Shown here one piece after another: positions 1 through 64,000 of a stretch of 64,000 bases of DNA (the first letter of the stretch is position 1; the number at the start of each line of letters is the position of its first letter). The stretch is taken from the IMG/VR virus record IMGVR_UViG_2541047857_000009, one strand, 5' to 3'. Made by a program: the position numbers and the translations under genes. The notes beneath the pieces are model-generated. The model searched no databases and was not told the origin of the DNA. It saw nothing but the letters and a program-made list of their open reading frames with translations. This stretch comes from a virus. Its lineage: Duplodnaviria > Heunggongvirae > Uroviricota > Caudoviricetes.

Positions 1-47
1 GCGCTGAGCAATGCAGAGGCGATAACTACAGCTGCTAATTTTTTCAT
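1..47 (-). CDS. Partial CDS, N-terminus of a signal-peptide protein (continues beyond window start)
   Basis: Reverse strand reads MKKLAAVVIASALLSA from ATG at 47..45; SD-like GGGAAG upstream. Confidence 0.35.
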   Translation of the reverse strand, partial: MKKLAAVVIASALLS

Positions 48-82
48 CTTCCCATCCCAGAGTAATTACTGTGTAAATTTTG

Positions 83-781
83 TTATGCGAATCTTTTATA
101 ATCGACTGACTGTCTCAGCAGTACTTTAGCCATGACGTAGAACGCGTCCTCATCTTCAGGCTCGACGTACCATTTTTCGTAAATCGGGTTATCGGATATT
201 ACTGCCAGCCTGTCTCGCTGCATCTGCAGGCGCTTAACGTGCAGTGTCTTCCCAAATACAAAGACGTATACACCGTCACCATCAAAGTGCGTAACACCGG
301 TATCAACGAAGATCTGATCACCTGGTGAAATAGTGCCGTCCATGCTGTCACCATTAACTGTGATCACTTTGACATGCGCAGCTGGACGATTGCCGAACAA
401 GGCTCGCGCCTGCTCAGTCGTGTATTCAATGGCTCGGATAGTTTCAATGAAATCGCTGGTGACAATGCTGCCCGGCCCAGCGCTGGCTTTAACGTCGAGT
501 ACATCCACGCGGTAAATCCCATTCAGTGACGGCTTAACCTGGTATAGCGCAGACGGTTCTCTTGCGCTACTTGAAGCCATTTCCCCTTCACCAGTAGACA
601 GCCACTCCGGCCGCACACCCAGAACAGAGGCAATCTCAACAGTTTTACGGGAGCCGTTCGCTTCCTTGAGTAGCTTATTGACGCTGGACTGAGCCATGCC
701 GACATCTTTGGCTAACCGGCCCTGTGTATATCCAGCATATTTCATTGCCTGCGCCAGGCGCTCCGAGAATCCCATATTCAC
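83..781 (-). CDS. cI: CI-like repressor (HTH plus LexA/S24 autopeptidase domain)
   Basis: N-terminal HTH region (QSSVNKLL); C-terminal S24 fold with GDSM and K dyad; divergent from cro-like gene. Confidence 0.85.
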   Translation of the reverse strand: MNMGFSERLAQAMKYAGYTQGRLAKDVGMAQSSVNKLLKEANGSRKTVEIASVLGVRPEWLSTGEGEMASSSAREPSALYQVKPSLNGIYRVDVLDVKASAGPGSIVTSDFIETIRAIEYTTEQARALFGNRPAAHVKVITVNGDSMDGTISPGDQIFVDTGVTHFDGDGVYVFVFGKTLHVKRLQMQRDRLAVISDNPIYEKWYVEPEDEDAFYVMAKVLLRQSVDYKRFA

Positions 782-806
782 CTCTGTTAATGACTCCTTT
801 AACTCT

Positions 807-847
807 ATCGCTCAAGCGATTATTTAGCAAAAAATCGCCTATGCGAT
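807..847. promoter_or_regulatory. Operator palindromes in cI-cro intergenic region
   Basis: ATCGCTCAAGCGAT (807-820) and ATCGCCTATGCGAT (834-847) share ATCGC half-sites; a third partial site near 873. Confidence 0.55.
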
Positions 848-875
848 TGACATTCGCTAAAGTGATAACCATAAT
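847..875 (+). promoter_or_regulatory. PR-like promoter for cro
   Basis: TTGACA (847-852), 17-bp spacer, CATAAT (870-875), overlapping the operators. Confidence 0.5.
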
Positions 876-902
876 CGCTTTAAACTGATAGCTGAGGTGA
901 TT

Positions 903-1154
903 ATGAAGACCCCAACAGTAGAGAAGAACTCCGCAGTAGAGAAAGCGATTGCCATCGCTGGCAGCCAGAAAGAACTGGCAAAACGTTGCGGTAAAGCCCA
1001 GTCCACTATCTGCGACTGGCTTAACGGAAAGAAACGCATCTCCCCAGTTCACGTTCCTGAGCTGGTGAAAGCGGTTGGTGGTGAAATCCAGGCTCATGAA
1101 TTCCGCCCGGACCTGCCTTCCATCTTTCCACACCCTGACAACCATGCCGCTTAA
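903..1154 (+). CDS. cro: Cro/YdaS-like HTH regulator
   Basis: Small HTH protein (SQKELAKRCGKAQSTICDWLNG) divergent from cI; GAGG SD before ATG 903. Confidence 0.75.
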   Translation: MKTPTVEKNSAVEKAIAIAGSQKELAKRCGKAQSTICDWLNGKKRISPVHVPELVKAVGGEIQAHEFRPDLPSIFPHPDNHAA

Positions 1155-1183
1155 CGGCGGCCCTAACCACGAAAGGGAAAGCA

Positions 1184-1750
1184 ATGCATTCACTTGCGTA
1201 TCAACAGAGTACCGGACTTGAACAACGTCCGTTGATTTCGATTTATCAAAGTGTTCCGCGTAATAACCGTAAGCTAACTCGAATACGGGAGGCAGTTAAG
1301 GCCTGGCAAAAAGCTACGCCGGGCCAGTCTCAGGTTCACATTTCTCAGCTGGTTGCGAAAGAGTGGCTGGCGCGCGGCGGGAAGGGGTTGTTACTGGCAG
1401 GTTCTGAACACAACACGAAGCAGAACTTCTTCCGGATGATTAACGATCCGGGCCCGAAGAACGACAAGGGGTTGATGCTACTGATCCCCGTCATTATCGA
1501 CGTGATGGCGCGGGATAACGAGAAAGTGGCGAGAGAGTTCGGTCTGGTCGCAAAGACTGAGGCCGAACTGATAGCCGAGGCCATGAAAGAGTGCACTGAA
1601 GCGCATCAGGCGAAGTTACTTGGTCAGCCGATACAACGCCTTGAGAAAGAGGTGAGAGAAGCTGCTGAAGCACTTCTGCGCTTTCTGCCCACTGAATCAA
1701 TCGCCGCGGTGGTGACAAGTCTGGCCGCTATGGCGCCGGGAGTTATGTGA
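1184..1750 (+). CDS. CII-like / YdaT-like regulatory protein
   Basis: Position immediately after cro; 188 aa; family assignment from position and general resemblance only. Confidence 0.5.
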   Translation: MHSLAYQQSTGLEQRPLISIYQSVPRNNRKLTRIREAVKAWQKATPGQSQVHISQLVAKEWLARGGKGLLLAGSEHNTKQNFFRMINDPGPKNDKGLMLLIPVIIDVMARDNEKVAREFGLVAKTEAELIAEAMKECTEAHQAKLLGQPIQRLEKEVREAAEALLRFLPTESIAAVVTSLAAMAPGVM

Positions 1751-1986
1751 TGGGAAGTATCAAAAACGGCGAAAGCCAGTCTGCTCGAACAGAACTGGCC
1801 TTCAGATGCAAATCGTGTGCACTCATTGCAGGAGGAATAATGGCAAAAAATCCACGCTATTACCATACCGCTGTACATAAAAACATAACCCGCGACCGCT
1901 TCATCCGCTCGGTTAACCCGATTGTGGCAGAGAAGATGCGCGCCATCCTGGAAGAACTGAAACGTAAGGAGAGTGGCCGTGGGTAA
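1747..1986 (+). CDS. Hypothetical phage protein
   Basis: 79-aa ORF, start overlaps upstream stop (ATGA), co-directional in early operon. Confidence 0.45.
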   Translation: MMGSIKNGESQSARTELAFRCKSCALIAGGIMAKNPRYYHTAVHKNITRDRFIRSVNPIVAEKMRAILEELKRKESGRG

Positions 1987-2878
1987 CGTATCCAATTTAG
2001 CCGAAGCCAGAGAGGCCAGAAGGCTCCAGAAACCGCGCACGAATGACGGTAAGGGGTTTGCCTTGCTGCACCGTAAAATTATGGATGTGCCGTTCTACAA
2101 GGACGCTGAGGCGGCTCATTTATGGGTTCACCTGCTCCTGCGCGCTAATCATGAACAGACACTGGTATCGACTGATGTCGGCGATGTGATCTGCGAGCGC
2201 GGAGAGTTCATTACCGGGCGAAACACGCTGGCAATGGAAACGGGTTTGACCGCTGATCGCGTTAAATCACTGCTCCGTAAATTCCAGAACCTGGGCATGA
2301 TCACCACCAAATCGAACAACCGTTTTACTGTTCTAAAAGTGGTCAAATATGACGAATATCAGTCAAATTTTTGTCCAGCCGATGTCCAGCCAGTGTCCAG
2401 CGCAAACGCAGCTATATCAATGCCTGCGGAGGCGGAGTGTCCAGCCGATGTCCAGCCAGTGTCCACAGATAACAATATATTAAATAACTTACTACCTAAC
2501 GGTAGTAAGTATGTCGCAAATGACCAGAAACCCGCTGAAGAGAAAAAGTCCCGTTTGTCATGCGATGAAGTATGGCAATGCCTGAAAGACGAACTGCCTG
2601 AAGCCCGGGGATGGAGATGCCTCACTGATGAGCGACGCAATCTGATCCGCACCTTCTGGGGTAAGGCTAACAAAATTGCCCGCAACCTGGACGGCAAGCC
2701 GATGGATATGGACGGTTTCAGAAGCTATCTGCGCTACATCGCTCAGAACTGCCGCTGGATGCTTGAAGACCGACCAGACCAGAAATCCGGGAAGACCTGG
2801 CGCCGCATGAAATTCGATAAGTTCCTGACCGAAAAGCTCTACATCGAAGTGCGCGAAGGGGATCGTGATGACCGCTGA
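1979..2878 (+). CDS. Replication initiation protein (lambda O-like), contains origin iterons
   Basis: Position before helicase; internal direct DNA repeats; probable GTG start after AAGGAG (start uncertain, ORF opens at 1973). Confidence 0.7.
   Translation: MGNVSNLAEAREARRLQKPRTNDGKGFALLHRKIMDVPFYKDAEAAHLWVHLLLRANHEQTLVSTDVGDVICERGEFITGRNTLAMETGLTADRVKSLLRKFQNLGMITTKSNNRFTVLKVVKYDEYQSNFCPADVQPVSSANAAISMPAEAECPADVQPVSTDNNILNNLLPNGSKYVANDQKPAEEKKSRLSCDEVWQCLKDELPEARGWRCLTDERRNLIRTFWGKANKIARNLDGKPMDMDGFRSYLRYIAQNCRWMLEDRPDQKSGKTWRRMKFDKFLTEKLYIEVREGDRDDR
2372..2466. repeat. Iteron-like direct repeats (putative ori) inside initiator gene
   Basis: TGTCCAGCCGATGTCCAGCCAGTGTCCA occurs at 2372-2400 and 2438-2465; TGTCCAG sub-repeat six times. 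Confidence 0.7.
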
Positions 2879-4301
2879 TTTCATGGCTGTACCACAAAAC
2901 CTCGAAGCAGAGCAGAGCGTTATCGGTGGCCTGCTGCTGGATGATGACAACAGCGAGCGAGTCCAGAAGGTTCTGGCGATGCTCAAGCCTGAATCGTTCT
3001 ACAGCCGACCTCACCAGCTGATCTTTGCCGAGATGCGCCAGATGTTCCGCGACAACAAGCCAGTCGATGGTCTGACATTGTTCGACGCGCTCGAAGGCAA
3101 AGGGCTCGCGGAGCAGGTAGGTGGCTTTGCTTACCTGGCGGAGATCGCCAAGAACACTCCCAGCGCTGCAAACATCGTGGCATACGCTGCGTCAGTCCGG
3201 GAAGCCGCAATGGAGCGCTACGGTATCAGCCGCCTGACCGAAGCTACTGAGCTGCTGTATTCCCGCAATGGCATGAGCGCCACGCAGAAGTACGAGGCCA
3301 TTCAGGGTATTTTCACCCAGCTCGCAGACCATTCAAAAACCGGTAGTCGCCGTGGGTTGCGGTCGTTCGGCGAGGTTATGGATGACTGGGTAGCAGATCT
3401 GGAGAAACGCTTTGACCCTTCAGGCGAACAGCGCGGCATGAGCACCGGCATCCCGTCACTCGACCGGCTGCTGGCGCCGAAAGGTCTGGTTAAAGGCTCT
3501 CTGTTCGTGATTGGCGCAAGGCCAAAGATGGGCAAGACAACCCTGTACGGTCAGATGGCGATCAACTGCGCGGTTCGTGAGAAAAAGCCAGCGCTGATGT
3601 TCAGCCTCGAAATGCCGGGCGACCAGATCCTCGAAAAACTGGTTGGTCAGAGGTCTGGAGTTAACCCGAGCATTTTTTACATGCCAGCCACGGATGACGC
3701 CGATGACCAGTACCAGGGCGATTACGACGGCGACTTTAAGAAGGCGATCGCCACCGCCGGGCGATTGAGTGAAATCGACATGCTGTACATCGACGATACT
3801 CCTGGCCTGTCACTGGCGCACATCGTTAGCGAAAGCCGCCGAATCAAGCGCGAGAAGGGCTGCGTAGGAATGATTCTGGTTGACTACCTGACTCTAATGA
3901 CCGCCGAAAAAGCCGACCGTAATGACCTGGCCTACGGGATGATCACCAAAGGTCTGAAGAATCTCGCCAAAGAGCTTGGCTGCGTCGTCGTGCTGCTGAC
4001 CCAGCTCAACCGCGAACTGGAGAAGCGAGTGAATAAACGCCCGTTGCCGAGCGATTCCCGCGACACAGGGCAGATTGAGCAGGACTGCGACTACTGGGTT
4101 GGTATCCACCGGGAAGGTGCTTTCGATGACAGCGTGCCGCCGGGAGAAACCGAGTTAATCCTGAGACTCAACCGCCACGGCAGCACCGGAACGGTTTATT
4201 GCAATCAGATCAACGGGGCAATTTACGACACAGACCAGCAGGCCGCCGCCGCAGAACGCCGCGGGCGCGAGCAGCAGCCGAAAAAGAAAGGGGGCTTCTG
4301 A
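2868..4301 (+). CDS. Replicative DNA helicase, DnaB family
   Basis: DnaB N-terminal domain (QNLEAEQSVIGGLL), Walker A GARPKMGKTT, RecA-like core; GAAGGGG SD. Confidence 0.92.
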   Translation: MTADFMAVPQNLEAEQSVIGGLLLDDDNSERVQKVLAMLKPESFYSRPHQLIFAEMRQMFRDNKPVDGLTLFDALEGKGLAEQVGGFAYLAEIAKNTPSAANIVAYAASVREAAMERYGISRLTEATELLYSRNGMSATQKYEAIQGIFTQLADHSKTGSRRGLRSFGEVMDDWVADLEKRFDPSGEQRGMSTGIPSLDRLLAPKGLVKGSLFVIGARPKMGKTTLYGQMAINCAVREKKPALMFSLEMPGDQILEKLVGQRSGVNPSIFYMPATDDADDQYQGDYDGDFKKAIATAGRLSEIDMLYIDDTPGLSLAHIVSESRRIKREKGCVGMILVDYLTLMTAEKADRNDLAYGMITKGLKNLAKELGCVVVLLTQLNRELEKRVNKRPLPSDSRDTGQIEQDCDYWVGIHREGAFDDSVPPGETELILRLNRHGSTGTVYCNQINGAIYDTDQQAAAAERRGREQQPKKKGGF

Positions 4302-4600
4302 TGAAAGGCAAACAGGCAATTCTTCGTTATCTCGAAACGCACCGGACCTTCACTGCGAAGGATGTGGCCACAGAGTGTGGCATGACCATCAACTGCATCA
4401 CGAAGAACGCTATCGATCTGGAGCGGGCCCGGAAGATTGTGCGCGTGAGCAAGGTCTGGCGAACGGTGACTTATCGCCAGGCGACGCCGGAAGAGCAGGA
4501 CGGCACCGCGCGCAGCTGCACCAACGGAATATTTCAGGGGTGCCGGAACAGTCCTGCGATGAAGCGAGTATTGATGGTTTGGGGGAGGGAAGGGGTATGA
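4301..4600 (+). CDS. Hypothetical protein (start overlaps helicase stop)
   Basis: ATG at 4301 overlapping TGA; 99 aa; larger listed ORF 4199 begins inside helicase. Confidence 0.5.
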   Translation: MKGKQAILRYLETHRTFTAKDVATECGMTINCITKNAIDLERARKIVRVSKVWRTVTYRQATPEEQDGTARSCTNGIFQGCRNSPAMKRVLMVWGREGV

Positions 4601-4794
4601 AAATCGAAGATATCAAAAACGTTGCGGTGTTCTTCAATTTTAACGGTAAAACGGTGGCTTTGCGCATGGATCCTGAGCAGAAGCGAATCGTCGCATTAAT
4701 GGCGCTTAACACGGCTGATGCCCGGGCAGAACTGATTGAGGTGCCGCACATGACTTTACCAGCAGACCCAGCCATGCAGGAGGCCGCCCAATGA
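4598..4794 (+). CDS. Hypothetical small protein
   Basis: 65-aa ORF MKIEDIKN..., start overlaps previous stop. Confidence 0.45.
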
Positions 4795-5396
4795 GCAACA
4801 TCAACAAACAGGAGCTGCGTGAAGCGGCGGAGAGAGCAGAATCCGATAGTTGGGGTTATGATCGCGATGAATTCAATGAGGCTCTAACCCCGTCCACCGT
4901 GCTGGCACTGCTAGATGAGTTGGAAGCCAAAGATTCCATGATAGCAGCACAACAACATGAGATCCGTACGTTACTGAATGCGCTTGAGGGCAGACCATGC
5001 CCTAAATGCAACGACACAGGCATGGCTGATAGTGGCGGTACGCAACCCTGGGGCGAGCCAATAAGCGTTCCATGTGATTGCGCCGCCCCGCCATCGCCGG
5101 TAGCTGTGCCTGAAGGATACAGGTTGCAGCCAATTTCTGAATATGACGCAATGTGCGCCGCCATGCTTCAGGGTGCCGAAAACGCCGAGTCGCGCTGCAC
5201 CATCAAGACCGCGCCAGCACTGGATTCTTTGACAAAAAATGCCGAGTCGCGCTGCGGCAACTCTCCGGTGATTCAGGATGGTTGGGTGCTGGTGCCAGAA
5301 GAACCCACCCATGAAATGCTTGAGGCTGGTGATGAACAATTCGGAACTTACGATGTGTATCGCCGGATGATAGCAGCATCACCGCAGCAGAAGTGA
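4791..5396 (+). CDS. Ead/Ea22-like phage protein
   Basis: N-terminal coiled-coil-like region and Cys-containing C-terminus as in Ea22-like proteins; internal 15-bp repeat GCCGAGTCGCGCTGC twice. Confidence 0.55.
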   Translation: MSNINKQELREAAERAESDSWGYDRDEFNEALTPSTVLALLDELEAKDSMIAAQQHEIRTLLNALEGRPCPKCNDTGMADSGGTQPWGEPISVPCDCAAPPSPVAVPEGYRLQPISEYDAMCAAMLQGAENAESRCTIKTAPALDSLTKNAESRCGNSPVIQDGWVLVPEEPTHEMLEAGDEQFGTYDVYRRMIAASPQQK

Positions 5397-5429
5397 TCTA
5401 TAATCCCCTCAAATAACCGAGGGGGTTTT

Positions 5430-5612
5430 ATGTCTAACGAAGAAATGACTCCAGCAGAAAAATATAAAGCTTCAATGAAAAGACATAAAAAGTTCTGGAG
5501 TAAATCACAAATTGCAAATGCGAAACGGTTTGATGCTGGAGAGGTTGAATCTGTTGATGGTTTTAGATCTCCTTATGAGACCAGAAAGAAGAGAGGGAGG
5601 ACTGCTGACTAA
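5430..5612 (+). CDS. Hypothetical small basic protein
   Basis: 60-aa ORF with GGGGT SD-like sequence upstream. Confidence 0.4.
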
Positions 5613-5866
5613 TGTCTGACTGGAACATTGCAGCAAAGCCGCAGGAAGAACGCGACAAGGTTAATGTTGACCTGGCAGCCTCCGGCGTGGCCTACAAAGA
5701 GCGCCTGAATATGCCGGTTATCGCCGAGCAGGTAGCTCGTGAGCAACCAGAGCATCTACGAGAGTATTTCATGGATCGCGTGCGGCACTATCGCGAGCAG
5801 AGCGTTGCATTGCCTAAGGCATCTGATCCTCGCTACATTGAAATGACTGAGCAAAATGCAAAATAA
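5612..5866 (+). CDS. Hypothetical protein
   Basis: 84-aa ORF, start overlaps previous stop. Confidence 0.45.
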
Positions 5867-5882
5867 ATTTTAGGAGATTCAA

Positions 5883-6143
5883 ATGGAAAATAGCATGAGC
5901 ATCACAACGATTCTTGAAAGAGAAAGGGAGCTTGATGATCTTGTTAAGGTGTGCCTCGATGAGCTTGAGGTGATTGACATCCATGGACAGGTTTACTCAA
6001 TTCCTCTTTCCCACCTAACGAACGCAGAGCAGGTGGTACATTGGGTCTGGAAGATTGCTGAGAGAGGTGATTTCGCCATGGATGTTGTTCGTAAATTTAC
6101 TGAAGTTGCGTCCCATCATGTGGGGTTTGACGCTAAAAAATAA
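5883..6143 (+). CDS. Hypothetical protein (AT-rich)
   Basis: 86-aa ORF with AGGAGA SD; AT-rich relative to neighbours. Confidence 0.45.
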   Translation: MENSMSITTILERERELDDLVKVCLDELEVIDIHGQVYSIPLSHLTNAEQVVHWVWKIAERGDFAMDVVRKFTEVASHHVGFDAKK

Positions 6144-6261
6144 ATCGCCAAGGACCGATTTAATAGCTATACACATGTTTTACATTCCGCTCGCATCTTA
6201 ACCAAATCTTTCTTGGTATAATGATTTTTTACAGGCGAATGACGTGTGAGGTCCGGGATTT

Positions 6262-6459
6262 ATGACTTGTGAAGTATGTAACAAACAACCCCTTGGACGA
6301 AGGGACCCGCCTCTTCCATGCATGGTCTTGCAAGGCGATAAATCCGTTAACTTCAGCCATCACGGACGCGAAGCAAACGAGCGTTATTACAAATGCTCGG
6401 AATGCGGTCATGAGTGGATGAGAGAGACAGGAAATTGCGGCGAAGGCTGGATTCCTTAA
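6262..6459 (+). CDS. Small zinc-ribbon protein
   Basis: CEVC...C and CSECGHEW Cys pairs; TGGTATAAT extended -10 upstream near 6213. Confidence 0.5.
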   Translation: MTCEVCNKQPLGRRDPPLPCMVLQGDKSVNFSHHGREANERYYKCSECGHEWMRETGNCGEGWIP

Positions 6460-6537
6460 CTATATATTGTCGCTATTCGCAAATTGATTTTCTCAAATCA
6501 TCCCGCCATAATTAAGTCGCAGTCGGCCTGAACACCC

Positions 6538-6635
6538 GATTGTGACTTCTGCGCATTTAAGGGGACTTAAATGCGACCACAATCTGAAATCCTCACCTTG
6601 TCACAGATGCAGAAATGCACCTGCGATTTTCTGCA
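6538..6635. promoter_or_regulatory. Two palindromic elements upstream of ninB (terminator or operator candidate)
   Basis: 10-bp inverted repeat CGCATTTAAG/CTTAAATGCG (6552-6575) nested in GATTGTG/CACAATC; second IR TGCAGAAA/TTTCTGCA (6608-6635). Confidence 0.5.
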
Positions 6636-6662
6636 TTCTGCGGTTTCCGTTAAGGAGGCCGT

Positions 6663-7118
6663 ATGACTCTTCCAGTAGACGGCATCAAGCTCCATCGCGG
6701 CAACTTCGCAGCCATCGGTCAGCAGATTCAGCCCTTGCTTGATGCCGGGCAATGCTTTCGCCTTCAGGTTAAGCCGTGGCGCGAGAAGCGCAGCCTGTCG
6801 CAGAACGCTCTCAGCCACATGTGGTACACGGAAATCAGCGAATGCCTCATCACCCGCGGCAAGACCTTCGCTACGCCTGAATGGGTCAAAGACGCGATGA
6901 AGCACACCTATCTCGGCTACGAAAGCAAGGACAGGGTAGACGTCGTGTCCGGAGAGGTAACCACGGTCCAATCCCTCCGCCATACGTCAGAGCTGGAAAC
7001 CGGCGAGATGTACATCTTCCTGTGCAAAGTCGAAGCCTGGGCGATGAATATTGGATGCCACCTGACCATTCCGCAGAGCTGCGAGTACCAGCAGCTGCGC
7101 GATAAGCAGGAGGCCTGA
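6663..7118 (+). CDS. ninB: NinB (Orf) recombination protein
   Basis: SLSQNALSHMWYTEISE motif typical of NinB; TAAGGAGG SD; position in nin region. Confidence 0.85.
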   Translation: MTLPVDGIKLHRGNFAAIGQQIQPLLDAGQCFRLQVKPWREKRSLSQNALSHMWYTEISECLITRGKTFATPEWVKDAMKHTYLGYESKDRVDVVSGEVTTVQSLRHTSELETGEMYIFLCKVEAWAMNIGCHLTIPQSCEYQQLRDKQEA

Positions 7119-7288
7119 TGTCTACTCCACTTTCCCGCGTCATCACCAACGAAATCTTCCGCGTTCCGGCGCGCCGCAAGCGTAAGCCAGCGGTTAAGCC
7201 GTCCGACATCCCGACTTTCAAGGACTACACCGCCCGCCTGGTCGATCAGAAATGGCTGCGTCTCGCGGCGAGGAGAGCGCATGGCTAA
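7118..7288 (+). CDS. ninE: NinE-like protein (56 aa)
   Basis: Own translation MSTPLSRVITNEIFRVPARRKRKP...[11 protein letters not shown] resembles NinE; not in ORF track because under 60 aa. Confidence 0.6.
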   Translation: MSTPLSRVITNEIFRVPARRKRKPAVKPSDIPTFKDYTARLVDQKWLRLAARRAHG

Positions 7289-7571
7289 TTTATGCAAAGC
7301 CGCACGCGGCCGCGAATGTCAGGTGCGGATCCCCGGCGTCTGTAATGGAAATCCTGAAACAACTGTACTGGCGCATATTCGGCTTGCTGGTCTGTGTGGT
7401 ACGGGAATCAAGCCGCCTGACCTGATCGCCACAATCGCATGCAGCAGCTGCCACGACGAGATTGATCGACGCACCCGTCTGGTCGATGCGGAATATGCAA
7501 AGGAGTGCGCGCTGGAGGGCATGGCCCGCACGCAGGTTATCTGGCTGAAAGAGGGGCTCGTGAAATCATGA
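7281..7571 (+). CDS. DUF1364 / YbcO-like putative nuclease
   Basis: Cys-rich motif [11 protein letters not shown]...CSSCHDEID; position between ninE and rusA as in DLP12-type nin regions. Confidence 0.7.
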
Positions 7572-7930
7572 ACCAATACCGTATCTCATTGCCATGGCCG
7601 CCGAGCAACAACCGCTACTACCGGCATAACCGCGGGCGCACGCATATCAGCGTAGAAGGGCAGGCGTACCGCGACAGTGTCGCCAGAATCATCAAAGACT
7701 CAATGCTGGATATCGGCCTGTCCACGCCGGTGAAAATTCGCATCGAGTGCCACATGCCGGATCGCCGCCGCCGTGACCTGGACAACCTGCAAAAGGCAGC
7801 GTTCGACGCGCTGACTAAATCAGGGTTCTGGCTCGATGACCAGCAGGTTGATTACTACAGCGTGAAGAGAATGCCTGTCGTCAAAGGCGGAAAGCTTGAA
7901 CTGACAATCACTGAACTGGAGGCAGCATGA
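7568..7930 (+). CDS. rusA: RusA Holliday junction resolvase
   Basis: [11 protein letters not shown] and [14 protein letters not shown] motifs; near-identical to my recollection of E. coli RusA. Confidence 0.9.
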
Positions 7931-8063
7931 AGCCAGAAGCGCTCGAGATAATCCGCACTCGTTGGCAGCGACTCCGTATTTACCGCCGCCCTGGATCCGT
8001 GCTGGTTGACTACCGAATCCTTCGAAACTTCGTCCGCATTTATCATCAAGCAGGAGCCACACA

Positions 8064-8753
8064 ATGAACAGTCAGCAACTGGAATACGTACGTCAGCAGC
8101 TCATTGTGGCGACCGCCGATCTGAGCGGGGCGACGAAAGGCCAACTGGTAGCTTTCGCCGAGAACGCGCAATTCACCGCTACAGCGCGTAGCCGGGGCCG
8201 GAAGAAAGTTTATGATGTGCAGAAAAAGCGCATGGTTAACCCTGATAGTCCGCCGATGAGCGGCAGCCAGTCCCGCGCCAAGGGATCGTCAATCGCTCTG
8301 GTGTGCCCGGTAGAGTTCATGACAGCATCATGGCGCCGCGCTGTCTTGTCTCTTGACGACCATCAGAAAGCGTGGCTGCTGTGGAACTACAGTGAGAACA
8401 TCCGCTTCGAGTACCAGGTGGCGATCACCCATTGGGCGTGGTCAGAATTCCGGGAGCAACTTGGCGCGAAGAAGGTGGCTGGCAAGACGATGGAGCGCCT
8501 GAAGAAGCTTATATGGCTGGCGGCGCAGGACGTTAAAGCGGAGCTGGCGGGGCGCGAGACGTACGAATATCAGGCGCTGGCGGAACTAGCGGGTGTTGCA
8601 AAATCAACCTGGACAGAGACGTATCTGCCTCACTGGCTGGCAATGCGTAACAGCTTTAAGCGACTCGATAGCGGTGCGCTTATCTCAGTAACGCGATCAC
8701 GTTCACAACAAAAGGCGACAAATTTGGATGTAAGTCTTGCAAAACCGAACTGA
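8064..8753 (+). CDS. Late-gene antiterminator Q-like protein
   Basis: Position after rusA and immediately before late terminator, tRNA and lysis genes; 229 aa. Confidence 0.6.
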   Translation: MNSQQLEYVRQQLIVATADLSGATKGQLVAFAENAQFTATARSRGRKKVYDVQKKRMVNPDSPPMSGSQSRAKGSSIALVCPVEFMTASWRRAVLSLDDHQKAWLLWNYSENIRFEYQVAITHWAWSEFREQLGAKKVAGKTMERLKKLIWLAAQDVKAELAGRETYEYQALAELAGVAKSTWTETYLPHWLAMRNSFKRLDSGALISVTRSRSQQKATNLDVSLAKPN

Positions 8754-8819
8754 AACGCATATATTTCATGTAAATATGATATCGTCGCCATAGCTTTGAT
8801 TGTCGACTGAATATAAAAA

Positions 8820-8845
8820 CCTCGCCACCGTGCGGGGTTTTGTCG
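8820..8845 (+). terminator. tR'-like intrinsic terminator downstream of Q
   Basis: CCTCGC-CACCGT-GCGGGG hairpin followed by TTTTGTCGTTT. Confidence 0.6.
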
Positions 8846-8859
8846 TTTCTGGAGCCAAC

Positions 8860-9186
8860 ATGTCCGAGAAAATCACAGAGCAATTGGTCTTTCGCCCTGC
8901 CAGTGAAAAACTGACAAAGGATCTGGATGGTGAGTGGGTGATTCTGCTCAATCCATGCGATGGCTGGCATATTGCCCATGTGGTGGCGCTGGAAGAGGAT
9001 GGCGAGGTCTACCATGTCGGAGCATATCAATTTGCAGGCGGCGAGTTCGAGCCGCACGAATTTTATGTTGCCTGGGCTTTGCTTCCAGACTCAATAAAAC
9101 TGTCTGATCGCTTTGAAGATCAGAGGATGAGTCAAGAAATTAGAGACGCTCGCTGGCGTGAATGGACAGCCAGCATCAATAAGTGA
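8860..9186 (+). CDS. Hypothetical protein, first late-region ORF
   Basis: ATG 8860 with GGAG SD; listed ORF 8800 start lies inside the terminator. Confidence 0.45.
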   Translation: MSEKITEQLVFRPASEKLTKDLDGEWVILLNPCDGWHIAHVVALEEDGEVYHVGAYQFAGGEFEPHEFYVAWALLPDSIKLSDRFEDQRMSQEIRDARWREWTASINK

Positions 9187-9201
9187 TTTCAAACCAAATT
9201 C

Positions 9202-9276
9202 GCCGGTCTAGTTCAGTGGCAGAACGGCAGCCTTGTAAGCTGCGCGTCAGAGGTTCGATTCCTTTGCCCGGCACCA
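9202..9276 (+). tRNA. tRNA, anticodon TGT (Thr-like), phage-encoded
   Basis: Hand-folded cloverleaf: D-stem GTTC/GAAC, anticodon arm GCAGC-CTTGTAA-GCTGC, T-loop TTCGATT, 3' ACCA; one acceptor mismatch. Confidence 0.55.
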
Positions 9277-9333
9277 GAACCCACTGCCTGGGACCCTTCG
9301 GCCATAGAGCCGGCATTGCCTTACCCTCACATT

Positions 9334-9357
9334 GCCAGCCTGTCGCTGGCTTTTTTA
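9334..9357 (+). terminator. Intrinsic terminator after tRNA
   Basis: GCCAGC-CTGTC-GCTGGC hairpin followed by TTTTTT. Confidence 0.6.
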
Positions 9358-9440
9358 TTTTCAGGCTCCGGGAACCATCATCGACACGCCTACTTGTTAA
9401 ATCGTCCCGAGGGCCTGAACCAACTACACACGGAATAAAT

Positions 9441-9842
9441 ATGTCTGAGACCTTCACTATCGTAGGCGTTGGTCTTACATCGTCATCAGTCGGTGTAACC
9501 TTTGCCACGCTGTTTCCGGAGGCGACTCCAGCAGTGATGCTCGGATCACTCGCCGGAACTGCGCTATACGTTCTGACCTCAGATCCCCATCAACTCTGGA
9601 AGCAGGCTATCTTTGCGCTGATATCGTTTATCAGTGGCGTGTTCTTCTCCGTACCCATGGCGAAAATCATGGCCGGAATCATCAACACGCCGTTAAGCCT
9701 GATGAAGCCACCAGCCAGCATTGAGGTATCGCCAGCTGTCGGTGCAATTGTCACTGCTTCCATTTCCGTGGCAGTCCTGCTGCGTATTCTCCGCAAATCC
9801 AAAAGCGGGAAGATGCCGGGGCTGGGGGAGGAAGATAAATGA
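9441..9842 (+). CDS. Holin-like membrane protein
   Basis: Three hydrophobic segments and charged C-terminus; first gene of lysis cassette. Confidence 0.6.
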   Translation: MSETFTIVGVGLTSSSVGVTFATLFPEATPAVMLGSLAGTALYVLTSDPHQLWKQAIFALISFISGVFFSVPMAKIMAGIINTPLSLMKPPASIEVSPAVGAIVTASISVAVLLRILRKSKSGKMPGLGEEDK

Positions 9843-10114
9843 CATGGCAGCTTCTTCTGATGGATGCAAACGCCATAGTTTGCCTGTTAATCATGGTCAG
9901 GCTGATGTTTTTCCGGAAAGAGGGAAAGCGTCATCGCCTGAGTGTCGCGGTGCTGGCCTACCTGGTCATACTTGCCGCCGGATTCAACGCCTTCAACATT
10001 CTGCTCGGCCACTACGTTCAGGTTAACCTTGGCGACCTGCTGCTGAACTCCGTCATATGCATGGCGGTGTGGCTGGCGCGTGGGAACCTGGCGAAGGTCG
10101 TTATAACGGAGTAG
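9839..10114 (+). CDS. Holin/antiholin-like small membrane protein
   Basis: 91 aa with two or three TM segments, directly upstream of endolysin. Confidence 0.6.
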   Translation: MTWQLLLMDANAIVCLLIMVRLMFFRKEGKRHRLSVAVLAYLVILAAGFNAFNILLGHYVQVNLGDLLLNSVICMAVWLARGNLAKVVITE

Positions 10115-10117
10115 TCC

Positions 10118-10558
10118 ATGCAAACCAGCGAAAAGGGCATTGCCCTAATCAAAGAATTCGAAGGCTGTAGACTCACTGCTTACCAGGACAGCGTGGGCGT
10201 ATGGACGATCGGCTATGGCTGGACTCAACCTGTGGATGGAAAACCAATCCGCGCCGGGATGACTATCAAGCAGGAAACAGCAGAACGTCTGCTGAAGACC
10301 GGGCTGGTCAGCTATGAAAACGACGTGTCCCGCCTGGTTAAAGTCGGCTTGACTCAGGGGCAATTCGACGCCCTGGTGTCGTTCACGTATAACCTCGGCG
10401 CTCGGTCATTGTCGACATCGACACTCCTGCGAAAACTCAATGCCGGTGATTACGCTGGTGCTGCTGATGAGTTCCCGCGCTGGAACAAAGCAGGTGGCAA
10501 AGTCCTGAACGGGCTAACCCGTCGGCGTGAGGCGGAGCGCGCTCTGTTTCTGTCGTGA
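10118..10558 (+). CDS. Endolysin, GH24 lysozyme (T4 lysozyme-like)
   Basis: KEFEGCRLTAYQDSVGVWTIGYG catalytic region typical of phage lysozyme. Confidence 0.9.
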   Translation: MQTSEKGIALIKEFEGCRLTAYQDSVGVWTIGYGWTQPVDGKPIRAGMTIKQETAERLLKTGLVSYENDVSRLVKVGLTQGQFDALVSFTYNLGARSLSTSTLLRKLNAGDYAGAADEFPRWNKAGGKVLNGLTRRREAERALFLS

Positions 10559-10941
10559 TTAGCGCACTGGTTAAGCGTTACTGGCTGCAACTGATTGTGG
10601 TGGCGGTAATCGGCGTGCTGGCGTTCTTCGTGAACCACTACCGCGACAACGCCATTACCTACAAAGACCAGCGCGACAAGGCGACGGTCAGGGCAGATAC
10701 ATCGGAGGCGATCACCAGCAACGTGATCACCACGATGAACCTCATCCGTGACATTTCACAGGCTACCCAGAATGCAAAGAACGAACTGGCCCATAAAGGC
10801 GAAACGCGCATTGTCTACATCAGGCAGGCGCTTGAAGGCGATCCGTGCGCTAACCAGCTTGTTCCTTCTGCCGCTGCTGACAGCCTGCGGGAATACGCAG
10901 ACAGTTTACGTTCCGGCCCCGGTGGTTCCGATAAGCGCTGA
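10555..10941 (+). CDS. Rz-like i-spanin
   Basis: N-terminal TM segment, coiled-coil periplasmic region, position after endolysin. Confidence 0.8.
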   Translation: MISALVKRYWLQLIVVAVIGVLAFFVNHYRDNAITYKDQRDKATVRADTSEAITSNVITTMNLIRDISQATQNAKNELAHKGETRIVYIRQALEGDPCANQLVPSAAADSLREYADSLRSGPGGSDKR

Positions 10942-11092
10942 CCTGACAGCTGACACGCCGATCCCCGGAATTACGGTTCCGTTCACGTGGCAGGCAAGTC
11001 TGGAGTTAAACGCTCAGCTCTACACGGCGCTGGGGCAGTGCAATCTGGATAAGGCTGCGATCAGGAAAATTGAAGAAGCGAGAAAAAAATAA
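10772..11092 (+). CDS. Rz1-like o-spanin lipoprotein (overlaps Rz in +1 frame and extends past it)
   Basis: Lipobox LLTAC then Pro-rich PAPVVPISADLTADTPIPGITVP; start codon uncertain. Confidence 0.6.
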   Translation: MQRTNWPIKAKRALSTSGRRLKAIRALTSLFLLPLLTACGNTQTVYVPAPVVPISADLTADTPIPGITVPFTWQASLELNAQLYTALGQCNLDKAAIRKIEEARKK

Positions 11093-11185
11093 ATTGAATT
11101 CGAGAAATGAAAGTAGTAAAAGTCAGTCATGCTGTGAGCAGACCAGCTGAAGAGAAATCACCAAGTATCAAAAACAAAATTCTGA

Positions 11186-11211
11186 GCCTCGGCAATCGCC
11201 GGGGCTTTTTT
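11186..11211 (+). terminator. Intrinsic terminator after lysis cassette
   Basis: GCCTCGG-CAATCG-CCGGGGC hairpin followed by TTTTTT. Confidence 0.65.
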
Positions 11212-11364
11212 GTATCCGCATTTCACCGCGCACCGCAGCGCATTCAACCCACGTCGAACCATACCCTTTGAAATGAGCCTTTGAGGAAGTCAGTTAGTGC
11301 TGGCGAGCCTCGACGGGCTGATTTCCTATGCGGCAAAGGTTCATCTCAAAGAAAGGTACACGCT

Positions 11365-11910
11365 ATGACATATCCAACTGTGATCGTGAATGGTGTCTCT
11401 GTCCGAGTGGACGAGAAGGGGCGCTATAGCCTGAATGATCTTCATGCCGCCGCTGTCCTGAAAGGTGAGGCTACTGAGTCACAAAAGCCGGGCAAGTTTA
11501 TTCGTAGTGCATCAGTAAAGCGTTTCGTTCAGGCGCTGGCAGGCAAAGGACAAAAATGTCCTTTGGAAGATAACCAGGCACTTAGAGTAATTCGCGGTGG
11601 TGACGAGCCCGGCGTATGGGCTGCAGAGCTACTCGCTATTAGATATGCCGCCTGGATTAAGCCGGAGTTTGAAATCCGCGTTTATGAAACCTTCCGCGAG
11701 GCTGTGCTCAACGGTCTTAGCAATATGAACCGACTCAACCGACTTGACCTGCTGATCGCCAATGAGACCAAAGAGGTCAGCGCATGTGCCCGGGCAATGA
11801 ATAAGTGGGGCGTCGGTGGTCGCAAGAAGCTTCTCAATTGCGCTCGTGAGCGGATCGTCAGCCAGATGGACCCTGACATGGTCACGCTTATGGAAGCGAA
11901 AGCAGGGTAG
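11365..11910 (+). CDS. KilA-N domain protein
   Basis: N-terminal KilA-N-like region (VSVRVDEKGRYSLNDLHAA); AAAGAAAGG SD; flanked by terminator. Confidence 0.7.
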   Translation: MTYPTVIVNGVSVRVDEKGRYSLNDLHAAAVLKGEATESQKPGKFIRSASVKRFVQALAGKGQKCPLEDNQALRVIRGGDEPGVWAAELLAIRYAAWIKPEFEIRVYETFREAVLNGLSNMNRLNRLDLLIANETKEVSACARAMNKWGVGGRKKLLNCARERIVSQMDPDMVTLMEAKAG

Positions 11911-12139
11911 CCAACGCAGAATTGCGTCGGCAAATAGCGGCATTACAGAAGCTCTTCACTGAGGGGCTTCGATAATGACAAGCAGAGGTAAATTATGATT
12001 GGCACCCTAACCTATAAAATGACACTTCGCCCATACATGAAGCCCTTGCTGTTTGTCGCGGCAATGACTAACTGGCACTGGTTAACCGATATCTGCTTCA
12101 AGAAAGAGATTGTCGCAGAAGGCGCGAAGGTGGAGCTAA

Positions 12140-12358
12140 ATGGCTGACATCTACCAAATCACGCTAACCACCCAAACAGGCGAAACCTTCACGGGCAAGA
12201 TGTCACGACGTCAGCCTGAGCTGGTTAACGGCTTTGTGCCGCTGGCGACCGAAACGGGGCAGTGGCTGTACTTCGCTCCTGCTGATGTAAAGCGTGTGGA
12301 GTTCACGCCAGTACCTGAAGAGCAGACCGAACAGCCAGAAGAACAAACAACGGAGTAA
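12140..12358 (+). CDS. Hypothetical protein with acidic C-terminal repeat
   Basis: 72-aa ORF ending PEEQTEQPEEQTTE. Confidence 0.45.
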   Translation: MADIYQITLTTQTGETFTGKMSRRQPELVNGFVPLATETGQWLYFAPADVKRVEFTPVPEEQTEQPEEQTTE

Positions 12359-12361
12359 CTC

Positions 12362-12994
12362 ATGGCAAGCGACGAAGAGAAAAGGCCACTGCCGAGTTCA
12401 GCATTCGTCGAAGAGTTCGCGCCATACACAAGACTGATTCCAGCTGATGGCGTGTGGCAGTGGGTACAAGCGAACATCATTGCCGAATCAGGCCACCTGC
12501 ATAACCCCGACCATATTCATCTGGCAGATGCTGATATCGGCTTCCTTTGGGCTGCTAATGCTTTCTCAAAGAAAGGGCGCACTGTTCTCGGGCAGGCCGA
12601 AGAAGTTATGTTTCGCGCTGGCGGGTGGCAAAAAGCCCGCATGGAGCAGCAGATGTATGAATGGTTCGGGCATAAGCCGGATTACATCATTACCCTTGCT
12701 GGCGACTTCTGCCTTAAGTGCTCTGATCTGGAATTCTGCGCCCTGATTGAACATGAGCTTTACCACATCGCCCAAGAGGTTGATGAGTTCAGCGCTCCCA
12801 AGTTCTACAGAGACAGTGGTTTGCCAAAACTTTGCATGCGTGGTCATGACGTCGAAGAGTTTATCGGCGTGGTTCGCAGATACGGCGCAAGCTCTGATGT
12901 GCAGGAATTGGTAGACGCTGCAAACAACCCCGCCGAAGTGGCGAAAATTAACATAGCCAGAGCATGCGGAACGTGCATGCTGAAGCTGGCTTAA
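12362..12994 (+). CDS. HExxH-motif protein, putative zinc metallopeptidase-like accessory protein
   Basis: LIEHELYHIAQE motif plus scattered Cys; no confident family assignment. Confidence 0.5.
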   Translation: MASDEEKRPLPSSAFVEEFAPYTRLIPADGVWQWVQANIIAESGHLHNPDHIHLADADIGFLWAANAFSKKGRTVLGQAEEVMFRAGGWQKARMEQQMYEWFGHKPDYIITLAGDFCLKCSDLEFCALIEHELYHIAQEVDEFSAPKFYRDSGLPKLCMRGHDVEEFIGVVRRYGASSDVQELVDAANNPAEVAKINIARACGTCMLKLA

Positions 12995-13024
12995 ATTTGT
13001 AATGCTTTGGAAGGATGGTGATTC

Positions 13025-13480
13025 ATGGCTGCACTAAAACCAGAGGTGAAAGCCGCCATCGTTCAAATGCTTGCGTGCTATGACACCCTGTCGATTGTGG
13101 TCGACTCCGTCCAAAAAGATTACGGGATAAAAGTCACCCCGCAGCAAGTCGAATCGCACGACCCGACTAAGGCCAGCGGGAAAGGGCTGGCGCAGAAATG
13201 GGTAGAACTATTCAACGAAACCCGCAAGCGCTTCCAGACAGAAATCAGCGACATCCCGATCGCTAACAAAGCCTATCGTCTGCGCGCGCTCGACCGGATG
13301 ATGACCAACGCCGAGAAGATGCGAAACATGGCTCTTGCCGCATCGCTAATGGAGCAGGCGGCGAAAGAGGTTGGCGATGCGTACAGCAACAAACAGAAGG
13401 TCGAGCACACCAGTCCGGACGGAAGCATGACGCCGAAGCCGACCATTATCCAGTTACTACCCGTTGAGCCTAAAGCATGA
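13025..13480 (+). CDS. Terminase small subunit
   Basis: 151 aa, immediately upstream of and overlapping large terminase. Confidence 0.7.
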   Translation: MAALKPEVKAAIVQMLACYDTLSIVVDSVQKDYGIKVTPQQVESHDPTKASGKGLAQKWVELFNETRKRFQTEISDIPIANKAYRLRALDRMMTNAEKMRNMALAASLMEQAAKEVGDAYSNKQKVEHTSPDGSMTPKPTIIQLLPVEPKA

Positions 13481-14724
13481 GTGAAGCCGTTCAACTGCCG
13501 ATCCCAGCGAAGCTTGCACCGCTGTTCACTGCTGTGAATAAGCGCTACCGGTGCTCGCACGGAGGACGTGGTAGCGCCAAGACGAGAACATTCGCCTTGA
13601 TGACTGCCGTAAAGGCGTATCAGGCGATGATGAACGGTGAAAGCGGTGTGGTGCTCTGCGCTCGCGAATTTATGAACTCGCTGGAAGAGTCGAGTATGCA
13701 GGAGGTGAAACAGGCGATCCTGTCTGTTCCGTGGCTGGCTTCCAACTTTGATATCGGCGAGAAGTACATCCGCACCATCGACAAGAGCGTTAACTACGTG
13801 TTCTGCGGTCTGCGGCATAACCTCGACAGCATCAAGTCGAAAGCGCGCATCCTGCTGTGCTGGGTTGATGAAGCGGAATCAGTCAGCGAAATTGCCTGGC
13901 AGAAGCTGAGCCCGACCGTTCGTGAAGAGGGGTCAGAGATTTGGGTGACGTGGAACCCGGAGCGAGACGGTAGCGCCACGGATAAGCGTTTCCGCAAAGA
14001 GGCAGGCGACGACTGCATCACCGTTGAAATGAACTATACGGATAACCCGTGGTTCCCTGATGTGCTGGAAGGCGAGCGACAGAACGATCAGCGCCGCCTC
14101 GACCCGGCAACATACGCATGGGTGTGGGAAGGGGCTTATCTCGAAAACTCCGATAAGCAGGTACTGGCCGGGAAATACCGGATTGCTGAGTTCTCGGACC
14201 AACTATGGAAAGAGGCCGAACGTCTGTTCTTCGGTGCTGACTTCGGTTTCGCCAAAGACCCTAACACGTTGGTGCGTTCGTTCATCCTGCATAACCGGCT
14301 GTACATCGAATACGAGGCATACGGTCAGCAAACTGAGCTCGACCACATGCCAAAGCTGTACGACACGATTCCAGGTGCGCGTGACTGGCCCATTAAAGCC
14401 GACTCCGCTCGACCCGAGACGATCAGCTATCTAAAGCGGCAGGGCTTCAACATCTCAGCCGCTGAGAAATGGCAAGGAAGCGTTGAGGACGGGATCGCAC
14501 ACCTTCGCGGATTCGACGAAATCATTATCCATCCGCGCTGCAAGAATGTGGCGCGAGAGGCCCGCATGTGGTCGTACAAAACAGACCGCATTACTGGCGA
14601 GGTGCTGCCGAAACTGGCCGACGGCTATGAACACTGCTGGGACGGTATCCGCTACAGCCTAGACGGGCACATTAAGCGTAAAGGCCAGATGGCCGGGATG
14701 ATGATCCCAAAACGGCTGCGATAA
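13477..14724 (+). CDS. Terminase large subunit (PBSX/Terminase_3-like)
   Basis: Walker A-like GGRGSAKT near N-terminus, C-terminal nuclease region, 415 aa. Confidence 0.85.
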   Translation: MSEAVQLPIPAKLAPLFTAVNKRYRCSHGGRGSAKTRTFALMTAVKAYQAMMNGESGVVLCAREFMNSLEESSMQEVKQAILSVPWLASNFDIGEKYIRTIDKSVNYVFCGLRHNLDSIKSKARILLCWVDEAESVSEIAWQKLSPTVREEGSEIWVTWNPERDGSATDKRFRKEAGDDCITVEMNYTDNPWFPDVLEGERQNDQRRLDPATYAWVWEGAYLENSDKQVLAGKYRIAEFSDQLWKEAERLFFGADFGFAKDPNTLVRSFILHNRLYIEYEAYGQQTELDHMPKLYDTIPGARDWPIKADSARPETISYLKRQGFNISAAEKWQGSVEDGIAHLRGFDEIIIHPRCKNVAREARMWSYKTDRITGEVLPKLADGYEHCWDGIRYSLDGHIKRKGQMAGMMIPKRLR

Positions 14725-14783
14725 TTTGTACGAATACCAAGCGAAGTCATAATTAAACTCCCGCCATATGATTCGGAGGTTTT

Positions 14784-15017
14784 ATGCATAGCTTTGAGCA
14801 CTTGGTTGCAGAAATAAGAGAAGAGTTAAGGCTTAGAGGGCTTGAGCATTCATCGCTAATTTTTACTAAGCTTGCTCAGCAATACGCCCCTTACTATCAA
14901 TCATTCGAACCTGAAAGAAAAGAGGCGTTACTGCTAAAGCTTAAGGCGCTTGAGAGAAGCGTGGGGCTACAGAAACCATTTGATTGGGAATCAGCCCTCT
15001 CAACGAAAAAAGAATAG
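14784..15017 (+). CDS. Hypothetical small protein
   Basis: 77-aa ORF between terminase and portal. Confidence 0.4.
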   Translation: MHSFEHLVAEIREELRLRGLEHSSLIFTKLAQQYAPYYQSFEPERKEALLLKLKALERSVGLQKPFDWESALSTKKE

Positions 15018-15067
15018 GTCGCTCAGGCGGCCTTTTTTATTGCCATAAATCCACCACCGGACAATCC

Positions 15068-16417
15068 ATGAATGACAAATTAACTCTCGCCGTCAACCAT
15101 GCGTTGAACGATGCGCGGATGGCTCGCGCCCGTATGGGGCTGATGGCGCCTACAATGGGGCTGGACAACAAGCGCCACTCTGCATGGTGCGAGTATGGAT
15201 TCCCTGAGCAGGTAACCTACGAAAACCTTTATGCCCTGTACCGACGCGGTGGTATTGCCCACGGCGCAGTAGAGAAACTGGTGGGCAAGTGCTGGCAGAC
15301 TAACCCGGAAATCATCGAGGGTGATCAGGCAGACAAAAAGCGCAAAGAAACCGCCTGGGAGAAAAAGGCCAAACAGGTATTCACCAACCGATTCTGGCGC
15401 TCATTCTCTGAGGCCGATCGCCGTCGTCTGGTGGGCCGTTATGCTGGCATCCTTCTGCACGTCCGCGATGAAAAAGACTGGAACCTTCCGGTAACCAAAG
15501 GGCGAGGTCTTCAGAAAATATCGGTGGCGTGGGCAGGATCGCTTACGGTGAGCGAGTGGGACACTGGCCTGAACTCGAAGACGTACGGCCAGCCTCAGAT
15601 GTGGCAGTACGCCGAACGCTTGCCGAATGGTTCAAGTCGCCGCGTCAATATCCACCCCGATCGCGTTTTCATCCTTGGTGATTACTCAGACGATGCTATT
15701 GGCTTCCTTGAGCCAGCTTATAACGCCTTTGTAAGCCTGGAGAAGGTAGAGGGTGGATCCGGCGAGTCATTCCTGAAGAACGCCGCGCGCCAGCTTAATG
15801 TCAACTTTGAGAAGGAAATCGACTTCAACAATCTTGCGTCACTTTATGGCGTGAGCATTGACGAGTTGCAGGATAAGTTTAACGAAGTTGCCGGGGAAAT
15901 GAACCGTGGCAACGATGTTTTGATGACAACCCAAGGGGCCACGGTCACACCGCTGGTGACTGCTGTAGCTGATCCTTCAGCGACCTATAACGTCAACCTG
16001 CAAACGGCTGCCGCCGGTGTTGATATCCCGACGCGCATTCTGGTTGGTAATCAGCAGGCCGAGCGCTCCAGCACCGAAGACCAGAAATACTTTAATGCTC
16101 GTTGTCAGTCGCGACGCGTAGACCTCTCTTTCGAAATAGAGGACTTCTGCGACAAGCTTATCGATCTACAAATCGTAGACTCAGTCAGTCAGAAGGCTGT
16201 TATCTGGGATGACCTTAACGAACAGACCGGTACTGAGAAGCTCACTAACGCCAAGACCATGGGCGAAATTAACCAGACCATGCAGGGCAGCGGCGAAGAG
16301 CCAGCGTTCAGCCGTGAAGAGATTCGTACAGCTGCGGGTTATGACAATGACGACGAAGAGCCGTTAGGAGAAGAGGATGGCGACGAACAAGACGAAGCCA
16401 CCAATTCTACCGCGTAA
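15068..16417 (+). CDS. Portal protein
   Basis: About 450 aa following terminase, acidic C-terminal tail; start taken at ATG 15068. Confidence 0.75.
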   Translation: MNDKLTLAVNHALNDARMARARMGLMAPTMGLDNKRHSAWCEYGFPEQVTYENLYALYRRGGIAHGAVEKLVGKCWQTNPEIIEGDQADKKRKETAWEKKAKQVFTNRFWRSFSEADRRRLVGRYAGILLHVRDEKDWNLPVTKGRGLQKISVAWAGSLTVSEWDTGLNSKTYGQPQMWQYAERLPNGSSRRVNIHPDRVFILGDYSDDAIGFLEPAYNAFVSLEKVEGGSGESFLKNAARQLNVNFEKEIDFNNLASLYGVSIDELQDKFNEVAGEMNRGNDVLMTTQGATVTPLVTAVADPSATYNVNLQTAAAGVDIPTRILVGNQQAERSSTEDQKYFNARCQSRRVDLSFEIEDFCDKLIDLQIVDSVSQKAVIWDDLNEQTGTEKLTNAKTMGEINQTMQGSGEEPAFSREEIRTAAGYDNDDEEPLGEEDGDEQDEATNSTA

Positions 16418-17303
16418 CTATCAGGATCCTACCGGAGCCGATGCGCTGGAACGACGGACAATGAAAGACTTCGCCAGGCGGATGAAAAAGATTGGCAAGG
16501 CGTACAAATCAGCACTCGACAAAATACCTTCCTCCCTCGCAGTAAACGCCAGATACGAATACCAGTTAAACCCAACGCTACTCTCCATCATCCTGAACGA
16601 TGCCAGTTACCTGGTGGATCAGGTGCTGCTTGAAGGTGGCGATTATGACCTGTGGTTTTACGAGTACATCGATCTGGCTTCGGAGAAGGGGACCGGGCAG
16701 TCATTCTACAACCTCAGCCAGCAGTCGCCGGTGTACGCCGCCGGTCGTGAGTCGCTGGCCTCCATCCTCGCAAGCGACCCTTACCAGCAACGCATGGCGC
16801 TGGTGCATGCCCGTGTGTTTGAGGAAATGAAGGGGCTGACGGCTGACGTTAAGCGCGACATGGCGCGCGTGCTGACTGATGGTGTGGGGCGCGGTCTCAA
16901 TCCGCTGGACATTGCCCGCAACCTCACAGAACAGACCGGCATCGAGAAGCGCCGGGCGAACCGGATAGCGCGCACTGAAGTGACTACCGCGCTGCGCCGG
17001 GCCAAGTGGGATGAAGACCAGGAGGCGAATGACCTCTTCGGCCTGAAAACTCTGCTGGTTCACATCTCGGCTCTGTCGCCGACAACGCGACATACCCACG
17101 CAGTGCGCCATGCCCACCTCTACACCAACGAAGAGGTGCGTGACTGGTACAGCAAAGATGGCAACTCCATCAACTGCAAATGCAGCCAGCAGTCGGTGCT
17201 GGTGGATGCGGACGGCAAGCCGGAATACCCGGACACCATCACGAAACTCAAACAGGAATATAAATCGATGCAGGCGAGCGGTTACGCCTGGGCGGAGAAA
17301 TAA
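16377..17303 (+). CDS. Head morphogenesis protein (SPP1 gp7 / Mu F-like)
   Basis: Position after portal and overall resemblance to gp7/F-like minor head proteins. Confidence 0.7.
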   Translation: MATNKTKPPILPRNYQDPTGADALERRTMKDFARRMKKIGKAYKSALDKIPSSLAVNARYEYQLNPTLLSIILNDASYLVDQVLLEGGDYDLWFYEYIDLASEKGTGQSFYNLSQQSPVYAAGRESLASILASDPYQQRMALVHARVFEEMKGLTADVKRDMARVLTDGVGRGLNPLDIARNLTEQTGIEKRRANRIARTEVTTALRRAKWDEDQEANDLFGLKTLLVHISALSPTTRHTHAVRHAHLYTNEEVRDWYSKDGNSINCKCSQQSVLVDADGKPEYPDTITKLKQEYKSMQASGYAWAEK

Positions 17304-17306
17304 CTC

Positions 17307-18629
17307 ATGAAATTCCAGGTAAACCACGAAGCACAGCGTCCAATCCAGGCACCGAAACATGGTGAGCATATTCAGGTCAACATCACCACAAAGGTGAACA
17401 GCCAGTCTATCCGGCGCGAAACATACAACGGGCGTGAGCACCTGGTGCTGCCGAGCTACACACTTCCAGCTAACGTCGTCATGAATGGCGGCTTGTACAC
17501 GCAAGAGCAAATCGACGCCCACTATAAGGGGCTGGAAGGTACCCTGGCGCCGCTGGGTCACCCTCAGGTTAACGGTCAGTTCGTGTCTGCTTTCTCTCCT
17601 GAGGGGATTAACGCAGGCCATATCGGCGCGTGGAACCGCAACGTTAAGAAGTCCGGTAATCGTATCTACCTCGAAAAGTGGGTTGATGTGGCCCGTGCCA
17701 GCGAGTCGGAAGGTGGCAGGGAACTGCTTGAGCGTGTCGCTGCCATTGAGCGCGGTGAAAACGTTCCGCCGATTCACACCAGCGTCGCTGCTTTCCTCGA
17801 CCAGCTTGAACCAAACGAACAGCAACGGGCCACTGGCGCTGAGTGGGTTGCGAAGATTTACAGCATGGATCACGACGCGATCCTGCTGCACGAAGTCGGA
17901 GCCGCCACCCCTGAGCAGGGCGTTGGCCTGATGGTAAACGCCGATCTGGCGCAGCCGCTTAAAGCGAACTCCGGCGCGCTGGTGGGTGAATCCTACCGGG
18001 AGCGCGAACAGCGTCTTGATCGCGCAGCCAAAGCGAAGTTTGCGGCGGGCGCGGATGAATATGCCTGGGTTGCTGACTTCACTGATTCGCAGGTAGTTAT
18101 CGTGCGAAATGGCGGCGATGCGCAGGTTTACGGCTATTCCGCTGATGGCGGGAAGATCGCTATCGACGATACCGGCACCGCAGTAGCGCGCCAGGAGTCG
18201 TGGGTGGCAGTCGTCGCTAACAAATTCAAAGCTCTATTCACACCGCAGGAACAGCCTGCACCAAACCACAAAACGGAGGGCGACATGCCTTTAACCAAAG
18301 AAGAACTGGAACAAATCGGCAGCATGATCGGCCAGGCTGTTGCGACCAATACTGAAGCGGCTATTAAGCCTCTCGCGGAAAAGGTTGATGCGCTGCAGGC
18401 CAATCAGAAGCAACTCGCGGAAACCCTGACCGCGAACTCCCGTGCCGAAGAGAAAGCAAAGCGCGAAGCGGTTGCGAAGGCCCATGGCGATATCGTCGCG
18501 AACGCTCTGTCAGGCGAAGCTCTGGACGCGATGTTCAAGTCGCTGGGCGAAGCTGCGCCGCTGGGCACCAACAATGCTCAGCAGCACAAAGAAACCGGCG
18601 CACCAGCCGCAGACGAACACTTCAAGTAA
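17307..18629 (+). CDS. Scaffold/prohead-associated protein (DUF2213-like)
   Basis: 440 aa with Ala/Glu-rich coiled-coil C-terminus, between head morphogenesis and capsid genes. Confidence 0.55.
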   Translation: MKFQVNHEAQRPIQAPKHGEHIQVNITTKVNSQSIRRETYNGREHLVLPSYTLPANVVMNGGLYTQEQIDAHYKGLEGTLAPLGHPQVNGQFVSAFSPEGINAGHIGAWNRNVKKSGNRIYLEKWVDVARASESEGGRELLERVAAIERGENVPPIHTSVAAFLDQLEPNEQQRATGAEWVAKIYSMDHDAILLHEVGAATPEQGVGLMVNADLAQPLKANSGALVGESYREREQRLDRAAKAKFAAGADEYAWVADFTDSQVVIVRNGGDAQVYGYSADGGKIAIDDTGTAVARQESWVAVVANKFKALFTPQEQPAPNHKTEGDMPLTKEELEQIGSMIGQAVATNTEAAIKPLAEKVDALQANQKQLAETLTANSRAEEKAKREAVAKAHGDIVANALSGEALDAMFKSLGEAAPLGTNNAQQHKETGAPAADEHFK

Positions 18630-18641
18630 GGAGCCGGAATA

Positions 18642-19091
18642 ATGCCACGTTATCGTCGCGTTAATATCGACGGTCAGTCTCTGTACAAGACCGAAACCCG
18701 CACTACGGCCGCCGCGCTGCTTCCCGGTACTGCGGCAACTATCAACTCATCCGATAAATTCGCTCAGGCCACCGCGCTAACCGGTCGCCTGTACATCATC
18801 GATGTTGGTTACCACCAGGGCCTGACCATCACTGAATCAATCCCTGCCGGTGATTCTGCTGTCGGCAACTACGTCGAAGAAGGTCGTGAGCTGGCGCTGC
18901 GCTGCCTGCCTGGTGCGTATAAGAAAGACAGTCCGATCAAGCTGGGTACTGCCGGTCAGTTTACCCTGGCAACCGATGATACTGATTCAGTGATCGGCTA
19001 CAGCCAGGATGAATACACCATCGCGGCCAGCACCACTGACTTCATTCGCGTGCGTATGCGCGTTGGCACTGTCGCCGCAGCTGGCGCGTAA
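18642..19091 (+). CDS. Head structural protein (DUF2190-like)
   Basis: 149 aa immediately upstream of major capsid gene. Confidence 0.55.
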   Translation: MPRYRRVNIDGQSLYKTETRTTAAALLPGTAATINSSDKFAQATALTGRLYIIDVGYHQGLTITESIPAGDSAVGNYVEEGRELALRCLPGAYKKDSPIKLGTAGQFTLATDDTDSVIGYSQDEYTIAASTTDFIRVRMRVGTVAAAGA

Positions 19092-19108
19092 CAAAAGGAC
19101 AAACACAT

Positions 19109-20185
19109 ATGTACTTCTCTAAAGAGACGCTGGCGACTAACTCCCGCCTCGGCGGGCACTGGAGCGAACTGTGGGCAAACCGCAACATGTGGAACCTTCA
19201 GAACGATTCCATCATCGCGGCTAACCGCGCAATCATGACGCCTGACATGCTGGCATGTAACGCCGTTGGCGGTTTCTCCCGTGACTTCTGGGCTGAGATT
19301 GACAATCAGGTGCTGCAACTGCGCGATCAGGAAGTTGGCATGGAAATCGTGAACGACCTGATCGGCGTTCAGACCGTGCTGCCGGTCGGTAAAACCGCCA
19401 AGCTGTATAACGTCGTTGGCGACATCGCTGACGACGTGTCAGTAAGCATCGATGGTCAGGCGCCGTTCTCCTTCGATCACACCGACTACGCGAGCGACGG
19501 TGACCCGATTCCGGTGTTCACTGCTGGTTACGGTGTTAACTGGCGTCATGCTGCTGGTCTGAACTCTGTTGGCATTGACTTGGTGCTGGACTCGCAGATG
19601 GCGAAGATGCGCAAGTTCAACCAGAAGCGCGTTAACTACTACCTGAACGGCGATTCAAAAATTCAGGTTCAGTCCTACCCGGCGCAGGGCATCAAGAACC
19701 ACCGCAACACCAAGAAGATTAACCTCGGTTCTGGTGCTGGTGGTGCGAACATCGACCTGACAACCGCTGACATGACCGCGATCTTTGCATTCTTCGGTAA
19801 AGGCGCATTCGGCACCACCGCACGCACGAACAAAGTCGCCGCCTACGATGTGATGTGGGTTTCCCCGGAAATCTGGGCAAACCTGGCGCAGCCGTACGTG
19901 GTGAATGGCGTCGTAAGCGGCACTGTGTTGCAGGCTGTTCTGCCTTTCGCGCCGGTGAAAGAAATCCGCATGAGCTTCGCACTGAGTGGTAACGAGTTTA
20001 TCGCGTACGTTCGTCGTCGTGACGTGATCTCCCCACTGGTTGGTATGGCTGTCGGCGTTGTTCCGCTGCCGCGCCCACTGCCTAACGTTAACTACAACTT
20101 CCAGATTATGTCTGCTGAAGGTCTGCAAATAACCGCAGACGATCAGGGCCTGTCTGGCGTTGTCTACGGCGCTAACCTGGCGTAA
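19109..20185 (+). CDS. Major capsid protein
   Basis: 358 aa, position and size; strong RBS context. Confidence 0.75.
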   Translation: MYFSKETLATNSRLGGHWSELWANRNMWNLQNDSIIAANRAIMTPDMLACNAVGGFSRDFWAEIDNQVLQLRDQEVGMEIVNDLIGVQTVLPVGKTAKLYNVVGDIADDVSVSIDGQAPFSFDHTDYASDGDPIPVFTAGYGVNWRHAAGLNSVGIDLVLDSQMAKMRKFNQKRVNYYLNGDSKIQVQSYPAQGIKNHRNTKKINLGSGAGGANIDLTTADMTAIFAFFGKGAFGTTARTNKVAAYDVMWVSPEIWANLAQPYVVNGVVSGTVLQAVLPFAPVKEIRMSFALSGNEFIAYVRRRDVISPLVGMAVGVVPLPRPLPNVNYNFQIMSAEGLQITADDQGLSGVVYGANLA

Positions 20186-20194
20186 GGAAACAGC

Positions 20195-20488
20195 ATGGCT
20201 AAATACGAAGTTGTGCGCCCATGGTTCGGCGTGAAGATTGGCGACGTGGTGGAGTTGAAAGAGCTTCACCCGGCGCTGAAGTCTAACGTCCGGCTGATGA
20301 AAGGCGAGGCTGGTGGCGAGCTGAAACCTGCAACACCTGATGCCGGTACCGGTGAGAAATCACGCAAAGAGGCTATCCAGGCTCGTTTGACTGAGCTGGG
20401 CATCGAGTTCAAAGGCAATCTGGGCGAAGAAAAGCTCAGTGAGCTGTTGCCTGACGGTGAGCTCGAAAAGCTTTTCCCTGCTGAATAA
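20195..20488 (+). CDS. Hypothetical head-associated protein
   Basis: 97-aa ORF followed by terminator. Confidence 0.45.
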   Translation: MAKYEVVRPWFGVKIGDVVELKELHPALKSNVRLMKGEAGGELKPATPDAGTGEKSRKEAIQARLTELGIEFKGNLGEEKLSELLPDGELEKLFPAE

Positions 20489-20490
20489 CA

Positions 20491-20513
20491 GCCGCCGCTA
20501 AGGCGGTTTTTTT
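20491..20513 (+). terminator. Intrinsic terminator after capsid module
   Basis: CCGCC-GCTAA-GGCGG hairpin followed by TTTTTTT. Confidence 0.6.
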
Positions 20514-20550
20514 ATGCCCCGCTCCGGCGGGGTATTTCACGGAGTCGATA

Positions 20551-20952
20551 ATGGTAACTCTCGAACAGGCGAAGGAGTATCTGGAGAGCCAGGGAATTAC
20601 CATTCCCGATTTTGTTCTTCAGGCTCTCGTCGACCAGGCCAACAGCATTCAGGAGTGTCTCGATGCGCATTATCCGGCATCGACCTCGCTGTTGATTCAG
20701 CTCTATCTGCTGGCGCTTATGGGGCTCGGGCAGGGGGACAAATACATCTCCAGCCAGACGGCTCCAAGCGGGGCGTCCCGCTCTTTCCGGTACCAGTCGT
20801 TCACCGACCGCTGGAAAGCATCAGTGAACCTGTTGCGGGGGCTGGATAAGTACGGTTGTGCAACCTCCCTTATTCCTGCCGACCCTACCGCCACCCCGGC
20901 ATTCGCTGGTATCTGGATCGGTAAGGGCGGCTGCATGTGCGGGGATAAGTGA
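20551..20952 (+). CDS. Head-tail connector / head completion protein
   Basis: 133 aa, first gene after capsid terminator. Confidence 0.55.
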   Translation: MVTLEQAKEYLESQGITIPDFVLQALVDQANSIQECLDAHYPASTSLLIQLYLLALMGLGQGDKYISSQTAPSGASRSFRYQSFTDRWKASVNLLRGLDKYGCATSLIPADPTATPAFAGIWIGKGGCMCGDK

Positions 20953-21125
20953 TGACGTATAAATCAGTGACGGAAGGCAAGCCGAAGCCGCTCACTCGCG
21001 TATGGGTTGAAACCGACACCCGGCGGGAGACTACCGCCTACGTGAAATCGGACGGCGAGTGGCATATAAACTGCCCGCGCATACGGGCTACTGGCGCGAA
21101 GGTGTTGAGGTGGAAAGATGGCTGA
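20952..21125 (+). CDS. Hypothetical small protein (57 aa)
   Basis: Own translation MTYKSVTEGKPKPLTRVWVETD...; start overlaps previous stop. Confidence 0.35.
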   Translation: MTYKSVTEGKPKPLTRVWVETDTRRETTAYVKSDGEWHINCPRIRATGAKVLRWKDG

Positions 21126-21351
21126 ACGATACGATGCGCATGCCTTTAAGTGCGAAGACAACTGGTCGCTGTTCATCTGGATGAACGACTCCGGAGTTAA
21201 GTTTATTGGCCGCCATGCTGAAACTTACGAGAAAGCCAAAGCTGACTTTCTGGAGCAGGCTGATGCTAAGCGCCTCGCCAGTCAATCAGGCTCGATGCGG
21301 CCTCTTGATGATTTCAGAATCGTTGAGAAGGTGGAGGTATTCACTCTATGA
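21118..21351 (+). CDS. Hypothetical protein
   Basis: 77-aa ORF in head-tail joining module. Confidence 0.45.
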   Translation: MAERYDAHAFKCEDNWSLFIWMNDSGVKFIGRHAETYEKAKADFLEQADAKRLASQSGSMRPLDDFRIVEKVEVFTL

Positions 21352-21698
21352 GCAGCGTGGCCAACTGGTCTTACACCGCCACGGCGACAATCTGGCGAAA
21401 GCTGGAAGGCAATGACGAATACGGCGATCCGCTGGGTTATGCCGAACCTGAGCAAATCCTCTGTGATTACGAGGGCGGGCTCAGCAAGAAGTTAGCCAGC
21501 CTGGGCGCTGAAATCGTCGTGAAAAATACCGTCTGGACGGAGTTCGCGCTGGCGGCCGCGGGGGATTACCTGCTGATTGGTGTATCGACTGAAGAAGACC
21601 CGGTTGTGGCCGGTGCCGACGAGGTGAGGCAAGTTATTCGCTATGCCGACACGTTCGAGCGCCTGGCGGATGATTACGCCATCCTGACGGGAGTGTAG
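21348..21698 (+). CDS. Head-tail adaptor-like protein
   Basis: 116 aa, overlapping start/stop with neighbours. Confidence 0.5.
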   Translation: MSSVANWSYTATATIWRKLEGNDEYGDPLGYAEPEQILCDYEGGLSKKLASLGAEIVVKNTVWTEFALAAAGDYLLIGVSTEEDPVVAGADEVRQVIRYADTFERLADDYAILTGV

Positions 21699-21700
21699 CC

Positions 21701-22165
21701 ATGGGCATAAAAGTGAAGGGCATCAGCCAGGCGAAGAAGCACCTGAACGATGTCATCAACGACGTTAAGGGCCGTAAGGTAATTCGCGCGTTGCAGTCAG
21801 CGATGATGCTTATCGGTACCCGGGCGGCATATTACACCCCGATCGACACCTCTACCTTGGTTAACAGCCAGTTCCGTGAAATCGACGCTGGCGGGGTGCT
21901 CATCACCGGGCGCATCGGTTACTCAGCCAACTATGCCGCGTACGTGCACGAGGCGTCAGGCAAGCTGAAAGGCCAGCCGCGCGCGCATTTTGGTGTGACC
22001 AGTAACCGGTCTGAGTTCGGCCCGCAGAAACCGAAAGAATTCGGTGGCGGGACAGGAAAGGGCAACTACTGGGATCCGCATGGTGAGCCGCAATTCCTGA
22101 CCAAAGGCGCAAATGACGAGCGCGATAACGTTGACGCGGTGATGCGCAAGGAGCTTTCGCTATGA
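21701..22165 (+). CDS. Tail component (HK97 gp10-like)
   Basis: 154 aa, position in head-tail joining module. Confidence 0.55.
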   Translation: MGIKVKGISQAKKHLNDVINDVKGRKVIRALQSAMMLIGTRAAYYTPIDTSTLVNSQFREIDAGGVLITGRIGYSANYAAYVHEASGKLKGQPRAHFGVTSNRSEFGPQKPKEFGGGTGKGNYWDPHGEPQFLTKGANDERDNVDAVMRKELSL

Positions 22166-22545
22166 CACCCATGATGCACGAGCGGGTGCGCAACATGTTC
22201 GGCGACGCCGGGCTAACGACCGGCTTCACGGTGCAGCAGTTGATGTACGACGACCCGGGCGACCAGTCGAAGGCGATCATGGTGTTCAGGCCAAACGGTG
22301 GTTCGAATATCCGCACTGATCTTGGCTCTGAGTACCACGTCTTGGTCGACGTTGTCGGCGCGAAAGATAAGCGCAGAGACGCGCTCAATGCAGTGCAGCG
22401 TATCGTCGATTATGTCCAGGCTAACCCAATGGCTGACGAATGCGTCGGCTACATCCAGAACATGGGCGCAATTCCCGCGCCGGTGCTCACAGAAGAAGGG
22501 CGAATAGTCTTCCGACTCCAGTTCGCCTGCACTTACGGCGAATAG
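22162..22545 (+). CDS. Tail completion protein
   Basis: 127 aa, followed by terminator then major tail gene. Confidence 0.5.
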   Translation: MTPMMHERVRNMFGDAGLTTGFTVQQLMYDDPGDQSKAIMVFRPNGGSNIRTDLGSEYHVLVDVVGAKDKRRDALNAVQRIVDYVQANPMADECVGYIQNMGAIPAPVLTEEGRIVFRLQFACTYGE

Positions 22546-22562
22546 CCATCCCAACCAAATAA

Positions 22563-22585
22563 CCCGCTCCGGCGGGTTTTCTTTT
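22563..22585 (+). terminator. Intrinsic terminator
   Basis: CCCGC-TCCG-GCGGG hairpin followed by TTTTCTTTT. Confidence 0.6.
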
Positions 22586-22607
22586 ATACGTCAAAGAGGA
22601 GTTTCAC

Positions 22608-23351
22608 ATGGCTAATTGCCAGAACTCGAACGAGCGCCTGTTCGGCGGTGCGGTCGTGCTGGAAGTCGCCGATGGCTGCCCTGACGTCAAGCCACTTGAA
22701 TCTGAGTGGATGGCGCTGGCGGCTGGTACGTCGAAGGGCTTCGACTTCAACCCGAACTCGGTTACCTCTGATGCAGATGACGGCGGCGGCTATGTCGAGA
22801 CCATCATCACCAACAGTGACTTCACCCTGAGCTTTGAAGGCGAAGTGCGCAAGAAGGACAAGCTGGATCAGTACGGTGTCGGTAAGTTCATCAAGTATTT
22901 TGCTGATGAACTGAAGGCCAAGCGCCAGCCCGGTATCTGGGTGCGCATGGACTACGGCCCGGTCGAATTCATCGGCTACATGAATATCACGGCGCTGAGC
23001 TCTGACGGTGGCACGAACGATATCGTCACGTTCTCCACTGAGTTCAAAGTCGGCGACGCTAGCACCATCGAAGTGAACGAAATCACTGCGGTAGCGGTGA
23101 CTGGCGTGACGGTAACACCGGCAACCAGCACTGGCGCGGCGGGTGGTACCAGCACCTTCACGGTGAATATCGCACCAACCGGCGCAACAAACACAGGCTT
23201 CACCGTTGCATCAACTGATCCAGCCAAAGCCACTGCCACAGCATCCGGTACCACCGTCACGGTGAACCGCGTCGCCACCGGCAGCGCGCAGATCATCATC
23301 AATACCGAAGACGGCAACTTTGTGGCCGTGCATACGGTTACCGTTACCTAA
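22608..23351 (+). CDS. Major tail protein with C-terminal Ig-like domain
   Basis: C-terminal Thr/Val-rich Ig-like region (VTGVTVTPATSTG...TVTVNRVATGSAQI). Confidence 0.7.
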   Translation: MANCQNSNERLFGGAVVLEVADGCPDVKPLESEWMALAAGTSKGFDFNPNSVTSDADDGGGYVETIITNSDFTLSFEGEVRKKDKLDQYGVGKFIKYFADELKAKRQPGIWVRMDYGPVEFIGYMNITALSSDGGTNDIVTFSTEFKVGDASTIEVNEITAVAVTGVTVTPATSTGAAGGTSTFTVNIAPTGATNTGFTVASTDPAKATATASGTTVTVNRVATGSAQIIINTEDGNFVAVHTVTVT

Positions 23352-23408
23352 CGGACATTCCAAAGGGCGGCGTGCTGCCCTTGATAATGACCGTTTACTG
23401 GAAGGCAT

Positions 23409-24077
23409 ATGACCGCTTTAACCGATATTGGCGAACTCTCTATCAGCGACAGCCGCGCAGGCGGTAAAGACTACCTGCTCAGGCCCTCATTCGAGGCTAT
23501 GACGAGGATCGGCGCTCCAGAGGAGATTGTGCAGGCGTATGCCACCATCCACGGCAAAGACGTCGCACAGCTGGTTGAGGTGTGCGCTGGCATGCTGGGG
23601 CGCTTTCCTGAATGGCTATCACCTTCATTCAACCGTGCAGCCGAGAAGCTGTTATCGACGTGCATGCTTGTGCTACAGGCGTGCTGTGAGGACGACCTGA
23701 CGCCAATGATCGGCGAATGGAAAGGATGGCGGCATTGTGTCGTCTACCGCCCGGGCCAGATGCCTAAGAACGACATTATCGTACTGGCGCAGCACCTCAT
23801 GCAGCACGGCATCGTCGGAAAGGCAAAGGTTCGCCAGTTGCAGCGCCACGAGACTGGCGAGCGCACTACGGAGTTCAAAGCCTTCGACTACATCAGCGCA
23901 GCACGTAGTCACTTTGGAATGAACCGCGCCGAAGCCTCTCAGTTAACGATGACCGAATTTCAGATGCTGCTGGCGGCGAAATACCCCGATCAGAAAGGTT
24001 TCACTCGCGATGAGTATGACAGCATCGCCGACGAATACCTGGCTAAACAGGCTGCACGTAGAAAGAAAGCCCAATAA
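23409..24077 (+). CDS. Tail assembly chaperone (putative)
   Basis: 222 aa between major tail and tape measure genes. Confidence 0.5.
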   Translation: MTALTDIGELSISDSRAGGKDYLLRPSFEAMTRIGAPEEIVQAYATIHGKDVAQLVEVCAGMLGRFPEWLSPSFNRAAEKLLSTCMLVLQACCEDDLTPMIGEWKGWRHCVVYRPGQMPKNDIIVLAQHLMQHGIVGKAKVRQLQRHETGERTTEFKAFDYISAARSHFGMNRAEASQLTMTEFQMLLAAKYPDQKGFTRDEYDSIADEYLAKQAARRKKAQ

Positions 24078-24090
24078 ATTGGGCTCTATT

Positions 24091-24303
24091 TTAGAAAACC
24101 AACGTCAAATGCTCTCTACCAATCCGGGCTAAATCACTGACGTTCATTGGTACTCGGCCCCTAACGTCGATTTTAATGTGACCACCGGCATTAGCTACGG
24201 TTCTTATTAAGTCAGAAATATTCATTGGAATTGCACAATCGGCAGTAATTTCTATATGAACTCCAGTTCTGGCTATATCACTAATATTCATTGGTAACGG
24301 CAT
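24091..24303 (-). CDS. Hypothetical small repeat protein on opposite strand inside tail module
   Basis: 70 aa with three PMN(I/V)SD(I/L)(A/I)R repeats; AT-rich; convergent with chaperone gene. Confidence 0.4.
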   Translation of the reverse strand: MPLPMNISDIARTGVHIEITADCAIPMNISDLIRTVANAGGHIKIDVRGRVPMNVSDLARIGREHLTLVF

Positions 24304-24417
24304 AAATCCTCCATTGTTTTAAAAACAGCAATCATTTCAGCACGTTCATTACTTTTCTATTGTGATGAGCCTTAAGATTCAGCGAAATACCATCGTCAGT
24401 ACTATTTGGAGAATGAC

Positions 24418-27348
24418 ATGGCTGGTGAGAAGAACGCCGGTAGCATCGTTTATGAAATCAGCGCTGACGTTGAGCCGCTGCTGCAGGGCGGGAAGCAGGC
24501 CATTGATGCTCTGGATAAATTGGATGCGGCAGCTCAGCAGTCCGGCAAGGGAATGGATAACCTCGATCAAAGCACGTCTCAAACCGGATCCGCGTTTACT
24601 GAACTGGCTGGTTATGCCAACTCGATGGATAACCAACTGCGCAAGCTTAACACCAATGTGAGCGGGATCGCCCGCGCAATGGAAGAGGCCCGCAGCGGGA
24701 CCGGTGGCGCCAACAGTGAGTTCAATCGCGCTGAATCCATCATCGAGGCGCTGGGTAACCAACTCGCTGTGCTGGACGAAGCACAGGAGAATGGCGCTCG
24801 CAGTGCTGCCGTTCTGGCTGCCCAGTTGCGCGCCGGGTCAAAAGCGACCGATGAAGAGAAGCAGAAGATCGGCGAATTGACCGGCCGACTGTATGACATG
24901 AAAACAGGCGTGGAAACCGGAGCGAAAGGAACTGGAGCCTGGAAAAACAGCATGCAACAGGCTGGGTACCAGGTTCAGGACTTTATCATTCAGGTTCAGG
25001 GCGGCCAGTCCGCGCTGGTAGCGTTTGCACAGCAGGGCTCTCAACTTGCCGGTGCATTCGGGCCGGGTGGTGCGGTAATTGGTTCTGTTATCGCACTGAG
25101 TTCTGTCCTGGCCGGTGTGCTCATCACTTCTCTGAATGGCGGCAAGAACGCCATGGATGCGCTGAAAGACGCAGCCGAGGCGATGGACAAGGTCATTACC
25201 ATTTCCCAAAATGGCGTGGCCGCTCTGTCTGATAAATACGCATTGCTCGCGAAAACGAATACCGAAGTAGCAACGCTGATGCGTAACCAGGCACTGCTGG
25301 AATACAACGAGGCTATCAACAAGATACCGAAGGCGATTAGCGATGCTTCGAGCTCGTTACTTTCCTTCGGCGATAAGGCACTTTCTGCATTTTCCGGTGG
25401 TTATGCGTCAGTCGATGGCTTTAACGATCGTCTGGCTACTCTTGAAATCACCACGGATAACTATTCCGAGGCGATGAAGCAGGCATACGGTGCCGGGCAG
25501 GCATTCCAGGCGACCGCAAACAGCATTGGCAACACCGTCGGAGCCGTTGCCGACAAGTTCGGGATATCAGAGCAGAAAGCCTTCGAGTTCAGCAAGCAAC
25601 TTTCCGATATTGCCAAAAACCCAACACCGGAAGCCCTGCAGCGACTTGCTACTGAACTGCAGAACACTCAGAGCTCAACCGAGAAAGGGCAGACTGCGCT
25701 CACGGCATTTGTTGGGAAACTGGTTGAGTTATCACGTGAAGCCGTCATTGCTAAAGGTAATGTTGCTGCTCTGAAGCAGGAAACGGATAACCTTACCGCC
25801 GGGCAGAAGAACCTTATCAAGCAGTCAGAGCGTAACCTTGCGCTGTCAAAACTGCAGGGTGAGGCTCGCGCCCGACTTCAGGCGCAATATGCCGCTGAAG
25901 ATGCGGGGTTTGCAAAAGATGATCCGCACGCCAAACAAATGGAAAATGACGCTGCCGCTACGTACAAAAATACGCAGGCGCAGAAGACACTTCAGTCCGA
26001 GCAGAAGAAAGGTGCTTCCCAGGCTGATTCTATTGCTCAGAAACTGGCGAACCTGAAACAGCAATCAGAGCTCGCTGCCGACTCAACAAGCAAGCTGAGC
26101 CGGGAACAAGCGATCCTGAATGCTCAGCAGTCACTTGGTAAAGGCGCAACGAAGGAGCAGATCGCGCTGGCTGGGCAGTACGCCGCAACAAAATGGGACA
26201 CTGCTAACGCCATTAAAGCGCAAGCGGCAGCTGAGAAGCTTCTCCCTGAGGCGCGTGAGAATGCCAGTTACAAGCAGGATGTAGAGGATCTGAACACCGC
26301 TCTGGCTGCGAAGAAAATCAGTCAGGAGCAGTTCAATCAGACTTCCGAGCGACTGGAGGCAACTCACCAGGCAAACCTCGCCAAAATCCGCGCCCAGCAG
26401 GCTGTGACGCCACAGCAGGATGCAGTCGGTGGAGTTGACCCTGTTCAGCAACTTGCTAACGAGAACGCTCGCAAGCTAGCGCTCATTCAGGCATTCGAAC
26501 AGCAGGGGCTTATCACTCACCAGAATGCGCTCATGCTGCGCGCTACAGCTGACAAGGAGTATGAGCAGGCTCGCATCGCTGCCCAATGGGAGATCTTCCG
26601 CAATCAGAGCGCAGGTAATGAAGCACTGGCGGCGTCCTTCGATGCACTGGCCGGTAATGCGTCCAACGCCTTAACCGGCATCATTACCGGGAGCATGTCA
26701 GCGTCTGATGCCCTGCGCTCGATCGGGAATACCGTACTGAACAGCCTCATCAACACCTTCGTTCAGATGGGCGTTGAGTGGGTGAAGTCAGCCATCATGG
26801 GGCAGACGGCCACCACTGCTGCAGTTGCAGCATCGACCACTGCTCAGGCGGCAGGCATTGCCACTACCACGGCGACGTCTACCGCGGCGGCGGCGGCTAC
26901 GACAGCGGCCTGGACTCCGGCAGCCATTATGTCATCCATCGCCTCATTCGGTGGTGCGGTGGCGATCGGCATCGGAGCTATGGCTGGCATCCTGGCGCTG
27001 TCTGGCAAGCGAAAGAACGGCGGGCCCGTTTCGGCTGGCGGAATGTACCAGGTCGGCGAAGGCGGGATGCCTGAGATTTACCAGGCCAGCACCGGAAAGC
27101 AGTACATGATACCGGGCGACAACGGTCGAGTGATCAGCAATAAGGACATGGCTTCAGGAGGTGGTGGCGGGGTGGTAATCAACATCCAGAACTACACGTC
27201 ATCCTCGGTCGATGCGCAAGCTGGCACGGATGCCAATGGGGGCGTGACCGTCGATGTCATCGTCGCTGACCTGAATAATGGCGGGCCGATTAGCAGCGGT
27301 ATAACCAGCAACTTCAATGTCAAACGCAAGCCAAGGGGGCAGGGCTGA
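24418..27348 (+). CDS. Tail tape measure protein
   Basis: About 975 aa, Ala/Gln-rich coiled coil, hydrophobic Ala-rich segment near C-terminus; GGAGA SD. Confidence 0.9.
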   Translation: MAGEKNAGSIVYEISADVEPLLQGGKQAIDALDKLDAAAQQSGKGMDNLDQSTSQTGSAFTELAGYANSMDNQLRKLNTNVSGIARAMEEARSGTGGANSEFNRAESIIEALGNQLAVLDEAQENGARSAAVLAAQLRAGSKATDEEKQKIGELTGRLYDMKTGVETGAKGTGAWKNSMQQAGYQVQDFIIQVQGGQSALVAFAQQGSQLAGAFGPGGAVIGSVIALSSVLAGVLITSLNGGKNAMDALKDAAEAMDKVITISQNGVAALSDKYALLAKTNTEVATLMRNQALLEYNEAINKIPKAISDASSSLLSFGDKALSAFSGGYASVDGFNDRLATLEITTDNYSEAMKQAYGAGQAFQATANSIGNTVGAVADKFGISEQKAFEFSKQLSDIAKNPTPEALQRLATELQNTQSSTEKGQTALTAFVGKLVELSREAVIAKGNVAALKQETDNLTAGQKNLIKQSERNLALSKLQGEARARLQAQYAAEDAGFAKDDPHAKQMENDAAATYKNTQAQKTLQSEQKKGASQADSIAQKLANLKQQSELAADSTSKLSREQAILNAQQSLGKGATKEQIALAGQYAATKWDTANAIKAQAAAEKLLPEARENASYKQDVEDLNTALAAKKISQEQFNQTSERLEATHQANLAKIRAQQAVTPQQDAVGGVDPVQQLANENARKLALIQAFEQQGLITHQNALMLRATADKEYEQARIAAQWEIFRNQSAGNEALAASFDALAGNASNALTGIITGSMSASDALRSIGNTVLNSLINTFVQMGVEWVKSAIMGQTATTAAVAASTTAQAAGIATTTATSTAAAAATTAAWTPAAIMSSIASFGGAVAIGIGAMAGILALSGKRKNGGPVSAGGMYQVGEGGMPEIYQASTGKQYMIPGDNGRVISNKDMASGGGGGVVINIQNYTSSSVDAQAGTDANGGVTVDVIVADLNNGGPISSGITSNFNVKRKPRGQG

Positions 27349-27845
27349 TGCCAATTATAGACTATCCCGACTGGCTGCCGCTGGCGCAGAAGGCCAGCAA
27401 AAACATGACTCTCGATACCGGGTTCCAGGCCGATCAGCCAGCGGTCGGCCCGGCCATCTTCGAGAATCAAACCGACGACCTGAAAGTGACCTGGTCGCTG
27501 ACGTGGATATTCACCCTGGCGCAGGAGCGCGCTTTCCAGCAGTGGCTGCGCAGCCCGAACTATCTCAACCGGGGCCTGAACTGGTTCCGGATGAATATCA
27601 ACCTGGGCGGCAGTGGCCTCCAGCTGCAGGAGCTTCATTTCACGCAGATGCCGGTGCAAACCAGTATCGACGGCGGGGTGGTGACCTGGACGGGAACCGT
27701 TATTGCGAACCACCTCTACAATGCCGACGACGAATTTGACGACATCATTGTTGAACTGCCGCCGCCGTGGGATTCCTGGCTGGATATCGTTGTCACTGGC
27801 TATCCGGACGGACGCGATCCTGAATCACTACCGAGGGTGCCGTAA
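27348..27845 (+). CDS. Minor tail protein
   Basis: 165 aa directly after tape measure. Confidence 0.6.
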   Translation: MPIIDYPDWLPLAQKASKNMTLDTGFQADQPAVGPAIFENQTDDLKVTWSLTWIFTLAQERAFQQWLRSPNYLNRGLNWFRMNINLGGSGLQLQELHFTQMPVQTSIDGGVVTWTGTVIANHLYNADDEFDDIIVELPPPWDSWLDIVVTGYPDGRDPESLPRVP

Positions 27846-28315
27846 TGCCGAGCTTCAGGGAGTATAAGCAGCAGCGGCCGACGCGCGGGCTGTACGACAC
27901 CATCACGTTCTACCATCCATCCTTTGGCTACGTCCGCCTGGTCGACAAGCAGTTCTTTCCGAAGACGCTCGGCGGCCAGACGTATATGCCAGCGCGCTTT
28001 GAAATCGAAGAGAGCCAGCAGAGCGGCACGCCGGTGATCGACGCGACGGTGAAGTTAGGGCGGCTTTCGTCGGACATCAAAGCGCTGATGAAGCAGTGGA
28101 AGGGCGCGGCCCGGCTGACGGCCATCACGGCCACAAGGCAGATCTTCGATAGCGGGGACGTGTCTGTGCCGATTAAGTCCTGGCAGTTATACGTCAAGAC
28201 AGTGGACATCGATGCTGACTCCGCGTCGGTCACTCTGTCCGTCACCAACCCGCTGAACAACAACATCGGAAGGCTCTATGACCCAACGGAATATACCGGC
28301 CTGCAGTACCTCTGA
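27845..28315 (+). CDS. Minor tail protein
   Basis: 156 aa, overlapping start/stop. Confidence 0.6.
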   Translation: MPSFREYKQQRPTRGLYDTITFYHPSFGYVRLVDKQFFPKTLGGQTYMPARFEIEESQQSGTPVIDATVKLGRLSSDIKALMKQWKGAARLTAITATRQIFDSGDVSVPIKSWQLYVKTVDIDADSASVTLSVTNPLNNNIGRLYDPTEYTGLQYL

Positions 28316-28694
28316 TTTTGCTCGGAAGGTGATCGGCGTGCCGTGGGCTAACCGGGCCTGCTCGTTCGATAGGGTCGACTGCTGGGGCTTGTGCGTGCTG
28401 TATTACCGGCACGTTCTCGGCATTGAACTGCACCAGACGCCGGACTACGAAGCCGGTGAGGACTTCTTCACCTGCTATCAAAGTGATGTCGTTTTCTGGC
28501 ACCCGGTGGATAAGCCGGTCGAGGGCGGGATATTCGTCGGGTACCGCGGCGCGCAACCGGCGCATGTTGGCCTGGTACTGAACCGGCAGGCGCTGCACTC
28601 GCGCGGCGAGAACGGAAGCGTACGCATGGACTCGTTGCTGGTCATTCAGCGGGCATTCACCAAAGTGGAGTTTTTCGAATATGGCGCTGGTTGA
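28278..28694 (+). CDS. Tail-associated NlpC/P60 (C40) peptidase-like protein
   Basis: Cys/His pair (DCWGLCVLYY ... AQPAHVGLVL) as in lambda gpK-like tail proteins; start uncertain. Confidence 0.65.
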   Translation: MTQRNIPACSTSDFARKVIGVPWANRACSFDRVDCWGLCVLYYRHVLGIELHQTPDYEAGEDFFTCYQSDVVFWHPVDKPVEGGIFVGYRGAQPAHVGLVLNRQALHSRGENGSVRMDSLLVIQRAFTKVEFFEYGAG

Positions 28695-39516: not shown

Positions 39517-40155
39517 ATGAAAAAGTTAACAGTGGCGGCTTTGGCAGTAGCAACTCTTCTCTCTGGCAGTGCCTTTGCACATGAAGCCGGCGAATTTTTT
39601 ATGCGTGCAGGTTCTGCAACCGTACGTCCAACAGAAGGTGCTGGTGGTACGTTAGGAAGTTTGGGTGGATTCAGCGTGACCAATAACACTCAACTGGGCC
39701 TGACGTTTACTTATATGGCGACCGACAACATTGGTGTGGAATTACTGGCAGCAACGCCGTTCCGCCATAAAATCGGCACCCGGGCGACCGGCGATATTGC
39801 AACCGTTCATCATCTGCCGCCAACACTGATGGCGCAGTGGTATTTTGGTGATGCCAGCAGCAAATTCCGTCCTTACGTTGGTGCAGGTATTAACTACACC
39901 ACCTTCTTTGATAATGGATTTAACGATCATGGCAAAGAGGCGGGGCTTTCCGATCTCAGTCTGAAAGACTCTTGGGGAGCTGCCGGGCAGGTGGGGGTTG
40001 ATTATCTGATTAACCGTGACTGGTTGGTTAACATGTCAGTGTGGTACATGGATATCGATACCACGGCTAAGTACAAATCTGGTGTTACTACCGTAAAAGA
40101 CTCGGTACGACTGGATCCGTGGGTGTTTATGTTCTCCGCAGGATATCGTTTTTAA
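39517..40155 (+). CDS. ompW: Outer membrane protein W
   Basis: Signal peptide MKKLTVAALAVATLLSGSAFA, beta-barrel, C-terminal aromatic residue. Confidence 0.9.
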   Translation: MKKLTVAALAVATLLSGSAFAHEAGEFFMRAGSATVRPTEGAGGTLGSLGGFSVTNNTQLGLTFTYMATDNIGVELLAATPFRHKIGTRATGDIATVHHLPPTLMAQWYFGDASSKFRPYVGAGINYTTFFDNGFNDHGKEAGLSDLSLKDSWGAAGQVGVDYLINRDWLVNMSVWYMDIDTTAKYKSGVTTVKDSVRLDPWVFMFSAGYRF

Positions 40156-40159
40156 TTTT

Positions 40160-40194
40160 CTCTGCAAAACCTCTGCAAAACCCCTCTGCAAAAC
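40160..40194. repeat. Triple direct repeat CTCTGCAAAAC at ompW/int junction (candidate att region)
   Basis: CTCTGCAAAAC at 40160, 40171 and 40184, between ompW stop and integrase 3' end. Confidence 0.6.
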
Positions 40195-40218
40195 TGGTCA
40201 TCAAATGACCAGTTTTTT
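40194..40218 (+). terminator. ompW intrinsic terminator overlapping integrase 3' end
   Basis: CTGGTCA-TCAAA-TGACCAG hairpin followed by TTTTTT. Confidence 0.65.
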
Positions 40219-41331
40219 CCATTCCTTACCGCGTGCGTCGTTGTAAATATCGGTCATTTTTTGATTCGAATGGCCCAGCAAAATTTTGGTATCAACCCCC
40301 TGCTCTCTGAACAATCGCTCTGATAAAGATCTCTGCTCATGGAAAGAGGGTGGGGTGCCATTAGCACGCCAGTTGTAATCCACAGAATCCCGGGCTTTTT
40401 TAAATGCAACGGTTAATGTTGCTGGCTTAACCATCCCGCCGCGCTTAGCTGTCCCTTTCGCGTGATGGTGGTGCAATAGCCACGGACTAAGAACGCAATC
40501 GCGGCAGGATGACACCACATCATCTAGGGTGAGATTTAATTTATCGCAACGCAGAGCCAGAGGGATGGCAATCCGGGTTCCTGTTTTTTGCTGTTCGACA
40601 TGAAGATAACCATCCCGGATATCCGAAAATTGCATTTTGCAAATATCTGAAAGGCGCTGGCCTGTCATCAGTGCCAGCAGCATACCGCGCTGTAAAAAGT
40701 AACCATCCTTTTCCGCTGCGTTATAAATCATCATCCACTCATCAAAAGTCAGTCGCTGTCTTGATATCCGCACCTGCGGTTTTTTTGCCGATTCTGCAGG
40801 GTTAAAGCCTGGCGGGACATCGCCCGTTTGCTGAGCTTCCCGGAAAACATCGATCAGTACTTTCCTGAAAATTTGTCCCATTCTGTTATGTCCTCTGGCC
40901 TTGTACTCTTCCAGTACTGATACCACATCTTTTACGGTTATGGCATCTAACGGTCTGGTGCCAAAACGTTCATCAAATACCCTGAGAGGGGCCGCTTTCT
41001 GTTTCAGCGTGTTGAGTTTGATCTCGCCGTTTTCATATCTTTCCTGTTGAATTTTTCTGTAATTATTCAGAAAAATGGTAACGGTTGATGAACCGCCGGT
41101 GTCACTAATAATTTTCTCCTGCAGACTGAGCATTTGTTCCATTTGCTGCCGGGCAAGACGGCTGTTCGCTTCTGCTGCAATAGTTTCTGCCAGTTTCTGG
41201 TCAATACTGCCGAGACCGTGATTTTTGCCTGTTATGGGATGCCTGTAACGCCAGTAAACTTTGTTATTTCTTTTGTCAAAATACGGAGATAATCCCGGAA
41301 CATCGGTTTTATATTTTCGCGGGCGCGCCAT
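40201..41331 (-). CDS. int: Tyrosine integrase
   Basis: C-terminal catalytic region with R, HxxR and Y (HSNQKMTDIYNDARG). Confidence 0.9.
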   Translation of the reverse strand: MARPRKYKTDVPGLSPYFDKRNNKVYWRYRHPITGKNHGLGSIDQKLAETIAAEANSRLARQQMEQMLSLQEKIISDTGGSSTVTIFLNNYRKIQQERYENGEIKLNTLKQKAAPLRVFDERFGTRPLDAITVKDVVSVLEEYKARGHNRMGQIFRKVLIDVFREAQQTGDVPPGFNPAESAKKPQVRISRQRLTFDEWMMIYNAAEKDGYFLQRGMLLALMTGQRLSDICKMQFSDIRDGYLHVEQQKTGTRIAIPLALRCDKLNLTLDDVVSSCRDCVLSPWLLHHHHAKGTAKRGGMVKPATLTVAFKKARDSVDYNWRANGTPPSFHEQRSLSERLFREQGVDTKILLGHSNQKMTDIYNDARGKEWKKLVI

Positions 41332-41557
41332 CTTCCAGTATCCTCTTCAAAGCAGGGTGATCTGTGGCGATCACCTCCGGCTTGTTTACCATTCCGACAA
41401 AGCGAGCTTGCGGATCCACTCGCCAGCGTCTTCCAACTTTTTTGGGGAGAGGAAATATCATTCCGGCTTTAGCGTATTTACTTAACGTACTCGGGGTAGG
41501 GACCGGTTCACTGAATTCCTCCTTTGCCCACTCAGTGAGCAGAATAAGTCTTGCCAT
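41309..41557 (-). CDS. xis: Excisionase-like protein
   Basis: 82-aa basic protein directly upstream of and overlapping int. Confidence 0.65.
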   Translation of the reverse strand: MARLILLTEWAKEEFSEPVPTPSTLSKYAKAGMIFPLPKKVGRRWRVDPQARFVGMVNKPEVIATDHPALKRILEDGAPAKI

Positions 41558-41621
41558 GAGCGTCGTTCGCTAATCATGGTCGCCGCCACTATAGCTGGTG
41601 GGCAACGACCGGGGTTGAACA

Positions 41622-44093
41622 TTAAAAATCAGCCTGATTTGGGATCAGTTTTTGCCAGATAGCTGAAACGTATTTTGCCTGGTAACGGGCGTCATCAAGT
41701 GCATTATGGCGCTCACCTTCGAATGGAATAGCCGTTCTGGCATCGAAGTCTATGGCTTTCCCCAGCTCAACGATTGTGCGTACATCGCGATCGTTGTAGT
41801 AACGCCACGGGCAGGGGATCCCCTGCCGTTCGTATGAACGGCGCAAAATCGTGTTGTCGAAGTTGGCTCCATTTCCCCAAACCTGAACAAAAAATTCACC
41901 GGAGTTTTCGTCGATAAATTCCCGCAATTGTAACAGTGCATCATCTAACGGGATTTCATCGGTCATAATGGCAGATTGCGCTTCGCGTGATTGCTTAAGC
42001 CACCATTTAATGGTGTCCCGATCAATGACTCCGCCAGCAGTTTCCAGATCGATAGTCTTACTAAATTCCGGTCCCATATCTCCGGTTTGCGGATCGAAAA
42101 ATATTGCACCTATTGAGATGATCGGGGCATCAGGATTTTTTCCCATGGTTTCAAGGTCGATCATTAGATGGTCACACGTCCTGCTGGTGGATGTGATTTC
42201 GTGATGACCGTTCACCTTAATTGGGTGATCTGCCGTCTCGCCAGTTTCATTATCGCTATTGTGATGCTGATTGCCGCCAGTGTTCTCCTTGTGTGGATGT
42301 TCAGCGCCTTCCATTTCCTCCGGATCATCTTCCTGAACTTCAACCTGATACTCTTCATCGAATGTTTCTTGGTATGTTGCGTCGCCCATCACCGCGCCAC
42401 AATCAGGACAGTTGCCGCCGCCGGTCTGACCGCAGGCGGTGCAGGCTTTTTCCACTTCCTGGTGCGCCACTGGTTCAGGCTGTTTCGTTTCTGGCTCGTT
42501 TTGTAACGCATTTGGACTGTTTTGTTCCGCTTTTTGGTAGTTCCGTTCCGATTCATGCTGGTTCTGGCTCACAGAATCGCGGGTCTGGATCCCCTTAATC
42601 CATTTCGGATCATTCGGGTCACTAATCCCTTCAACAAATTCACCACGTGATGCAGCAAGCAACTTATCGGCGTCAGGCTGGCTGATATTGGCTGCCTGCA
42701 TAATTTTGTTTACTTCGTCAGCGGTAACTTTTATCGGCTCTGGTTGTTCTGAATCTTCAGCGGTATCTACATTTTGCGGTAAGCCCGTGTATGTGCCATT
42801 TTTTCGGGCAAAATATTCTTCTTTTGTGATTTCAGTGGCGCCAGCAGCCAGTGCCTTATCCAGACCAGAAAGTTTGTTTGCGCGACCGTATTTTTCTCCG
42901 TCCTTATCTGCGAAGAGGAAATAGAACGGCCCCTCACGCTCTACAGATGGTTCAGCTTCCGGCGCGGTTTCATTTTTTGGGATATCAGATACCTCAGTTT
43001 CCACTGCATCAGTTTGTGTTTCTGATGACTGGAGAACATCAACAGTGCCCAGGTCTGTTTCTTCATTCTCAAACACGCCCTTTGTCGTCAGGTATTCGCA
43101 GATATATTTGTTCAGTGCTACGGGATCTTTGTGAATGTCGATCGGACGCTCACGGACAAGGCCAAAAATAGTTTGGCGGTCGTAGCGAAGGGCATCAGGC
43201 TGTTTGCGCATTGATGCCGAGATACGCTTCCAGTCTTCGCGGTCGTTGTCGATAACTTCTTTTTTTGCCCAGCGATGGATGCTGCCGTCAATGTTTCCGG
43301 CATCCACATCACCAGGCCAGAGAGCGTAGGCCAGTTCGTCATCCAGTGTTTTCCATGTCTGCTTGTATTCGCGATGAATGGCAGCAATGACCGGGCTGAT
43401 TTTTCCTGTTGAATTTTCAGTGTACTGTTGATTGGCTCTGGCGCGGGCGAGATCAACAACAGACGTGTATTTTCCGGTTTCCTTGCGTTCACCTTCGCGA
43501 CGTTTTTTCCAGATGCGCATCTCTGCCTGAATTTCGGGCCATTTAGCACCAGGAATACATTTATGCTTAACCCACCCAATGGCGTGCAACTTAAGCTCCG
43601 GATACATGGCGTTAACTTCTGGCATTTTCATCAACGCTTCAACGATATGTCCGTCGAATGTTGCCATGTCTTCCTGCAACAATTCCTGTGCGCTAATAAC
43701 CATATCAACGGTGATGTTTTCACATGTGTCGAACTTAACCATGACAGCGTTCTGTACTTCAGGGGCCAGCTTGTCAAAAGTGACGTTCATCGGATCGGAT
43801 TCAGTCTCGACCGGAACAAAGGAAGCAGACGCCTCATCCCAGCGGTTTTCCTGCATATATTCAGCATCCCAGGAATCGAGGGCAGGGCGGGGTATACCGG
43901 GTTTATCCTCGCAAACAAGAAATTTATAAGCGCAGTCCTGAGCAGCCGGATAATGTTCCAGGAATTGCCAGTGAAATTTTGCGCGGGCGCGACGTTCATC
44001 ACCGGCTTCAATGGCAGTGGCTACAGCGACGGCACCTTCTTCCTTTATTGCCTGTTCGTCCGGAATGGCGGCGCAAATAAAGACTTTACTCAT
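41622..44093 (-). CDS. Large prophage exonuclease with C-terminal DEDDh 3'-5' exonuclease domain
   Basis: C-terminus carries DLETMG, FDNTIL and HNALDDARY motifs; central CTACG...CPDCG zinc ribbon; 823 aa. Confidence 0.7.
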   Translation of the reverse strand: MSKVFICAAIPDEQAIKEEGAVAVATAIEAGDERRARAKFHWQFLEHYPAAQDCAYKFLVCEDKPGIPRPALDSWDAEYMQENRWDEASASFVPVETESDPMNVTFDKLAPEVQNAVMVKFDTCENITVDMVISAQELLQEDMATFDGHIVEALMKMPEVNAMYPELKLHAIGWVKHKCIPGAKWPEIQAEMRIWKKRREGERKETGKYTSVVDLARARANQQYTENSTGKISPVIAAIHREYKQTWKTLDDELAYALWPGDVDAGNIDGSIHRWAKKEVIDNDREDWKRISASMRKQPDALRYDRQTIFGLVRERPIDIHKDPVALNKYICEYLTTKGVFENEETDLGTVDVLQSSETQTDAVETEVSDIPKNETAPEAEPSVEREGPFYFLFADKDGEKYGRANKLSGLDKALAAGATEITKEEYFARKNGTYTGLPQNVDTAEDSEQPEPIKVTADEVNKIMQAANISQPDADKLLAASRGEFVEGISDPNDPKWIKGIQTRDSVSQNQHESERNYQKAEQNSPNALQNEPETKQPEPVAHQEVEKACTACGQTGGGNCPDCGAVMGDATYQETFDEEYQVEVQEDDPEEMEGAEHPHKENTGGNQHHNSDNETGETADHPIKVNGHHEITSTSRTCDHLMIDLETMGKNPDAPIISIGAIFFDPQTGDMGPEFSKTIDLETAGGVIDRDTIKWWLKQSREAQSAIMTDEIPLDDALLQLREFIDENSGEFFVQVWGNGANFDNTILRRSYERQGIPCPWRYYNDRDVRTIVELGKAIDFDARTAIPFEGERHNALDDARYQAKYVSAIWQKLIPNQADF

Positions 44094-44185
44094 TTTGTTT
44101 TACCTCATTACAGATTTAAGGGTGAACAAATCCCTGCCATTGCTGGCATATAAGAATGAAATCGGATGTTTATTACGGAACTGTT

Positions 44186-44377
44186 TTAAAGACCTGCCGG
44201 GATTTCGTTATTATCCTGGTGAATAACTTTATCGACCGGGTAACAGTTACCGGGAATTTTCTGTTCGGTTGCTGCAGTCACACACTCCTGCATTGTCCTG
44301 TGAACACTGACTGCAGTATCAACTGGCTCTCCGGAAACAAGAAAAACTGTCAGAACAAGTGCAAATGCTGTATTCAT
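44186..44377 (-). CDS. Small secreted protein (signal peptide, two Cys)
   Basis: MNTAFALVLTVFLVSG signal-like N-terminus; AT-rich; start overlaps upstream stop (ATGA). Confidence 0.45.
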   Translation of the reverse strand: MNTAFALVLTVFLVSGEPVDTAVSVHRTMQECVTAATEQKIPGNCYPVDKVIHQDNNEIPAGL

Positions 44378-44667
44378 TGCCAGCATCCTTTTTGTATCGG
44401 ACGTAAACGGGCCAACATTGAAAGAATGCATATTTTATTTAATAGCTCCCGTTCGTGTTTTCTCTTGTTAATGGCATCTTCAGTAAATACAGGGTTACTG
44501 ATAGTGACACCAATTTCAAAACAACCTTCAGACGTATTAACGTTTGGTAATAACGTTTCCATTATCGCGTCCTCAACAATGAATTTTGTGATGCGGTGCC
44601 TGGTGCTTCCAGGTGACGTTAACCAGTTAACAATTAACGCCGGATACAGAGAATCCACCCATAACAC
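44374..44667 (-). CDS. Hypothetical protein (AT-rich; start may be internal Met at 44562)
   Basis: 97-aa ORF upstream of and overlapping the secreted-protein gene. Confidence 0.4.
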   Translation of the reverse strand: MLWVDSLYPALIVNWLTSPGSTRHRITKFIVEDAIMETLLPNVNTSEGCFEIGVTISNPVFTEDAINKRKHERELLNKICILSMLARLRPIQKGCWQ

Positions 44668-45127
44668 TGTTTTTGGTTTTAACTGTTCCGCGTGCGCTTA
44701 GCCGCATTCACCGCATCACAAAATTCACTTTAAAAAGGGCGGCAGAGCAGTCACGGAGTAAAACTGATACCGCCAAACGTCACCAGAAAATTGATAACAG
44801 AGGGCGTTGCAGCGGGGTTGTCACTTAAGCGTATGGTCAACCTGACAACCCGGTGTCCTCAACGGTGGAAGGAATAACCCCGCCATACTTACCGCCGCGC
44901 CATTTCGCGGATTGCCACAACCGGAAGCGCACGGTCGACGAAAATTTAACGACAGGCTATCTATGAACCAGCTACCTCGCCGTGCGCTTTCGCGTTATGG
45001 TCTGACTTTTCAGGGAAATATCCTTTCAGTAAACTGTCAGTGCCGGATGCTCACCCGTGTCCGGCGCACGCACTCCACCTCACCCGTGGAGAACTCCTTA
45101 ATTACCAACCTTAGCTTCGTTGGTTAG

Positions 45128-45349
45128 CTATTCACGCGGGTATGTAATCATTCTGGCAATGCTTAATGCCGCTGCTTTTTCCAGATTGGTGATATCCTGC
45201 TCCAGAGCGGACAGATTTTCAGCCTGCTTAGCCCTGGCTTCATTGGCCCATTTCAAATCCTGCGCTGCATTAATTTTCTGGCGCATCCACTCATAAAGTT
45301 CATCATTGGTATAGTCTGGCGCGATGATGACGGGTTCTCGTTTCTGCAT
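45128..45349 (-). CDS. Hypothetical early-left protein (YdfC-like)
   Basis: 73-aa ORF with downstream hairpin CCAACC...GTTGGTTAG; resemblance to Qin ydfC is from memory. Confidence 0.5.
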   Translation of the reverse strand: MQKREPVIIAPDYTNDELYEWMRQKINAAQDLKWANEARAKQAENLSALEQDITNLEKAAALSIARMITYPRE

Positions 45350-45378
45350 ACTGATTCCTCGCGGTGCTGCTTCGCTTA

Positions 45379-45507
45379 TCAGCCGTTAGATTTTGCCGAG
45401 CTGGAAAGCGCCTGTTTAAACTCACTGAAGCTGAGAGCTTCTTCGCCTTCGGCAAGGCCTTCGAAGTATTCTTCGTAAGCCTTTTCCATGATTGTGTCGA
45501 AATCCAT
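45379..45507 (-). CDS. Small acidic protein (YdfB-like, 42 aa)
   Basis: Own translation MDFDTIMEKAYEEYFEGLAEGEEALSFSEFKQALSSSAKSNG; below ORF-track cutoff. Confidence 0.45.
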   Translation of the reverse strand: MDFDTIMEKAYEEYFEGLAEGEEALSFSEFKQALSSSAKSNG

Positions 45508-45508
45508 A

Positions 45509-45745
45509 TCACTCACCTGAGTTTCTTTCCAGCCAGCGACGGGCACCATTTTCGGTTTTAAACGTTTTGCTTTTGGTATACGTCATCGCGGTGAACGTAC
45601 CGTCCTGGTTGGGGAACACGCCACATACCAGAGATTCGCTGTTGCCAAGATCGATAGTATCCATGCTGACCTCATTTCCCCTTAACGCCGGGGTAGCGGA
45701 ACAAAAACCTGCTGCATAGTTATTAAAGTTGAACCCTGCCGTCAT
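45509..45745 (-). CDS. Hypothetical early-left protein
   Basis: 78-aa ORF co-directional with neighbours, downstream of cI on same strand. Confidence 0.45.
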   Translation of the reverse strand: MTAGFNFNNYAAGFCSATPALRGNEVSMDTIDLGNSESLVCGVFPNQDGTFTAMTYTKSKTFKTENGARRWLERNSGE

Positions 45746-45956
45746 GTTCTTACGCCTCGGGCTGGCTACTTAACCCCTGACCACTGCCTGGTAACTAGAA
45801 GTATTGCCCTGCATTCTGTGGGGTGGGGAGAGGGAATGAATTAAGTTTAGAAAAATGAACTTTTCAGGTCAATGTTTTTTTATCAAAACATTTTAAGCAG
45901 GCAGCTGTTAAGCCATCACCACGATGGCATACAGTTAATCAAATAGATGAGGTCGG

Positions 45957-46595
45957 TTAAATATTTTGTTGAATTTTAAAGCATACGCCCAATATGCAAG
46001 ATAGATCATCCAGCATAATTGAAGGGTAGCGAGGATTCGTGGGGACTAAAAGAATATCCGGCCCTTCTATCTCCAGTTTACGAATGACAGGTGTTGTGGT
46101 CCCTTTGGGTAAGGCAAGGACAATATTTCCTGGTTGTACGGTTCGATCGGGATCAACAAAAACTGTTGAACCATTTGGGATGGAAACTCCCCCACCAGAT
46201 GTTGACATACTGTCACTCTCTAGAACAACTGCAAAGGTATTGGCCGGGATTTCTCCGACAAGCTGCACACAAGAGGTTATTGAGGAATTTTTCATATAAT
46301 CACTCCAGCTTGCTGCCTGCTGAAGTGATAGTAGCGGAACCGTTTTTATCGGCGGTAAAGATAGATCAAGCGAATCACCTGTATTTAACTCTCCTCCATT
46401 AAGAAGCCAATTTTCGTTTACTTTCAATATTTTTGCCAGTGAACTTATGTAACGCGAGGACGGCGCTCCTCCACCGTTCATCCATTGACTTACGGAGCCT
46501 TTTGATGCGCCAGTGGCATTGACAAGGTCTTTGCCTTTCAGGTTTAGCGCATGCATACGTTGGGTTATGCGTTCAGATATTGTTTGCTTGTTCAT
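45957..46595 (-). CDS. cI: CI-like repressor (HTH plus S24 autopeptidase)
   Basis: HTH (GASKGSVSQWMNG), catalytic SDSM Ser and conserved Lys; divergent from cro-like gene. Confidence 0.85.
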   Translation of the reverse strand: MNKQTISERITQRMHALNLKGKDLVNATGASKGSVSQWMNGGGAPSSRYISSLAKILKVNENWLLNGGELNTGDSLDLSLPPIKTVPLLSLQQAASWSDYMKNSSITSCVQLVGEIPANTFAVVLESDSMSTSGGGVSIPNGSTVFVDPDRTVQPGNIVLALPKGTTTPVIRKLEIEGPDILLVPTNPRYPSIMLDDLSCILGVCFKIQQNI

Positions 46596-46686
46596 GTTTT
46601 GATTTTAAAACACAGATGGTTTTGTTTCTTGACTTTCTTTGGTTTTGATTATTAAACTTTTGGCGTTCAGTTTTATGGAGCGACTC

Positions 46687-46929
46687 ATGAAAAAATCAGA
46701 AGTATTAGGCTATTTTGGCGGAGTTGTTAAAACAGCCGCAGCTCTAGGAACGTCAAAAACCACAGTCAGCATGTGGGGGGAAGAGGTTCCGTGGAAATGG
46801 GCGTTGCTAATTCAGGCAGTCACTGCCGGGGCGCTCAAATATGAGTTACACATACCGACGGTTGTCATTCCCGGTTCTGATCATAATCCGCCTTCTAACC
46901 AAGGGGGGATTCATGAAAATCAAGCATGA
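46687..46929 (+). CDS. Cro/YdaS-like HTH regulator
   Basis: MKKSEVLGYFGGVVKTAAALGTSKTTVSMW HTH; GGAG SD; divergent from cI. Confidence 0.7.
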   Translation: MKKSEVLGYFGGVVKTAAALGTSKTTVSMWGEEVPWKWALLIQAVTAGALKYELHIPTVVIPGSDHNPPSNQGGIHENQA

Positions 46930-47338
46930 ACACATCCGCATGGCGATGAATGCCTGGGCGCGTCCTGATGGCGAAAAAGTTCCGGCAGCTGGAATAACCC
47001 AGGCTTATTTTGAGTTGGGTATGACGTTTCCTGAACTGTACGACGACAGCCATCCGGAAGCCCTGGCTCGCAATACCCAGAAAATTTTCCGCTGGATAGA
47101 GAAAGACACCCCTGATGCAGTTGAAAAAATTCAGGCGTTGTTACCAGCGATCGAAAAGGCAATGCCACCTTTGCTGGTGGCCAGAATGCGCAGCCACAGT
47201 TCAGCTTATTTTCGGGAGCTGGTGGAGACGCGGGAGCGACTGGTGAGAGACGCTGATGATTTTGTCGCAGTGGCAATCGCCGGTTTCAATCAGATGAACC
47301 GTGGTGGCCCGGCAGGAAATGCTGTGGCAGTACATTGA
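46913..47338 (+). CDS. YdaT-like / CII-position regulatory protein
   Basis: MKIKHEHI N-terminus as recalled for Rac YdaT; AAGGGGGG SD; follows cro. Confidence 0.6.
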   Translation: MKIKHEHIRMAMNAWARPDGEKVPAAGITQAYFELGMTFPELYDDSHPEALARNTQKIFRWIEKDTPDAVEKIQALLPAIEKAMPPLLVARMRSHSSAYFRELVETRERLVRDADDFVAVAIAGFNQMNRGGPAGNAVAVH

Positions 47339-47409
47339 CTGACAATAGCCATATCGAATCGCTTCCGGCAACTCGTGAGTAAAAAGATTCGGTATCAGAA
47401 GAGGTGAGT

Positions 47410-48480
47410 ATGGCTAACGCCTGGCTCAGATTATGGCATGACATGCCAAATGACCCTAAGTGGCGAACAATTGCCAGGGTGTCAGGGCAGCCAATTGCAA
47501 CAGTGATGGCAGTGTATATCCACCTCCTGGTGAGCGCGTCACGAAATGTCACGCGAGGTCACATTGATGTCACGACAGAAGATTTGGCAAGTGCGCTCGA
47601 CGTGACAGAAGAGGTAATTGATTCAATTTTGCAGACGATGCAGGGGCGGGTACTTGATGGTGATTTAATCACTGGATGGGAAAAACGCCAGGTGCTTAAA
47701 GAGGACAACGGCAATATTTCGCAAACCGCAAAATCTCCTGCAGAGCGCAAGAGGGCGCAGCGAGAGAGGGAAAGAAAGCGGGAACAAAATGGCGATTGTC
47801 ACGGCGCGTCACGAAATGTCACGCACATGTCACGACGAGTCACGACAGATAAAGATACAGATAAAGATACAGATCAAGAAGATCAAAACACTATGGTCCA
47901 TGGCGTAAAAAACGCCACGAACCAGGCAGGGGATGTTCAGACCGTCAATCTTGGTCAGCCAGCAGGCACGACACCGGAAGCCGATTCAGCGTATGCGCTG
48001 AAAGCCGATTCGGGCGCTGTGCAGCAGGTGATGACCGCAAGGCCGGAGCAATCACACCAACTGCAGCAGCCCGAAGCCGATTCCGCCATTCAGCGGGAAG
48101 CCGATCGGGTAGTCCCGGAAAACACCGGGCAGTCTGTGGGACGAGTGGATTATCCGGATGTGTTCGAACAGGTCTGGCGGGAGTACCCGTTGCGTGCTGG
48201 GGCAAACCCGAAGAAATCCGCTTTCAGTGCCTGGAAGGCCAGATTACGCGAGGGGGTGCCACCAGAGGCCATGCTGGATGGCGTGAGGCGTTACGCAAGA
48301 TACTTGGCGGCTACCGGGAAAACGGGAACGGAATTTGTTCAGCGAGCGACGACGTTTTTTGGACCGGACCGGAATTTTGAGAACCCCTGGTTGCTCCCGG
48401 TAAGCGGCACGAACAACCAGCGTTGTGTGAATCATATTTCTGAACCGGATAACGAAATTCCGCCGGGCTTCAGGGGGTAA
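47410..48480 (+). CDS. Replication initiation protein with internal iterons
   Basis: N-terminal DUF1376-like region, basic linker (ERKRAQRERERKRE), internal direct DNA repeats. Confidence 0.65.
   Translation: MANAWLRLWHDMPNDPKWRTIARVSGQPIATVMAVYIHLLVSASRNVTRGHIDVTTEDLASALDVTEEVIDSILQTMQGRVLDGDLITGWEKRQVLKEDNGNISQTAKSPAERKRAQRERERKREQNGDCHGASRNVTHMSRRVTTDKDTDKDTDQEDQNTMVHGVKNATNQAGDVQTVNLGQPAGTTPEADSAYALKADSGAVQQVMTARPEQSHQLQQPEADSAIQREADRVVPENTGQSVGRVDYPDVFEQVWREYPLRAGANPKKSAFSAWKARLREGVPPEAMLDGVRRYARYLAATGKTGTEFVQRATTFFGPDRNFENPWLLPVSGTNNQRCVNHISEPDNEIPPGFRG
47536..47880. repeat. Iteron cluster (putative ori) within replication gene
   Basis: CGTCACGAAATGTCACGC at 47538 and 47806; GTCACGACAG twice; tandem GATAAAGATACAGAT repeats near 47851. 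Confidence 0.7.
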
Positions 48481-48520
48481 GTGTTAATTTCTGGTCATGA
48501 GGTAATTTTCAGGAGGGCTT

Positions 48521-48943
48521 GTGGCAAAAGTTTTTACACAAGAAGAGCGGGAAAAAATTAAAGGACAGGTTGTTGAACTCGTACGCCAGAGTGGGCGTGA
48601 GACGTTACGGCAACTGGAAGTCAAGACAGGTGCGACAAGATATCTGATGAGCGTTCTCGCAAGAGAGCTGGTTGCCAGCGGCGATGTATGCAACTCTGGT
48701 TACGGGTTATTCCCGTCTGAACAGGCGCGTAAGGACTGGCAAAATGCCAGTAAAAAGCTCTCAAGGGCAAAGCTGAAGAAACCATCTGCGGTTGATCCGG
48801 ACCTTATCTGGTCATTACCTGACGGAGAAATACGTCGCTACGACAGGCGTCAGAACATAATCTGTCGCGAGTGCCGGAAGAGTGAAGTTATGCAGCGCAT
48901 ATTGTCGTTTTATCAGGGTGATGTTCGGTATTTATTGAAGTGA
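48521..48943 (+). CDS. Hypothetical protein
   Basis: 140-aa ORF after replication gene. Confidence 0.5.
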   Translation: MAKVFTQEEREKIKGQVVELVRQSGRETLRQLEVKTGATRYLMSVLARELVASGDVCNSGYGLFPSEQARKDWQNASKKLSRAKLKKPSAVDPDLIWSLPDGEIRRYDRRQNIICRECRKSEVMQRILSFYQGDVRYLLK

Positions 48944-49092
48944 CGAGATTAAAGTGCATTAGTTCAGATGCAAATTGACATTTTGTGGCACAGGGTAGAG
49001 CTAGCGTGGTTGTCCGCTTTGTGCCAATAGCGGACATTGCTGGCTCATGGTATGTTAGTTTAAGGAGGCAGGTTATGCCCTGTATTTCGCTG

Positions 49093-49101
49093 TGGTATAA
49101 T
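49093..49101 (+). promoter_or_regulatory. Extended -10 promoter element for the AT-rich cassette
   Basis: TGGTATAAT at 49093-49101; second TGGTATGTT near 49042. Confidence 0.5.
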
Positions 49102-49134
49102 AGTTGCGCAATTGATACAAGGGAGCGTTACATC

Positions 49135-50097
49135 GTGAAAATTGTTTTCGAGGTTAATGGAAAGAAAGTTCCACTAAAATCTTTAAAATACATAAGCAAA
49201 AAAGATCAACTCGAAGTAATGAAAAACTGGTTCTTTGAAAACTTTGAAGATCCGGCAAATGCTTGTCCGTATGAAAGTAGAGAAGGTGGCTATGCTTACA
49301 TATATGGCGGGCCGTATGATGCGAGCGAAGAACTACAATCCATCTTCGGTCAATATGTTAAATCTGAGTATATTGAGGAATTAGTAGATGAATTACAAAC
49401 ACAATGTTTTGACTGGTCTGGAAACTCAAATAATATAGATGATTGGTACGATGATGATATCTACGACGCTGTAACGTCTTCCGGTAATCCGTATTTAAAA
49501 TTCATTGATAATATCGATAAAATAAAAAAACTTGCAAAAGATAAAACTGAACAACAGCAAAAAAACCACTTGCTTAGTTTGCTCTACACGAATGTTATTA
49601 CAGCTTTGGAAACGCTTTATGTTGAGCTATTCATTAATTCTATAGAGAAAGATGATGTCTACATAGCCAATTGTATAGAAAAAGGTAAGACTGAATTTAA
49701 AGTAAGCAAAGATATTGCTGCGTTGCCTTTCAAGGGTGAACCCATCGAGAAAATTAGGGGAGAGCTAATCAGGTCAATCAAGGAACACTTGATCAGTGCA
49801 AGCTGGCATAGCACTAAAAAGGTAATCGACCGCTATGAAGCTACATTCGATATAAAAGTACAAAAAGACTGTCCGATAGAAGCTATTGAATTGGCAACCC
49901 TCAATCGAAATCACTTAGTGCATCGTGGTGGAAAGGATAAAGAAGGGAACCTCGTAGTGATTACAGACCAGGATCTTGAAACGCTGATTGAAAATGCATC
50001 GAACCTGGCAATTATGCTCTACAACAGTTTAAATGTAGCAACGAATAAAACCACCATTTTGCAACCAGATGACAAACCGTTCATTCATGAATTTTAA
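49135..50097 (+). CDS. Candidate defence protein A: unknown N-terminal domain plus C-terminal HEPN-like RNxxxH motif
   Basis: AT-rich ORF; GTG 49135 with AAGGGAG SD (alt ATG 49075 with AAGGAGG); C-terminal LATLNRNHLVHRGG. Confidence 0.6.
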   Translation: MKIVFEVNGKKVPLKSLKYISKKDQLEVMKNWFFENFEDPANACPYESREGGYAYIYGGPYDASEELQSIFGQYVKSEYIEELVDELQTQCFDWSGNSNNIDDWYDDDIYDAVTSSGNPYLKFIDNIDKIKKLAKDKTEQQQKNHLLSLLYTNVITALETLYVELFINSIEKDDVYIANCIEKGKTEFKVSKDIAALPFKGEPIEKIRGELIRSIKEHLISASWHSTKKVIDRYEATFDIKVQKDCPIEAIELATLNRNHLVHRGGKDKEGNLVVITDQDLETLIENASNLAIMLYNSLNVATNKTTILQPDDKPFIHEF

Positions 50098-50112
50098 TAG
50101 CGCAGGTCATAC

Positions 50113-51114
50113 ATGGATATTCGCACACGAAAGACAAAATTTTTAGAGTCGTTAGATTCAACTGAAGTGATACGCAAAGCAGTAAGTCTCGCTATAGATT
50201 GCATTATTGATAATCATAATAGTAATGAAGATACCCCCTTAGTTATTACCAGCTATGATGATCTCTGTAGAATCCAGGTGCTAAATTATGTACAGGAGTT
50301 TTGCGAAGCTGCATTCCCTGATATGGATGAATATTACTTTAGTCCTAACATACTTCGCATCAACGGCAAGACTAGTGAAGAAGCTTGTATTAACTTAATT
50401 AAACTCTTAAGAAGTACAAAAGGCATGCTATTCTGGTCCGATGCCCCATCGTGGTTCGCTAGCCTCCCCGACGGATTATTCCATGTTGTTAACATTGATC
50501 AAAAAATCGTTACTCGCGGCCTTAATAAGAAAAACTCTAAGCCGACAATAATCAATAAAGATTACAGTGTAGATACACTACTATCAGAGCTATTTTTGAA
50601 TGGCGCACACATGGAGCAACCCAACGTACACAACGTTTCTGAGGGAAACATGAAGTTCTATGATGAATGCCATGCTGGATTAATCAGACCAATACCCGCT
50701 CCAATAGGCGCGTCATACGATGAAGAGATCACAATTAATTCTCCAGATTGGCAAAAGCTCGCGTGTGTAGCTTTACGCCGCTATCAGTCGAAGGAATGTC
50801 ATGACGGAATGCAATGGGATACAACCGATCATGGTTGGACTGATGTAATCGCGTATCCATTCGTCGAAGAAATACAATCAATGGATAATAGTGGTTATCG
50901 ACAATGTTTAGTTGGGCTGGTCACAATAAACAATTCAAATGCAAATTCTCCGTACCTATCTACCGTTTGGATACATCCATTTTATCGCAGGAGAGGGTTA
51001 TTAAGTAAGTTATGGCCAAAATTACAAGAGTTATATGGAAGTAACTTCGAAATTGAGCGACCTAATGAAAATATGAAAGCATTTCTGAAAAGTGCGAAAC
51101 ACGCAGATTACTAA
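50113..51114 (+). CDS. Candidate defence protein B: unknown N-terminal domain plus C-terminal GNAT-like region
   Basis: AT-rich ORF 15 nt after protein A; C-terminal LVGLVTI...VWIHPFYRRRGLLSKLW resembles GNAT motif A. Confidence 0.6.
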   Translation: MDIRTRKTKFLESLDSTEVIRKAVSLAIDCIIDNHNSNEDTPLVITSYDDLCRIQVLNYVQEFCEAAFPDMDEYYFSPNILRINGKTSEEACINLIKLLRSTKGMLFWSDAPSWFASLPDGLFHVVNIDQKIVTRGLNKKNSKPTIINKDYSVDTLLSELFLNGAHMEQPNVHNVSEGNMKFYDECHAGLIRPIPAPIGASYDEEITINSPDWQKLACVALRRYQSKECHDGMQWDTTDHGWTDVIAYPFVEEIQSMDNSGYRQCLVGLVTINNSNANSPYLSTVWIHPFYRRRGLLSKLWPKLQELYGSNFEIERPNENMKAFLKSAKHADY

Positions 51115-51225
51115 TTTATGAATCAGTCTGTGGAGTTAGGGTTGGTGTCAACAAGTAGGGTAAGAGCCTCAACGTGATGCTATGCCGACCTGCTCCCTGA
51201 GAATTCACACAGAAGGCTGCTAGCA

Positions 51226-51516
51226 ATGTCTGCAGATCGCTCAAAGCGGACTAGAAGGTTAGCTTGCGTCGGACTTGGCGTATTTAAAGAAGTGCTGGTG
51301 GTGACTGGTTGTTGTGTTCCATTTCTACAGAACAAAATCACAGAAACTATACCCAATAGTTATATTGAATCAATGATGAGACAGCCTCATATTTATCAGA
51401 ACTGGTGTACGTCCAATACAGGAGGTTGTCGTGCTGGTTCTCAAATGTGCGCTAGCTATTGCGGCTGTAATGGCAATTTATTGTCTTGCTGTTGTTCTTA
51501 TGGATCGCCTTTCTGA
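51226..51516 (+). CDS. Cys-rich small protein (hypothetical)
   Basis: C-terminal CTSNTGGCRAGSQMCASYCGCNGNLLSCCCSYGSPF; AT-rich; start uncertain. Confidence 0.35.
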   Translation: MSADRSKRTRRLACVGLGVFKEVLVVTGCCVPFLQNKITETIPNSYIESMMRQPHIYQNWCTSNTGGCRAGSQMCASYCGCNGNLLSCCCSYGSPF

Positions 51517-51731
51517 TTGATTTTATATTGGCGAGGTGACGGGAGTTAAGTAGAATTGCTGCGGGTGCTTGAGGCTATCTGCCTCAGGCATGAACACCAA
51601 AGGCAGATAGAGAAAAGCCCCAGTTAATATTACGCGTCCTGCAAGACGCTTAACATTAATCTGAGGCTCAATCTATGAACGGCAAATCTAGGTTAGCCTC
51701 TTACGTGCCGAAAGGCAAGGAGAAGCAGGCT

Positions 51732-51887
51732 ATGAAGCAGCAAAAGGCGATGTTAATCGCCCTGATCGTCATCTGTTTAACCGTCATAGTGACGGCACTG
51801 GTAACGAGGAAAGACCTCTGCGAGGTACGAATCCGAACCGGCCAGACGGAGGTCGCTGTCTTCACAGTTTACGAACCTGAGGAGTAA
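51732..51887 (+). CDS. hokD: Hok-family type I toxin (HokD-like)
   Basis: MKQQKAMLIALIVICLTVIVTALVTRKDLCEVRIRTGQTEVAVFT matches recalled HokD almost exactly. Confidence 0.85.
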   Translation: MKQQKAMLIALIVICLTVIVTALVTRKDLCEVRIRTGQTEVAVFTVYEPEE

Positions 51888-52054
51888 GAGACCCGGCGAG
51901 GGAGAAATCCCTCGCCACCTCTGATGTGTCAGGCATCCTCAACGCACCCGCACGTAACCCGCTTCGGCGGGTTTTGTTTTTTCCTGGCATTCTGGTTTAC
52001 AATTCGCACGCCAGCCTGAACAACTGGCACCTGCTGCGCCAGCAGAGACAACCG

Positions 52055-52333
52055 ATGGCGCACGATACCAAATTACACAATTCTGATGATTCTGCCGTCT
52101 TTGCCAGCAGGCACGGGCGGCGTTCCCGCACTTTCAAATCTGACTGGTTCCAGCATCCCCCATGCACTGAAGAACAGGCCGAGTGGCTAATTCAGTGCTA
52201 CCGCAGACACGGATACGAGATTAAGAAAGCCCTCAGCCTCGATTATCGTCACTGGATAATCTCCGTCAGGCTTCCTTACTCCGAACGATCACCGCGTCCG
52301 TCCCGCACATTCCAGCAACGCATCTGGAGGTAA
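52055..52333 (+). CDS. Hypothetical protein (start uncertain)
   Basis: Internal Met of listed ORF 51926..52333; start overlaps next gene. Confidence 0.4.
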   Translation: MAHDTKLHNSDDSAVFASRHGRRSRTFKSDWFQHPPCTEEQAEWLIQCYRRHGYEIKKALSLDYRHWIISVRLPYSERSPRPSRTFQQRIWR

Positions 52334-52334
52334 C

Positions 52335-53381
52335 GTGCGAGTATTACTTCGACCTGTTCTGGTACCGGAACTCGGGCTGGTGATCGTTAAGCCGGGCCGT
52401 GAATCCATGCCGGTATTCCACAATACCCGGGTACTGGTGGAGCCGGAACCGAAAAGCATGCGTAATCTGCCGTCCGGGGTTGTTCCTGCCGTTCGCCAGC
52501 CGCTAGTGGAAGACAAAACATTGCTGCCGTTTTTCAGTAACGCACGGGTGATTCGTGCTGCTGGTGGTGCTGGTGCATTGTCTGACTGGCTGTTGCGCCA
52601 TATTAAATCCTGCCAGTGGCCACACGGCGATTATCATCACAGCGAAACCGTCATTCACCGTTATGGTACCGGCGCAATGGTGTTGTGCTGGCACTGCGAC
52701 AACCAGCTGCGTGACCAGACATCCGAATCACTCGAGCAACTTGCTCATCAAAACCTGTCAGCATGGATGATTGACGTCATACTCCATGCAATGAATGGCT
52801 CGCAGGAACGGGAATTATCGCTGGCTGAATTATCCTGGTGGGCGGTCCGCAATCAGGTGGCGGACGCGCTACCGGAAGCGGTATTACGTCGTTCGCTGGG
52901 GTTGCGTGCGGAAAAAATCCGCTCAATGTACCGTGAAAGCGACATCGTACCGGGAGAGCAGACCGCCACCAGCATACTGAAGCAGCGCACAAAAAATCTT
53001 GCGCCGCTGCCTCACGCCCACCAGCAAAACCCGCCACAGGAAGAGACGGTGGTCAGCATTGCCGTTGATCCTGAGTCTCCGGAATCTTTCATGAAACGAC
53101 CTAAACGTCGCCGCTGGGTTAACGAGAAATACACACGCTGGGTGAAGACACAGCCGTGTGCGTGTTGTGGTAAGCCAGCCGACGATCCCCATCACCTGAT
53201 TGGTCATGGTCAGGGCGGAATGGGGACAAAATCTCACGATATTTTCACGCTACCGCTGTGTCGGGAGCATCACAACGAGCTTCATGCGGATCCTCTGGCG
53301 TTCGAAGAAAAGCATGGTTCTCAGGTTGATTTAATTTTTCGTTTTCTTGATCACGCCTTTGCAACTGGCGTGCTTGGGTAA
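52335..53381 (+). CDS. DUF968 protein (YdfU-like, HNH-like C-terminus)
   Basis: C-terminal CACCGKPADDPHHL...CREHHNELH metal-binding motif; nin-region position. Confidence 0.7.
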   Translation: MRVLLRPVLVPELGLVIVKPGRESMPVFHNTRVLVEPEPKSMRNLPSGVVPAVRQPLVEDKTLLPFFSNARVIRAAGGAGALSDWLLRHIKSCQWPHGDYHHSETVIHRYGTGAMVLCWHCDNQLRDQTSESLEQLAHQNLSAWMIDVILHAMNGSQERELSLAELSWWAVRNQVADALPEAVLRRSLGLRAEKIRSMYRESDIVPGEQTATSILKQRTKNLAPLPHAHQQNPPQEETVVSIAVDPESPESFMKRPKRRRWVNEKYTRWVKTQPCACCGKPADDPHHLIGHGQGGMGTKSHDIFTLPLCREHHNELHADPLAFEEKHGSQVDLIFRFLDHAFATGVLG

Positions 53382-53393
53382 AAGAGGTGACTG

Positions 53394-53768
53394 ATGCTCA
53401 TAGATTTGGTTTTACCTTACCCGCCGACGGTGAACACTTACTGGCGACGCCGTGGCAGCACATATTTTATCTCGGAGGAGGGAAAGCGTTATCGCCGGGC
53501 TGTGGCGCTTATTGTTCGCCAGCAGCGGCTGAAATTAAGCCTGTCCGGAAGGCTGGCGATAAAGGTGATTGCAGAGCCACCGGATAAGCGTCGTCGCGAC
53601 CTGGACAATATCCTGAAAGCACCGCTGGATGCGCTGACGCATGCGGGAGTGTTAATGGACGATGAGCAGTTTGATGAAATCAATATCGTTCGTGGTCAGC
53701 CAGTATCTGGTGGACGTATGGGGGTGAAGATTTACCCCATAATGCATGAAGAGCAGGTCAAAAAATGA
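53394..53768 (+). CDS. RusA-family Holliday junction resolvase
   Basis: PPTVNTYW and RRDLDNILKAPLDALT motifs; upstream of Q. Confidence 0.8.
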   Translation: MLIDLVLPYPPTVNTYWRRRGSTYFISEEGKRYRRAVALIVRQQRLKLSLSGRLAIKVIAEPPDKRRRDLDNILKAPLDALTHAGVLMDDEQFDEINIVRGQPVSGGRMGVKIYPIMHEEQVKK

Positions 53769-54586
53769 AACTGGAAGATTTACCGAAATACTACTCCCCA
53801 AAATCCCCTGGCCTGACCGATGCATCGGCCTCAACGTCAAAAGATGCGCTGAGTATCACTGATGTGATGGCCGCGCAGGGCATGACACAGAATCGGGCTG
53901 AGATGGGGTTTTCTGCGTTCCTGGGGAAAATGGGCATCAGTATGAATGACAGGGCGCGGGCAACAGAATTACTGGCAGATTATGCACTCAGTCGGTGCGA
54001 TCGTGTGGCGGCGTTGAGAAAACTTCCGGCAGAAATAAAACCGGTAGTGATGCGCATTATGGCTTCGTATGCGTTTGAAGATTATGCCCGTAGCGCGGCG
54101 AGCAAAAAACAGTGCCCTTGCTGTCACGGAAAAAAATTTATTGAAAGCGAGGTTTTTACAAACAAGATCCAGTATCCGGATGGTAAGCCACCAGTGTGGG
54201 CAAAGTGCACAAAAGGCGTGTATCCGTCTTACTGGGAAGAATGGAAAAAAGTCAGGGAGGTGGTAAAAGTTGCCTGTCCGGAGTGTGGCGGAAAGGGTGA
54301 GGTTTCCACCGCCTGTAAGGATTGCCGTGGGCGTGGTGTCGCCATTCATCGTGAAGAGTCGGTAAAACGTGGTATGCCTGTTATCAGAGATTGCCAGCGT
54401 TGTGGTGGTCGTGGCTGTGAAAGGCTGCCATCAACGGAGGCATTTAATGCCATATGCAAAGTGACGAGTGCTATCACGCTTGATACGTGGAAAAAATCAG
54501 TGAAACGCTTTTACGATACGTTGGTGGTTCGGTTTGACATTGAAGAGGCATGGGCGGAGCGGCAGTTAAAGAGGGTAACGCGATAG
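53765..54586 (+). CDS. Antiterminator Q (zinc-finger type)
   Basis: CPCCHG and CPECGGKGE...CKDCRGRG...CQRCGGRG zinc-binding motifs; followed by late terminator. Confidence 0.75.
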   Translation: MKLEDLPKYYSPKSPGLTDASASTSKDALSITDVMAAQGMTQNRAEMGFSAFLGKMGISMNDRARATELLADYALSRCDRVAALRKLPAEIKPVVMRIMASYAFEDYARSAASKKQCPCCHGKKFIESEVFTNKIQYPDGKPPVWAKCTKGVYPSYWEEWKKVREVVKVACPECGGKGEVSTACKDCRGRGVAIHREESVKRGMPVIRDCQRCGGRGCERLPSTEAFNAICKVTSAITLDTWKKSVKRFYDTLVVRFDIEEAWAERQLKRVTR

Positions 54587-54667
54587 TGTTGTTGATTTTT
54601 CCCGAATCTGTGGTAAATTTGCTCTAACGATGGGCGTTTTATGCCTGACGTTAGAAGATTTTTTACA

Positions 54668-54696
54668 CCCCGCCGCCTGGCGGGTTTTTTATGACT
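54668..54696 (+). terminator. tR'-like terminator downstream of Q
   Basis: CCCGCC-GCCT-GGCGGG hairpin followed by TTTTTTAT. Confidence 0.7.
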
Positions 54697-54810
54697 GAAA
54701 TCGCGTCAGTACAGTAAACGCGCTGGTGGCGGTGAATACCTGTCTTTCAGCTTGCTGGCTTTTTCGACAAGAGTTATTGGTGTGTCACGTTAACCGGAAA
54801 AGGAAAAGAC

Positions 54811-55008
54811 ATGCTAAAACAGCAGGATATGACAGAAACCGCCAGAGTGGTGTTTAATGAATTAAGCGTTACCGACCCGGCGACAGTCGGGGAGATAGCG
54901 CAGAATACTTACCTTTCACGCGAACGCTGCCAGTTAATACTGACTCAGCTGGTTATGGCGGGTCTGGCAGACTATCAGTTCGGTTGTTACAGACGCCTTC
55001 CGCAGTGA
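54811..55008 (+). CDS. Hypothetical small protein
   Basis: 65-aa ORF with AAAGGAAAAG SD-like sequence, followed by terminator. Confidence 0.45.
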   Translation: MLKQQDMTETARVVFNELSVTDPATVGEIAQNTYLSRERCQLILTQLVMAGLADYQFGCYRRLPQ

Positions 55009-55019
55009 AGGCTTTTTTA
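54995..55019 (+). terminator. Intrinsic terminator
   Basis: GCCTTC-CGCAGT-GAAGGC hairpin followed by TTTTTT. Confidence 0.6.
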
Positions 55020-55158
55020 TTTGTGGTAAATGGGCGGCTGGTGGGTGTTAGGGGCACCCACCAGCCATCTGCTCATGCGTCCGGATCACAAGCAAACCTC
55101 AGGCCCACTGCTTTGCGCAAAAGCAGAATGAGCCTATCAGAGACAGGCTTAATGATCC

Positions 55159-56208
55159 ATGCTTAATACTGTAAAAATATCCAGTTGTGAGTTAATCAAC
55201 GCCGACTGCCTGGAATTTATCCGGTCGTTACCCGAAAATTCTGTTGACCTGATAGTCACGGACCCGCCGTACTTTAAAGTGAAGCCTGAGGGCTGGGATA
55301 ACCAGTGGAAGGGCGACGATGATTACCTGAAGTGGCTGGACCAGTGTCTGGCGCAGTTCTGGCGGGTGCTGAAACCTGCCGGAAGTCTTTACCTGTTCTG
55401 TGGTCATCGCCTGGCATCTGATATCGAAATCATGATGCGTGAACGCTTCAGTGTGCTGAACCATATTATCTGGGCGAAGCCGTCCGGACGCTGGAACGGA
55501 TGCAACAAGGAAAGCCTGCGGGCGTATTTCCCCGCCACAGAGCGCATTCTGTTCGCGGAACATTATCAGGGGCCGTATCGTCCGAAAGATGCCGGGTATG
55601 CGGCGAAGGGCAGTGCACTGAAACAGCATGTGATGGCCCCGCTGATTTCTTACTTTCGTGATGCGCGCGCGGCCCTGGGGATAACGGCAAAACAGATTGC
55701 AGATGCCACAGGAAAGAAAAACATGGTGTCGCACTGGTTCAGTGCCAGTCAGTGGCAGCTACCGAATGAAAGCGATTATCTGAAATTACAGGCGCTGTTT
55801 GCCCGGGTGGCAGAAGAGAAGCATCGGCGTGGTGAACTGGAAAAGCTCCACCACCAGCTGGTGGATACGTATACCTCACTGAACCGGCAGTATGCGGAGC
55901 TGCTGAGTGAATATAAACATCTGCGGCGGTATTTTGGCGTGACGGTGCAGGTGCCGTATACCGATGTGTGGACGCATAAACCGGTGCAGTTCTATCCCGG
56001 GAAACATCCGTGCGAAAAACCGGCAGAAATGCTGCAGCAGATAATCAGCGCAAGTAGCCGTCCTGGTGATCTGGTTGCGGATTTTTTCATGGGGTCGGGT
56101 TCAACGGTAAAAGCGGCGATGGCACTGGGGCGTCGTGCGATTGGTGTTGAGCTGGAGACCGGACGTTTTGAGCAGACAGTCAGGGAAGTTCAGGATTTAA
56201 TCGTTTGA
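55159..56208 (+). CDS. DNA N6-adenine (or N4-cytosine) methyltransferase, orphan
   Basis: DPPY catalytic motif (VTDPPYF) and SAM-binding FFMGSGST; no adjacent restriction gene seen. Confidence 0.85.
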   Translation: MLNTVKISSCELINADCLEFIRSLPENSVDLIVTDPPYFKVKPEGWDNQWKGDDDYLKWLDQCLAQFWRVLKPAGSLYLFCGHRLASDIEIMMRERFSVLNHIIWAKPSGRWNGCNKESLRAYFPATERILFAEHYQGPYRPKDAGYAAKGSALKQHVMAPLISYFRDARAALGITAKQIADATGKKNMVSHWFSASQWQLPNESDYLKLQALFARVAEEKHRRGELEKLHHQLVDTYTSLNRQYAELLSEYKHLRRYFGVTVQVPYTDVWTHKPVQFYPGKHPCEKPAEMLQQIISASSRPGDLVADFFMGSGSTVKAAMALGRRAIGVELETGRFEQTVREVQDLIV

Positions 56209-56257
56209 AACGGATGAGATTGCAGAATTAATTACGCACCATTATTATTCTGCTCCC

Positions 56258-56333
56258 GGCCCTTTAGCTCAGTGGTGAGAGCGAGCGACTCATAATCGCC
56301 AGGTCGCTGGTTCAAATCCAGCAAGGGCCACCA
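56258..56333 (+). tRNA. tRNA with CAT anticodon (ileX/ileZ-like; Ile2 or Met)
   Basis: GGCCCTTTAGCTCAGTGG...CTCATAA...TTCAAATCC...GGGCCACCA; perfect acceptor stem. Confidence 0.85.
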
Positions 56334-56340
56334 TCACATA

Positions 56341-56417
56341 CCGCCATTAGCTCATCAGGAAAGAGCGCCAGCCTTCGAAGCTGGTTGCGCGGAGTTCGGG
56401 TCCCCGAAGGCGGTCCA
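56341..56417 (+). tRNA. tRNA-Arg-like (anticodon TCG), degenerate stems
   Basis: Clear anticodon arm CCAGC-CTTCGAA-GCTGG, D-stem GCTC/GAGC, T-loop TTCGGGT, 3' TCCA; mismatches in acceptor and T stems. Confidence 0.45.
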
Positions 56418-56440
56418 TTATCTGTATCCTGCGTTGTTAG

Positions 56441-56517
56441 CTCAGCCGGACAGAGCAATTGCCTTCTAAGCAATCGGTCACTGGTTCGAATCCAGTACAA
56501 CGCGCCACACTTATTTT
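56441..56517 (+). tRNA. tRNA-Arg (anticodon TCT)
   Basis: Perfect cloverleaf: acceptor GCGTTGT/ACAACGC, anticodon loop CTTCTAA, T-loop TTCGAAT, 3' GCCA. Confidence 0.85.
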
Positions 56518-56522
56518 CCCTG

Positions 56523-56548
56523 GCTCGCTTTTGCGGGCTTTTTTTTAA
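56523..56548 (+). terminator. Intrinsic terminator after tRNA cluster
   Basis: GCTCGC-TTTT-GCGGGC hairpin followed by TTTTTTTT. Confidence 0.6.
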
Positions 56549-56550
56549 AT

Positions 56551-56767
56551 GTCTCACAATTCAGGCGGTTGACTGTTGTCTGGTTTGCGGGGAGTTTGTT
56601 AAAAGAAACTGGCATGGTGAATCCCCCTGTGCGGAGGGGCAATCAGCGAGTAGGTATATGGGATAATCGCGGATTCAGGTGCTGGTACTGAATTCACCGG
56701 GAGGCACCCGGCACCATGCAATGGCACATAGCGCCACTCTCCAGCCCCTCTCCGGAGGGGCTTTTCT
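56551..56767 (+). ncRNA. Putative structured sRNA-like module, copy A
   Basis: Shares blocks CTCACAATTCAG, TTGACNGTTG, GCATGGTGAATCCCCCTG-GCGGAGGGGC, CACCGGGAGGCACCCGGCACCATG with copy B; ends in GCCCCTC-TCCG-GAGGGGC plus TTTTCT. Confidence 0.45.
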
Positions 56768-57020
56768 GTGCCGGATACATCACAGTTTCTGGAACCTTAG
56801 GTACTACAGTATCAGTCAGGGTGCTATATTTTCAGATGTGATGAAAGCCTGTCAGCAGGCAGGGCGTATCGGAAATGACCCAGTAGAGAAAACGTTGACT
56901 CAGATACCGGTGCTGAGTTACCGGGAAACCGGCATCACATGACCGCTATCCTTCCAGGCCCATCCGCTCCGGTGGGCCTTTTTACTGCAGAAAACAGGTT
57001 CCCCGTTAAATGCTATGTTG

Positions 57021-57253
57021 CTCACAATTCAGTAAGTTGACAGTTGCCTGTCAGACTGGGCATTTGTTAAAAAAATTTCGCATGGTGAATCCCCCTGAGC
57101 GGAGGGGCGACTGGTGACGGTATAATCTCTGATTATCAAAACGAGAATGACGCGGGTTTAGTGGCACCGGGCTGAACTCACCGGGAGGCACCCGGCACCA
57201 TGTGCATGATGATACAGATACGCGGCTTTAGCCCCTCTCCGGAGGGGTTTTCT
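57021..57253 (+). ncRNA. Putative structured sRNA-like module, copy B
   Basis: Same conserved blocks and terminal hairpin as copy A; contains TATAAT near 57130. Confidence 0.45.
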
Positions 57254-57482
57254 TGTGGGCAAAAAAAGCCCGCGCTGGGAGACGCGGGCGGCAAGGAATA
57301 AACAATAAAACGTGAAGTAATATTTCAGCTGGCGAATAATACCCCATAGTAATCACTCTGCGCAACTGCGCGGTCTTTTTCGAATTGCGGGCTGTCGTCT
57401 CTCTTCTGCCATTGTCCTGTAACTTCCGGACTTCAGCCCGCTCCTTATTTTACTCACAATATTATCCCGGCCGGGAGGATTC

Positions 57483-57710
57483 ATGGCATTTAAACACTAT
57501 GACGTGGTCAGGGCGGTATCGCCGTCAGACCTTGCGAAACGACTGACACAAAAACTGAAGGAGGGCTGGCAGCCGTTTGGTAGTCCGGTGGCCATAACCC
57601 CTTATACCCTGATGCAGGCGATTGCAGCAGAAGGTGATGTGGTGGTCAGTGGTGCAACTGAGCCGGATTGGTACTACGTCATCGTACTGGCCCGGCATTC
57701 CAGGCCATAA
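57483..57710 (+). CDS. Hypothetical protein
   Basis: 75-aa ORF with strong SD GGGAGG six nt before ATG. Confidence 0.55.
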   Translation: MAFKHYDVVRAVSPSDLAKRLTQKLKEGWQPFGSPVAITPYTLMQAIAAEGDVVVSGATEPDWYYVIVLARHSRP

Positions 57711-57978
57711 AAGACAGTCTGGCAGTGGGACTAAATGCACTGACGCTGATGGATATTACCAAAAATGTAACGTATGGCGTTGAGATAGAAAGTCTGGCGC
57801 TGGAGATAAATGCACCGGCATCATCATAAAAAGTGAGCCAGTCAAATGGAAGGTATCGTTAAACTCACCGGTAGTGTCAGTGGGTCGTCTGAGACGCTTG
57901 CATGAGTTATCAGAGCCATCAGTAGTTAACTGGTGGCTTTTTTATTGTTTTCAGCTTCCGGATAACGGGAGACGGGGT

Positions 57979-58194
57979 ATGGACCAGATGGAAAAAATCA
58001 CAACAGGTGTGTCATACACCACGTCAGCGGTGGGAACGGGCTACTGGTTCCTGCAGTTGCTGGACAGGGTTTCCCCGTCTCAGTGGGCGGCAATAGGCGT
58101 GCTGGGGAGTCTGCTGTTTGGGCTGCTGACATATCTGACTAACCTGTATTTCAAAATCAGAGAGGACCGTCGTAAGGCGGCACGGGGAGAGTAA
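57979..58194 (+). CDS. Holin (EssQ/EssD, phage 21 S-type)
   Basis: [29 protein letters not shown]...[15 protein letters not shown]; dual-start Met-X-X-Met. Confidence 0.85.
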
Positions 58195-58198
58195 TTCA

Positions 58199-58543
58199 AT
58201 GACTCAAAACTATGAACTGATTGTGAAAGGGATCCGCAATTTTGAGAATAAAGTTACGGTAACTTTAGCATTACAGGACAAAGAACGCTTTGACGGTGAA
58301 ATTTTTGACCTGGACATCTCGCTGGACCGTGTTGAAGGTGCTGCGCTGGAGTTTTATGAGGCAGCGGCCAGAAGGAGCATCAGACAGGTCTTCCTGGATG
58401 TCGCTGCCGGGTTATGTGAAGGGGATGAGCAGTCGCCGGAAAAGCGCCCCGTAATTTTAGAGGCGCAGAATGTATGGATAACCTACAAAGGAAAGCTACC
58501 GGGAAGGATTACTGGTTCCCTGAAGACTCCGCCGAAATGGTAG
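58199..58543 (+). CDS. Hypothetical protein between holin and endolysin
   Basis: 114-aa ORF with GGAGAG SD. Confidence 0.5.
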   Translation: MTQNYELIVKGIRNFENKVTVTLALQDKERFDGEIFDLDISLDRVEGAALEFYEAAARRSIRQVFLDVAAGLCEGDEQSPEKRPVILEAQNVWITYKGKLPGRITGSLKTPPKW

Positions 58544-58781
58544 TTTTGCCAGCATAATTTTCTTCCAGCAATGCCGCCAGCCACTTGAAAGAATTTTGTT
58601 GTTCCTGGGACCATTTGGGGTTGCGTGATTCAAAATGAATGGATGCCAGCGTTGGCAGCATTTGCTCCCTGGGAATTGATAAGGCCAGATGTGAAAATGC
58701 AACAGTGAGGGCATTTACATCATCCCGAAGCCTGGAAATGCAGTCGAGCAACTCCTGTAGAGAAATGGTGCTATTGTCCAT
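58509..58781 (-). CDS. Hypothetical protein on opposite strand
   Basis: 90-aa ORF with AAGAGGA SD; convergent overlap with upstream gene. Confidence 0.4.
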   Translation of the reverse strand: MDNSTISLQELLDCISRLRDDVNALTVAFSHLALSIPREQMLPTLASIHFESRNPKWSQEQQNSFKWLAALLEENYAGKTTISAESSGNQ

Positions 58782-58886
58782 AAATAATCCTCTTGATTGT
58801 CTTTACCTTTTCCCCGCCTGATTCAACAGGCCGGGACAGATAAACATATCCAGGGTTCAGAAACCGATAAATCCTGATAAATATCC

Positions 58887-59421
58887 ATGAACGCAAAAAT
58901 CAAATACGGCCTGTCAGCTGCAGTTCTGGCGCTGATTGGAGCAGGCGCATCAGCTCCTCAGATACTTGACCAGTTTCTGGATGAAAAAGAGGGTAACCAC
59001 ACTACGGCATACCGCGATGGTTCCGGCAACTGGACCATCTGTCGGGGGGGCCACGATGGTGGATGGAAAACCCGTTTTTCCCGGTATGAAACTGTCGAAG
59101 GAAAAATGCGACCAGGTCAACGCCATTGAGCGTGATAAGGCGCTGGCATGGGTGGAGAAAAACATCAAAGTGCCATTGAGCGAACCCCAGAAAGCGGGGA
59201 TCGCGTCATTCTGTCCGTACAACATTGGTCCCGGTAAGTGTTTCCCGTCGACGTTTTATAAACGAATTAATGCAGGTGATCGCAGGGGAGCGTGTGAGGC
59301 GATTCGCTGGTGGATTAAGGACGGTGGCAGAGACTGCCGTATTCGTTCAAACAACTGCTACGGTCAGGTATCCCGTCGTGACCAGGAGAGCGCGCTGGCG
59401 TGCTGGGGTATCGACAGATAA
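58887..59421 (+). pseudogene. SAR-type endolysin (lysozyme) interrupted by +1 frameshift in a G7 tract
   Basis: Two overlapping frames (58887..59129, 58936..59421) give one lysozyme if G-run 59044-59050 is six G; N-terminal SAR-like hydrophobic segment. Confidence 0.8.
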
Positions 59422-59619
59422 GCAGAATATTTTGCTGAAAAATAAGGCATGGCCACGCGGGCGGATAACATGAAATCCTGCGAAGTGGCGAAACGTAAGT
59501 GAATAAAAGTAAAAACCCCGTTTGTTGGCACCAAGCGGGGTTTTGTGTTTCCTGACTCCGGAAAAGTCAAAGGAGAAAGTGTGTTTGATTTTAGCAAACT
59601 GATTCGGGAGATTCGAGTG

Positions 59620-59718
59620 ATGGCTGAAAAATTATCCACCTGGAAGTTCATTCTTATCTGGCTGGTGTTTGTGATTATGGCCTCTGGTTATTTCATCGGT
59701 CAGATACGCTGGTGGTGA
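59620..59718 (+). CDS. Small hydrophobic peptide (32 aa), hypothetical
   Basis: Own translation [39 protein letters not shown]; stop adjacent to Rz start. Confidence 0.3.
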
Positions 59719-59719
59719 A

Positions 59720-60184
59720 ATGAACCGCGTACTGTGCGTGGTCATCATTGCCCTGCTGGTGGCCTGTGGTGCGCTTAGTCTGGGGCTGAATCATTACCGT
59801 GATAACGCCATTACCTACAAAGCCCAGCGCGACAAAAATGTCAGAGAACTGAAGCTGGCGAACGCGGCAATTACTGACATGCAGATGCGTCAGCGTGATG
59901 TTGCTGCGCTCGATGCAAAATACACGAAGGAGTTAGCTGATGCGAAAGCTGAAAATGATGCTCTGCGTGATGATGTTGCCGCTGGTCGTCGTCGGTTGCA
60001 CATCAAAGCAGTCTGTCAGTCAGTGCGTGAAGCCACCACCGCCTCCGGCGTGGATAATGCAGCCTCCCCCCGACTGGCAGACACCGCTGAACGGGATTAT
60101 TTCACCCTCAGAGCGCGACTGATAATAATGCAAAAACAACTTGAAGGGGCACAGCTATACATTCGAGAGCAATGCCTCAGATAA
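59720..60184 (+). CDS. Rz i-spanin
   Basis: N-terminal TM segment, periplasmic coiled coil; lambda Rz-like. Confidence 0.85.
59940..60122 (+). CDS. Rz1 o-spanin lipoprotein (embedded in Rz, +1 frame)
   Basis: Lipobox VVVGC then Pro-rich [21 protein letters not shown]. Confidence 0.85.
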
Positions 60185-60491
60185 AAACCGGCCAAGGATA
60201 ATCCGCTGAAGATTCGCCGGTGGCTAAAGTGTGCCAAGAGTTCAATTTACGCAATTACTCCTGTCGATGCTATGTACCGTCTTTGTGAAGTCAATGGATA
60301 CCTGATTTATTTCTGTGCGCTGTATCGTCGCTGTACTCTTGCATTAATTATGACTGTAGCCTGACGGGGAACTCCTTCTGCACAAGTGTGGGGGAATAAT
60401 CAAAAACGATGCACACCGGGGTTACCGGGTACACATATTTCATCATGCCAGCGAGTCCGGTTCTGGCACGGAAGAAACCGGACGTTATGAT

Positions 60492-60917
60492 TTAGTGCGG
60501 AAATATTTGTGTAGTGTTCTGAATGTTCTCAGTAAAGAGTAATGAATTATCAAAGGTATAGTAATACCTTTTGTTTTCGTGGATATTTGTAATCCATCTG
60601 AAAACCCCTGCTGTAGCAAGATTTTTCCTGTATTCGTAAAATGATAACTCTCCTGATTTGAATCCTTTTAAGGTGGCTTCTATAAGGCATTTATTTTTTG
60701 AAAATCTTACATTTACAACCTTACCCTGTCCTTTTATTAAAACCGTATTATCGTTTTCAAGAACAAGATGAATATTCTCTGTGGCTAAATAGTAAATGTA
60801 ATGTGAGACATTGTGACGTTTTAGTTCAGAATAAAACCAGTGATAGTTTAAATTATTTCGCACTTTATCGAATATTTGTTTAAAAATGGCAATCTGAGCC
60901 ATTGTAGTACCTTCCAT
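60492..60917 (-). CDS. Hypothetical protein (AT-rich moron between lysis and packaging genes)
   Basis: 141-aa AT-rich ORF on opposite strand; possibly ybcV-like, uncertain. Confidence 0.5.
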
Positions 60918-60959
60918 GTGATATGAGGGGGGGTAGTCTGCACGATTATCTAAATTGCT

Positions 60960-61193
60960 TCAATCTGGTCTGACCTGTTTTCTGAGCAATTCAGTAATGT
61001 CACTCTTTTCTTTGTTTGCTTCAGGCGAAACTCTTTTTTCTGAGCACAGTCTCCGGCGGCAGGCTTCAATGACCCAGGCTGAGAAATTCCCGGACCCTTT
61101 TTGAACAAGAGCGATGTTAATTTGTTCAATCATTTGGTTAGGAAAGCGGATGTTGCGGGTTGTTGTTCTGCGGGTTCTGTTCTTCGTTGACAT
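60960..61193 (-). CDS. Small basic DNA-binding-like protein (possible ribbon-helix-helix)
   Basis: 77-aa ORF; basic N-terminus MSTKNRTRRTTTRNIRFPNQMIEQINIAL. Confidence 0.45.
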   Translation of the reverse strand: MSTKNRTRRTTTRNIRFPNQMIEQINIALVQKGSGNFSAWVIEACRRRLCSEKRVSPEANKEKSDITELLRKQVRPD

Positions 61194-61579
61194 GAGGTTG
61201 CCCTGTATTCAGTGTCGCTGATTTGTATTGTCTGAAGTTGTTTTTACGTTAGGTTGATGCAGATCAATTAATACGATACCTGCGTCATAATTGATTATTT
61301 GACGTGGTTTGATGGCCTCCACGCACGTTGTGATATGTAGATGATAATCATTATCGCTTTACGGGTCCTTTCCGGTGATCCGACAGGTTACGGGGCGGCG
61401 ACCTCGCGGTTTTTCACTATTTATGAAAATTTTTCAGGGAAAATCGTGTCGGTACTTCTCGAATATAACTTTTTGTTTTTTTTAATATTGCATTCATAAA
61501 TGTCCGACATGAAAGTGTCCGAAAATGCCTTTTTCTGGCGTTTTCATGTCGGGCCTTGTATTTGATAATGGGTTGTTCT

Positions 61580-62128
61580 ATGAAGGTTAATAAAAAGAGG
61601 CTTGCCGAAATTTTTAACGTGGACCCGCGGACGATTGAACGCTGGCAGTCTCAGGGGCTCCCTTGCGTCTCCAAAGGCAGTAAGGGCATTGAATCTGTAT
61701 TTGATACTGCCATGGCAATTCAGTGGTATGCGCAGAGGGAAACTGATATCGAAAACGAAAAGCTCCGCAAAGAACTGGCCGATTTGCGTGCGGCAGCGGA
61801 GTCAGATTTACAACCCGGCACCATTGACTATGAACGCTACCGGCTCACAAAAGCGCAGGCAGATGCGCAGGAACTGAAAAATGCCCGTGAAGACGGAGTA
61901 GTGCTGGAAACTGAACTGTTTACCTTCATTCTGCAACGTGTGGCACAGGAGATTTCGGGGATACTTGTGCGTGTGCCGTTGACATTACAGCGTAAATATC
62001 CGGACATTTCACCATCACACCTTGATGTGGTGAAAACTGAAATCGCGAAAGCCTCCAATGTTGCAGCTAAGGCCGGTGAAAACGTGGGCGGGTGGATCGA
62101 TGATTTCAGACGCACAGAAGGCAGCTAA
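61580..62128 (+). CDS. nu1: Terminase small subunit Nu1
   Basis: [12 protein letters not shown]...ERWQSQGLP and [16 protein letters not shown] closely resemble lambda Nu1. Confidence 0.9.
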
Positions 62129-64000
62129 TGCAGCCGGTGCGATAGCTACAGGGCTTTTATCTCTCATTATTCCTGTTCCACTGACGACAGTTCAGTGGGC
62201 CAATAAACATTATTACCTTCCTAAAGAGTCGTCTTATACCCCGGGGCGGTGGGAAACACTGCCGTTTCAGGTTGGCATCATGAACTGTATGGGCAACGAT
62301 TTGATTCGCACTGTTAACCTGATTAAATCTGCCCGTGTTGGTTATACAAAGATGTTGCTGGGAGTGGAGGCTTATTTTATTGAGCATAAATCACGCAACA
62401 GCCTTCTTTTTCAGCCCACGGACTCAGCTGCTGAAGATTTTATGAAATCTCATGTTGAGCCAACGATAAGGGATGTTCCTGCATTGCTGGAGCTGGCTCC
62501 ATGGTTCGGAAGAAAACACCGCGATAATACGCTCACCCTGAAGCGTTTTTCCTCCGGTGTGGGTTTCTGGTGTCTGGGGGGAGCGGCAGCAAAAAACTAC
62601 CGTGAAAAATCCGTGGATGTGGTTTGTTATGACGAGCTTTCCTCGTTCGAACCGGATGTTGAAAAAGAGGGTTCGCCAACCCTGCTGGGGGATAAACGTA
62701 TTGAGGGCTCTGTATGGCCAAAATCCATTCGCGGCTCGACGCCTAAAATCAAAGGCTCCTGCCAGATCGAAAAAGCCGCTAACGAGTCGGCACATTTCAT
62801 GCGTTTTTATGTGCCCTGTCCGCACTGTGGGGAGGAGCAGTATCTGAAATTTGGCGATGATGCCTCGCCTTTCGGTCTTAAGTGGGAGAAGAATAAGCCA
62901 GAAAGTGTTTTCTACCTTTGTGAGCATCATGGCTGTGTGATCCATCAGTCTGAGCTTGACCAGAGTAACGGGCGGTGGATCTGTGAAAACACGGGCATGT
63001 GGACTCGTGACGGTCTGACATTTTTCAGCGCCGCGGATAATGAAATTCCGCCGCCGCGCTCCATCACATTCCATATCTGGACGGCGTACAGTCCGTTCAC
63101 CACCTGGGTACAGATTGTCTATGACTGGCTGGATGCACTGAAAGATCCCAACGGCCTGAAAACCTTTGTGAACACCACGCTGGGCGAGACCTGGGAAGAG
63201 GCCGTGGGCGAAAAACTCGATCACCAGGTGCTGATGGATAAGGTTGTGCGTTACACGGCTGCGGTGCCTTCCCGGGTGGTTTATCTGACGGCGGGCATTG
63301 ACTCGCAGCGAAACCGTTTTGAGATGTATGTCTGGGGATGGGCTCCGGGAGAGGAAGCCTTTCTGGTGGATAAAATCATCATTATGGGGCGTCCCGATGA
63401 GGAAGAGACGCTGTTACGTGTGGATGTGGCGATCAACAAAAAATACCGCCATGCAGACGGAACCGAAATGACCATTTCCCGTGTCTGCTGGGACACCGGG
63501 GGGATCGATGGCGAAATTGTCTATCAGAGGTCAAAAAACACGGTGTTTTCCGGGTGCTGCCGGTAAAAGGTGCATCTGTTTATGGCAAGCCGGTGATCAC
63601 CATGCCAAAAACCCGCAATCAGCGGGGCGTGTATCTGTGCGAAGTGGGGACGGACACCGCAAAAGAAATTCTCTATGCCCGTATGAAAGCCGATCCCACG
63701 CCTGCGGATGAAGCCACGTCGTATGCCATCCGTTTTCCTGATGATCCGGAGATTTTTTCGCAGACAGAGGCGCAGCAACTGGTGGCGGAAGAGCTTGTGG
63801 AGAAGTGGGAAAAAGGAAAGATGCGTCTGCTGTGGGATAACAAAAAGCGGCGTAACGAAGCGCTGGACTGCCTGGTGTATGCCTACGCGGCATTACGTGT
63901 GTCCGTGCAACGCTGGCAGCTTGATCTGGCTGTACTGGCAAAATCCCGGGAAGAAGAGACGACCCGGCCAACCCTTAAAGAACTGGCAGCGAAGCTGTCC
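62100..64000 (+). pseudogene. Terminase large subunit gpA-like, -1 frameshift in an A6 tract; C-terminus beyond window
   Basis: Lambda gpA-like through ISRVCWDTGGID; frame breaks at A-run 63533-63538 and continues as FRVLPVKGASVYGKPV in another frame. Confidence 0.8.

Follow-up and report, generated by a model that had tools for sequence, protein, structure and literature searches.

The stretch of DNA analyzed here, a 64-kb (64,000 nt) window, very probably carries three paralogous and independently transcribed sRNA genes of the STnc100 family, which together with a convergent sRNA-like gene make up late-region ‘moron’ cargo of a lambdoid prophage of ExPEC E. coli. The two outer genes (units 1 and 2) are copies of an already catalogued prophage sRNA family, and the finding is in that respect real but ordinary. 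The middle unit is a diverged third paralogue. The features of the array and its surroundings are listed in Table 1.

A repeat search confirmed the direct repeats, with an 88-nt block (56553-56640 versus 57021-57108, 80% identical), a 31-nt block (56688-56718 versus 57172-57202, 97% identical) and the terminator blocks (56743-56770 versus 57230-57257, 89% identical). The motifs CTCACAATTCAG and TTTGTTAAAA each occur exactly twice in the window, once per unit and nowhere else. These blocks and exact motif pairs bear out the two repeat units of a preliminary description of this DNA, which had called them tandem. They are indeed related, but they do not lie head to tail: their starts are separated by 468-484 nt and the 250-nt spacer between them holds a third, diverged copy with its own terminator. 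The preliminary description overlooked this copy as well as the convergent partner on the minus strand.

Unit 1 (56583-56773; 136.3 bits, E 7e-30) and unit 2 (57051-57260; 161 bits, E 3e-36) both match the full model (1-206) of Rfam family STnc100 (RF02076), with E-values that exclude a chance match. Membership was decided by the curated Rfam gathering score (GA) of 47 bits, which both units pass, while the middle unit (30.1 bits) stays below it. Our own core model, R1, scores units 1 and 2 at 107 and 106.9 bits, respectively, and a 219-nt alignment of unit 1 with O157 phage Nil3 shows 100% identity. This supports the earlier suggestion that an sRNA gene has been duplicated in the late region, both units being full-length, high-scoring STnc100 members. 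The accompanying statement that no known RNA family could be assigned was wrong, since the Rfam scan proposed there as a check returned a known element, an outcome that it had itself listed as speaking against its reading. The gain in annotation is small: STnc100 is the label that any Infernal/Rfam pass (e.g., Bakta) assigns to units 1 and 2, and Hfq-bound prophage sRNAs homologous to them have been on record since 2008-2014.

Table 1. Features of the sRNA array and related elements in the window (positions in nt; bits are covariance model scores).
Feature	Position	Strand	Details	Basis
Junction-fold copy in the dicF-dicB spacer (Qin)	44591-44716	-	R1 48 bits, Rfam 37.7 bits	R1, Rfam
Candidate late promoter pR', right after Q	54592..54684	+	TTGATT-17-TAAATT; AACGAT pause element; tR' 54669-54684	Sequence, terminator scan
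tRNA-Ile(CAU)/Arg(UCG)/Arg(UCU) cluster	56258..56539	+	Terminator 56522-56539	Upstream context
Unit 1, putative promoter region	56553..56611	+	Conserved upstream box CTCACAATTCAG 56553-56564; TTGACT 56569-56574; -35-like TTGTCT 56576-56581; 18-nt spacer; extended -10 TGTTAAAAG 56597-56605	Read from sequence
Unit 1, predicted RNA (STnc100 member)	56612..56770	+	~159 nt	Rfam, R1, MFE fold, terminator scan
Unit 1, four-way junction core	56612-56719	+	P0 56612-19/56712-19; P1 56624-28/56635-39; P3 56671-78/56688-95; P4 56697-701/56707-11	MFE fold
Unit 1, linker	56720-56742	+	Contains CUCUCCA
Unit 1, terminator	56743-56762	+	Followed by U-run	Terminator scan
Middle unit, diverged third paralogue	56822..56985	+		Rfam (sub-threshold), R1, fold, terminator
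Middle unit, extended -10	56822-56830	+	TGCTATATT
Middle unit, core	56836-56940	+	Closing helix AUGUGAUG/CAUCACAU; P1 GCCUG/CAGGC; P3 GACUCAG/CUGAGUU; P4 CCGG-GAAA-CCGG
Middle unit, single-stranded linker	56941-56955	+	GACCGCUAUCCUUCCA
Middle unit, terminator	56956-56979	+	Followed by UUUUU	Terminator scan
Unit 2, putative promoter region	57021..57079	+	Upstream box CTCACAATTCAG 57021-57032; TTGACA 57037-57042; -35-like TTGCCT 57044-57049; extended -10 TGTTAAAAA 57065-57073	Geometry as in unit 1
Unit 2, predicted RNA (STnc100 member)	57080..57257	+	~178 nt	Rfam, R1, folds, terminator scan
Unit 2, core	57080-57203	+	Longer variable P2 arm
Unit 2, linker	57204-57229	+
Unit 2, terminator	57230-57249	+	Followed by U-run	Terminator scan
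Convergent sRNA-like element	57261..57349	-		Terminator scan, sequence
Terminator of the convergent element	57289-57268	-	GCCCGCGTCTCCCAGCGCGGGC+T7

Minimum free energy (MFE) folds from the predicted +1 to the terminator gave the same architecture in all three units (P0, P1, P2, P3, P4, linker and terminator), with a linker that is partly to fully unpaired in unit 1 and the middle unit. As modeled, each unit reads as a promoter, a 5' four-way junction, a variable single-stranded linker and an intrinsic terminator. Fold prediction and covariance analysis had both been put forward as checks in the preliminary description, and the covariation found over 51 distinct homologues (129 matches) supports the four-way junction. 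On a model-based alignment, the fitting of which favours the structure, 97.8% of the cells are paired versus 90.2% in shuffles and 37-49% in slid controls, and 21 of the 26 pairs have changed on both sides versus 6.3 in shuffles; none of 500 shuffles reached the observed values. Pairs were counted on this alignment because MAFFT misplaced the 3' strands of the divergent sequences PasD and L209. The pattern used to collect most of these homologues leaves no freedom in the 5' strand of P0 and P1, so that variation in these two helices comes from a few divergent members (the middle unit, PasD, Fels-1 and the dicB copy). The pattern CATGGTGAATCCNCC (14 specified bases) yielded only chance matches in unrelated phyla when run on genome contigs; the homologues were retrieved with a longer pattern on viral contigs. 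The make-up of the family is modular, a single core type being combined with many unrelated linkers and terminators, and PasD and L209 are devoid of the P4 hairpin. No STnc100-like unit was found in the Salmonella prophage Gifsy-2 or in the stretch of Gifsy-1 that was examined (tail genes, outside the late-regulatory region).

A scan for sigma-70 promoters on the plus strand near the units returned no canonical -35/-10 pair, and the promoter call therefore relies on homology and on the geometry of the extended -10. Promoter variants keep TGnTAAAA(G/A) at the same place relative to the G of GCAUGG, and this geometry puts the +1 at the RNA-seq 5' end of PasD2 in EPEC (PMC8550237 Table S6). The start sites in Table 1 are predictions from this geometry and from homology. 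A conserved TCACA box at -58 to -54 may be a class I CRP half-site. Two other readings of the upstream region were rejected: the TTGACN block lies 24-25 nt from the -10, which is too far for a -35 (TTGTCT/TTGCCT at 18 nt fits better), and TGGCA as a sigma-54 motif has the wrong GG/GC spacing and is missing from unit 2. The Northern bands of EcOnc27, the STnc100 RNA of O157 Sakai, measure ~235/247 nt and are longer than the 177 nt predicted from start to terminator; the excess may reflect either a start further upstream or read-through into the convergent partner. The Rfam STnc100 model starts 29 nt upstream of the predicted +1.

At the 3' side, 15 terminator-like sites were detected in 54500-58000 versus 3.1 +/- 1.9 in shuffles. 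The preliminary description had ascribed the same strong terminator with a T-run to each unit. The terminators were found again, with T-runs that are short and interrupted (TTTTCTGTG in unit 1, TTTTCTTGTG in unit 2); for strong termination and Hfq binding, the U-tracts of both units are short.

Gene order was taken from the RefSeq annotation of the identical NU14 locus and from Pfam, and runs Q (PF03589, E 2e-49, and RefSeq annotation), DNA methyltransferase, three tRNAs, the units, a DUF1737 (nanS-p) remnant, holin, lysozyme and Rz. The units thus lie between Q/pR' and the lysis cassette of a lambdoid prophage, the location expected of STnc100, and the order is that of VT2-Sakai. The element following Q presumably corresponds to lambda pR', which it resembles in its AACGAT pause, and Q-modified polymerase starting there would have to traverse all three units before reaching the lysis genes. 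In this respect the units are like lambda 6S RNA and StxS, which are also short promoter-to-terminator RNAs of the late region traversed by Q-modified polymerase. However, they are not adjacent to Q (~2 kb away, beyond the methyltransferase gene and the three tRNAs) and have no qut or pause element. The array occupies the slot between the tRNA cluster and the nanS-p remnant, where Stx phages carry stx: in VT2-Sakai, the same tRNAs are followed by stx2AB and then by the STnc100 gene, behind which lies AsxR in convergent orientation. A non-Stx ExPEC prophage with the same sRNA cargo at the exact stx slot bears on the origin and function of EcOnc27, for variants of which a statistical link to HUS risk has recently been reported (PMC12711010).

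Pairs of convergent sRNAs have been described from the moron site of prophages (PMC4104026, PMC7873438), and eight Sakai prophages carry them. The minus-strand element abuts the 3' end of unit 2, at the position held by AsxR/AgvB in O157 prophages. It shares with these anti-sRNA pairs (Tree et al., 2014) the arrangement of a terminator-bearing element on the opposite strand, abutting an STnc100-type 3' end. AgvB and AsxR are defined by a conserved ~42-nt 3' region, a length of 51-60 nt and convergence with an STnc100-type gene; position and convergence match here, but the body aligns weakly with AsxR and neither Rfam model (RF02702/RF02703) matches the element at E<=1. The body rather resembles an uncharacterised EPEC RIL-seq candidate, E2348C_1409.E2348C_1408.IGR (PMC8550237 Fig. 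S5). A search of the minus strand of the nanS-p remnant (57700-57900) for a PasA/PasC-like antisense sRNA gave no convincing alignment with the EPEC PasA region.

For homologues of the STnc100 family, expression, Northern detection and binding by Hfq are all documented (PMC4104026, PMC7873438, PMC5331693, PMC8550237). The member known as EcOnc27 in O157 Sakai and as sRNA103 in EDL933/86-24 is Hfq-bound and lies downstream of stx2B in O157 phages. It has the same four-way junction, to which units 1 and 2 match over the full model, and the same position after the moron slot and before nanS-p and the lysis genes, with a convergent partner behind. It differs in that the prophage analyzed here has no stx and holds three copies in a row instead of one, and in that the linker and terminator of the Sakai copy are unlike those found here. 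In the VT2-Sakai copy, the Hfq CRAC peak of EcOnc27 (Sakai 1268411-1268490) maps from P4 through the closing strand and linker to the terminator. EDL933 expresses 11 STnc100 copies, one of them confirmed by Northern blot. Overexpression of sRNA103 raised fimZ and espA; no target of an STnc100 copy has been validated as direct. PasD1 and PasD2 (EPEC E2348/69; homologues of EcOnc13) are more distant homologues, reported as structural relatives of STnc100 (bioRxiv 10.64898/2026.05.13.724894), and share the closing helix GCAUGGUG, P1, P3, the promoter geometry, the junction-linker-terminator layout and a position upstream of nanS-p or holin. They lack P4, forming a three-way junction, score 38-41 bits (under the Rfam threshold) and have the seed UGUGAG in the linker, followed by a GGCUGCGC...GCGCAGCC terminator. 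The three units are not of this type: P4 is present in all of them, UGUGAG is absent from every linker, and their terminators differ.

From these relatives, a working model of the array can be proposed. A sigma-70 extended -10 promoter would be active in the lysogen, with the RNA beginning at the first base of the closing helix. The 5' two thirds would fold into the compact four-way junction as a stable, nuclease-resistant body, and the linker, terminator hairpin and U-tail may serve, by analogy, as the Hfq-binding and target-pairing module. As the linkers differ among the three copies, each copy would act on mRNA or sRNA targets of its own. The three terminators might also shield the lysis genes, in the lysogen, from transcription that starts upstream; once the prophage is induced, they would be read through by Q-modified polymerase coming from pR'. 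Expression in the lysogen, detection on Northern blots, Hfq binding at the 3' module and a linker seed would all carry over from the homologues, while the seed regions of these particular copies, the read-through under Q and all targets are what we infer for this prophage.

The deep conservation of the junction exceeds the need of a generic stabiliser, which counts against a role as mere RNA body. The conserved four-way junction could itself be functional, as a protein-, polymerase- or ligand-binding RNA domain of lambdoid phages with an effect, in cis or in trans, on processing, stability or elongation/termination, the linkers being secondary. We consider this explanation, which partly overlaps the sRNA reading, unlikely, though it survives better than the others. 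Between E. coli and Salmonella Fels-1, the junction nucleotides GGUGAAUCC and UCACCGGGAGGCACCCGGCACC hardly change, in contrast to P2, P3, linker and terminator, and the EcOnc27 transcripts exceed the promoter-to-terminator length. Yet PasD, like L209, does without P4 and is still abundant as an Hfq-dependent sRNA; both the Hfq CRAC peak and the seed of PasD fall in the 3' module, recent horizontal spread may explain the high conservation, and no partner, ligand or activity of the junction is known. The same fold also occurs in the dicF-dicB spacer and before kilR, that is, as an operon 5' leader and not as a free-standing sRNA, and hints at a function of the core that the base-pairing model does not explain. 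Equally improbable is a reading in which the STnc100 junction forms a self-contained structured RNA domain of lambdoid phages, with a molecular function of its own such as binding of a protein or RNA polymerase, or control of processing or stability. Phages would then reuse it in two settings, as the 5' body of several moron-slot Hfq sRNAs (here three in a row) and as the 5' leader of the division-inhibitor genes dicB and kilR. The copies before dicB (Qin) and kilR (Rac) each follow directly on a DicF-type hairpin, and we found no description of either in the literature consulted. The dicB gene of Qin is present in most E. coli, including K-12.

The sRNA reading extends to the middle unit, for which a score of 30.1 bits (E 2.4e-4) under the GA leads to filing as a diverged relative and not as a member by the Rfam rule. 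Model R1 gives it 61.5 bits (E 2e-12), the sequence itself being part of the R1 seed alignment, and its unconstrained MFE fold yields the family architecture. One or more copies, and chiefly this one, might nevertheless be a decaying duplicate or a plain terminator insulator acting without any RNA-level function. This is somewhat less probable still than a junction domain, although the sub-threshold score, the want of a good -35 and the scarcity of homologues (five phage records) point that way, as does unit B of Fels-1, which has no obvious terminator. Against decay, 4 of the 8 closing-helix pairs differ from those of unit 1 and every one is altered on both sides, and P1, P3 and P4 are kept with different sequences; the middle unit retains its fold via compensatory changes. 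Its extended -10 is also close to consensus, its terminator has 9 bp and its linker is wholly unpaired, and homologues with 86% identity hold the same position in five phage genomes, including that of phage 640R1. Copies with an identical score (61.5 bits) were found in 8 IMG/VR contigs. Arrays of 3-4 diverged paralogues occur in this window and also in phage 640R1, Salmonella phage Fels-1 and IMG/VR contigs, and as some copies score below threshold while their fold is kept by compensatory change, copy numbers derived from Rfam are underestimates.

It is very improbable that the RNAs are small mRNAs or dual-function RNAs from which a short peptide is made. All three units do have an ATG in the closing helix, opening ORFs of 41, 33 and 33 codons. 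The preliminary description had held that the short ORFs are not conserved in frame, which is incorrect between units 1 and 2, where the ATG-initiated ORFs share a frame across the terminator (SPSPEG), and correct across homologues, where ORFs from the same ATG give at least eight unrelated peptides of 2-68 codons that run through the terminator in variable frames. The stop codon lies beyond the terminator, so that a terminated RNA would contain none; pairing takes up the start codon along with most of the putative SD region, and substitutions track base-pairing rather than codons. Footprint-to-transcript ratios are high in some EDL933 copies (STnc100_10 3.21, STnc100_1 2.16), but other copies are at 0.04-0.6. 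A conserved coding gene was rejected, as the peptides are not conserved among homologues and a Pfam search of the seven overlapping ORFs gave no match.

Least probable of all, and largely refuted, is that the units are cis-regulatory leaders or attenuators in which alternative pairing controls translation from the GGAGG/ATG or read-through to the next unit and the lysis genes. The lysis genes do follow the units on the same strand, GGAGG lies 11 nt ahead of the ATG, and in units 1 and 2 P1 and the terminator have the same 3' arm (GGAGGGGC), so that an exchange of partners between them is possible in principle. An antiterminator switch of this kind was rejected, as the likeness is not conserved in relatives: it is absent from the middle unit, from PasD and from the Fels-1 copies, as well as from many IMG/VR variants in which the same core is joined to unrelated terminators. 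The hairpin formerly proposed to hide GGAGG next to the ATG (CCGGG/CCCGG) exists as helix P4, but just two G of GGAGG are within the stem, and the ATG is part of the covarying closing helix (CAUGGUG/CACCAUG). Sequestration of a ribosome binding site is unsupported because of this location and of the unconserved ORFs. The mutually exclusive terminator/antiterminator pairing of riboswitches and attenuators was not found either: the core occurs with unrelated linkers, terminators and downstream genes, and in PasD and L209 without the hairpin. Rfam gave no cis-regulatory match at the units, and the homologues are discrete RNAs on Northern blots. A ‘hypothetical protein’ pseudogene annotated in RefSeq on the minus strand over unit 1 is best read as an annotation artefact.

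The two repeat units lying between the tRNA cluster and the nanS-p remnant are members of the STnc100 family of sRNAs (Rfam RF02076); the finding is already known. An Rfam scan of the whole window at gathering threshold (47 bits for STnc100) matched unit 1 with 136.3 bits and unit 2 with 161 bits. The preliminary description, which could assign them to no known RNA family, had named an Rfam match to a known element as a refuting result, and the two matches are of this kind.

Features of the region between the Q gene and the lysis genes (window positions)
Feature	Position	Strand	Remarks
Q antiterminator	53765-54586		Pfam PF03589
Candidate pR'	54592-54684	+	directly 3' of Q; TTGATT-17-TAAATT, AACGAT element, tR'
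Small ORF, then DNA methyltransferase			between Q and the tRNAs
tRNA-Ile(CAU), tRNA-Arg, tRNA-Arg	56258-56507		own terminator 56522-56539
Three units, then convergent element			3' of tRNA terminator, 5' of DUF1737 remnant
Unit 1	56583-56773	+	full STnc100 model, E 7e-30
Unit 1 upstream box	56553-56561		CTCACAATT, about -59 to -51 of predicted start
Unit 1 linker			CAAUGGCACAUAGCGCCACUCUCCA
Middle unit upstream box	56779-56787		ATCACAGTT, about 50-60 nt 5' of predicted start
Middle unit linker			GACCGCUAUCCUUCCA
Unit 2	57051-57260	+	full STnc100 model, E 3e-36
Unit 2 upstream box	57021-57029		CTCACAATT, about -59 to -51 of predicted start
Unit 2 linker			UGCAUGAUGAUACAGAUACGCGGCUUUA
Convergent sRNA-like element	57261-57349	-	terminator 57289-57268
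DUF1737 ORF	57483-57710	+	N-terminal nanS-p sialate esterase remnant, esterase part missing; RefSeq pseudogene
Holin, YdfR-family protein, lysozyme, Rz			3' of DUF1737 remnant

The repetition was recovered where it had been described. A repeat search returned an 88-nt block (56553-56640/57021-57108, 80% identical), a 31-nt block (56688-56718/57172-57202, 97%) and the terminator blocks (56743-56770/57230-57257), and a terminator scan placed a GC-rich hairpin followed by a T-run at each of 56743-56762 and 57230-57249. CTCACAATTCAG and TTTGTTAAAA each occur exactly twice in the window, in these units only. Between 54500 and 58000 there are 15 terminator-like sites, versus 3.1 ± 1.9 in shuffles. 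The modules are repeated but not arranged head to tail: 468-484 nt separate their starts, and the spacer contains a third STnc100-like copy. Over 1.3 kb, the window matches ExPEC chromosomes (e.g., NU14, UM146, ATCC 11775) with 100% identity. Of 5,426 complete E. coli genomes, 318 contain 80% or more of the stretch from the tRNAs through the units, and 3,338 contain part of it.

This third copy (middle unit, 56812-56985) is a diverged STnc100 relative under the Rfam cut-off, found at a permissive threshold with 30.1 bits (E 2.4e-4), below the gathering score. A core covariance model made from 30 diverse homologues gives 56836-56940 a score of 61.5 bits, the middle-unit sequence itself being part of the training set. 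Its closing helix (P0) is AUGUGAUG/CAUCACAU versus GCAUGGUG/CACCAUGC in unit 1, with both sides changed in four of eight pairs, and P1 (GCCUG/CAGGC), P3 (GACUCAG/CUGAGUU) and P4 (CCGG-GAAA-CCGG) keep their helices with other letters. An unconstrained fold of 56836-56985 alone returns the family architecture, with the 16-nt linker wholly unpaired. A near-consensus extended -10 (TGCTATATT, 56822-56830) precedes the unit and a 9-bp terminator (56956-56979) closes it. Five phages, vB_EcoS-640R1 among them, have an 86%-identical homologue at the equivalent position, flanked on both sides by STnc100 genes, and eight IMG/VR contigs reach the identical core-model score, indicating that the middle unit recurs there.

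Each unit consists of a promoter region, a four-way junction (P0, P1, a variable P2, P3 and P4), a linker and an intrinsic terminator. Searching 100 sources with the core model yielded 129 matches, 51 of them distinct. In the alignment, which was fitted to this model, standard pairs occupy 97.8% of cells, versus 90.2% after shuffling and 37-49% with partners slid, and two-sided changes are seen in 21 of 26 pairs, versus 6.3 (shuffled) and 6-8 (slid); none of 500 shuffles matched the observed pairing values. Most homologues were retrieved by a pattern fixing the 5' strands of P0 and P1, so that variation in these two helices stems from divergent members (middle unit, PasD, Fels-1 and the dicB copy). 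P3 is the most variable helix, with forms including GGAUUCAG/CUGAAUUC, GGGUUCAG/CUGAACUC, GGGUUCGG/CCGAACUC, GGAUUCUG/CAGAAUUC and GGGACGCUG/CAGCGUCUC. The CCGGG/CCCGG hairpin of the preliminary description is P4, and the neighboring ATG is part of the 3' strand of P0.

A cis-regulatory leader, the other reading proposed earlier, is very unlikely for these units: one core is found combined with a wide variety of unrelated linkers and terminators and ahead of differing genes, and P4 is absent altogether from PasD and from contig L209. Within units 1 and 2, P1 and the terminator have identical 3' arms, a possible hint of a switch; this identity was not found in the middle unit, PasD or Fels-1, and a P1/terminator exchange is therefore rejected as a family feature. 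A coding gene is very unlikely, because the ORFs from the P0 ATG are not conserved among 122 homologous units (at least eight unrelated N-terminal peptides; ORFs of 2-68 codons, passing through the terminator in varied frames and all extending beyond it) and none of seven ORFs overlapping the units has a Pfam match. Antisense to the RNA core, RefSeq lists ‘hypothetical protein’ ORFs or pseudogenes in unit 1 (56602-56727, minus strand; B0908_RS26830, NU14) and PasD1 (L003 3301-3699, minus strand); these appear to be artefacts of gene annotation across an RNA.

The 5' end of PasD2, as given by RNA-seq coverage, is the G of GCAUGGUG (PMC8550237 Table S6). By analogy, the +1 of units 1 and 2 would be the equivalent G, with canonical extended -10 geometry. 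Unit 1 would then carry TG at -15/-14 and TAAAAG at -12 to -7 (56597-56605), and unit 2 a predicted extended -10 TGTTAAAAA (57065-57073); a T/A-rich -10 is retained at the equivalent position in other promoter variants. Weak -35 hexamers (TTGTCT, TTGCCT) lie 18 nt 5' of the -10 hexamer. The TTGACN block is unfit as a -35 because it lies 7 nt further upstream than these. In the middle unit and other variants the upstream box is kept as TCAC(A/G)nTT, and its exact form also precedes Fels-1 unit A (L247 2383-2391), at a distance of about 80 nt to the closing helix. Speculatively, the TCACA within the box (-58 to -54) may belong to a class I CRP half-site centered at -61.5. The Rfam STnc100 model begins 29 nt 5' of the predicted +1. 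EcOnc27, the O157 homologue, gives Northern bands of about 235/247 nt (PMC4104026 Table S2) versus 177 nt between predicted +1 and terminator in the VT2-Sakai STnc100 gene, which implies either a start further upstream or read-through into the convergent partner. Both points count against the predicted +1.

Convergent sRNA pairs at the ‘moron’ site 3' of pR' have been published for eight Sakai prophages (Tree et al.), and the arrangement seen here is such a pair. EcOnc27 (sRNA103), an Hfq-bound sRNA, is encoded by the STnc100 copy 75 nt downstream of stx2B, and EDL933 has 11 expressed STnc100 copies, one of them Northern-verified. VT2-Sakai shares the gene order of this region, with AsxR convergent behind its STnc100 gene, but carries an stx2AB insertion between the tRNA terminator and that gene. 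The convergent element next to unit 2 occupies the AsxR/AgvB position of O157 prophages; it has no Rfam match to AgvB or AsxR, and its body (…UUAUUGUUUAUUCCUUGCCGCCCGCGUCUCCCAGCGCGGGCUUUUUUU) is similar to the EPEC RIL-seq candidate E2348C_1409.E2348C_1408.IGR. PasD1 and PasD2 of EPEC are reported structural relatives of STnc100. None of the three units is a PasD, since they keep P4 and lack the seed UGUGAG, whereas PasD has the seed and no P4. Phage 640R1 carries an equal triple (L244 2829-3403) and Salmonella phage Fels-1 three units between Q and holin (L247 2464-2585, 2859-2962, 4001-4130); one IMG/VR contig has a four-unit array (L127, four hits). Arrays of three or four diverged STnc100-like copies are common between Q and the lysis genes, and several copies, falling under the gathering score, would be missed by annotation at that score.

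The candidate promoter and AACGAT element after Q resemble the lambda late promoter pR' and its pause signal. Together with tR' (CCCGCCGCCTGGCGGG+T6, 54669-54684), this candidate would yield a short StxS/6S-like RNA; none of the three units is an RNA of this kind. Q-modified polymerase would pass at least eight terminators before holin, including those of the three units.

The EcOnc27 Hfq CRAC peak (Sakai 1268411-1268490), placed on the VT2-Sakai locus (L245 3654-3733) with AsxR coordinates as anchor, covers P4, the P0 3' strand, linker and terminator, and the PasD seed sits in the linker. Both observations suggest linker plus terminator as the putative Hfq-binding and pairing module, for which the junction may serve as a stable 5' body. 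Two of the three linkers finish in C/U-rich, anti-Shine-Dalgarno-like runs. As the three linkers differ, the paralogues would be predicted to address separate targets. Effects reported for the family concern fimZ and espA and are indirect only.

The core model also matches 44591-44716 (minus strand) with 48 bits, between DicF and the dicB start codon (about 44561, minus strand); Rfam STnc100 scores 37.7 bits there, under the cut-off. This copy has a 12-bp closing helix (UGUGAUGCGGUG/CACCGCAUCACA), P3 GGCGUUAA/UUAACGUC and P4 CCUGG-AAGCA-CCAGG, and the dicF-dicB spacer occurs in MG1655 and altogether in 4,633 of 5,426 E. coli genomes. Rac has an 81%-similar copy upstream of kilR, in the sieB-kilR interval (E. 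coli NCTC9064, L249 627-753; 48 bits), again just 3' of a DicF-like hairpin with a T-run, and its P3 differs from that of the Qin copy by compensatory changes. These copies are leaders inside an operon and not free-standing sRNAs; they give ground for a novel but improbable reading, in which the four-way junction would have a function of its own. The downstream genes, dicB and kilR, both encode cell-division inhibitors. Other catalogued prophage RNAs that the Rfam scan found in the window are sok (51563-51737, plus strand, 113 bits), isrJ (8769-8841, plus strand, 65 bits) and DicF (44737-44788, minus strand, 77 bits).
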